64,000 bases of DNA. It comes from Guillardia theta CCMP2712. Its lineage: Eukaryota; Protista; Cryptophyta. Positions 1 to 64,000 of the stretch are shown piece by piece. Both the position numbers and the translations under genes were made by a program. The stretch spans positions 222,147 through 286,146 of the forward strand of contig NW_005434577.1 of NCBI RefSeq assembly GCF_000315625.1. The letters run 5' to 3'. Within the stretch, counting starts at the first letter, position 1, and each line of letters opens with the position of its first letter. The notes under the pieces were generated by a model. That model was not told the origin of the DNA, ran no database searches, and worked only from the letters and a program-made list of their open reading frames with translations.

Positions 1-11134: not shown

Positions 11135-11529
11135 TGATGGATTGTATGCAGTAGCGAAGTTAGAGCAGATAGGTAATTGACTTCAGAGATAAGAGTATTT
11201 ATAAGTAGAGCAAGGATAGGAAGACAACAGAGACTGAAAGGATAGGAGAAAGAAAAAGATTAAGAGATAGTGAGAAAGGAAAAGAGAAGAGAGAGAGAAT
11301 GAGGAGAAAGAAAGAGGGAGAAGAGAGGGAAAGAGACAGAGAGAGAGGAAGACAAGACCCCATGCTTATATACAGATAACCAGGGGTATTGTCCGCCCCG
11401 AGGATGCTTCCTCTGGTCATTCCATCGAATAGTCGGAATGGAGAACCGTACCGTTCCAGAACAGTTACAATTTCTCAGTTTTTAGGCTCGGCAAGTCTGG
11501 GCTCTATATAAGATCCATGTGATCCGTCG
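11135..11529 (-). repeat. 3' LTR of the copia element
   Basis: Direct repeat of 16983-17377; preceded on the sense strand by a polypurine tract AGGGGGG (11530-11536). Confidence 0.95.
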
Positions 11530-11558
11530 CCCCCCTGAGACCAGACATGGTAGAGTCC

Positions 11559-14500
11559 CTAGTCAGGTGAGTCTGTAGGTTTTAGTTCTGAGATTGGATC
11601 AAGGGATGGATGTTGGAAAGACTCAAATTGGCCCAATACCTGCTTAGTCAGATTCATGTGTTGATAGCGTCCAAGTGATTTTGTCATGAGGTCAGCCAAC
11701 ATCTTCGAGGTCTGTACATATTGTACGTTAACGGTATTCTCTTCCACAAGTTGTCTTAGGAAAAACCTCTTGATGTCAATGTGTTTAGCCAAACTCTTTT
11801 TTCCTGGATTCGCAATGCAGATTGCAGCCTGATTGTCAATGTACAATGGAGTTGGATTGATACACTCTAGACCCAGGTCCTCTAATATTTGTCGTATGTA
11901 GATGATTTCTACTCCAGCCTTTGCGCCTGCACAATACTCTGATTCGGCTGTACTAAGGGTGACAAGTTTGAGTTTCTTAGCCTTCCAGACTATCGGGGCA
12001 CCATTGTATTGCAGAAGTAAGCCAATGGTTGAGCGACGATCTGAGGAGTCTCCTCCAAAAACGCTATCGCTGTATGCAATTAATCCAGGACATGGTGAGT
12101 GTAGACTTCCGGCCCGTTTGAAAATTATTCCCATATTTTTTGTCTGATTTAGATAATGAAGAACTCTCATAGCTTCCTTCCAATTTGTTACAGTGGGTGC
12201 TCTCAGATGTTGTGAGAGTCTTGAGATTGTGTAGGCCAAGTCAGGTCTTGTAAACACCGAGAGATAATTGAGTTTGCCTATCAGTTGTTGATATCTCGTC
12301 TGGTCTCCTTTGTGAAGGTAATCTCCATCATCACTAAGTTTTTGTTTGGTTGTAGTTCCAGGAGTCCAGGCTTTCATTTTCTCATCTATCTCGAATTCTG
12401 TCAATATTTCGTTGATGAATTTTTCTTGAGAGAGTGTGATGCTTCCTGTTTCAAGATCTCGTTTGATCTCTACCCCTAAGAAGTATTCCACTTCTCCCTT
12501 ATCGGTGATTGGGAACCTGTTATTCAATTCTGTCTTGAATTCATTGATAGGTTCCAAGGTGTCTCCAAACAGTAACACATCATCCACCCAGACAAGTACG
12601 ATTAGAACACCCCCATCTGGTTTTCTGCGAATGTATACAGATTTTTCAAATCCGACGTCACGAAATCCTAATTGTAACAAGTAATTTCGTAAGGTTACAC
12701 TCCACAAGTTAGGGGCTTGTTTGGTACCATATAGTGCTCGCTGCAGTTTCCAGAATACTCTGTCGTCCTCTGGTAGGTCTATTGGGACACTTCCTGTGAG
12801 CCATGCACGTAAGTACTTCAATAAGTCCTTGGGAGGTCTGGTATAAATTTCCTTGTCTATGTTTGCATTTAGGAAGGCAGTTTTTACGTCGACATGGTGA
12901 ATGTGATAGGTGTATTCTACGGCCAATGCAAATAGCAATCGAATAGTGCTCAGGTCTACAAATGGTGCAAATGTCTCTTCATAGTCGATACCCTTCACTT
13001 GACGATATCCCAACGCTACTATACGAGCCTTGAATTTGTCTAGGGTTCCATCTGAATTTGTTTTTACCTTGAAAACTGGTTTGCAAGGGATAGTTTTTGT
13101 TCCGGGAGGAACCTGTGACTCAGTAGTATACACCAATTTTTGTTCAAGGCTAGTCATTTCATCTTGGAGTGCTTTCATCCATTTGTCTCTATGTTCGCTT
13201 TCGTATGCTTCCTTTATGCTTTTGGGTTCCTTGATCCGCTGCCAGTAAGTGAGAGTTGATGAGGTGAAGTAGGCAGTAGATGTGGGGTTCACTGATTCTT
13301 CTGGACTTGTACGCCCCTGCTGTACAGAGAGTATGTCATCTAGATACTGAGGAAAGTTAAATTGAAGGTCCAACACTTTCTGTAAGGAGAACTCAGAATT
13401 GTCAGTTTTCAGTGGAATTATCTTTCCAATGTCATCTGGTACAGGACAGTCCACTACTTTGGTGAGAAGGTAGGTCTGCTTATTCCTTTGTTCCCTTCTG
13501 TGGCTCATGACTGTCCATGTTCCAGGTGTCTCATCCGGATAGAAGTATGATGGTAATTCGAGTTGAACCTTATTTCTGACAAGTGCATTGACCACTGGTT
13601 GTTTTCTGCTCAGAGTTTTCAAACTATGTCGTTGTTTGATCAGTGGTTCTGTATCTTTTGCTTTATGCACATTGCCGGGAACAGATTTCGGAGATTCGTG
13701 ATTCATCAGATCTGTACAGCAATCAGTACTGCCAGATTGTTGCTCACAGCTCATGACTTGGTGGTGTTCTGATAGATCAGAGCTGGAGTAGTCAGGGTAC
13801 TCAAGTTCATTGTCGGTAAGTAGTGTACTTATGTCCTTGAGATCTGTCAACCTTCGTGAGCTCTTTGGCCTGCAAGGGAATAAGCTTTCATCAAACGCCA
13901 CAGACGTGGAGATGAAGAATCGTTTTGACTTTGGTCCATACACGAGATAACCCTTTGTATTAAACAGTGGATCAGCATCTCCGAGATAGATTCCTTCAAC
14001 AGTGCTTCCAACCAGTGAACCTTTGTTATTTTTCCTGTGAACACAAGCATAGCATCCGAACACCGGAAGCTTGTTGAGTGATGGGTAATATCCGTACAGT
14101 AATTGAAACGGAGTCTGATAGTTTAGTAACCGATGAGGAATGAGATTTGCAACACGTGCAGCGTGTACCGCTGCAAACCCCCAGAGGCTCTGGGGTAAAT
14201 TGGATGTGTCCATGAATGCTCGAGTGATCTCTTTGATTCTCTTGACCGAAGATTCTGCAATACCATTCTGACTTGGAGTGTAAGGACAAGAGTATTCAGG
14301 TCTGATTCCAGCATTTTGCAGAATGGTGTTGAGTTTCTGATTCTTAAATTCGCTGCCACAGTCGGTTTGTAGGATCAGTATTTTTACGTTAGTGCCAAAT
14401 TCTGCAAGCAGGTCTCGAAAGAAGCTTTGAAGGAGTTCAGGTACATCATCCTTTTTGGGAACTAGTAGAACCCATCGGAAGCGTGTCGCCTGGTCAGTGA

Positions 14501-15602
14501 TTACGAGAAAATGCCTTGCTCCTTTGTGAGTCCGAATGTTCAGTGGACCTGCTAGATCAGCGTGTAACTTCTCTAGTGGTTGAAAGTTTCTCTGTGTCGC
14601 ACACAATTTGGTTATTTCACCGTTGTGCTTACTTGCCAGGATCTGTTTGCTCTTCATTCTAAGGCAGCACAGGCATTTTTCATCCAGGCAGAGATACTTC
14701 CGCGGTACCTCCGGAACTTCAGCCGTGCTGTAGTGTAGTTTGTTGAGGGCAACCATGTTCGCATGTCCCAGTTTAAGATGTAACTTCTGGAGAAACTGTG
14801 CCTTTTGAGACAGAGATTGTTCAGTACTGTGATGGTTACTAGCTGTGTCAGTGTTGCCAATCGGTACGGCAGGGGAAGCAGTAGGCAATCCCTCAGGAGC
14901 TGAGCTGGTCGCAGATCTTTCAGTTTCCTTGTATTCTCTGTTGAGCGTAGGCGTGCTGCTGCAGAACTGTGCAAATGGAGGATACAATTGATCTGTCACA
15001 TTCTTATTCTTATTTGAGTCCACATAGGCTGCCTCTGCGATGTCTGGCACTTCTGAGGTATGTGGATTCAACAGCCACAGCAAGAATTTGTTCAGTAAGG
15101 ATGTACGAATTAAGTACCTTGTCTGGTGACTAGAGTTGAAGATCCAGGTATTGCCAGAACGGAGAAGAGGAATTACCAGGATAGAGCCATCTGATCCGGT
15201 ACTTTCTATAGGACAGCACACGACCGAATGGTTTTTACAGAGAATAACAAAGTAACCACTTTCCACTAGTCGGGCGGCTGAAAGTAGATTCACCATGAAG
15301 TCTGGCGAGAAAAATCCTGATAGATCTGACTCAGGCAGAAAAGGAAGCCTTGCTGTGACAGAGAATATGTCAGCTCTCTGTCTACGAGTTGGGAGCACAG
15401 TCTGGTTTTGTGTACTGCCAAGAATGGTATTCACTTGCAACTCCAGAGGTTCAGAATTAAGTTCAGTGATGAAATTAAGAATGTCAGAGTTGAAGAAATG
15501 ATCGGAGGCTCCCGTATCCAACACAATTTGAATTCCTGGTTGCTCAGGGGTTTCATCTGAAGAACTGGGTGGACTGACATAGTGTTCTGCCAGGTTCATC
15601 AC
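11559..15602 (-). CDS. pol: Copia Pol polyprotein (protease, integrase, reverse transcriptase, RNase H)
   Basis: PR IVLDTGASDH; HHCC LHLKLGH..CLCC; IN HADLAGP / LQTDCGSEF / QNGIAE; TKGY; RT HHVDVKTAFLN, LYGTKQAP, WVDD; RH YSDS..DRRST..AESEY..YIDNQAA..KHIDIK. Confidence 0.97.
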   Translation of the reverse strand: MMNLAEHYVSPPSSSDETPEQPGIQIVLDTGASDHFFNSDILNFITELNSEPLELQVNTILGSTQNQTVLPTRRQRADIFSVTARLPFLPESDLSGFFSPDFMVNLLSAARLVESGYFVILCKNHSVVCCPIESTGSDGSILVIPLLRSGNTWIFNSSHQTRYLIRTSLLNKFLLWLLNPHTSEVPDIAEAAYVDSNKNKNVTDQLYPPFAQFCSSTPTLNREYKETERSATSSAPEGLPTASPAVPIGNTDTASNHHSTEQSLSQKAQFLQKLHLKLGHANMVALNKLHYSTAEVPEVPRKYLCLDEKCLCCLRMKSKQILASKHNGEITKLCATQRNFQPLEKLHADLAGPLNIRTHKGARHFLVITDQATRFRWVLLVPKKDDVPELLQSFFRDLLAEFGTNVKILILQTDCGSEFKNQKLNTILQNAGIRPEYSCPYTPSQNGIAESSVKRIKEITRAFMDTSNLPQSLWGFAAVHAARVANLIPHRLLNYQTPFQLLYGYYPSLNKLPVFGCYACVHRKNNKGSLVGSTVEGIYLGDADPLFNTKGYLVYGPKSKRFFISTSVAFDESLFPCRPKSSRRLTDLKDISTLLTDNELEYPDYSSSDLSEHHQVMSCEQQSGSTDCCTDLMNHESPKSVPGNVHKAKDTEPLIKQRHSLKTLSRKQPVVNALVRNKVQLELPSYFYPDETPGTWTVMSHRREQRNKQTYLLTKVVDCPVPDDIGKIIPLKTDNSEFSLQKVLDLQFNFPQYLDDILSVQQGRTSPEESVNPTSTAYFTSSTLTYWQRIKEPKSIKEAYESEHRDKWMKALQDEMTSLEQKLVYTTESQVPPGTKTIPCKPVFKVKTNSDGTLDKFKARIVALGYRQVKGIDYEETFAPFVDLSTIRLLFALAVEYTYHIHHVDVKTAFLNANIDKEIYTRPPKDLLKYLRAWLTGSVPIDLPEDDRVFWKLQRALYGTKQAPNLWSVTLRNYLLQLGFRDVGFEKSVYIRRKPDGGVLIVLVWVDDVLLFGDTLEPINEFKTELNNRFPITDKGEVEYFLGVEIKRDLETGSITLSQEKFINEILTEFEIDEKMKAWTPGTTTKQKLSDDGDYLHKGDQTRYQQLIGKLNYLSVFTRPDLAYTISRLSQHLRAPTVTNWKEAMRVLHYLNQTKNMGIIFKRAGSLHSPCPGLIAYSDSVFGGDSSDRRSTIGLLLQYNGAPIVWKAKKLKLVTLSTAESEYCAGAKAGVEIIYIRQILEDLGLECINPTPLYIDNQAAICIANPGKKSLAKHIDIKRFFLRQLVEENTVNVQYVQTSKMLADLMTKSLGRYQHMNLTKQVLGQFESFQHPSLDPISELKPTDSPD

Positions 15603-16722
15603 AGTCTCCGCTGGAAGTTGCCCAGTCCCAGTGGTTGGAGCGAGTCAGGGGGCTGACAGTAGTTTTCAGGGCAATCGAGTTCCTCTGAGTAATTCGCCAT
15701 GATTTCAATCCGAGTCGTGAAGACGCTAGGGTCGTTGTATTATTAGCACGATGGTACGATAAATTTTGTAGGGGAAAATACTGCGAACGTAGTTTCCTGT
15801 AGTTCGGTGGCAGAGGAAGTATTCCGATCCTCGACTTCCATGACCCTTGAGGCGAGTGGTGACTTAGTCTTCGAGTATCTGCAGACAGTTTTGTGAGCCG
15901 TGAGTAACAAGCGAGAGATTGGGGAATGCAGCTGGGTGTTCTTACGGTTGGTGTCTCGACCCGAAGCATGTTGTCACTCTTGAGTCCCTGACCGTATGTC
16001 CGTTTGGTACGATTATTCAGCCGAGCGAACGATTCCTCATCAAGTCCAGCCACCTTGTATTCAGAACAGATGTCTGCAATCAAATCCATTGCATCAGTGA
16101 GTGTCTCGGCATTCACAATCTCATCAGTTCTGCCAGCCACTGCTGAACTACATCTCGAGTCCAGTCCTTGAATGAGTAGAGTAATCAAGTTATCCTGGGT
16201 TGGTAGTCCATCTTCTAGATTAAAGTCACATGCCCATACTGCGAGTTCTCGCCAGCGATTCTCAAACTCAAGTAGGTATAGCTCAAGAGAGCTGCTCTGT
16301 TTCAGCGTAATAAGGTTCTTCTGTAGTGTTGAGAACCGGTCCCATGGTCGTGGGCATTTAGTGCAACGAAAAACTCTAGAGATAACACCTTCCCAGTACT
16401 GTGAGGGTGAAGCTCCAGGTCCTACGTCAAATTGCACATTGCGAATGATACTTACCAGTCGTTCATCAGTGCGAGGATCGTCCGCTAGGATGGGAAGCCA
16501 GTCGGACATTGGGATGGAATGACGTCGGAAGATTCTCTCTACCCCTTGTTTCCAAGTGTCCAGTGCGTCATAGTCAGTGCTACGTGGAAGCGGTGGAAAC
16601 TCTATGCCGGATGGCGAGGAAATAATCGTAACTTGTGCTTGCCCCAGAAGTAGTTGGGGTATCATGTGCAAACAGAATGTTAGGAGCAACATTGGGGGAT
16701 TTGGTGACATATCGATGCACAT
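15553..16722 (-). CDS. gag: Gag-like ORF of the copia element
   Basis: ORF immediately upstream of pol inside the LTRs; LKQSSSLELYLLEFE..LIQGL capsid-like motif; different reading frame from pol. Confidence 0.7.
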   Translation of the reverse strand: MCIDMSPNPPMLLLTFCLHMIPQLLLGQAQVTIISSPSGIEFPPLPRSTDYDALDTWKQGVERIFRRHSIPMSDWLPILADDPRTDERLVSIIRNVQFDVGPGASPSQYWEGVISRVFRCTKCPRPWDRFSTLQKNLITLKQSSSLELYLLEFENRWRELAVWACDFNLEDGLPTQDNLITLLIQGLDSRCSSAVAGRTDEIVNAETLTDAMDLIADICSEYKVAGLDEESFARLNNRTKRTYGQGLKSDNMLRVETPTVRTPSCIPQSLACYSRLTKLSADTRRLSHHSPQGSWKSRIGILPLPPNYRKLRSQYFPLQNLSYHRANNTTTLASSRLGLKSWRITQRNSIALKTTVSPLTRSNHWDWATSSGDCDEPGRTLCQSTQFFR

Positions 16723-16969
16723 GCGGTGTGCTGGCGTATTGAAGATTAGCCTGTGCGTCGGTTGTCAGGTCTGCCAGTTTGTTTCTGTTGAACAGGTTCA
16801 GTAGTGATGGAAAGCATACATTGTTGTAGATTCGGCCTTTCCAGTCAGACAATGTTGTGTAGATTGAACAGATGAGTCGAAAAGTGCAGTAAGCGAACCA
16901 AAGCACAAGAATTCCAAGACTGAGTGTGGCTGTATTGGAGGAAGAAGTCAGCCCTGGCGTAGTAGAGAA

Positions 16970-16983
16970 CGAGGCTCATAACC
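16970..16983 (-). other. Primer-binding site complementary to the anticodon stem-loop of initiator tRNA-Met (half-tRNA priming)
   Basis: Sense strand GGTTATGAGCCTCG abuts the 5' LTR; its complement CGAGGCTCATAACC contains the CAT anticodon loop. Confidence 0.8.
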
Positions 16984-17377
16984 GATGGATTGTATGCAGT
17001 AGCGAAGTTAGAGCAGATAGGTAATTGACTTCAGAGATAAGAGTATTTATAAGTAGAGCAAGGATAGGAAGACAACAGAGACTGAAAGGATAGGAGAAAG
17101 AAAAAGATTAAGAGATAGTGAGAAAGGAAAAGAGAAGAGAGAGAGAATGAGGAGAAAGAAAGAGGGAGAAGAGAGGGAAAGAGACAGAGAGAGAGGAAGA
17201 CAAGACCCCATGCTTATATACAGATAACCAGGGGTATTGTCCGCCCCGAGGATGCTTCCTCTGGTCATTCCATCGAATAGTCGGAATGGAGAACCGTACC
17301 GTTCCAGAACAGTTACAATTTCTCAGTTTTTAGGCTCGGCAAGTCTGGGCTCTATATAAGATCCATGTGATCCGTCA
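16983..17377 (-). repeat. 5' LTR of the copia element
   Basis: Direct repeat of 11135-11529. Confidence 0.95.
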
Positions 17378-17699
17378 ATGTTTGCAGTGGCAAGTTGTTG
17401 TGCAAGACGATCATCGGATGAGCAACAGCGAAATTTCATCTAATGCAAAATCTTCAAGTATGTTACAAAGAGATAATGACAGCAAAGAATTCTAATGTGA
17501 TTGTGATTCACAATGATGCGGTATGAAATCTATTGCAGTCTGATGCCTTCAATGCCATGGTGGTCGAGACCGTGAAACTATCGCAGTCCGATCACTGTCA
17601 AGTCTTTCCCCACCTCTTTTAACAATACTATAACATGATGACAACAACAAGGTTTAAGGCGCGAATGGTGTCAGTGCATCATGACGCTGATCATATCTC

Positions 17700-18447
17700 G
17701 ACCATCGCAGCATCTCCCGGAAGGAGAGGAGGTTCCAACAAACTTTCATCCTGTGTGCCGGCACGGCTGTTGCTTCTCGATACCTGAGATGGAACAGTCA
17801 AAGGTGAATGATGAAACAGAGAGAACAAGAGAAAGAACAATGAGAAGACAGAAAGTCAGCGAACGATGGCAGGATAGAAGAGACACGGACATGAAACATC
17901 AAGCAAGAAATGTTGAACTCACCCTAATCCGCTGCCCGTACAGATAGATGTCGTTCATCACCTACATCACGAGTTACGACTATCACAACACTCTTCCACA
18001 AGTTGTTAGAGTAAACCTTCATCGCGTACACCACCGAATGCCTTGCAGAATTCACTTTCCCTAGACAATCCGTCACAACAAACATCGAGAAGCGATCAAC
18101 GCTAAAACCGTCTGCAAACTGTACGAACGCGTATCCTTTGTGAGATACTCTGTCACTGCCTGGATCATCGTGCAAGGGAAGTGTGATCCTCTCAACAGGT
18201 CCAACCTGACCACCATCTTTGTTCAAAGAAAGTATGAAGCAGCAAATCGTCGACCACCTGTGTGAATAGCTCATACAAGATCACTTCATCGACGTCTTGA
18301 GAAAGGTTTCCGACGAAAACAGTCCGATCAGAGTCTTTAGGCGCTCCATCCATCACAATCTCGCTGAAACAGGCATCTCAAGGGGTAGTCAAACTTTCAC
18401 AACTCGCACCTCGATCTCATTCTCCTCATCGGCGCGTTCATCGTCAT
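17700..18447 (-). CDS. Single-RRM RNA-binding protein, RBM7/RBM11- or SF3B4-like; multi-exon, 3' end approximate
   Basis: Exons DSDRTVFVGNLSQDVDEVILYELFTQ | VGPVERITLP..HKGYAFVQF | VVYAMK | VMNDIYLYGQRIR. Confidence 0.75.
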
Positions 18448-19179
18448 ACGCTGATCCCCTCCCCCGCCCCCCGTGCTCCTTTGCTGTTGACTCCCTTCCT
18501 GAAAGGAATATCATTAGAGTCTTTGACGATCATACTGGATAATGGAGCAACTTGCTTCAAATTAGTTTCACTTTCCGTCCCGTCCCCTCTGTCATGGCGA
18601 TATTTCTCTCCAGCGCCGCCCTTGTGAACCTCCCGTGCTCCAAGATTATTTCTTTGCCTCACTGACGTACCTCGAACCCCACCCACCCACCCACCCAGTC
18701 ACCTTCCTTTCTGCCTCAAACATCTTCCACCCACATCAATTTGGCTTCTACTATCTAAAAATATACCTCTTACATCACATTTTCTATCTGCATCATCATC
18801 TTTCTCCCTCTTGCCACTCTGTTCCTTGTCTCAATCTGTTCATTGAACCATCAACTAAATTTTCATCTGTCATCCAGAATTGATCTCCTTCATCCTCCTC
18901 CTCCTCTCCTCCTCCTCTCCTCCTCCTCTCCTCCTCTCCTCCTCTCCTCCTCCTCTCCTCCTCCTCTCCTCCTCCTCTCCTCCTCCTCTCCTCCTCCTCT
19001 CCTCACATCGTCCACTTGAATCTCCTGGTGATCCGCCATTGGTTCCAGCGAAGTCAGTTACGTACACGTTACCCTCGTTTCATAAGTCGTTTATAAATTA
19101 AAATTTAAATATTAAACTGTAACGTTTGTAACGACTGACCTATTCTCAATTCGGACCTGGTGATGGCAAAAGGACATAG

Positions 19180-19730
19180 TGAGGGGGTGGTGTCATACAA
19201 AACGATACAATAAGGGGGTGGGGTCATATACCCCTAGGTACTTTCTGAAGGCAATGTACCGGTACAATGATAGGTTCATTCTTTTGACAGGGGAGGTGGT
19301 ACTTTTTTTTTTTCAAGGACGAGGTCATTTTGAGGGGTCCTGATCATTCGTGGGGGTAGGTCTAGTAAAAATGTGGGTTAATCTCAGGTATCTGAGAGGG
19401 TAGGGGGGTCATTACAAGCGGTTCTGAACTGGGTAGGGTTGCCTCGTACAGGAACGGTCCCGTAGGTAGGGTAGTGGTACAAAAACTGTACTATCCACGC
19501 CATAGGGGTGGTGTAACAATTTACCAGGATATGGGGGTAGTGAGGTTGGGGGTGGTGACAGACTGGGAACGAATGACGAATCCTGTTCGGTCTGGGTCAG
19601 TGTAGATGCACCCCACCCCCTTCGAAATTTGTATGTACGGGTAGCAGATATCGACTACCCCTGTCTCAAATTGAGCTTTGTAGATAAAAGTACGGGTACA
19701 AAATCAATAAAGTGGGGTGGGGTATCACCG
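19180..19730 (+). promoter_or_regulatory. GGGGT(A/G)G-motif-dense intergenic patch (putative regulatory)
   Basis: Many strand-biased GGGGTGG/GGGTAGG motifs with unique spacers between divergent genes; function is inferred. Confidence 0.4.
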
Positions 19731-20436
19731 GTTGCTCACGGCATGTTACCACGATGGTCTGAGGATAATTCTTATTGACCCTTAAATTATCGGTGTTTGG
19801 TCAACAAATCCTGATTGTGGAAAAACTTTTGACAACTTATTTGATTTATTTTCAACTTATGATACAATTATTTGAAATTTGGAATTTCGAGCAACCCCCT
19901 ACGAGAATGTCTAGTTCAGAAAATGGATTGTCAGGCCGACGATGTCGGGGAGAGTTGGATGTGCGAGGTTTAGAAGGAGGAGAAGAAGTCGAAGGGAAGA
20001 AGAGAATGGAAGGAGACAGAGGAGTGGTAGGAAGATGCGAGAACAAGATGAGGATCTGAATGAATCATTACATGGCGAGACAGGTAGGTAAACGACCATC
20101 TACTCAAAGCAAACTTTGGCAAGAAACATGTCCTGATTCAAAACATGAGGAAATAGGATCCAAATGAAAGACTAAACACAAAGAGAATCCTGATACCGAT
20201 TTGAATTCAGAGATGAAAACTGCTGAAGGAGGTTGATAAAGCGAGATTTCCTCCGAGATTGAGGTTGGGAAACAGTGTAGAGCAAGCCAGAGAAGAAAGC
20301 TCGTGAGATGCTACTGAGCAGCGTGGGGAAGGTATTCAACAGCAGATACTTGTAATAGCAGAGATATGTACTGAAATATTCTATCATCCAGATGCTTCCT
20401 TGATCTATCAGCGAAAGAATCGTTAATCGTCACTGG

Positions 20437-22968
20437 ATGGAGTCAAGAAGGGCGGTCAGCATTACGATGGAGGAGAATCCGAACGCGAATGGCCTCGATG
20501 ATAGCAAGGAGCTCTACTTCGGAGAGCCAGCCATCACTGGCGTCCCCGATGTCCCTGATGTTGCCGATGTCACTCAGACGGAATCGGCTCACCCGAAGCT
20601 GGCAGACATTGACGGTATACACCCCCTCTTCTCCAGGACCATGGGGTCTAGCTTCAAGGGCAAGATCCCGGACCGAACGTCTTTGCAGAGGACCAAGAGC
20701 TTCAAGACGGGTCTCAACCGAACCCTCAGACCGACGTACTCAGATCACGACATCGTGAGCTTCGGTCCCGACAACAGGGAGTTTTTCATCCCTCCCCACC
20801 TCCTTGAACGCGATGTGGACCTTCTGTGCGGGAACCTGCTAGTGAACCTGGGAACAAGGGCGAGGAGCACATATGTGAACTTCTGGTCGAGCTTGTGCGA
20901 GGATGGGATGAAGTTTTCCACCAACGAATCAGCGGAAGCTACAAGAACGCTCAGTATTCATGTAATGTTGCAAACGATCCCGCAGGGTGCTCTGGGATGG
21001 CTGACTTGATTTCAGGACATTGAGTTGGTTTTTGGAAAGAATGGAATCAACTACGACAGATCAGGTTCAGGCCTTTTACAACGAGCAAGGCACGAGGGAA
21101 TCATGGAGGAACTGCAAGACAACGAGTTCGTGATCGAGACGACGAAAGTCGGACTGTTCCAGGTTGCCTGTCCTACGATTCGATCTTGTTGTTTTGAAGG
21201 CGTGCTTGCAGGGTCAGTTGATTCGTTTCAAAGCTCAGACAGCAAAAGAAGCTGACGACTGGCAGTTTTCCATCAGCTGGCTGTTGCTGGCCTCTAGCGA
21301 GATCCTGCAGGAAAGGAAACGGGCGAGCACTATCTCCCGCTTGCGCCTCAAGCTCAAGTGGATCTACATGTCCAACGCTTCTCAGTACCTGTGGGCTGCT
21401 CTGATCTTTGTGAACTTCTTCATCGATGTGATCAGGACGCAAGTGCAGCCTGAAGACGGAACTGCCCTTTTCAGGACGTTCGATCAGTTCGACAGCGCGA
21501 TCTCCCTCATCTTTGCGTTTGAGCTCACGATCAACATCCTGTCCAACTGGTTCTGGGAGTTTGTGTCCGACGGGTGGAACTGGTTCGATACAACCGTCGT
21601 GCTCGTCAGCCTGATCGCAGAGTATGGCTCGTCCTCCAACGGGGTGAACACTCTTCGTCTGCTGAGAGCCTTCAGAGTCTTTCGCCTGTTCAGGCGGTTG
21701 CGATCTATCAGGCAGATCATCGTGTCCTTGAATGCTGCGATTCCAGCAATGACCAACGCGTTTGTGTTGGTGCTGTTGGTGACTTCAATCTACTCCATCC
21801 TCGGGGTTCGTTTCTACGGTACTGTCATGCCTGACTACTTTGACAACTTCGGAATGGTAATTTTCTCCTTTGCTCCTCTCGTGTCCTCCTCCTCAATTTC
21901 CTCACCGCCCTCCCCCTCCCCCTCCCTCCCCCTCCCCCTGCTCCTCCTCACCCTCCTCCTCGCTCTCTCCATCTTCCTATTCCACGCTCCGATGATCCTA
22001 TCCATCATCCTCGAGAGTGTTTGATCGCTGCTCTACTTCCAAGGCTGTTCTATCTTCGCTGACTTGACATGCAGGCGATGTTCACAATGTTTCAGGTCAT
22101 GACAGGCGACGCCTGGTCAGACATTGCCCGGCAGTTGTTCGTCCTCGTTCACAACCCCGTTGCAGTCACCATCTTCTTTGTCAGCTTCCAACTCATCGTC
22201 TCCATGGTGTTGGTACAAGTAGTCATCTGTGTGCTGTTGGAAGAGTTCAGCAAGGCTGCAGAAACTCCGATATCGCATTCTTCCTTCGCAGGGAGCTCGG
22301 ACGTCCTGTCAAAATACCGGCCGTTCCTCCCCATCGTCAATCGGCTGATTCATTGCAACGATCAGCAAGATCTCGATAGGCTGATTTCTGCTCTGTGGTT
22401 CCATGTTGTGGCCAACGGGCTAGAGCAAGAGACACAAAAGGAGGATTTCGTATGCGAGAATGTCAAGTTGAGCAAGCAGGAAGTTCAGGGAGGTCTACTG
22501 AGCCTGGCCTGCCTGCCTCCTCTGTTCCTGACGGACCAGGGATGGGAGGATATCGTGGTGAAGGAGGATCTGTGTGAAGAGGACGACCTGTTGAGTTATG
22601 AAGGCTTCCAACAGATTCTCTACAGCTCCATGAAAGAATATCAGATGCAGCAACTCTCCATGGCCCTCCGGTCCCCAGCTGAGTTCTGGACGCGCGATCA
22701 AATCATCGCATGCATGTTGTCGTTGAAGGGAGTGATGTTGGACCTCTCGTTGGTATCGAGGAGGATGGTAACACGAGACAAGAGCAGCCGGCGATGCTCC
22801 ATGAATGGCGGAGAGGATCTGCTGTTGAACAAGGGCGATCCGTTTGACCTCAGTCACGCTCATGACACCTCCTCCCTCAAGTTTGTCCACTTGTCAAACG
22901 TGCCGAGCGCTTCGAGATTCCGACTTGAGACAGAACGAGCGCTCTCGGGCAAGGAGGTGAAAGATTGA
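20437..22968 (+). CDS. Single-domain (6TM) voltage-gated cation channel, EukCat/NaChBac-like, with N-terminal PH-like region
   Basis: S2 IFAFELTINI, S3 DGWNWFD, S4 LRLLRAFRVFRLFRRLR, pore FDNFGM|AMFTMFQVMTGDAWSD, S6 FFVSFQLIVSMVLVQVVICVLLEEF; upstream RFKAQTAKEADDW resembles the PH C-terminal helix. Confidence 0.85.
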
Positions 22969-23331
22969 AATGCTCCTTTTCCCCTCTCCTCCTCCTCCTC
23001 TTCCACTCCTCCTCTCCTCCTCCTCTCCTCCTTCTACTGCTCCTGCTCCCCCTCACTTCCCCACTTCTTCTCCATGGATTCTTTCCTCCGCCTCCATCCT
23101 CACGTCTCTTGTCAGACTGTTCCCGCCACTCTGTTCTCGTCCCGTGGAAGTCCAACAACCAACGGCGACCATGAAATGGTGAGTCGTATGGGAGGAGGAG
23201 GAGGAGGAGGAGGGACGGAGGGAGGGGACGGAGGAAGGGAAGCAAGGAGCAGCAGCAGCAGCAGGCGGGTGGAGGAGCGAGGATGGGTGGAATTTGATTG
23301 AGTTGTTGATGATGATAGGAGGGAGGTACTG

Positions 23332-25377
<2,046 letters not shown>

Positions 25378-25689
25378 AATGTTTTCGTTGTTGTTCACTG
25401 CGACAGCGACATTTGTTTTTGTCTTTTCGCCTCCTCCTCTACCTCTTCCCTTTTCCCCTTCCACTTCTGTTCATTTCAATTTTTTTCATGATCTGATATC
25501 TCAAGGACTTGTGTTGCTGTAGCCTGACAGGTTCGAAGCATTCACGTTGTCAATCTGTTAAAATGGTCAATCATTACAGATCATTCCAAGTTGCTGGCAT
25601 CTGTCTCTTACAATGTCACGAACTGTCGCAAAATCCTCCCCATCCATGTTCCATGACAACCCCTGCCAGCACATGTCATGACAACAAGA

Positions 25690-27036
25690 AAACATGATCT
25701 GAACAACTTGCTCAGATTGCATTTCTCCCTCCTCACCTTGTTGTGATACGTCTTCACATAATCATTCAGCCCGCGCAACATGTCGCTGTTGGCAGATATC
25801 AGCATCGTCAACAATCACCATGTCTGGTCCCACCGGAACGTCTTTACAAACTCAACATGATCTTCTGCATTTTCGCCCATGGACGTGGACTTGACAATCT
25901 GACGAGAGGATGAGAAAAATGGAAATGAGAGCAGGAAATCACCTTGTCACCGTAGACAGGAATTGAGTTAATCATGTCAGAGATGTAGCCCGAAGGGTTC
26001 ATTGGGACAGAGACCCATGCTGAAGTGAAAGTGAGAGAGGAGAGGAGAGGAGAGGAGAGGGGAGGGGAGGGGAGGGGAGGGGAGGGGAGGGGAGGGGAGG
26101 GGAAGAGTGACGATAGAGAAGGGGAGAGGGAACGAAGGAAAGAAAATCGATGAGGGAAGGAGAGGAGAGAAGGAAAAGAAGTGAAAAGAAATAGAACAAG
26201 ATGAGAGGGAGACAAAAAACACGCAACAAGATGCTGACAGCGGAAAGCGTTCATGGCGATGATTGCCCTGACAGATATGCGGGTATTGAGCAGTTTCGGA
26301 TGAACAAAATGAACGAGTTGCTCTCTCGAACCCCTTTGAACAACTTCACATCATCAAACATGTTCAACATATCATAATCATCGTCAACATCATCATCGTT
26401 CTCGTCGTCGTCATCAAACAACTTGATTGTTAGCACATGTTCTCACCGAGACAGGGCATGCCGGACGACACAAGAGTTAGGTGGTGTCGGTTGTCAGACT
26501 GATAGAGAAGAAGAGAAGTGAGGAGCAGCAGCAGCAGATCGTTTCCTCTCACCTCCATGTCGCATTTCTCTTCGATCTCCATGAGGAATTCTGAGGTATC
26601 GACAAGAAGCTCTCGGATCTCTGACGCGAGACAGTAGTAAGAAGAATTCGGAAGAGAGGGAGGAGGAGGAGGAGGAGGAGGAGGAGGAGGAGGAGGAGGA
26701 GGAGGAGGAGGAGGAGGAGGAAGAGGAGGAGGAGGAGGAGGAGAAGGAGGAGGAGGAGGAGGAGGAGCGAACTTTGCGATAGTTGACAGCCTCGTCGTTG
26801 ATGTGGTCGATAAACTTTCAAGGAATAAGAGTCAGAGGACGAGCTGTGAACTCGACGGTCACGTCATACCCCGAGGGCTTCATTGGTCCCGTGAAGAAGC
26901 TGTTTGAATTCCTGCGAGCGAGGAGATGTCACGATGTATCATATCATGATTGACGTTCATCTTTACATCCTCCATTTCCGGCTGCTGTCCTCTGGAGACT
27001 TGCATCTGTGTTCACAAGATCATCAAACGCCATCTA

Positions 27037-27111
<75 letters not shown>

Positions 27112-27113
27112 AA

Positions 27114-27183
<70 letters not shown>

Positions 27184-27538
27184 GACTTACAAGCATCTCT
27201 CGTTGAGCTCCGAAAGCTTGCGCTACGTATCTCCCCTGTTGTTGTACCTCTCCACCTAACAAAGAACGTGTGAAGATAACAAATTTGTGCATTCGTGCAC
27301 GTCCGTACCTATGGAGTTGACAGCATCGAGAAACGGGACCTGTTTGCAAGAAGAGAAGGGATGAGTGGTGCAGCGTCGGGAACAAACAGAGAAGGAAACG
27401 TCGGAGCCATGAACAACCCTAACTTTCTAGGTAAAAACAAGTGCAAGCTCACAAGATAGTTCGTGATCAAGTCCTCAAACTCCAGGACGGTTTCGCTGCC
27501 ACGAAATTCGTGTAAGAGGATGATTATGCTGATGATAG

Positions 27539-27581
<43 letters not shown>

Positions 27582-28760
27582 AGGGATGATGATGAGGAGG
27601 AGGAGTGGATGAAGAAGTTGAAAGCACAAGAGTTCCGTACCATGGAGCATCATCGTCCTCCTCCTCCTCCTCTTCCTCTTCCTCCTCGTTCTGCAACGAG
27701 ATCACATCAATCAGGAGATCACATCAATCAGGAGATCAAACTCCCGACAAGCTCATGCCCATCTCTCCTCACCTCATCGATCTCATCAATCATCTGTTTG
27801 TCAACATCATCAGACCACCAACACCAACCTCAAACCTCAACAAATTACATCGTAACATGCGTCTTCGTCCAGCTCCATCTGCTTCACCAAGTCTGACAGG
27901 CGGCCGAGAATATTTGCAAACCTGCAGCAAGTTTACGATGAAGAAGCAAGAAAACACAACTGTATTCACTTGTCCGTCATCTTCTCGATCTTTTCCAGTT
28001 GTCCTTTACCAACAAAACCATTCAGCCAGCAATATAACCGAACAACAAAAAGACTCCGAAGGAAACATGTACCAGTGTGAACAGGACAACAAAAAGACAG
28101 CAAAGATTTGTGCAAATGCAAGCAAACTTTTCTGAAAAGTCCTATCTCACCATTTGTCTTGTCTGCAAGCTGATCTTTGATATCTTCTTTGGTGACTTCG
28201 TCTGGAAAACCCTCGTCCTTTCTCACACAATCAGCAAACACACGATGGTTTTTTTCTCATCACTCCAACCTTCCATGTTTGGTAGAACGTTGAGAAGCTG
28301 TTCTTAATGGCATCCACTCGATCGATGATGTGCACAAACGGATCTCCTGAATCATTGATCACAATGCTAAGGCGGAAGAAGAGAAGGAAGAGGAACAGGA
28401 AGAGGAGGTAGAGTGGCGGGGTGTTGGAGGAGGAGGAGGAGGAGGAGGAGGAGGAGGAGCGGGAAGGGGGGAGGGATGAGAGGTGACATGTTCAGACCTT
28501 CCATGAGCGGGTCATCTTCATCATCGAAGGAACCTAAAGTAAGAAACAAGAGTAACAATGAAGCGATCTCGAAATCAAGGAACAGCAGGAGGTAGTGCGA
28601 TCAAGAGCTCGATGGCGTTACCGCCACTGACCTTCCTCAGCCTTCCAACAACCGTCAGTGACTGCACACCGGACGACAACCAATAGAACATTTCACCTGG
28701 TGAGGCGAAGACATCCTTGGACTCGTCAGGACACTTGTTCTAAGAAAGAATGAATGAGTT
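25690..28760 (-). CDS. Unidentified multi-exon gene, boundaries approximate
   Basis: Series of short open segments flanked by minus-strand GT/AG sites and separated by microsatellite introns (e.g. SFFTGPMKPSGYDVTVEF, AWVSVPMNPSGYISDMINSIPVYGDK); no family recognised. Confidence 0.35.
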
Positions 28761-28980
28761 AACAATACCTGCGAATGCCGCTGCCTACATCACGATCTCC
28801 AACATTCTCTTGCCACCCGGGTCCCACATCCTCTCTCTCATCCTCGTCCCTCCCTTTGTATGATCTAGGCTAAATTATGCTTGACGATCTGATTGCCATG
28901 GCCTGACACTCCTCCTTTACCTCAGTCTTTTCCATCTCCATATCCTTCTCCTTCTCCACATACTCCTGCTCATGCTCCTA

Positions 28981-29039
<59 letters not shown>

Positions 29040-29052
29040 TCTCCTGCTCCTG

Positions 29053-29092
<40 letters not shown>

Positions 29093-29159
29093 CCCTGCTC
29101 CTGCTCCTGCTCCTGCTCCTGCCCCTGCCCCTGCCCCTGCTCTTGCTCTTGCTCCTGCC

Positions 29160-29216
<57 letters not shown>

Positions 29217-29648
29217 CATTCATATCGTCATGCTCCGATCATTTGATCGCATACAATTCAATAATTTTGAATTTTATAAATGATTAAATGGTACAGTTTA
29301 AAAACTCTATTTCTACAAGAGTATTGCAAAGCTACGAGAGAATCTTCATTCAAATTCAAATTATTTTATAAATCTATGGATTGTAGTAATTGAGTTATAT
29401 TTTTATTAAGTTTGTACATACCATGTTTTAAAAATATAAGAAAGCTGTGCATACAAGCGTGGAAGAAACGATGTTCAGGAATGGAGGAAGACAGGAGGGA
29501 GGGGGGAGGAGAGAGAAAGAGAGGAGGAGAGGAGAGGAGGAGGAGAGTTAGAAGAACAAGGAGGGCAGCACGCACATCAGGTCAGTACAACGATCCCGTA
29601 CAAGAACAGCCGCTACCGCTTCTGAAGTCTTGGTGACATCCCTCTGCC

Positions 29649-31865
29649 ATGAGTGCCATGAGCTTGTACCTGGCCTCCTGGAACGTTGCTGGCTGGCTGT
29701 CAACAGCAGCAAAGATCCAACAGCATCACGGATCCGTCGAGTCGTGGATGCGGCAGCACAAGTTTGACATACTGTGCTTGCAAGAAGTGAAGACGAGCGA
29801 TCGAGCGCTTGCCGAGAACCCTCACGCTCATGCTGCGGAGCTGGTGGACTACGAGACCTTCTGGGCTCCATGCAGGAAGAGGACCAAGACAGGAGCGAGG
29901 TCGAGCTTCTCGGGAGTAGCAACCTTCTGCAAGAAAGGGCTGTGCTCGCATGCGGACCGGAACGTGTTAGACAAGGGGGGGGAGCTAGACGAGGAGGGCC
30001 GATGCATCATGACTGTCTGCAGGAACATGGCGATCTTCAACGTGTACGTGCCGAACAATGGCGTGTGGAACGTGCAGCTTTCGTTGAAGATCAAGTTCCT
30101 TGCTGCGCTGAGGACGTCAATGAGGAGGATGCGCTCGTTGGGTCTCGATGTCATCCTCTGCGGCGATCTGAACCTGGTCTATAGAGCCTGCGATCAATAC
30201 CCCATGTCCAGGAATGTTGACTTGGAGGCCTGCTTGCGAGCTGGGGAGGATGGGAACGAGGAGGAGGAGGAGGAGGGAGTGAGGGAGATGGTGCAGCAGG
30301 TCAAGGATAACTTGGGCAAGATCGAGGACGCGCTGAAGACAAAGGTGGCGGAGGAGGTGGAGATTTTCATCCCGGCGACGCAGAGGAAGGAGAGGAGGTG
30401 GAGGTTCTTCATCGTTGTGGATGGAGAGAGGAAGGTGAAGCTGGGCAAGCCCATCTCGAAGGAGGAGTCGTTGGGGTATCCGACGTCGTATACGCTGCAA
30501 GCTGGAGGGGTGAAGGAGGAGGAGACGGGAGAATTCATAATCTGCCATCCTCCCATGCATATGAGGCTGGCTGAGCTGAGTGAGCTCATGGAGAAGGTCG
30601 CGGCAGTGTGTTGGAGTGAGGAACAGCTCCACAAGTTGGCCAACTCAAAGTACGTCAAGTCTCGTTCGGCCCCGATCGTGAAGCAGTGGATCCGTTCAGT
30701 GCTTGACGACGACGGTGAAGGGAGTTTTCTGTGTCTCCGGTGGTTCTGATGACGTCAACAGAGATGGTGGACTCGTTCGTAGAATTCCATTCGAAAGCAC
30801 GCTGCCGCTTCACGTGCTGGGACCAGTACACCAACGAGCGATGTAGCAACTTGAGGTTGTGGGGTCGAGAAGTGAAATGGGGTTGCAGATCGCAATGAGG
30901 GGGCGAGGATAGACTATATCCTCGTCGACAAGAAGCTTTTCTCCTCCTCCGCTCGTCGTGGGATTGAGTTGCACTCGCCTAGTCACATGGTCGACCCTAT
31001 GCTGTTCGCTCAACCCCTTCCCCCTGCCTTCTACCATCATCTCCTCGTACAACTCTTCAGCTCCCCACTCCCCACCTTACCCTCTCCTCTTCCTCCTTGT
31101 CTTCCCTCACAGTCTTCGCAGGACCCGTACAGCGCTGAAGCAGCAGCATGGGCGTGCACAGAAGGAGGAAGGTGGGTAGCGGCTCCGTTTGAAGGAGGAG
31201 GGATACAGGACGGCCCCGAGGAGACCTACACCTGCCAGTTCCGAGCTCCGTCTTCAGGGATCCTCTACACGCCTCCTCAGTACAGCGACCACATCGGAGT
31301 ATCTGTCATCCTTGAACTGGGAGAGGAGAAGGAAGACAGGAGGAGGGGAGGGGAGGAGAAGGAGGAGCGGGGGGAGGGAAGGGATGACGGGAGGAAGGAG
31401 GAGGAGGAGGAATTTTGGAAGAATGCGCAGAAGAGCATGAGGGAGACACAGCCGCACAAGACGCAGAGGAAGCTGAAAGATTTCTTCGGGGGGGGCGGGA
31501 GGATCGAAGCCAAGGAAAGAGAAGACGGGCGTTGGGGAGAGGAGGAGGACAAGTTGAAGCGAAAGGCGGCGGAGGCAGAGGAGCAGCAGGACGGAGAGAA
31601 CCCTGTCAAGAAGCATGCAAGGCTCATGCAGAACGAGGAGGAGGAGGAGGAGGAGGAGAAAGATGCGAGAAGAGAAGGTGAAGGAGACGACGGACGAGAC
31701 TCTACCAAGCTCTGCTTGAGCGAGCAGAGGATGCTGGAGCTGAACATGTGCGGGGGAGGGCGCGATGGTCCGGGAAGGAAAGGTAGGAGGAAAGAGAGCG
31801 GGAGGGGGAGAGGGAGCAGCAATGCTTCCCAGAACATTATGAACTTCTTTGTGAAGAAACCATGA
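29649..31865 (+). CDS. ExoIII-family AP endonuclease, APE2-like
   Basis: SWNVAG, LCLQEVK, FSGVATF, LDEEGRCI, NVYVPN, CGDLN, MVDSF..FTCWDQY, GARIDYILVD, YSDH; C-terminal PIP-box QRKLKDFF. Confidence 0.9.
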
Positions 31866-32343
31866 AGTTATGATAGTAAAAGTGTCTGCTCCTGAACAAC
31901 TAGAACTGCTGTGATGATACCCGCGCTCAGTAAAGGGCTGATGAAATCCAGCCTACAAGTTGAGTAACATTGAAAACCTCCAGCTCGCCTTCAGCTGGAG
32001 ACTAGCTGAGAAGTTGGCACCTCGGACTCGGACTCAGATCATGCCGGGTCTCAGCCGGGGCCGAGAACGGCCCGTGGAGAAAGAAAAACTGTTGTAAATG
32101 AAAAAAAGACTCTTCTTTTTTTGCGGCCTCCATGCGGACTGGGCGGAGGGTGTAGTGGAGGACAGAATCTGCCAGGAGCGACACAACAGCACAGCAGCAA
32201 GACAGGAGCATCCCCCAGCGAAGGACAAGAAACTCTCTGCTTCTCTTCTTGCCTACATCGGGCTTTCCTTTGCTCCCTCACCCGAAGGTTTGACGAACCT
32301 CGGAGGAACATCTGAGACAGTCTGATCTCTACAGCTCGTCAGG

Positions 32344-33691
32344 ATGGAGTTGAGATCAGATACCTCCGCTAGGCTATCGTTCTTCATGCTCACCCTGTCA
32401 ACTGTGATATTGGAATGCGGAGGATTTTCAGGGCCCATTGTAAACAGCTTCCCTTACGGGAGAAAACCCGCTCAAGTTCCCTTGGGAGGCGTCAGGAGGC
32501 AAGCTGCAGTGAGGGTTCAGATGAGTTGGAGGCTCCCCAAGGGGTACAGAAGGGAGGATGTAGCTGGAGGAGATATGGACCCTAGCTTCGCCTCCATCCT
32601 TGGGAACCGTCTCGGGATTATCGCTTCTCTCGTCAACAACGGCTCCTGTGTACTGGACGTCGGCACGGACCATGGGTACCTTCCCATCGCCCTGATGAAG
32701 AGCGGGAAAGCATTGAAGGTGATCGCCTCCGACAAGAACATCCTTCCTCTCGACAACGCAAGGCAAAGTTTGGAGCGGATCAACGACGAGGCTCTAGAGC
32801 AGCTCGAGCTCCGGCTCGGGGACGGGCTTGCGGTCTTGTCATGCGGGGAGGTAGACACTGTCACAGTCTCCGGGGTAGGAGGGAAGGTGATCTCAGAAAT
32901 TCTGTTTGGAGCTGAAGGCGATGCTGGAGAGGTAAGAGGTGCGTTCCCTGCGTGCTGGGCTGAGCGTGCAAGGTAGGTCAGTGAGCGGAGGAGAGTACAG
33001 GACTACGGGGTTCGAAGAGTTGTGCTCCAGCCGACTGGAAGCATTTCTACCTTGAGGAAGGACCTGCTGATGAACGGATGGGAGATCGTGGATGAAATCA
33101 TCAACAGCGAGGTACGGTCTGTGTTACAGCACGCTGCGTCACGTCCAGGAAGGTGAACAGGCGTGTCAGGCGGGGTGGATCTACATAACCATGGTAGCCG
33201 AGTGGAGGACCAATGAGAATCAAGGAGAAAACAACATTTCAGCGGAGAGGATGTATGCCCATACCTTTCAGTTGGGAAGCTGCTGCTGACTTTGCGGGTT
33301 GTCAAGGCTGGTTGGCCCTCATCTTTTGAGGAGAGCTTCGAACTCGGCAGCTGAGAAGATCTTGCTGAGGGTAGGAACCATGCTCCTCTACTATCTTTGA
33401 TTACCCTCTCCGCTGTCCTTCCCCTGCTCATCCTCTACAGGAATGGATCAAACATCAGCTGCGGCATTTCAAGTCGAGGAGGGATGGGATGCGCATGTCG
33501 TCGGAGGATGTGTAAGAGCGGGTGTCTATCGCAAGCATGTCTCCTGATACTGTCACAGCGATCAGCTAAAATTGGAAGAGGCCGAAGAGAACGTCAAAAT
33601 CCTCTCCCAAGTGCTGGGGGTCATGGAAGGGCCTGAAAACGGCATTCAAGCAGTCAATGACTGCAGTAGCAGTTTACATCTTTCCTCATGA
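32344..33691 (+). CDS. trmK: tRNA (adenine-22 N1)-methyltransferase TrmK-like protein with predicted bipartite plastid presequence
   Basis: RL..IASLV..VLDVGTDHGYLPI..ASD..PL..A..LRLGDGL..VDTVTVSGVGG..I..IL | VVLQP..LR..L..GW.IVDE; N-terminal hydrophobic stretch ending CGG-F. Confidence 0.85.
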
Positions 33692-35186
33692 CGATCATGA
33701 ACCTAGTGTACATTCAAAGAGCAACCAATGTTAACTTCTCCCTCATGGCTGGAGCTTTGCACTCTTGAAGATGTCCTCCTTCAGCCACGTGGCAGCGTAT
33801 GACAAGCTCTGGTTTGCCCCATTGAACCAGCCTGCTGCATACGTTATCCGTTCCTCTTCATATCCTCCTTCAGATCTCACCTGAGTCCGCAAGCAGCTCC
33901 AAGATCGCAAACTCAGCTCCTTGCGTGCTCGGCACTGAACTCGAGCTGTGTTGCAATAGCATGCACAAGGAGAGCATCGACACCACGACTATCGCTGCCT
34001 GCAGACACCATCAACGAACGCAAAGTTTGCCTGCAGAGCATGTTTCTCACCAGCTTTATGTAAGATAGCAGCTTTTGGAGGAAAGACATGACATGGAACT
34101 CAATGACCAACGCCTCGTCCACCTCCTCCCACGCCCCACTGAAGCAGGACATTTTCGTATTTTTGATAATACCACGGATCCGATGCGAATATGGATATCA
34201 ATTCAGCGTTCCTCTAGCTCAAATATATCACAGAGAGTGAGAGCCTGTTGTTTCTTTGTGCGTTCTCGACGTGTGCGATACGGCTTGCTGTGTACACGCG
34301 GTAAGTTGCAATAGCACAAACTGGTATTGCGAAGACCGAAGACGTCTGTCTAGCGCTCAGAAGACAAGAATGTCTGAAGTAGTACTGTCCTTCGAAGTAT
34401 TTCCTGCTGATTCTGCTTGCTGTTCTCTCCTGTCCTCTCTCGATCTTACTCACTGCCTTGCCTTGTCATCCATTCTTGCATCGACCGTCTCAATCGACCC
34501 CTATTTCTGCGCACGATTTGTGAAAGGTTTTGTATGTGTAAAACCATTTACAATCTAAATTATTTTAATTTTCAAATTTTGCAGTAGTTTTCAATTTATT
34601 CTTATATATATTCCAAATTATAGCTACAAATTTTGCATTTATCTAAGGAGAAGGTTTAGTTCGAGAACCCGTCCTCCTAGGAGACCGGCATACGTTTCAG
34701 ATTCTATTGACATCAAAAGCCATTTCAATAGAATATCCTCAAAATTGAGTAAATCAATTTATTTCATATAAAAAACTGGGTCGTTCGTAGAAAAATATTG
34801 TTTCATCATAAATGTCTATGGAGAGATATAGAAGATCCTCGCGGTATCTGCCTGGGGTTCTCCCAAAATTCTTGATTCTCAACTGGTGGGTCATAGAAAA
34901 AAAGAGTGATAGAGAGGGGTGGGTGTTTCTATGACCCCCTCATTGCACTAGTCTCGTAGGGGTTATACAGGACTCAAAAAGGACAAGGGGTTGTGAATGA
35001 AAATGGGTAGGGTCATCAAAGGGGAGGGTGGGCATTACATGATTTGTTGTAAGGGGTAGGGTCTTTACGGTAGGAGGGATCGCTATGCCGGCTAGAGGAG
35101 AGAAGAAGACGCGGAGCCATGCACGAGGAGGAGGAGGACGAGAGTAGCAGAGAAGGACCAGGGGAAGAAGCAAGAGCAGGATCAGG

Positions 35187-35256
<70 letters not shown>

Positions 35257-35797
35257 TCAGGAGCAGGAGAAAGAGCAGGAGAAGGAAAGTAGGTGGATGT
35301 TTGGTGTTATCCAAGACAAATGATGCGAAAAATATGACCAAGGTAGTATAAAGATTTGGATGTGCACAAGATTGAGAGGTGACTGGAAAACTGTACAAGT
35401 GTTACCGACCTAAGGGGAAAAATCAACATACGAGACGGAGTAGAGTTAAAAGGCAGTGTCAGATCATGAGCAGTGAGGTTCAGAAATGGTGCGGTGTAAA
35501 CGATGTACGCAGAGTAGATTCATGATCAAGATAAGAAAGTCAGAAAGTTTGGAGGGCATAAACAAGGCTCGAGTGTTGCTACCTAAGAAGGGAGAATGAC
35601 ACTGGAAATGACTTTGGGAGAGGTTCGGCAGAGGTTGTCGATAACGCTATGGTGTGTGTATCTTCCCTTCGTGTGCCGCAAACAGTTCAAGACTGAGATA
35701 GAAGAGTGCACAGAGTATGCTTTAAGTCCAGCCGGTGACTTCATGCATCAGGAGAAGAAATTGAAGCAGCGTCGAGGAGCATTGCAACGGGAGAGTT

Positions 35798-37054
35798 ATG
35801 CCGACCACTCAGGAGCATCAGGGAGTTTATCCCAAGAGCTGGAGCATGGTCACTGCCTTCCTGGTAAGCTGAACCTCCTTCCCTGTCCTCCTCCCTCTTT
35901 CCTCCCCTTCTTTTTTATCCTCCTTCCCTCCCCTCCTCTTCCCCTTTCCCCTTCCCCTTCCCTCCCGGTCCCACTTGTTCCATCTCCTGACTTATCCTAG
36001 TGGGACAAGTACAACGGGCATGCGTGGGTGAGAGACGTCGACGTGATCGACAGGCATATCGACGTCCAGGGTCGTCTGCACAGCAGGAGGCTGCTGACCC
36101 TCTATTCCAAAACACCCTTCGTCCTCCGCCCCATCCTTGGCGCCTCGTGAGTCCTGCCATGCCAAGACGCCCGCGGCCTCTCGGGTAGTGATATCTTGTA
36201 TGCAGTGTGCGTCCCTTCTACCTGCTCGAAGATTCCGTGGTGGACCTTGAGAACCGAACGATGGAAGTGAACGTCTGCAATGTCAACTTGCGAAACATCT
36301 GTTTCTGCAAGAGCGAATCTTCGTACACTCCTGACGCCGACAACCCCTCATACACCCGATACGGCATCATGGTTCAGACCAGAGCATTCCCTAAGGAAAT
36401 TTCTTCTACCTCCTCCTCCTCCTCCTCCTCCTCCTCCTCCTCCTGCTCTTTGCAAAACCCGGACATGGCCGAAAATTCTTCTCCTCGATTTCAGGCGATA
36501 CACAGGTGAGAAACTCGCGCTGAGCCCTGAAAATGACTGGATGTGCCTGAAATCGACTTGATGTCCCTGAAAAATGCTTGAATTCTCTGAAAAGTGACTT
36601 GATGTCTTGAAAATCGACTTGATGTCTCTGAAAAATGACTTGAATTCCCTGAACAATGGTTCCACGGCCCTTGTGTTGTTCAACGATACCTCTCTCTGTA
36701 GCAAGAAAAATATTTACCCTGTGTCCATCTTATTTTGATAGTGAGGAGACCGTTTCTGCTCGCATTTGTGTCCAAAAAGCATCCTGTCATCATCTCACTA
36801 TCTCCACCTTCACGCCATCTGCTTTTACTGACGTCGTTGCCAGGACTCTGGAGAATTTTGTGGGAGGACTGATATTGGGGAATGTGAAGATGGGAGAGAA
36901 GAAGATACAAGACTGGGCAAGGCAATTCGCTAAGATGCACTGCAGCGGAAGACAGGGCCTGTGGTTGTGCAGGCAGATGCACGAGACGTCCACGGAAGCA
37001 GCTCCTGCGTCGCTCTGTGCTGCTGAACCCTTAAGGAGCAGAGCAGAAGCATGA
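35798..37054 (+). CDS. PRELI/MSF1 (Ups/SLMO-like) lipid-transfer domain protein
   Basis: MPTTQEHQGVYPKSWSMVTAFL|WDKY..VRDVDVIDRHIDVQGRLHSRRLL | YLLEDSVVDLENRTM..NVN..SESSYTPDADNP..T. Confidence 0.85.
36525..36655. repeat. Degenerate ~20-bp minisatellite (GACTTGATGTCCCTGAAAA-like), probably intronic in the PRELI gene
   Basis: About 6 imperfect tandem copies. Confidence 0.75.
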
Positions 37055-37228
37055 CCAGTCCCTTGCAGAGGAGGTTTCGGTCACACCAGGATCCTGCCAT
37101 GCCGCTACATCGCTCATCCATTGCGTACAATTGTTTCTAGTTTCATAGCATAGTGATAAATTTACAACAGAATTCGCTTCCTTGCAGATTATGTGAAGTA
37201 TGAACTATGGTAGACATGCCTGCTCTCC

Positions 37229-39411
37229 CTAACGAGAAGGCAAGTGAGACTGCAGGTAGCTCTGACTCCCTGGGTAGTGCCTGGAGACCGCTGGTATAGC
37301 AGAGTTCATCGCAGAAGGTGCCATCGAGGAGCCCTGGAAGCCCGACATATGTACCATCCTCTGAGGGTTGTTTGCGATAGGATGGCCGCCGTTCCCGTTC
37401 CACACGGACACAGCACTGTGCATTTCGACCGGGGGGATGAACGCGATGGAGGGCGGGGGCCTCTGACTGAGCTGGATGTCCTGACTGGCAGGGGCCCGGA
37501 CAGTAGTATGCGCTCGCTCGTACCTTGGCGGAGGAGAGCTTCCAGCCGACCGCGGGGTGGCAGCCGCCATGCCCTACGAGCAGTCAGGTCACAAGACAGG
37601 AGTGCGGAGTCTGAGCATGAGGCTACCGCAGTGACGTCTCGAACGCCTCCCTCCGATACTCCCGAAGCCCCTTGAGGGTTCATGATGGACGCCCCGTTCC
37701 TCTCCTTCATCCTGTGTCAAAGATGAGTCCCTCCGCTGCCGGGGAACAGCTCGACCCCTACAAGGCTGTCATGCTGGATCCGTTGAGGGCACTAGTCTCG
37801 GGACTCTTGCGACTCCCACCGGAGTCCAACACCTGCATCAGCCTGTGAGCAGTCGGAACAGCCCTTGCTCTAGACTGACCATGTGCTGCGAGTCCGGGCT
37901 GACGTGAGAGTCCTGCAGTGTGGAGGGTCAGCGATCATGTCTGCTGGACAGTTGACACCGCAAACCAGCGTCTGTCGCTTCGAAGAGACCAGAGGAGGGG
38001 TGGGGGGGGTCGCGAGGTCCTTCTGGGGGTACCGCTCGAGGTCTTTGTCGTGCATGAGCTTCATGTTGCTCTGATGCAGCTCGATGTTCTTCCTGTTGAG
38101 CGAGTAGATCTGATCGTCTTTCTCGTGGAGAAGTTTTTGTAGAGACGCCACCTGCATCTGAAGCACTGCGTTCTTCTCGTGCACCTCCGCCATCTGCTGC
38201 AGGACGTGCCCTTCGTTCCTGTCCTCCACAGACGCCCTGGTTGAGCTGGAAACTCTCTGTCTGAGCTCTTGGTTTTGTGTCTCCAACTGATTGACATGAG
38301 ATTTCATTTGTTCTAGCTGCTCGAACAAGTTCTGGTTTTCATCAAAGTTTCAGATTCTGGCAGATGTTGAAGACCAAGAATGTTTTTTGGATGCACCTGT
38401 ATCAAAGCATTGTTGTTGTTCTCATCAAATGACAAGTAGTTCTTGCCTCGACTCATCCTGCCACATTGGTACAAGTCACAACATGTGATCATCGAAACTA
38501 ATCGCAAGGTGCGATTCTCTACCTTCCATTCTCTGAGAGGAGCCGCGCGTTCTCATTCTCCAACGTCGCTACCTTCACTTCGAGGGAGCGATACCTCTCC
38601 CAGAATTGAATGAAGTCAGAACCTACATCGCACGGCGGCGCTCAGTGAGGATGTCGTAGCGATGCATTCATATCAATCCTTTACCTCCTCTGAGCAGTCT
38701 GACTGAGTACTGCTGTCCGTTAGGACGTCGGAATGATATCATAACCTCTGTGCCCTGCCGCCCGAGCACGTGTTGCAAGACGTCTTGGGAAGTTTTGCAC
38801 TGCACCCCGTCCACAAGAATCAGCTCATCCCCCACAGAAATGTCCCCTTTCAACGCAGCAGAGCAGCCCGGTTTCAAGGCCGTCACTGTCATTGTCTTGG
38901 GGTCAATGTCGATTCCGACCCCGAAGTTGTTCGTGTCGTGAAGCCTCTGCTCTGTGCTCCTGTACAGCTGTCTTTGATCGCTCAGCTTCGCGACTCGTGG
39001 TGTCGTTGCTGCTTGATTGCTCCCTGACCTCGCACCGGAGGCGCCGTTCTTGTCGCTTGTCCCCGGGCTCGTGATTGAGACTATGTGCTTCTCGTTGGGA
39101 GCATGGGAGACATACCTGACGGAGGTGGAGCTGGAAGAATGGCTCTGCTCGTTCCGCGGTGGCGTCTGCGTCCTCGTCCCTTCCTTGTCCCTCTGTGAAG
39201 CTGCATATGACGGGCTCTGCGAGGCGAGGTAGCTGGGAGAGGCTGCGACAGAGTAGGAGGGTCGAGATGTGCGCGAGGCGAGAGGAGAGGTTCCAAGGCT
39301 GTAATACTTGTCATAGAAACTAGTCAGAGTGTACCCGTTCATCTGTAAACGATCGAACGATGACTGCATGTTGACTGTGACCAGCCTGATACCAGAATCC
39401 TGAGTACACAC
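37229..39411 (-). CDS. PDZ domain plus coiled-coil protein (multi-exon)
   Basis: FGVGIDID..VTALKPGCSAA..ISVGDELILVDG..VLGRQGTEVMISFRR, spliced in frame to GSDFIQFWERYRSLEVKVATLENEN and the coiled-coil exon 37870-38328. Confidence 0.75.
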
Positions 39412-40279
39412 AAACGTTAGAGGGGGAAGAGAATTTGGGATGATTTAGCTTGAACCACAATTCGCAACTATTTCCTTTTCTACCAGTATGCTCAGGTGTT
39501 TCAAAAACAATACATGGTTTTCATTTTGATTTGATTGAGTTGAAATTTTTCCTTCAAGAATGGCTATCGAGGTCGGTGAATTAAGCCACATTTGGCGATG
39601 CACAAGACGATTGAGGGAAGTCAAGGAGCAGCAAGCAGCGAGGATGAGAAAAGTTTTCAAGACAGACAGAGTTTGAGGATGAGAAATACGAGCGGAGGAG
39701 AGGGCTGTAACGAGGGGATTTGCTATCTGGGTAGCAGTGAAGGGATTTGGGGCCTCGAGATGGTGGGGGTTAGTGAATGAGGGGGAGAGAGCAAAGAGCA
39801 AAGTAGGGGACAAAGAGCAAGAGGAGGAGGAGCAGGAGGAGGAGCAGGAGGAGCAGGAGGGTTTCGCTTCTGCTGCTCCAGTGACTGTTCAGGTTCATGT
39901 CGCAACTTCTTCGCTCATGATGCCGAAAGGCTCCATCTACATTCGAAGCGGAAAGAAGGGACCACCGGTCCTCTCGAAAAGAAGGGGGTGGTCGCATACA
40001 AGGGTGGGTATTGATACAGAGGGTGCTTGGTGAAAGGGTACATTCCAGCCTCATCCACATGGTTCCAATAGCAACCAGCAGGGGATAGGGTGGGTCCAGT
40101 CGACGAGTGGATATGCATACACGATATACGGGTAGGTGCTATTTAGACCAGTACGGGTGGTTGAAGCAGGAAGCAGGATGAGGTGGGGTACTCGGAAACT
40201 CCGGGGGGTACAAATAGCATGCTGTAGAGGGCCCACCTCTACCCCTTTACCTCATATTCAGGTCAAAACTACCGGTAGA

Positions 40280-41853
40280 AGCCACTACCGGTCCCAGGGC
40301 TGTGGCACTACCAGTGCAAGTGCTTTGACGTCGCGAATCTCCGTCTCCTGGCGAAGGTGTTTCAGTGGCCACAGAACCAGGCACAGGAGGGTTCATCTGT
40401 CCTGCAACCTGCCCCTGGCACCCCTCCATCTGACCTTCAGTTCGCCTACTTCAAACGTCAGTTGCCTTATAGTGCTGGAGGAGATGGGTTCACCCCGCAG
40501 GAGGGCGTGGCCTACACCGCATTCTGGTCGGCGACTGCCAAGTTTCTCAAATGGGCGGGTGAAATTGCCATCTTCCAGCATTGGACTTTCGGCCCTACAC
40601 CGCCACTCTTCCACCGGATCAATTCTGACACTGAGCTTCGAATCCGCCAACCGCAGCAAGCGGACGCTGGGGATGTTGTCCCCATGCTTGCTGCCTTCTT
40701 GGACACTCACAGGCACTTGATGGAGCAGGGCATCTCGGCGTACACCTCCTTGGCGGAGCTTCCTCAGGCGTGCGACAATGGCTGGATCCCCTCGCCTGAA
40801 TTATTTGGGACGTCGGGCAGTGTGCTTTTCATCCCCGCCCAGCGGGAGCTCACGGCTCAGTTCCTCTCGGAGTTTCCCCGGTTCCGCAGTATTCGGGCTC
40901 ACCTTTCAGAGCGCCAGAGATCTTTGTTGGCACACCACTCCAGCTTCTCTACTCCCCTTCGAGTACCAGGCCACCCGGTTGATGAACTTCTGTCTCAGTT
41001 TACCCCTCAGCGCACGATTTGGCACTCGACTATGGAAAGTACAAACCTTGGGATCTTTGAGCAGCAGCCCATCAGCTTGGTGGCTGCCGCTGACAAGTTT
41101 CTTCATGGATTGCCGGTTGACCTCCCGCCGCACTGCGATCGATGCCATCATCTTCTCCGTCATCCTGGGGGGACCACACACATGGCAACCTGCAGGCACC
41201 GCAGCCAGTTATGGACTGATGCGCATGAGAAGTGCAATGCCGTCCTCAGTACCCTCATCAAAGATTCCGGAGTGAGATGCCGCGTCCACGTGCAAGGCGT
41301 ACCCGGCACCAGGCAGAACGTTTCCCAACATGGCCCGGAAGATCATCATGTAGGGGACTTTGAACTTCCACAACTGATGGCTACTGGCGGCGGATGGCAT
41401 GGGTTAATCCTGGACTTCAGCATGTCACATGTGTTTGACAATGATGGAATACCGGACCTCGCTCGGAGCAAACTGCAAGCGGCAGCACAGCGGAAGATCC
41501 GAGGGCATCGTAATGCATATGCTCAACACGTCCCGCCAAAGGCCTTTCTTCCCATCATCGCCAGCACTGATGGCCTCTTGCAGGACGATGCGTTGCGCTT
41601 TCTGTGGTGGCTGGCGGATCGCTCGGCGAACAAGGAAACGGCAGCGCTGGATGGTCTCTCGGCCTCGCAAGACGTCTCAGGTGATCCGACTTGCAAACGC
41701 ATTCGGTCCAGGATCTTCCGTCAGCTCAAGGCCTCCCTGTCCTACGCTGCCATCATCGCGGGTGCATCCCGGTATGCGTCTCATTCCTTCGGCGGCGGCC
41801 ACCGCGACATCGCTGGCATGGCCGCGCGGGGGACTTGTCCTGCGCGCCGTTAA
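40280..41853 (+). mobile_element. 5'-truncated non-LTR retrotransposon with restriction-like endonuclease (CRE/R2-like)
   Basis: Post-RT QLPYSAGGDG motif; CCHC finger CDRC..H..C..H; REL region VGDF..LILDFSMSH..RKIRGH..FLPIIASTDG; intronless; RT core absent. Confidence 0.75.
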
Positions 41854-41980
41854 GTGAAGGTATCAGTTAAGTTTGGGGGACAGCAGTCGGCAGGATTAGG
41901 TTTGGTTCTCGCTGTCTTTTCTCTTCTCGCCGTTTGGCCTGTGCGACAGTGTCAGGCTGAGGGTCAAGCGCGGCCTCCTC

Positions 41981-42030
41981 GACTCTCCTGATTGTCCTCG
42001 TACTGATTTTTAACTTAACTTTGAGTAAAG
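41981..42030 (+). repeat. Dispersed ~47-nt element, second locus
   Basis: GACTCTCCTGATTGTCCTCGTACTGATTTTTAACTTAACTTTGAGTAAAG, near-identical to 10809-10855. Confidence 0.9.
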
Positions 42031-43024
42031 TAAGACTGTAGGGCCGCCGGGACTGCCGCCGGGACAAGTTGACCCATGAAATTGAAGATGAACGGTTCAC
42101 GGTTGGACTGGTGAGACTCAGAGGGGACCGGACTGAGGTGGCCGGGCCCGGGCCCGGGCCCCGGTCCCGGCGGCGGGTCACCACTGGCCAGTTGTCAGTG
42201 AATCGAGATGATCATCCGAGATCATGGATCGGAGTCCAACACTGACAAGTGGGGCGTTCAAGGGACTCTAAGACGAGAACGTAAACTGAAGCTATGATTG
42301 GCCGCAATGCGACAGATCATCAGGGAGGAGTCGGAGACTCAACCCTCTGGCAGGCATACTGTACTAGAGGCGATGAGCGAGGACCAACCGGGATCCGTCA
42401 GGCCGTGGTGGAGGAACAGAAGGGTGGGGAAGAAGAAGAAGAAGAAGAAGAAGAAGAAGAAGAAGAAGAAGAAGAAGAAGAAGAAGAAGAAGAAGAAGAA
42501 CAAGAAGTTCAAGAAGAACCACGATCAACTGATCGAGGTTGAATATCTATCCAACAAGGAGGAATGTCAGCAACAAGGAGTAATCAGAATAAACCCTTGC
42601 AACATCAGATTGATGACGACAATGGATCTCCAGATACATACAGATCAATGATCGCTAATAGGTGAAAGTCGACCTAGACCACCCTTGGTATCACAAGTAT
42701 CCTCTTGAGATTGTACTCGAGGATGCGCCCAAAAGTTATTGATGCGTTCAAGTCTGCACTTTTGATGCAGCAGGAGCAAGCTTGAAAGCAGAGCTAAGGT
42801 ATCATGCTTACATGCCGATGGATCAAAAAACGATCACTGTTGTACCAGGATGGTATCTTCAGTCATCTCGCTCGAGGGTCGTAGAGGCCAAGTGGAGGCC
42901 AAGAGGTCAAGCAAGCATCTGGCGTTGCAGATTCCAAGAGGCGCAACGATGGTTTCGATCGAGCTCGGTGAGATTTGCTCCGATCTCCGTTAGCTTAACC
43001 TTTTTCTCCATCACTCATCTTCTT

Positions 43025-44155
43025 CTACGTGCTCCCTCCCCCGCAAGTGCCCTTCAGTCCTAGCAGACCGATCGCTGCCGCCCGTGCTCGCATAATGCTG
43101 CTGCCCCCGCACTCCTTGCATCCCGATCGGACCCGCCCGTGCTCGCATATGCTGCTGCCCCCGCATCCCTTGCATCTCGATCTGATCCGCCCGTGCTCGC
43201 ATATGCTGCTGCCCCCGCACTCCTTGCATCTCGATCGCTGCCGCCCGTGCTCGCATATGCTCCTGCCCCCGCACTCCTTGCATTGCGATCGGACCCGCCC
43301 GTGCTCGCATATGCTGCCCCCCCCGCATCCCTTGCATCTCGATCTGATCCGCCCGTGCTCGCATATGCTCCTGCCCCCGCATCCCTTGCAGACCGATCGC
43401 TGCCGCCCGTGCTCGCATATGCTCCTGCCCCCGCACTCCTTGCATTGCGATCGCTGCCGCCCGTGCTCACATATGCTCCTGCCCCCGCACTCCTTGCATC
43501 CCGATCGCTGCCGCCCGTGCTCACATATGCTCCTGCCCCCGCACTCCTTGCATCCCGATCGCTGCCGCCCGTGCTCGCATATGCTGCTGCCCCCGCATCC
43601 CTTGCATACCGATCGCTGCCGCCCGTGCTCGCATATGCTGCCGCCCCCGCATCCCTTGCATTCCAATCGCCGCCGTCCGTGCTCGCATATGCTGCTGCCC
43701 CCGCACTCCTTGCATTGCGATCGTCGCCGCCCGTGCTCGCATATGCTCCTGCCCCCGCATCCCTTGCATCCCGATCGGACCCGCCCGTGCTCGCATATGC
43801 TGCCCCCCCCGCATCCCTTGCATTGCGATCGTTCCCGCCCGTGCTCGCATATGCTGCTGCCCCCGCACTCCTTGCATTGCGATCGTCGCCGCCCGTGCTC
43901 GCATATGCTGCTGCCCCCGCACTCCTTGCATTGCGATCGTCGCCGCCCGTGCTCGCATATGCTGCTGCCCCCGCACTCCTTGCATTGCGATCGCTGCCGC
44001 CCGTGCTCACATAAACTCCTTCGTATCCTTTTGTTTTCTACTCGTCCTTCTCCTTTCAATGTGTCAACTCCTTCTCTTCCTTCTTGTCTCTCCTTCTCAT
44101 CGCTCATCTTCCTCCTCCTCTTGCGTGTCGTTCCACAGTCTGCTGCTGTAGACAT
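43025..44155 (-). CDS. CEHGR Cys/His-repeat protein A: basic NLS-like leader plus 17 intact 18-aa repeats plus a frameshifted 18th
   Basis: RKRRRK leader; 54-bp tandem unit encoding CEHGRxRSxCKxCGGxSI; intronless. Confidence 0.8.
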   Translation of the reverse strand: MSTAADCGTTRKRRRKMSDEKERQEGREGVDTLKGEGRVENKRIRRSLCEHGRQRSQCKECGGSSICEHGRRRSQCKECGGSSICEHGRRRSQCKECGGSSICEHGRERSQCKGCGGGSICEHGRVRSGCKGCGGRSICEHGRRRSQCKECGGSSICEHGRRRLECKGCGGGSICEHGRQRSVCKGCGGSSICEHGRQRSGCKECGGRSICEHGRQRSGCKECGGRSICEHGRQRSQCKECGGRSICEHGRQRSVCKGCGGRSICEHGRIRSRCKGCGGGSICEHGRVRSQCKECGGRSICEHGRQRSRCKECGGSSICEHGRIRSRCKGCGGSSICEHGRVRSGCKECGGSSIMRARAAAIGLLGLKGTCGGGST

Positions 44156-45297
44156 CGCAGGAATACAGCGCTGCCCTCTAGCTGTTGGACGTGGCGCTGC
44201 ACTCTTTCGCTAGATCTGTTCTCGTGCGGGCGTTTATTAATGCATAGGTTTGGGGTAGGTAGTCTCGGCATAGGAGAATAGTACCTGTTCTTATTATTCA
44301 AAACGTTTTATTTTGTACTGATTAATTTACTCAATAAAAATTTCAGAAGAATAGTTTTTTAATTGTAAATGATATTTGTACTGATATGAATAATGCAGTA
44401 CAAATATCAATGGCAATAACGAAAATTTTATAGCATCAAAACAATGAGTAAACCTTCGCTGGGTGCAGGGAGCTGAATAAACCATCAGGGGCTTTTTGAA
44501 AACTTAGATTGTAAACTTTCTTCCCAAATTTGAAACTCTGAAAAACGTATTTGATAATATTTCTATATAAATAGAAAATTGCTGATTATTTGGAAATCAA
44601 AACGATAAAGCATGGACGACGGAAAGATCTCGGGGGTAGAATTGAACGGGTAGTGTTTGACCTGCCCACTAGGGGTACTTATACTTCGACTACCCTATAT
44701 CTTTATAGTAAAACAAAGTAAAGGGGGTGGGTCCTCAGTCCCTGCGAGATCCGCTGCCCGTCGCCAATGGCAGATGTCGAGTTTTCTAGTACGGAAGCGG
44801 GATGCAGGGGAGCGGGGATGAAGGGAAGCAGGGACACAGGGCAGGAGTTAGAAGGGGAGCAGGAGCAGGAGGGGACGAGGGGACGAGGGGAGCAGGAGAA
44901 CAGGAGATCAGAGGAGGAGCAGGACGGTAGAAGGAAAGAAAAGGTAGCAGGAAAAGCTGAGACGGCAACGAGGCGAGGAGAGCAGGCAGGGTTGATGTGG
45001 TGGGGGGGAGGGTTCGTAACAAGAAATTTCCTTGAAGAAACCTTACCATGTACAAGAAATTTCCTTGAAGAAACCTTACCATTGAGAAATATTTTCCTTT
45101 GGTGATTGTATGAACCGTGTGTGCTGATACGGTTTTCTTTCTATTTTGCAGTCAGGTCCCTTGCCTTATTTCCCTATCACAGCTGCAGACTCTTGTCTCT
45201 TTCTTCCTTGCATGTTGTTGGAAACACCATGAAACATAGCACACACAATGCCTCTGTTGTTGCAGCTGCTGGTTTGGTGCTTAGCTGTGCATGACAG

Positions 45298-47111
45298 ATG
45301 TCGGACTACGGAGGAGGCGATCACGGATCGGGCGGCAATCAGGAGTATCAATCTGGGCTTGTTTATCAGCAAGGGCAAGAGGGCCAAGGAGGAGGTGCTG
45401 GTGCTGACTACACGAGTGGCTATGCCGTTGCAAGCGAATATCCCGGAGGCAGCAGAGCTGACATGGGACAATCCAACGAGCCGGCTGGTTTCAAACTTTT
45501 TGTCGGCGGGATCCCATGGAAGTACAGTGACGAGGATCTTCGGGAGCATTTCTCTCAATACGGAAACGTGATTTCTGCGAACGTGAGATAGCGAGTGTCG
45601 ATCGTGTGGTCGCGTTGTGATGGAGAGCCGTGCAGGTCATTGTTGAGAAAGTTGGTGAACATGCTGGAAAGTCTCGAGGGTTTGGCTTCGTCATTTATGA
45701 AAGGAAGGAAGATTCTGAAGAAGCCATCCGCGTCTTGCATGAGTCAGAGATCGAAGGCCGAAAGGTACAAAGTTGGAAACCTGACTCTGTGGAGCTCACT
45801 AGTCCTGGTGCAGATCACAGTCAAAGTTGCGACTGAGAGAGCTCCAGGTTCGGGCCCGATGAGAGATAGAAGGTATCTGCTCCTGTTTTACAGGGTCCAT
45901 GGTATCACTCATACTCTTGACTGCTCAGACCCATGGGTGACAGGAGAGACTTTGGCCGGGATCGTGAGAGAATGGGTAAGTTGAAACCTTGTGTTGGTGT
46001 TGATATCTGGCATCCATTCCTTTCATGTTCACAAACGCCACTGTCATGAAGATGTAGGCTTTTATGACAGAATTTCAGATCGTCCTCGATCCCCTCCACG
46101 CATGGACGAACGTGGGCCTCCCCGCGGCTATTATCGGCATGATGACAGGGACATGGGAAGGCCGATGCCTGACGATAGAGGTCCTCGGGGCGGACCGCCG
46201 ATGGATCGTTATCCTCCAAGAGGGATGGATGACCGTAGAGGAGACTTTCGTAGAGGGCCAGACAGATACGGAGACCGCGGCGACGATCGTTTCGGACCAG
46301 ACGGTGGTCGCAATGACGATCGCGGGATGGGCAGACCATCCTACATGCAAGACCGTGGCGGCTATCCTCCCGACAGGGGCTTCCCTCGAGGAATGGATGA
46401 TCGCGGTCCCCGTGGGCCTCCGTGAGAGCCGCTCTTCTGGTGGAAGGAGTGGTGCTGATCGGTTTTCAGGATGGACGACAGGGGGGGACGAATGGGTGGT
46501 GGCATGAGAGGTGCTTGTCTTTAACGTTAGATAGCTGTCCTGACTTGGCGGTGTGCAAGTAGATTATGACGGTCGTGGGTATGGACGAGGGGAGCGAGGA
46601 CCTCCTCCCGGCGATCGATCCGCCGAGAGGCCCCGAATGGATGATCGCCGTCCTCCAGGTTTGGGAGCTAAAAAGGGGGTTGGTGCTTCTCTTTCATCTG
46701 ACGATCGAGAAGGTGGGATGAGAGATGATCGTGGTCGTGGCCCTCCAGGTGACTAGAAACGTTTCACCCTGCATGTTGGCGTTGCGGGACTGACCCAGCT
46801 ACAGTCGACAGAGACTTCGGACGGGGTGGCCCTGGTCCTTACTCTGGAGATCCTTACCGGGGCGGACCCGGGTAAACTTCTCGTTTTTGTTGGATCATTC
46901 CTGAATCAAGCAACAGTGGAGCTCCGGCTGGTCCAGGGTACGGTCAGGGTCCTCCAGGCGGCATGCCAGGTACACAAAGAAATGATGGGTGTAACTCTCG
47001 GCCTGACTGGGACTGTTAGACATGGATCGAAGGGGCCCTCCTCCTGACGGTCGCGGTGGTCCAATGCGCCCATTTGATAGAGATGGCAGAGACAGAGCAC
47101 GTCCATACTGA
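45298..47111 (+). CDS. RRM plus Gly/Arg/Asp/Pro-rich RNA-binding protein
   Basis: FKLFVGGIPW..DEDLREHFSQYG | KSRGFGFVIY..AI..L..EIEGRK | ITVKVA; RGG/DDRG-rich tail ending RARPY*. Confidence 0.85.
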
Positions 47112-48015
47112 TCGATGCCTTCCGAAGATGCTCGCAACGCATATGTTGGCAACTCCGTGTTGCAATGATGCATCAGTACGCTGAAGAAATCTGGGCTGGA
47201 ATACGTTCAGTCCTCCGATTCATCCAGCATATAATTCCTTGGCGCGGGGATTGTGGATATTCGGGACACCATCAATTTTTTTGCAGGAATCGGATCAATC
47301 GAGTCCCAATTTATCTCAGTTGTTTGCAAGTTCGTATGGCACTGCTTATGACTAATATGATATGCTAAGGATAATACTAGCGTTGTCTGCCTCTTGCACG
47401 GACAATGATTGCTTGGGAAAATGATTCTTGATCGCAGTTTATGAGATTGCCGCATTGGTTAATTTGTTTGCAAGCGTCAACTCTCTTTCTCACGCATATC
47501 AATTTTCTGTTCCCTTTGATTCTCATCGCAATTTTTTTGCTCTCTCTGATTATTTTCAATCTCTCTCCTTCATTTCAGCAGCATGAGGGCAGCAGAGACT
47601 TGAGCAGAGTCGACTTGTGAGAAATGCACGTATGAGGCCATGATGCAGTCATGTTGGGTTGCAGAGATGCTGTGAGTTGCCTTGTAAGTCGTGCAGAGGG
47701 AGATCGTCAAGTGAGAAGGCGTGTTGAGTTGAGTGCAAGCACAACAGAGAGTGATGTTTGCTAAGTGCAAGTGCAATTCTTGTCAGTTAACTTGAATGAG
47801 GGGTGCTAGGCGTCTTCAGATCTGCAATCGATCCTTTTCCGGCAGGCCCCTACACTCTCTTCTCACCATTGAACGCTGAGATCGTTTGATCCTTCTCATC
47901 CTGCTCGACGCCTGTCTGCTGATCTTGTTGATGCGGTTTATTTGATTCGGTCAAGCTGATCTGTTAAATAATATCGTAATCTCCTCGCCGCCGTCGCAGC
48001 TCATCTAGTCCAATG

Positions 48016-48466
48016 TCATGGGCCAATGCACCTGGCGTGATTGTACCTGTCGGAGTTGAGGCATCGATGCGAAGGATCACTGGATCGCAGCGAGCAAGAT
48101 TGAAACAAGCGCTGAGAGCGTTTGGTCATTGCAAGCGATGACAAGAGGAGAGAAGGACGGGGCAATGGTGAGGAGGGTAAGAGAACGAGGGAGAACAACT
48201 CAATGACGGGTGATGTCAAGGTTACCCGAAGAGAGTGAAGCTCCCTGCAGACCAGCAGAGGAAAATTATCTGGGAAGTTACCTTCAGTTTGACCTGCGGG
48301 AGTACAAGGGGGAGTTCTTACCAGGAACAAGCAGACGAGGGGGTAGAAGATGGCTGACCAGTCTTGATTGTTCTCGAAAGTGACGTAGTTGGGGCTCGTC
48401 GGATCGACCCAGCAGAAATAAGATTTGCCCTGCAAGCATGTCACCGAGGCTGATGTGGAGAGGGCG

Positions 48467-48499
<33 letters not shown>

Positions 48500-49430
48500 A
48501 GAGAAGTTACCTCCTCGTACTTGCCAATGGCATCTTTCTGCTCATCGGGGTCAAGCCAGTGCCAGTCTTCTAACTTGATGTAGGCGCTGCAGCTAAAGTG
48601 AGAGAGGAAGGGATGGCCGGCGAGCCTCCTACGTCGAGCCGTTATTGATCGTGGTCCCCGTGGAGCAAAAGATAACGTCTGCCACCACGAATGTCACAAG
48701 ATAGAATAAACAAATCTAAAAGAAAGAAGAGAGGAGAAGAGATAGAAGAGAGAACACAAACTTAAAAGAAAGAAGAGACGAGGGGGAAGAGAGGAGAGAA
48801 AGGTCGGGGGAGGGGGCAATGATAGATTGGAAAAAACCGTTCTCCGGGTTGTATGTCTTGCTGCCTTGCATGTCGGACATTTCAATGTCTGAACAGGAAA
48901 TCAACATTTCATGATTGTTGACAACGAAACCTCACCGTTTCCTATCTGCCCATGACATTGTATGTGACTCACGTTGACGGGTAGCTGCAAACAAGCGTGA
49001 CATACTCTCCTCTCCTCCAACTGTCCACTCACATGTGCTACTTGCACTTCATGTCCATGGTGAGTGTGATACGACAACAGTTGTGCCTTCCCTGCGATCA
49101 TACAATCGGCGGGAACCAAGTTGTGCCATTTTCTACAGGGAGCAATTCAGAAACAAGACAGATTGCTAGCTCTTGAGCTTCACCTGATCTCCGGAACCAA
49201 CTGCCACCAGATCAAGTACGTAGCCAGGATAACAAGGACGAGAGTGTAGGCCATCGCGCGAACCACTGAATCTTTCTTGCCGCAAGCACTGGCGTCAAGA
49301 TCTCAGACGTTCCAAGATTAAGCGTGATGCACAACAGATGTAGAACTTGCCTGCAGCGATAAAGAACAGGAAAGAGATGACAAGGATAATGACCCAGCCA
49401 TTCGTCTCTGCCAGATTTTGTCATGGTGGC
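48016..49430 (-). CDS. Two-TM membrane protein with Cys-rich loop (BK-beta-subunit-like topology); multi-exon, approximate ends
   Basis: TM AYTLVLVILATYLIWWQLVP; loop ..ADC..; GKSYFCWVDPTSPNYVTF then TM WSAIFYPLVCLFL. Confidence 0.4.
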
Positions 49431-50490
49431 AAGCACGAGGACAGGACAGTCAAACCTGCGAGGTCCCCTACAGGCATTCTTCCAGCAACACAAAATGAAC
49501 GCGCACTCCCGAGCTCCTCTCTGAGCGCTTGTCTTCAATCAGCTTTCATGGAGCTGACTCCCCTCAAACCACTCGTCTCGTCATTGCCTCGGTAGATTTA
49601 CCCTGCCAATACCTGGAGGAAGAGTTCAGTCGTTAGTCAGAGCGAGTGAGGAGCTCTGAATGCTTGCTGGCTCAGTGTGAAAGAATCATTCCAAGACCAT
49701 TCGAGAACATGAAAGGATCTTCTCTTTTCGCATCTCTTTCTTTCTACCGGCTATGTGTACTCTCTACAGGTCCGAATATCCCATGTAAGATCTTTGAAGT
49801 GAATTCTCTTTGTATAAATCAGATGCGCTCTGTTTCTTCCAGTTAGCATCATATGATTGGATCCCCGGAACAATTCTTCACCATGCAAATTTCTTCTATT
49901 TGAATCACTCCATCGATCGTCCTTCTCCTCTTCGCCCTTTTGCTGCTGCTGCTGCTGCTGCTGCTGCTACTGATGCTGACGCTGCTCCTTCTCATAAATC
50001 TCGAATATTTCTATCATGATCATTCCAATCTCCATTTCATCAGTGCATCAAACAACTACACCATCCTCGTGCTGCTGGAAACGAAAACCTCCTCCTGCTC
50101 CTCCTCCTGATCCTGCTCCTCTTCCTCCTCCTCCTCCTGCTCCTCCTGCTCCTCTTCCTCCTTCTCTCCCTCTGCTACTCTATTTCCTCATTTCACTGTA
50201 TCGTTGCCCCGGCGCCCTTTCGTCAACACCGTTATAAACCGTTACTCGCTTTGCGGCCCGGCCGGGGCCCAGTTACCCTTTATTTGACTGAAAAAGAAGG
50301 ACAAACCGAAGCAAACAAAGGATAGAGCCAACAAACCCGCCTCAATAAAATACTAGGAAACGAAGGAGGCAGCGAAAACCGGCACCAACCACGCAAGCGA
50401 CTCCAACCACGCAAGCGACCCGCATTTGAGCCGGCGCTGCTGCGGCGCTGTGTCAGAGTGATGTATGAGGGGGATGAGTGACAGCGCAAC

Positions 50491-51564
50491 ATGTCGGCTG
50501 TAGGAGGTAGCAGGTCGAGCAAGAGGAGAAGGCTGGAGGGATCAGACGAGGCGAGAGAGGAGAGAGAAATGGAAGCAAACGCAAAGAGAGCGAAGAAGAG
50601 ATCGCCAACACGAAGAAGTACATGCGAGCATGGACGGCAGCGATCGAAATGCAAGGGATGCGGGGGCGGCAGCATATGCGAGCACGGGCGGGTCCGATCG
50701 GTCTGCAAGGAGTGCGGGGGCAGCAGCATATGCGAGCACGGGCGGGTCAGATCGGTCTGCAAGGGATGCGGGGGCAGGAGCATATGCGAGCACGGGCGGG
50801 AGCGATCGAAATGCAAGGGATGCGGGGGCAGGAGCATATGCGAGCACGGGCGGCAGCGATCGGGATGCAAGCGCTGCGGGGGCAGCAGCATATGTGAGCA
50901 CGGGCGGGAGCGATCGAGATGCAAGGAGTGCGGGGGCAGCAGCATATGCGAGCACGGGCGGGAGCGATCGAGATGCAAGGAGTGCGGGGGCAGGAGCATA
51001 TGCGAGCATGGGCGGCAGCGATCGCAATGCAAGGGATGCGGGGGCAGCAGCATATGCGAGCACGGGCGGGTGAGATCGGGATGCAAGGGATGCGGGGGCC
51101 GCAGCATATGCGAGCACGGGCGAGTGAGATCGGGATGCAAGGACTGCGGGGGCAGCAGCATATGCGAGCACGGGCGGCGGCGATCGGGATGCAAGGACTG
51201 CGGGGGCAGGAGCATATGCGAGCACGGGCGGCAGCGATCGAGATGCAAGGGCTGCGGGGGCAGCAGCATATGCCAGCACGGGCGGGTGAGATCGCAATGC
51301 AAGGGATGCGGGGGCAGGAGCATATGCGAGCACGGGCGGCAGCGATCGGTCTGCAAGGGATGCGGGGGGGGCAGCATATGCGAGCACGGGCGGGTCCGAT
51401 CGGTCTGCAAGGGCTGCGGGGGGAGCAGCATATGCGAGCACGGGCGGGTGAGATCGGTATGCAAGGAATGCAGGGGAGGGAGCATATGCGAGCACGGGCG
51501 GGTGAAATCGAGATGCAAGGGATGCGGGGGAGGAAGCAGCAAGTACAAGCAGGAGAGGAGCTGA
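50491..51564 (+). CDS. CEHGR Cys/His-repeat protein B: NLS-like leader plus 17 repeats
   Basis: SKRRRLE..KRAKKR leader (44 aa), 17 x 18 aa, tail KYKQERS; intronless. Confidence 0.85.
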   Translation: MSAVGGSRSSKRRRLEGSDEAREEREMEANAKRAKKRSPTRRSTCEHGRQRSKCKGCGGGSICEHGRVRSVCKECGGSSICEHGRVRSVCKGCGGRSICEHGRERSKCKGCGGRSICEHGRQRSGCKRCGGSSICEHGRERSRCKECGGSSICEHGRERSRCKECGGRSICEHGRQRSQCKGCGGSSICEHGRVRSGCKGCGGRSICEHGRVRSGCKDCGGSSICEHGRRRSGCKDCGGRSICEHGRQRSRCKGCGGSSICQHGRVRSQCKGCGGRSICEHGRQRSVCKGCGGGSICEHGRVRSVCKGCGGSSICEHGRVRSVCKECRGGSICEHGRVKSRCKGCGGGSSKYKQERS

Positions 51565-52596
51565 TCAGGAGCGGACAAGATGTTGCTGTGTAGCAGGATG
51601 ACTGGCTTGCAGGGATGGCATGGTCGCGCTGGGCAAGGAGGTAACTCAGTAGCGGTAGAATGTGGTACCGGTAGGCTATCCAGCACCAGCCACGCAACCC
51701 CCACCCACTCTTGTAAGGGATGGAGGGGGACGGCCGCGTTCGCAAGGCAGGGTCGGGGTGGTTGGTAACGCTCGTAGGAGGGAGAGGCTGGCAGGAGACG
51801 TGGGAGCGGCATTGAGATTTAGGGGCTTGACGTAAAACACTTGAATGGTAATGGAATAACGAATAGAAACGGCAGGGCAGGTGGAGGCAAGTAGTACGAG
51901 TAGACTTGTACGGTATGACGGTCATGCGGACAGCATCAGCTCACCTTCACGAGAAGACCGTCCAAGTCGCTCGAGACGGAGCTAAAGTCACGACACAGAG
52001 GAGTAGAGGAGCACAGGGAAGGTAGACTGAACACCAGGGTGTGGCTCCTCATGGCATACCCACATGAGGGAGGTCCTCGTGAGACCTCTAGGAGGGTCTC
52101 TGCTGGATTCGTGAGCGAGGAAATCCAGGGAGGGCGCCGGATAGTGAGGAGGGAGCACCTGGAGAGGTGATGAAGGAGAAGAAGGAGGAGCCATGTGGTA
52201 GTGTTTGTTGCATGATTTGTCTGGGATAGAGTGTCGGCGGTTGCTGGAAGATTGATCTGAGACAGCTGAGGAGCTTGTAAGAGAGGCAGAGATCATGATG
52301 GGAGCACGGAAGGATGCAGCTTAGTCCTCATGTGAGGGAGCGCTGGAGTCACGCAGAGCGGCGATGGCGAGACAATGAGGACGTCTTTTAGGAGAGCAAC
52401 GCTGAACGTCTTACAGGTAAGGGACATGATGGTGCGATCAAGACCGTACAGCGAGAACCAGCCCTCATCCTGCCGACTGCTGTCCCCCAACAAAATACTA
52501 GGAAACGGGCCTCCAGAGTTACATTCTTTGATCTGCCCTTCGTTTCTGCTAGGACTCTCTCTGAGGCGGACTGTGATGATGGCTACCTAATCTGCC

Positions 52597-53238
52597 ATGA
52601 CGGCTGTAGGAGGCAGCAGGTCGAGCAAGAGGAGGAGGCTGGAGGGATCAGACACGAAGACAGAGAGAGAAAAGGAGGGGGGCAGATCTGAAGCAGAAAG
52701 GGAAACCAAACGAATACGAAGAAAGCTATGCGAGCACGGGCGGGTTAGATCGAGATGCAAGGGATGCGGGGGCAGCAGCATATGCCAGCACGGGCGGCAG
52801 CGATCGCAATGCAAGGGATGCGGGGGCAGGAGCATATGCGAGCACGGGCGGCAGCGATCGGGATGCAAGGAGTGCGGGGGCAGCAGCATATGCCAGCACG
52901 GGCGGGTGAGATCGAGATGCAAGGGCTGCGGGGGGGGCAGCATATGCGAGCACGGGCGGGAGCGATCGGGATGCAAGGGATGCGGGGGGGGCAGCATATG
53001 CGAGCACGGGCGGGTGAGATCGCAATGCAAGGGATGCGGGGGCAGCAGCATATGCGAGCACGGGCGGGTCCGATCGCAATGCAAGGAGTGCGGGGGCAGG
53101 AGCATATGCCAGCACGGGCGGGTGAGATCGCAATGCAAGGAGTGCGGGGGAGGGAGCATATGCGAGCACGGGCGGGTGAGATCGAAATGCAAGGAGTGCG
53201 GGGGAGGAAGCAGCAGGTACAAGCAGGAGAGGAGCTGA
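52597..53238 (+). CDS. CEHGR Cys/His-repeat protein C: NLS-like leader plus 9 repeats; tandem paralog of B
   Basis: Same AVGGSRSSKRRRLEGSD leader, YKQERS tail and 3' flank as B. Confidence 0.85.
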   Translation: MTAVGGSRSSKRRRLEGSDTKTEREKEGGRSEAERETKRIRRKLCEHGRVRSRCKGCGGSSICQHGRQRSQCKGCGGRSICEHGRQRSGCKECGGSSICQHGRVRSRCKGCGGGSICEHGRERSGCKGCGGGSICEHGRVRSQCKGCGGSSICEHGRVRSQCKECGGRSICQHGRVRSQCKECGGGSICEHGRVRSKCKECGGGSSRYKQERS

Positions 53239-54079
53239 TCTGGTGCGGACAAGATGCTGCAGTGTAGAAAAGATGACTGGCTTGCAGGATCACAAGGGGG
53301 CAACACACTAGGGAAGGAGAGAGACGGCAGCGGGTGCTGGGCAGAGTCAGCGGGTGCTGAGGAGGATTTGCGATGGAGATAATGAAGAGAATGCAGGCAC
53401 GTGCTCGTGAGGACCATGTAACGGTACTTGGATGCTGTTGACTGGTTGGTGGACGTTGGGAGCATCGTGTTGAAGGAGGAGGAGAAGGGGCAGCAGCTTC
53501 CCACCCCAACGTGGGGATGGTCAGCGTCTGATATTGAGACCAAGACGGGGAGGGAGGGACTTGCACGGCATGCGGGAGTAGGGCAGCCAGTAGGACCCCC
53601 ACGTCGCCGTCAAAACGGCGGGGTGCGGAGTCATAGTACGAGCAGGGGATGTGAAGGACGCCTTGCCTTGAGGATCACAGCGGCCACTGAGACATAAGGC
53701 GCGTGGGGCCCCTTGAAGAGGGTCAGTCAGCATATGTTGTGATGTACTGGCAGTGCCATAGAGCTGCTCTGCTTGAGCTTCTTGAGCTGGACATACGAGC
53801 ACGTGGACGATAAACGGAGGGATAGGGCGGTCAGATCACTTCTATTGATACCGTCGCAGGGAGCTTATGGAGGGCTGGTGCAAGCGAGCTGGACTGTACT
53901 CATGACAAGTGCTCGCAGCACCACGATGTGCTGCCTTGCCCGAGCGTGAAAACGAGAGCTCGGTCGAAGGCCCATCCCACGGTCTAATGATGGGGGTTAG
54001 GCTCCCGCAAGTAGTCTGCCGCCGGAGTCAAACTTGGGGCGGAGGGTGGGTAATATACATGCGCGGGTTGCGAATGAGG

Positions 54080-54171
54080 GAACATCGTGTACTTGCCTGA
54101 GAGAACATCGTGTACTTGCCTGAGAGAACATCGTGTACTTGCCTGAGAGAACATCGTGTACTTGTCTGAGA
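54080..54171. repeat. 23-bp tandem repeat x4 (GAACATCGTGTACTTGCCTGAGA)
   Basis: Head-to-tail copies without spacers. Confidence 0.95.
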
Positions 54172-54252
54172 TAACTTTAGTTCTGAACACACAATATCAT
54201 GCTCAACACGGTAGACTTGAGCGTGTCCTGCCAACTTCAACGGCACTGCAGC

Positions 54253-55102
54253 TCACGGGAGATAGCTTCTCATGGCGAGTGGAGAAGTACACTCCGCATT
54301 GCAGACTGGGCATCTGCCGATGTTGCCTTGCTTGACCAGTGGCGAACAAACTTCGCAGATCGCCAGGTGACTGCAGGGTACGAATGCATGCGACAGCTTG
54401 TCACGCCATCCCTCTGCTACCTCTGCCCTTGTGGTGACCTGCTGTCCATCCATGCTCTTGGCCCTGTCCTCTATGGCCGAAACCTTGATTTCCTCTCGCT
54501 GCGTACTTGCTGTGGGCGGTTCGTTATGGGTCAGCGATTGAGGAACAGCTACCTGATTGGTCTTCTTGGTATTAGGACCATCAGCAGCACTGGGTTGAGA
54601 GACAGGCTTCGCCTCAGGTATCGACAACGAAGACGACAAGCTCGATTGCTCCAATGCTCTCGATCCATGGTGTGATGGTTGAATCGAGCTTTGTTGCGCT
54701 GAATTGGATGACGGGTCTTGAGCGTCTGGAGTTGATGGAGAGCGAGAGGTTTTGTTAGATGCCTTACCACCCACGTTTGCTGTTCGTGCTTCGTCTCGGG
54801 TCTTGCCATACATTAAAGAAAGTCTGCTGTCTCGTTTTGAGAGGACTTGGTGGGTATTCTTATTCAACGACACATCCTGCGTGAATCTATCTGCGTGTTG
54901 TGCTGTCATGTCAGGTCGATCGGCAAAAGGGCATATCTAGTAGCTGACTACTCGGACTGCTCTGACCAGTACATATGTCCAGCCGGACAGCAGCAGCACT
55001 TGTCTCAGACACAGGTTTCGCTTCAGGCACGCCGACAACGAGGCTGCCATAGCAGCTCATCGTCGCCATAGACTCGCATGGTAGCGACGCTCCTTCCATC
55101 AT
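54253..55102 (-). CDS. Protein with C-terminal partial RING-HC (C3HC4_3-like) finger
   Basis: SHAFVPCSHLAICEVC..RCPVC; the first CxxC is not visible. Confidence 0.6.
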
Positions 55103-55387
55103 CTGCTCAGCCGTCTGCTCCAGGCTTTCTTCGAACTCTACACTGAGGCTCCAATCCTTGTCAACTTGCAGTCGGGCAGCGCCGTGCCTTCAACGAACTT
55201 TGTGGAGGCGGTGAAGGTGGTGGGGTGGATGTTTTCTAGGTAGGAAAGTGAAGCTGAGACGAGGGGTACATAGCAGAGAAAATAGGGGTAGGGGTGGGGT
55301 GCCCTCTTCAACTGTCCTGCATTCAGTTGCCCTCCGTCCCCCATTCCCCATCAGGCTGCTCCTGCTCCTCCTGCTCCTCCTGCGGTC

Positions 55388-57980
55388 ATGCTGACATTCG
55401 AGGGCATGGTAACACTTAGCTCCACCTGCTTCCTTGCTCCTTCCTTCCTCTCTCTTCTCTTCATCACTGCCTCCAGCCCCCCTTGCCTCGCCTCTGAATC
55501 GTTGTCCACGACAAACTACCCAGCTCCGCTTCAGCTTTTGAGGAGCAATGGGAGAGGAGGGCTAGAGCCGGTGCTGGAGGGCATGGAGTGGCTGAACAGC
55601 ATTCACGTCCCGGTACATGTTGTGTCTGTAGTTGGGACCTTTCATACAGGCAAGTCGTTCTTGTTGAACATGGTAGCCCATGGACGAGGAAACGGGTTTG
55701 CCTTGGGAACCTCAGTAGAGCCGACAACGGAAGGTGTGTGGGCATGGGGAGAGCTCTTGGAGTGGGAAGAGCTGAAGCATCCTGTCCTCCTCCTGGACGT
55801 GGAAGGGTTCGGAGCTCCAGGAAACACAAAGAACTACGATTCCAAACTTTTCTCCATCCTCTACATCCTCAGCTCGAACCTTATGTACAACTCGGTGAAG
55901 ATCATCGATCAGAGGGAGATCGAGCAGCTCGAGCTTTTGGTTCGTCAGGCCAACGTGTTTGGTAATCATGTCTTCATGGAGAACGACCAGGGAGCTGGAT
56001 GGAGTACCAAGACGGTGGAGATGAAGGAGAAGGAGCTGATGAAGAAGATCAACGACGACATCGGTACAGCAGACGGCAGCAGTGCTAGGAGCATTCACAC
56101 TCCAGCCTTCACGTGGGTAGTGCAAGACTTCTTTCAAGACATGGCCTCAGGTGGGAACGAGACCGCAGGGTCAGCCAAGGACTGGATGGACAAGCTCTTG
56201 GATTCTCAACCAAGGGAAGACGGGTCTTCGCGCACACTACGGAGGATCTTTGCTTCCACCGACTGCAAGACTCTCTTCATCCCTACTCTACAGGGCAAGC
56301 AGCAGCTTGCTCAGCTCGACGACCCGGCGGTCCGCATGCACGAGGACTACCTTGCAGACCTGGAAGGCTTAAAGGCTTCGCTGAGATCCAACCTAGAAGA
56401 GCGAGAGAAGAAGCTCGTCCCTCTCCTCGGGCTCCAGGTGCCTCCTCCTGTGCTCCCTGATGAAGTCACCTGACTTGCTGAGATGCCAGCTGGCCGGTCT
56501 GCTGGAGCAGCTGCAGCGGGCGGCAGAGAGCGGGTCCTTGAAGCCCATTCCCTCCATCTGGACCATGTTTTGGACTCAATACGTCAACGACATATCTCGA
56601 ACGACTCTCTTAAAAGCGGAGCGATACCTTGCAGTGATGGAGAATCAGAGGAGGTGATGAGGCAGCATCTCTGATCCATGACATGGCCTCTGACATGGTC
56701 TGCCTTGCAGGCCGCTTCCTATCTCCTCCTTCAACGCCAAGGCTTCGATGCTGCTTCAGACAAGCTTGCAGTCATTCGCCAGGAGTCTCATCGGGTATGC
56801 TGGAGACACGCGCAGTCAGGAGCAGGTGCTGCAGACGAGTATCAACAAGGAGATAGACGTCTCTCTTGCTCGGCTCCGCTCACGTATCAGCGACTACATG
56901 ACGTCGGAGTCCAGCGGAGCCAAGAGAGATCTCGCTGCTTCCCTCAAGAACATCCAGCTACCCATCCCCTCCTCCAAGTTCTCTGAGCTGGTGTATGATA
57001 CGCTTCTTCCTGCGTTCAAGAGTCAGATCCAAATCCTATGCAAGGAGTACGAGTCTCATCAGGACCTCTGTGATGCCACCTTCAAGGAGGCGGAGCTCAG
57101 CATCGCGAAGCTCAAGGAGGAGAACCTGAACAAGATTCAAGCATCCCTCTCCTCCACTAGCGCGCGGGCAGTTGATCAATACCTCACGTGCATGAAGACT
57201 GGCATGTCCACCTGCCTTTCAACGGCTGAGTTCAACAACTATGACCAGCATCGATGTCAACCCGCGGGTATCGAGATGTTTGAGAGCAGCAGCAAGACGT
57301 TTCGACAGGAAAGGTTGTACGAGACACAAACCAAGGCCACCAAACACTCCATGTCGACCGAGGCGGCGAAGCTTCGAGACAAGAACTTGGGCTGCATCAG
57401 GAAGACGGTGAACGAGCACTCGAGGACAGCGCAGGAGTGCATTCACAACATCTTCGAGGCCAAACTGCTGCCCTTGGGGATGAGCAAGATGAGGGAGATT
57501 GAGAAATCTGCCTCAGACCGCTGCATCAGCACCTTTGCCCGGCAAGTGTCGACCTTCTCCGATGTCCCTCTAGTCGCATCGGAGGCCACCAGCCTGCAGA
57601 ACGCCGTCACGAGGGCTGCAAGAGGGTTCAAGGACGAGAACGAGGAGGCGCTGAAGAACCATCTCAAGTGGCACTTGGAGGAGGCAAGAGCAGAGATAGA
57701 TGCTGTGCGCAGCAGCTTCATCCTCCCTTGCCCTCCCTTCCTCGAGGAACAATGGTACTTGATCACTGGTTCCTGCCTCAAAGGGAAGGCAAAGACGCTG
57801 GCAAGGGCCAAGGTTGGGAACATAGATCCTGAGCTGAGAGATTTCCTAGAGGGAGCTATAGATAAGTGGTACCAGGGGCTCCCCTCCAGCTCCTTGTGGG
57901 GTTGGATACTCCCTGTGATAGTCACAGTGCTGGCCCTGTCGGTCGGCAAGGCGATTCCCGAAAATACAAGGAAGAAATGA
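55388..57980 (+). CDS. Guanylate-binding protein/atlastin-family large GTPase with N-terminal signal peptide and C-terminal TM
   Basis: VVSVVGTFHTGKSFLLN, GF..G..TTEGVW, LLLDVEG, YDSKLF..LSSNLMYNS, FTWVVQDF; helical C-terminal half; TM WGWILPVIVTVLALSVG; two short introns. Confidence 0.85.
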
Positions 57981-58227
57981 TCACTTGAGGGAAAGTTGTG
58001 CCCAAGGAGTGAAGTGTTTTTTATAAAGCAGCATCATAAGACAAGATCTCGAAGGATCTGAGACAAGATCTCTCCTGGAGACCGAGAAATGTCTTCTTTA
58101 TCAAAGAGGACGGAGAAAATCGTGTTATGAAACTCGAGTGCGTTCCCGCGTCCTTTTGCAAGACCTCGTTGTCACTCTGCCTTCCATTTCTACTTGTTTG
58201 ATCTTTCACAGGTTTCCCTACTGCGCT

Positions 58228-59224
58228 TCAGTCCTTAACCTCCTTCAAATCTTTCTCGAACTCCATCGCTTTGTGCTTGTAAGTCAACGGCCCGCTCTTC
58301 ATCGCCTCCCTCTGCACCATCTTCAACATCACAAGACCTCTCATAGCAATCTTGTTACCATCACGGCCGACACCTCCTTTACAACCTTTGCCGGGCTTCC
58401 AAGAACCTTTCCACCAACTATCAGCTCCCACCCCTCCCTCTGCTCCTCCCTCTGCTCCTCCCTCTGCTCCTCCCTCTGCTCCTCCCTCTGCTCCTCCTAC
58501 CAGGCTCCCATCGGGGATCTCAGTATTCTCCAGCACCAGCGAGTGTGCCCCTGTCCCTCAACGGTCACAGGAGGTTCAAGGCAGCTGCTTGCTCTACCGA
58601 TGAGACAGCCCTTGCCGATCTTCGCCCCGTTCCTGCTCCTCCAGTCACCCCACTAGCCAGCAAGGCACTGACAAGACTTACAAGATTGTGCTCCCTATGC
58701 CCACCAGGGTATCGTCCCCGATCTGACAGCCGTGAAGCATCACCTGGCGCCTCCGTTACATCGTCCTCGTTGTACGTTACAGGTGCCACCTTGTGTCCGA
58801 CTGTGACTCTCTGCCCGATGTTCACAGGAAACCCTATGTCAGTATGCACGACGCAGCCGTCCTGGATGTTGCTGTCCTTGCCCACATGTATCAACTCCTA
58901 GACATCCACGTCAGACACTCTCGCTATCGATCTTTCCGCAAGCACATTGTCTCCTCGCAGAGTGGCGGAGAACCACACGCTTGACCCTTGCTCCATCTTC
59001 ACCTTGCCGATCACCTGCATCGAGGGCTGAGCACAGCCTGTCATGGCGGCATCACAACTTACAGCAGCGTTCGGAGCCACCCAGGTCTCCTTCTCCAGGG
59101 TTGGATGATGTTCTCCTAGAGAGTAGACGGCCATCCTGCGGAGAGGAGGAAACCTGTCGTGCTGCAATCGAGCAATCCCTCCCATCTGCCGAAAACATCC
59201 ACCGACATTCAACTTTCGAAGCAT
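58228..59224 (-). CDS. Gamma-carbonic-anhydrase-like hexapeptide-repeat protein with organellar presequence
   Basis: WVAPNAA|[18 protein letters not shown]|[28 protein letters not shown]|[36 protein letters not shown]. Confidence 0.9.
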
Positions 59225-60794
59225 CTGCCATGCTACGAGTCAAAGCCTTTCAATCAACATCTCCTCTCCCATATCATTGCCTCACCCCTCCTCGTCCTCC
59301 TCACCACTTCTCCTTCTCCTCCTTGTCCTCCTCAACCTCCTCCTCCCCCTCCTTGTACTCCTCTACCTCGTCCTAGTCTTCTGCTAGCACCCCTACATTA
59401 TACATCCTTATAGGCGCTTATACATTTTATACATCAAATTATACATTTCCGGAATGTTTATACATTATTGCGATCGGCGTCTGAGCCTGGTGCTCTAAAT
59501 CGGGGAGCTAATGGACATGGCGGTCGGAGAGCATGGGGGCGCACGGCGGAGAGGAGGGGAGGGAGGGAGGGAGGAAGAGAGGAAGAGAGCGTGGAAGGAA
59601 GAGGAGGGGGAGGAAGAGAAGAAGAGAGCGTGGAAGGAAGAGGGGGGGGAGGAAGAGGGTCCAGTAACTCAGTGACGACCCATGGCTTCTGAGTTCAGAA
59701 GGGATAGGGTATGAGGCATTGTATGGAAGAAGCGGCAAGCACTGAGCAGCGAGGGAGAAGGAGCATGAGGAGGCTGATCAATTCTGGGAGCATCTCAGTA
59801 CGGGATGTTGGAGAGGATGATGTGTGCATGCAGAGGAAAGTTACGCGAACATGAGCGAGAAAGGGTAACGTGAAGCTCGGAGCAGGGAGAACGAGAGGGG
59901 AAGTATCGTTGTACAGATGAAGAAGATGGTGATGGGGTTCAGGAGGAGAGAAGAGAGCGATGATGCCTGCTGTCAATAGCTGATGTCTACTTGTTGAAGC
60001 ATTTCACCTCATTGCCTTTCTCAACATACTTGTGTGCTTGTCCCTTCGCAATGAGGATATCGAAGAAACGCTGCTTGTCTCCTCAACAAACACTGACCAT
60101 CAAATGCTTCGTAGGCAAACAGCGCAAGATGTTTCAAGTGCTGATCATGGGCACTGCCTTGCGGAACCAAGAGGCTCAGTATGTGGAACCAGGGAGAACG
60201 TGCTACACGACAGGAGGGATATGCCCTAAGAGAATTCAAGTCATCAAGAACTGCGTCACCGAGGGCTTCTGTGGAGGAAAGAGAGGACCGCTGACCGGCA
60301 TCGAGAGGTTGTTTGATGTTGAGTTGTGTTGCAGATGATAATGGTGGTGGTGGTGGTGGTGGTGGTGGTGGTGATTGTGATTGTGATGATAACAATGGCT
60401 GCCTAAAAGAGACTTCTGACGAGATGGATGAAGAAAGCGAGGAACACATGTGTCTGATCAACATATTCGCAGGTTGAAGTGGAAGCCTCTTCATTTTCTC
60501 AAAGAAGACGGGGTTGCTGACTCTCTCACCAAGGCGAATGCTTCTGCTGCTGGGTATCAGTCGGTGATGTTTGAAAAACTTATAACCTTGACAATTGTTG
60601 ATCATTTTCGATCAACAGGAATTCAAGAACAGGCCCTTTCCTCCCTTGTTCACCAACTCTTAAACGCAAATTCCGACCATCGTCCATTTTTCATGTTTTG
60701 ACAGCTCCAGGCAGCTGTCTCAGCAGCAGAAAACTCTTCCAGTGTTGTTCATACTTACAGATTTCAGTTTCGTCAGATTCATTAGAAAGAATGC

Positions 60795-62846
60795 TCATAT
60801 TGTTTCCGCTGTCTTGCCAGCGAAATATCTTCTTCTGTTCTCTTTCCCCCTCGGCGTGATCTGATCTTTGACGAACCTGACTTGATGTCAGCAACCAATG
60901 CTTCAAATCTATCGCGCTCTTCAACCAGATTGCTCGTTTATGAGGCCCATCTTCTCTAAACACCGTCCGACCGTGAACGTCTTCCTTCCTTCCATACACC
61001 TTCCCTCTCGTCTCAACCAGCAACAAAATCATCAAGTATGCAAAGTACCAAGAGCTTGTCTGTGTAATGCCCTGCCTCCCCATCTAGACCTTCGTACATC
61101 CCGATCCTTTTCACTCCATCAGCTCCGCGGCGAGAAACTCCTGAGCTCTTGTAACTCTCATAGATTGTCTCCTGACATGCGGCAAAGTAAGAAACACCAT
61201 GACAGTCGCAAGCATGCATGATCAGGTCTTGACACCTGTATGGCATGAAACAGGTCCATCCATTGATCCTCGTTGAGATCGCCCACCAACAACCATGGAT
61301 CTAGATTGCTGATTGATACCATCAACAACAATCTCCCCATACAAGAGTCGAACCTTTTGTACAGGCACTCTGACAGGATATAGTTGCCGATTCCACTCGT
61401 CTAATCATCAGGTCATTCTCCTTACAATCGGAATCAAATCTCTTGCCTTCTTCTGATCCATGAGAAAGACTGCAAGGAACCTGGGTGGGTGGGAGGGAAA
61501 AACTTCTTCAACGTTTCATGATAACCTCACGAACAAATCAAACCTTGACTTCTTCTGACGTTTCGCAATCCTGATCGCAAAAAGAACATTGTTACATGAT
61601 CATAACAACAGCTTCAAGGAGTAGAGTACAAGCATACTTGATAAACTCAGATGCGGTCAAGCCGTCAAGAAACGCTGGGCCGATGCTTGCCAATTTGTTC
61701 TCTAGCTCCTACCAAATGCTCTTACGAAGATGAATAGCATCGTTCAATATCGTTACTGCTGGATCCAACGAGAACGTCAGAGTGCCGAAGTTGCGGACAT
61801 CGTTGTAGAAGACGCTCAAGTTTGTGTTTTCATCCTCCTCGTTTTCAATCATCTCCATCATGAATCTTGTGTGGATCTCATTTTCCAGCTTCAACATACG
61901 AGCAAGCAGCGAATCGCAAACACCGTCTCTGTCATGCTCCACCGACCCGACATTCCCAAGGTCGACCAAATGCTCCCATTCAAATCTTTAAACATCCCAG
62001 TGAGGTTTGAAATCCTCAAGGTTCAAAGTTCAAGTTGTCACTAACTCGGCATCTTGGAGGACGAACACAGGAAGTAGATGAATTTTCCCTTGTTCCCCAC
62101 CCTCTCAATCTTGGCAGGAATCATCTTTAACAGGGTAAGAACATCCCAGCATATGACAACAGCACAACAACCCACCTTGTCCTTGAACTCTTCAAAGTTC
62201 GTCGGCAAACCGTTCTCCATGTAACGCCCACTCAAGATCTCCATCTGCGTCGTCCCCTCACCTCTTGTCAACATCGACATCTAATTGTTACCTTGGTTAT
62301 GAGATTCCCTTCAAACCTCGAAAGCTCATCGGCCATCCGCTTGCATTCCGGCCCTTCAGGCATCATGAAGATGTCCAGCGGAGGTCTTCTCCTCGAGTAT
62401 GCTGGTGTGAGATCCCTGGCAGCACGAGAACAAAGGACGGCAGAGCGTCTCAGAGGCGGAGAGTATGGCAACGGAGTCCTGGAGTCGGGCATATAGGGAG
62501 ACATGGGTTGTAGCCTGCAAAGGTGATAGAGTTACTGCATAAAAGCGTTCAATCCTGCTCTGCCTGCCCTGCCCAGCGCCCTGAACTGCCGTACTCTACT
62601 CTGATCTGCTCCGCCCTGCCCTGCTCTTCCCTGCCATCCTCTGCTCTACCCTGTTCTCCCCTGCTCCCGTCTCGTCTCGTCTCGTCTCGTCTCGTCTCGT
62701 CTCGTCTCGTCTCGTCTCGTCTCGTCTCGTCTCGTCTCGTCTCGTCTCGTCTCCTCTCCTCTCCTCTCGTCTCCTCTCCTCTCGTCTCCTCTCCCTCACC
62801 AGCATGTCGCCATCAACGTGATGACTGCAGCGCCACCAGCAATCAT
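60795..62846 (-). CDS. Fpg/Nei DNA glycosylase/AP lyase (zincless-finger type) with predicted bipartite presequence
   Basis: MPEGPE, ILSGRY, NKGKFIYF, IWSTLGMSG, DVRNFGT, IGP.FL, LMDQ, SGIGNY..ECLY, VYGRKED..HKRAIW; first exon MIAGGAAVITLMATC spliced in frame. Confidence 0.9.
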
Positions 62847-63604
62847 GTCGCTCAACTCATCTCCCTCATACCCATCTTGACCCAACTTCCAGGAACCTAC
62901 CCTACCCTACTCCAATCTGATCTATACCACCCTGGTAAATGCATCCATTCCACTACCCCCCACAACTCCAGTTCTCGGTACCCCCTTATTCAAGAGCCTT
63001 TTCTAGGAGTCTTAGAGGGTCAAAGGAGTACCCCTACCACAGGTGGATATTACACGGTACCCCAACCTGTCTCAATGACCCACCCCACCCACGATTTACT
63101 CTTTAGCACCTCACAATGTCCTCCTCCTCCTCCTCTTCTTCTTCTTCCTCTCCTCTCCTCCTTCTCCTTCTCCTCCTCTTCCTCCTCCTCTCCTCCCTCT
63201 TCCTCATGATCGTTTCCTCCTCCTACGTCCTCCTCCCTCTTACCTCCTTTCTACTCATCATCTTCTCCCCTTGTTCTTTCGTACTTGCCTTTTGTTCTAT
63301 CCTTGTTGTCCTATCAATCTTACCTGCCTGCTTTGTTCGCTTCGTCTGCTCTCTTCTCTTGCTCATTCTCTGTTGTTCTGCCTGTTTCTATCTTACGAGC
63401 TGGTTCCATTCGTTAGAATGAGCACGATTTCAACTGGTGTGCATTATCAAGTGAAACTTTGCTTTCGAAAGGTCGCTGAAGCTTCTTTTCTTCCTTGTAA
63501 ACCTCTTCATCTTCTAGTTCTTGCAAATGTTGATAGGAGCAAGAATGACACACAACCCATGAGCTATCAAATTCTGCTTGCAGTAATTGATCACCTGATT
63601 GCAG

Positions 63605-64000
63605 ATGAAAGCTGTACAGTATATTCTTGTGGCAGCATTATTCGCTCTTGCCCATGGCGAGAGGTCTTCCAAGTTGTTTGAGCCGAATGAATACGAAGAT
63701 GAGGCGAAACAACTCCTGTCGACCCGAGAAGCTGAACTTGTAGAGAAAGTTCGCTCGAAGCAAGCCACTCAGGTCATCACATACTCTGTTGTGGTTGATA
63801 GGTGTTTGACCGAGGGAGGGAGGGAGCAGGAGGAGGCAAAGGAGGCGCTGAAAGCATTCTCTGTCCTGTCATCATACAAGATTTACAACGATGTTGTCAA
63901 GAACGCCAAGGATGGGCCCATCAAGAATGAGTTCGAGAGAAAGCTCAAGGACCTGAAGCAGAGGACGACGGACGACAGCGTGAAGGAATCGAACACCATG
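63605..64000 (+). CDS. Hypothetical signal-peptide-bearing helical protein, truncated by the window end
   Basis: MKAVQYILVAALFALAHG followed by charged helical exons joined by a GT-AG intron. Confidence 0.5.
   Translation, partial: MKAVQYILVAALFALAHGERSSKLFEPNEYEDEAKQLLSTREAELVEKVRSKQATQVITYSVVVDRCLTEGGREQEEAKEALKAFSVLSSYKIYNDVVKNAKDGPIKNEFERKLKDLKQRTTDDSVKESNTM

Follow-up and report, generated by a model that had tools for sequence, protein, structure and literature searches.

The window analysed here, 64,000 nucleotides of Guillardia theta DNA, contains three genes (A, B and C) built from a basic leader and tandem copies of an 18-residue unit, CEHGRxRSxCKxCGGxSI (the CEH unit), in which positions X6 and X9 are hypervariable on a conserved scaffold. 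We favour the reading, at somewhat better than an even chance, that the three proteins are nuclear, sequence-reading DNA-binding arrays with X6 and X9 as their main specificity residues. A DNA-sequence-reading module is the most likely function because the array precedes two unrelated nucleases in distant relatives and is interchangeable there with another repeat, EsV-1-7.

Anatomy and transcription of the three array genes

Three open reading frames with 17, 17 and 9 in-register units, as an earlier note on this DNA described them, were confirmed (Table 1). Tandem Repeats Finder placed 54-nt arrays at 43068-44013, 50622-51530 and 52727-53204, with 88-89% matches. The same note's description of a leader and units only needs amending: the basic leader and the exact units stand, but seven residues follow the last unit in B and C, and 22 in A. 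The latter belong to an 18th unit broken by a +1 frameshift (an extra T near 43093), whose original frame reads CEHGRQRSVC and then TAG; gene A lacks the RYKQxRS tail typical of the family. No nuclease domain follows the units, and we rejected membership of the homing-type array-nucleases because the window genes have neither a PD-(D/E)XK-like nor an HNH domain at the C terminus.

Table 1. Features of genes A, B and C, in window coordinates
Feature	Position	Strand	Description	Basis
Gene A	43025..44155	-	376 aa: leader, 17 units, aberrant 22-aa tail	ORF list, unit register
Gene A leader	44012..44155	-	48 aa; basic clusters RKRRRK and KRIRR; putative NLS	Translation
Gene A array	43094..44011	-	17 x 54 nt	Repeat finding and unit register
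Gene A degenerate 18th unit	43025..43093	-	Frame-shifted	Comparison with family tails
Gene B	50491..51564	+	357 aa: leader MSAVGGSRSSKRRRLEGSD.., 17 units, tail KYKQERS	ORF list, units, tail alignment
Gene B array	50623..51540	+	17 x 54 nt	Repeat finding and unit register
Region downstream of gene B stop	51565..51899	+	Transcribed, probable 3' UTR; likely-RNA contigs reach 52109	Reads/contigs
Gene C	52597..53238	+	213 aa: leader, 9 units, tail RYKQERS	ORF list, unit register
Gene C array	52729..53214	+	9 x 54 nt; stretch used for modelling	Unit register

All three proteins are strongly basic (pI 9.4-9.7; 9.41 for A, which has 53 Cys and 17 His), and there is no signal peptide, since the leader is not hydrophobic. 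Homology between B and C begins at the ATG and ends about 50 nt beyond the stop codon. Other frames open across the arrays (MQGVRGQQH.., PPHSLH..) were rejected as genes because a start codon, the conserved leader and tail, and homologues are confined to the CEH frame. A sigma-70 promoter and terminator scan was set aside as irrelevant in a eukaryote.

Genes B and C are transcribed, as judged from reads of low depth and unassigned strand. Reads were mapped only to the non-repetitive interval 51440-52790, since array reads would fit many copies. Raw RNA-seq reads from run X16 cover 51440-51899, with none at 51900-52727; their strand is not assignable and their depth is low. A contig from run X1, likely an RNA run, spans 51581-52109 with no splice joint, and contigs of runs X1 and X3 cover the gene C leader from 52624. 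The earlier claim that the genes are intronless agrees with the absence of a splice joint at the 3' end of gene B in the RNA reads; a neighbouring RRM gene has a GT..AG intron of about 52 nt, and intron-containing host genes surround all three loci.

Variation is concentrated at X6 and X9

The arrangement C-x-H-x6-C-x2-C-G-G is present in all 43 units of A, B and C. Across these units, entropy is 1.98 bits at X6, 2.30 at X9, 1.35 at X12 and 1.56 at X16, and at most 0.45 at the fourteen other positions. Codons at fixed positions are near-constant (TGC in 39/43 units, CAC in 41/43, AAG and AGC in 43/43 each), and X9 draws on a small pool (CAA 13, GGA 10, AGA 9, GTC 5, AAA 3, GTA 2, GAA 1). These counts bear out, for A, B and C, the earlier claims that variation is confined to four positions among near-invariant codons and that small codon pools supply the variable residues. 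X6 and X9 also covary, with a mutual information of 0.229 compared with 0.126 in shuffles.

The genome-wide entropy check proposed in the earlier note was run on 28 arrays comprising 402 units. Variation was again uneven and peaked at the same four positions (X6 2.16, X9 2.94, X12 2.01 and X16 1.53 bits; others at most 0.5). Among 120 homologues, within-array entropy was highest at X6 (2.14) and X9 (2.45), making these the most variable positions within arrays in the window genes, the genome sample and the homologues alike. X6 and X9 are hypervariable throughout the genome and the family; the variation at X12 and X16 belongs to this subfamily, and in others the two positions are fixed. Of the proposed four-position code, the X6/X9 half is thus universal, but the X12/X16 half holds only here.

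The CEH array is a distinct repeat, fused to nucleases in viral and metagenomic relatives

At E <= 1e-3, searches returned 3480 homologues; they come from algae and giant viruses, and the closest are viral-type array-nuclease proteins. The model of the array matched fold-atlas clusters from Chlorophyta and Nucleocytoviricota at TM 0.73-0.77, and the matching database clusters carry the label 'cysteine-rich protein with zinc finger'. Together with IMG/VR loci described below, these matches substantiate the earlier statement that such repeats are common in algae and giant viruses. A literature search by motif strings and descriptors found no paper on the 18-residue CEH repeat; the cysteine-rich repeats of PMC7379824, which occur in fungi and metazoans and are about 31 residues long, are unrelated to the CEH unit. 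The family is very large and uncurated, without a Pfam model or a PDB relative.

The AlphaFold2 model of the gene C array (m916205ff1304; pLDDT 82) predicts a one-turn helix, R7-S8-X9, in every unit, flanked by X6 and X9. Against the PDB, this model gave no match in Foldseek at E <= 10 or in a wide VIA-align search at Z >= 2, and the gene B sequence gave none. Pfam searches with whole proteins and with pieces of two to three units yielded nothing significant, the best being Zn_ribbon_Nudix (E 0.28 with two units, 0.34 with three) and F-box (0.36). We rejected the C2H2 zinc finger (PF00096), which gave no match at E <= 1 with whole proteins or E <= 10 with pieces and has a different ligand spacing. 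The CCHC zinc knuckle (PF00098) and CXXC-type fingers likewise had no Pfam match and a different spacing. The TALE repeat was rejected for want of a Pfam match to units that are Cys/His-based with a period of 18 residues. Window proteins matched 0 families for the EsV-1-7 motif (PF19114), with the positive controls L033, L037 and P0001:1-60 matching strongly. The CEH unit is related to TALE, PUF, PPR or C2H2 repeats neither in sequence nor in fold. The analogy to TALE drawn in the earlier note holds for hypervariable residues at fixed positions, two of them universal, but not for descent or fold.

One zinc is most likely bound per unit, with C1, H3, C10 and C13 as its ligands. Ligation within the unit is suggested because arrays always start with C-x-H and end with C-x2-C-G-G, leaving no orphan half-sites.

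The fusion partners of the array point to DNA. In 81 of the top 120 homologues, a C-terminal domain of about 185 residues carries invariant D71, E84, E87 and H90. Its model (pLDDT 84) has best PDB fold matches that are all PD-(D/E)XK nucleases: Hjc (E 4.7e-4), then McrC, Bax1, HincII and PspGI. With fold scores that are weak to moderate (TM 0.3-0.4), the domain is probably PD-(D/E)XK-like. It had no PDB sequence match; a profile search returned an insignificant A20-type finger match over the first 24 residues, and Pfam found nothing on these viral domains but REase_MTES_1575 (E 0.052, in a Rhodomonas protein). Other homologues have HNH/endonuclease VII domains after the array (phrog_1035, E 8.9e-11), and one relative has an N-terminal chromodomain (PF00385, E 3.6e-10). 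In IMG/VR the same PD-(D/E)XK-like domain occurs at at least 575 loci, many in giant-virus MAGs. EsV-1-7 repeats usually precede it there (PF19114, E 2.5e-113), and CEH units do so in 4 of the 80 loci kept, the rest having EsV-1-7 repeats. One protein, P0001, has one EsV-1-7 motif and then 14 CEH units. The nuclease fusions belong to distant viral and metagenomic relatives and are not found in this genome, where the nuclease profile matches a single gene, on contig C43, that follows EsV-1-7 repeats and not CEH units. The earlier proposal of nucleic-acid recognition gains support, as regards DNA, from these independent fusions to PD-(D/E)XK-like and HNH nucleases, and the chromodomain adds a link to chromatin.

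These results bear on two other readings. It is rather unlikely that the arrays are hypervariable protein-binding surfaces of the LRR or ankyrin kind, for instance a nuclear or cytoplasmic repertoire recognising viral proteins. A rigid scaffold with fixed hypervariable sites, encoded by clustered genes with unique arrays, does resemble immune-type receptor families, and the array model has no DNA-binding fold match. However, R5, R7 and K11 are conserved and basic in proteins of high pI, nuclease fusions recur alongside the chromodomain fusion, and the array is exchanged for another array before the same nuclease. We regard it as quite improbable that the arrays read RNA, as PUF and PPR proteins or CCHC and RanBP2-type zinc knuckles do. 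In favour are the basic character of the arrays and the frequent binding of single-stranded RNA by small zinc knuckles, and the contents of the window do not separate RNA from DNA; yet the fusion partners are predominantly DNA enzymes (PD-(D/E)XK-like, HNH/EndoVII) plus a chromodomain, and the leader looks nuclear, not organellar.

Selection acts differently on the scaffold and on X6/X9

In the window genes, pN at X6 and X9 is 0.552 and pS at fixed codons is 0.132, a ratio of 4.2, and scaffold pN/pS is 0.09 (range 0.09-0.2 over the analysis); such within-array values compare paralogous units under gene conversion and are not a standard omega. Nonsynonymous change at X6 and X9 thus exceeds synonymous divergence, in keeping with the earlier expectation that variation at fixed positions is non-neutral. 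Within arrays, 4-fold diversity is 0.02-0.27 in 20 of 21 (0.50 in L028), and diversity at codon positions 1-2 of X6/X9, at 0.41-0.67, lies above the 4-fold value in 21/21. Sampled genome-wide, X12 and X16 have a ratio of 1.3, which is close to neutrality. Purifying selection acts on the scaffold residues, the basic R5, R7 and K11 among them, and their DNA sequence too is kept uniform.

Among pairs with nuclease domains 75-94% identical, X6 differs in 73% and X9 in 80% of units, and the Cys and His residues in none. In three viral orthologues pS is saturated (about 0.67-0.70) and X6/X9 pN is 0.17-0.20, similar to that of their scaffold and nuclease domain; the unit codes are largely kept, order included. 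X6 and X9 are not simply unconstrained, because their pN is low in these orthologues despite saturated pS.

It is highly doubtful, then, that the proteins are non-specific, basic, zinc-rich chromatin or nucleic-acid packaging or metal-buffering proteins whose variable positions are a tolerant surface. A Cys-rich basic composition and the lack of an effector domain would suit such a role, but X6/X9 pN is about four times pS, every paralogue has a unique array, and the viral orthologues conserve X6 and X9.

A large family with individual arrays in the Guillardia theta genome

The 87-Mb genome holds about 75 CEH-array loci, a count that is a lower bound, and the Cys3His repeats noticed in the window therefore belong to a real, expanded family. 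The family is large and clustered. The leader SSKRRRLEG and the tail RYKQxRS are common to its loci and missing from viral array proteins, and the array is individual to each locus. Gene C and its paralogue L002, for example, have leaders that are 98.5% identical in nucleotides and 0 unit codes in common (9 versus 15 units), so that the earlier statement that array content differs from gene to gene extends to completely different arrays behind near-identical leaders. L018/L023 and L019 carry recent higher-order array duplications; expansion is therefore possible even where no target selects for it. Of the 28 arrays sampled, most have an open frame; several paralogues have stops or frameshifts.

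That the genes are decaying nuclease remnants of a giant virus or mobile element without host function is extremely improbable: the viral-type array-nucleases among the nearest matches, the broken 18th unit of gene A and the damaged paralogues would fit, but most arrays are open behind a host-specific leader and tail, scaffold pN/pS is low, and B and C are transcribed among intron-containing host genes.

A model for the host proteins and comparison with known systems

In the DNA-reading model that we favour, the host protein would consist of a KRRR-type basic leader acting as a nuclear localisation signal, 18-residue mini zinc fingers and a seven-residue tail. The array would be a modular reader of DNA sequence in which X6 and X9 carry most of the specificity, perhaps as a per-unit code; in this subfamily X6/X9, with X12/X16, would be kept different between units and between paralogues. 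With no catalytic domain, the host proteins may be site-specific binders, each with its own target, serving as repressors, site protectors or chromatin markers. A bolder version, which we consider unlikely as a whole, is that the CEH unit is a programmable DNA-recognition scaffold with a readable X6/X9 code. Giant viruses would use it to aim nucleases, and algal hosts, with a rapidly evolving nuclear set of ~75 genes here, would bind and silence or protect specific giant-virus, polinton-like-virus or transposon sequences, for example by occupying the targets of the array-nucleases.

One near parallel is the C2H2 array with rapidly changing contact residues, as in PRDM9 and the KRAB-ZFPs. C2H2 and CEH arrays both are tandem mini-domains with zinc (presumptive for CEH), homogenise the scaffold at the DNA level, show a nonsynonymous excess at a few fixed positions and occur as clustered paralogues with unique arrays. 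However, the C2H2 unit has about 28 residues and the spacing C-x2-4-C-x12-H-x3-5-H, whereas the CEH unit has 18 and C-x-H-x6-C-x2-C, with no beta-beta-alpha fold predicted, and the CEH host proteins lack a KRAB or SET effector. TALE proteins share near-identical tandem units, two hypervariable residues (the covarying X6 and X9 here), varying array length and recombination, but their units are metal-free helical hairpins of 33-35 residues with the di-residue at 12/13 and no homology to CEH units. EsV-1-7 proteins (PF19114; the Ectocarpus IMM family) are likewise Cys/His-rich tandem repeats, patchy in algae and giant viruses, and precede the same PD-(D/E)XK-like nuclease domain; their motif is about 35 residues long with a different ligand pattern. 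The viral relatives, with an N-terminal modular array and a C-terminal PD-(D/E)XK-like or HNH nuclease, resemble homing-type and engineered zinc-finger nucleases, unlike the nuclease-free window genes.

If DNA is read through X6 and X9, the CEH unit would join C2H2 and TALE as a third natural repeat for modular DNA recognition, the smallest of them, with thousands of nuclease-linked natural variants for decoding. A very large orphan family of algae and giant viruses would gain a function, with indirect help for understanding EsV-1-7. For the host, about 75 fast-diversifying, array-only genes would be a sign that protists possess a sequence-specific layer of genome defence or regulation that has gone unrecognised.

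Genes A, B and C belong to a large orphan family

The earlier note described three intronless genes built of an 18-residue unit (CEHGRxRSxCKxCGGxSI, here the CEH unit) and claimed for them a TALE-like code at four variable positions, X6, X9, X12 and X16. We confirmed the three open reading frames and their 17, 17 and 9 units, which follow a leader of 44-48 residues exactly in register. Tandem Repeats Finder reported 54-nt arrays with 88-89% matches in all three genes. Across the 43 units, amino acid entropy was 1.98 bits at X6, 2.30 at X9, 1.35 at X12 and 1.56 at X16. It stayed at or below 0.45 bits at the remaining fourteen, where codon choice is almost invariant too. With a pI of 9.4-9.7 the proteins are strongly basic, and their N-termini are not hydrophobic. 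Homology between B and C is confined to the stretch from ATG to about 50 nt beyond the stop codon, and A shares with them only the array and a short adjoining stretch of leader. Gene A lacks the family tail RYKQxRS. Insertion of a single T near 43093 puts its 18th unit out of frame, and the original frame has TAG in place of the family's K11 codon AAG.

A six-frame search of the genome (87,145,349 bases in 669 contigs) returned more than 163 matches to gene C. By our count these represent roughly 75 separate loci, a lower bound, with many clustered on contigs C118, C161, C97, C219 and C290; the window itself is C97:222147-286146. Thirty loci were fetched, giving 28 distinct arrays and 402 parsed units. 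Most sampled genes share the leader element SSKRRRLEGSD, 5 to at least 36 units and the tail RYKQ(G/A/E)RS. The array pattern is genuine and far from random, and it typifies a large orphan family.

Genome-wide, variation is again concentrated at X6, X9, X12 and X16 (2.16, 2.94, 2.01 and 1.53 bits, against at most 0.5 elsewhere in the 402 units). The four-position pattern stands for the window's subfamily but does not extend to the whole family, since some subfamilies fix X12/X16 and vary only at X6 and X9; examples are loci L018, L021 and L023, with D/S, and L019, with A/G. The 241 units of the window's subfamily carry 112 different four-residue codes, and the positions assort almost independently except for X6 and X9 (mutual information 0.229 versus 0.126 ± 0.022 in shuffles). 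In two places the code has a higher-order periodicity, RK RK VA RL at least four times in the 36-unit array of L018/L023 and IH RE IE RH in L019. Such periodicity points to recent duplications of several units at once; alternatively, these proteins could conceivably read tandem DNA repeats.

Coordinates of features (window positions unless a contig of the window's genome, G000, is named)
Feature	Position	Strand	Remarks
Gene A	43025-44155	-	
Gene A, broken 18th unit	43025-43093	-	
Gene B	50491-51564	+	
Gene C	52597-53238	+	
RRM-type RNA-binding protein gene	45298-46425	+	RNP1 motif RGFGFV; between A and B
(GAA)30 microsatellite	42429-42518		Long poly-E and poly-K ORFs in two frames
23-nt tandem repeat	54075-54175		4.4 copies, 96% matches; just upstream of the ORF below
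ORF	54253-54909	-	N-terminal C..IC..C..(10)..CP.C looks RING-like
L018/L023	G000:C219:39218-43291		
L019	G000:C12:403849-407421		
L111 nuclease ORF	G000:C43:75335-78778, ORF 1447-3417	-	Nuclease-domain E 7.5e-22

Transcription and local gene context

In one raw RNA-seq run, sampled at about 6% of its reads, reads covered 51440-51899, from the last units of B through its stop codon to about 335 nt beyond. The same sample contained neither reads at 51900-52727 nor a splice joint at the 3' region of B. The first mates all map to the + strand, which need not be the RNA strand. Contigs from sequencing runs X1 and X3 cover the region downstream of B to 52109 and the leader of C from 52624; because they lack the intergenic stretch present in the DNA-like run X11, X1 and X3 are probably RNA. 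Just past the stop codon of B, at position 51570, 4 of 5 RNA-seq reads carry T instead of the assembled A, as does 41.3 of the depth of 44 in X11; this reflects either a mistake in the assembly or a difference between strains. X11 has a further cluster of differences at 52110-52208.

Short introns, about 52 nt long, interrupt the neighbouring RRM gene, one of them a GT..AG intron at about 45584-45635. The contrast drawn previously between intronless arrays and intron-containing genes therefore holds locally.

Predicted structure and database searches

A model of the nine units of gene C (pLDDT 82, pTM 0.49) places in each unit a one-turn helix, R7-S8-X9, and a beta-bridge from I18 to X6 of the next unit. 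Arrays invariably begin with C-x-H and finish with C-x2-C-G-G, and Cys and His are absent from the host leader and tail. These boundaries favour one zinc per unit, with C1, H3, C10 and C13 as predicted ligands.

A word-indexed search with 8000 scored candidates yielded 3480 proteins at E ≤ 1e-3, with Rhodomonas salina, Chromera velia and Phaeocystis antarctica among the named sources. Mean within-array entropy in the 120 best homologues is highest at X9 (2.45 bits), followed by X6 (2.14 bits). ESM-Atlas feature and fold matches (TM 0.73-0.77) were clusters without a Pfam family, labelled 'cysteine-rich protein with zinc finger' (Chlorophyta) and 'hypothetical protein' (Nucleocytoviricota). The window's array proteins had no match in Pfam, gene B had none in a PDB sequence search, and the array model had none in a PDB fold search. 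Literature searches found nothing on the 18-residue repeat; one candidate turned out to be unrelated.

Relatives carry nuclease domains and a chromodomain

A C-terminal domain of about 185 residues is present in 81 of the 120 best homologues, with invariant D71, E84, E87 and H90 in the motifs RRPD...E-x-D-E-x2-H. The best PDB fold matches to its AlphaFold2 model (pLDDT 84) are all PD-(D/E)XK nucleases, led by Hjc resolvase (E 4.7e-4, probability 0.99) and followed by McrC, Bax1, HincII, PspGI and Cas4-like proteins. Fold scores are modest (TM 0.3-0.4), but the matches agree with one another. Other homologues end with an HNH/endonuclease VII domain (phrog_1035, E 8.9e-11 to 1.1e-5), and one begins with a chromodomain (PF00385, E 3.6e-10).

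The PD-(D/E)XK-like domain occurs at 575 or more IMG/VR loci, many of them giant-virus MAGs. Of the 80 loci kept, 76 have EsV-1-7 cysteine-rich repeats (PF19114, E 2.5e-113) ahead of the domain and 4 have CEH units there. In the database protein P0001, a single EsV-1-7 motif is followed by 14 CEH units and the nuclease. Two different Cys-rich arrays thus alternate before one nuclease, and the CEH array precedes two unrelated nucleases, the behaviour expected of a DNA-targeting module.

The only PD-(D/E)XK-like nuclease gene in the G. theta genome, L111, is a 656-aa ORF with about 12 EsV-1-7 repeats, no CEH units and a nuclease domain typical of giant-virus MAGs; it is probably virus-derived. 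A CEH array with HNH (P0083) lies on a 5.4-kb contig labelled as a Promethearchaeia archaeon MAG, which is more likely a misbinned viral or eukaryotic contig.

Selection on the variable positions

Within arrays, diversity at 4-fold sites of fixed codons was 0.02-0.27 in 20 of 21 arrays and 0.50 in L028. Codon positions 1-2 of X6/X9 exceeded the 4-fold value in all 21 (0.41-0.67). Using Nei-Gojobori estimates for unit pairs within arrays, pN in the window genes was 0.552 at X6/X9, 0.302 at X12/X16 and 0.012 at fixed codons. Relative to pS of fixed codons (0.132 in the window genes), the ratios were 4.2, 2.3 and 0.09 in the window genes and 3.85, 1.3 and 0.20 in the 28-array sample. These ratios cannot be read as a standard omega, since the compared units are paralogues that undergo gene conversion. 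Even with this caveat, the pattern excludes variable sites that are merely unconstrained.

Over 132 nt of leader, gene C and its paralogue L002 (contig C161) are 98.5% identical, yet not one code recurs between the 9 units of the former and the 15 of the latter; other close-leader pairs behave alike. Between viral proteins with nuclease domains 75-94% identical, X6 differs in 73% and X9 in 80% of units, whereas the Cys and His residues are the same throughout and changes at R7, K11 and G15 are rare. The viral orthologues L076, L103 and L109 are saturated at synonymous sites (pS ~0.67-0.70) and keep most X6/X9 residues in order, with X6/X9 pN (0.17-0.20) equal to that of the scaffold and nuclease domain. 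Variation between units with conservation between orthologues is the signature expected of specificity determinants; seen here in three genes, it is no more than suggestive.

What the arrays may recognise

The main rival explanations are that the arrays recognise protein, that they recognise RNA, that they are non-specific basic zinc proteins, or that they are decaying viral remnants. On balance we lean towards a nuclear, modular DNA-binding array. The general principle is already known from C2H2 and TALE arrays, but the CEH repeat itself is uncurated and structurally unmatched in the PDB. Such an array would read DNA sequence with X6 and X9 as its principal specificity residues, and X12 and X16 would contribute in the window's subfamily.
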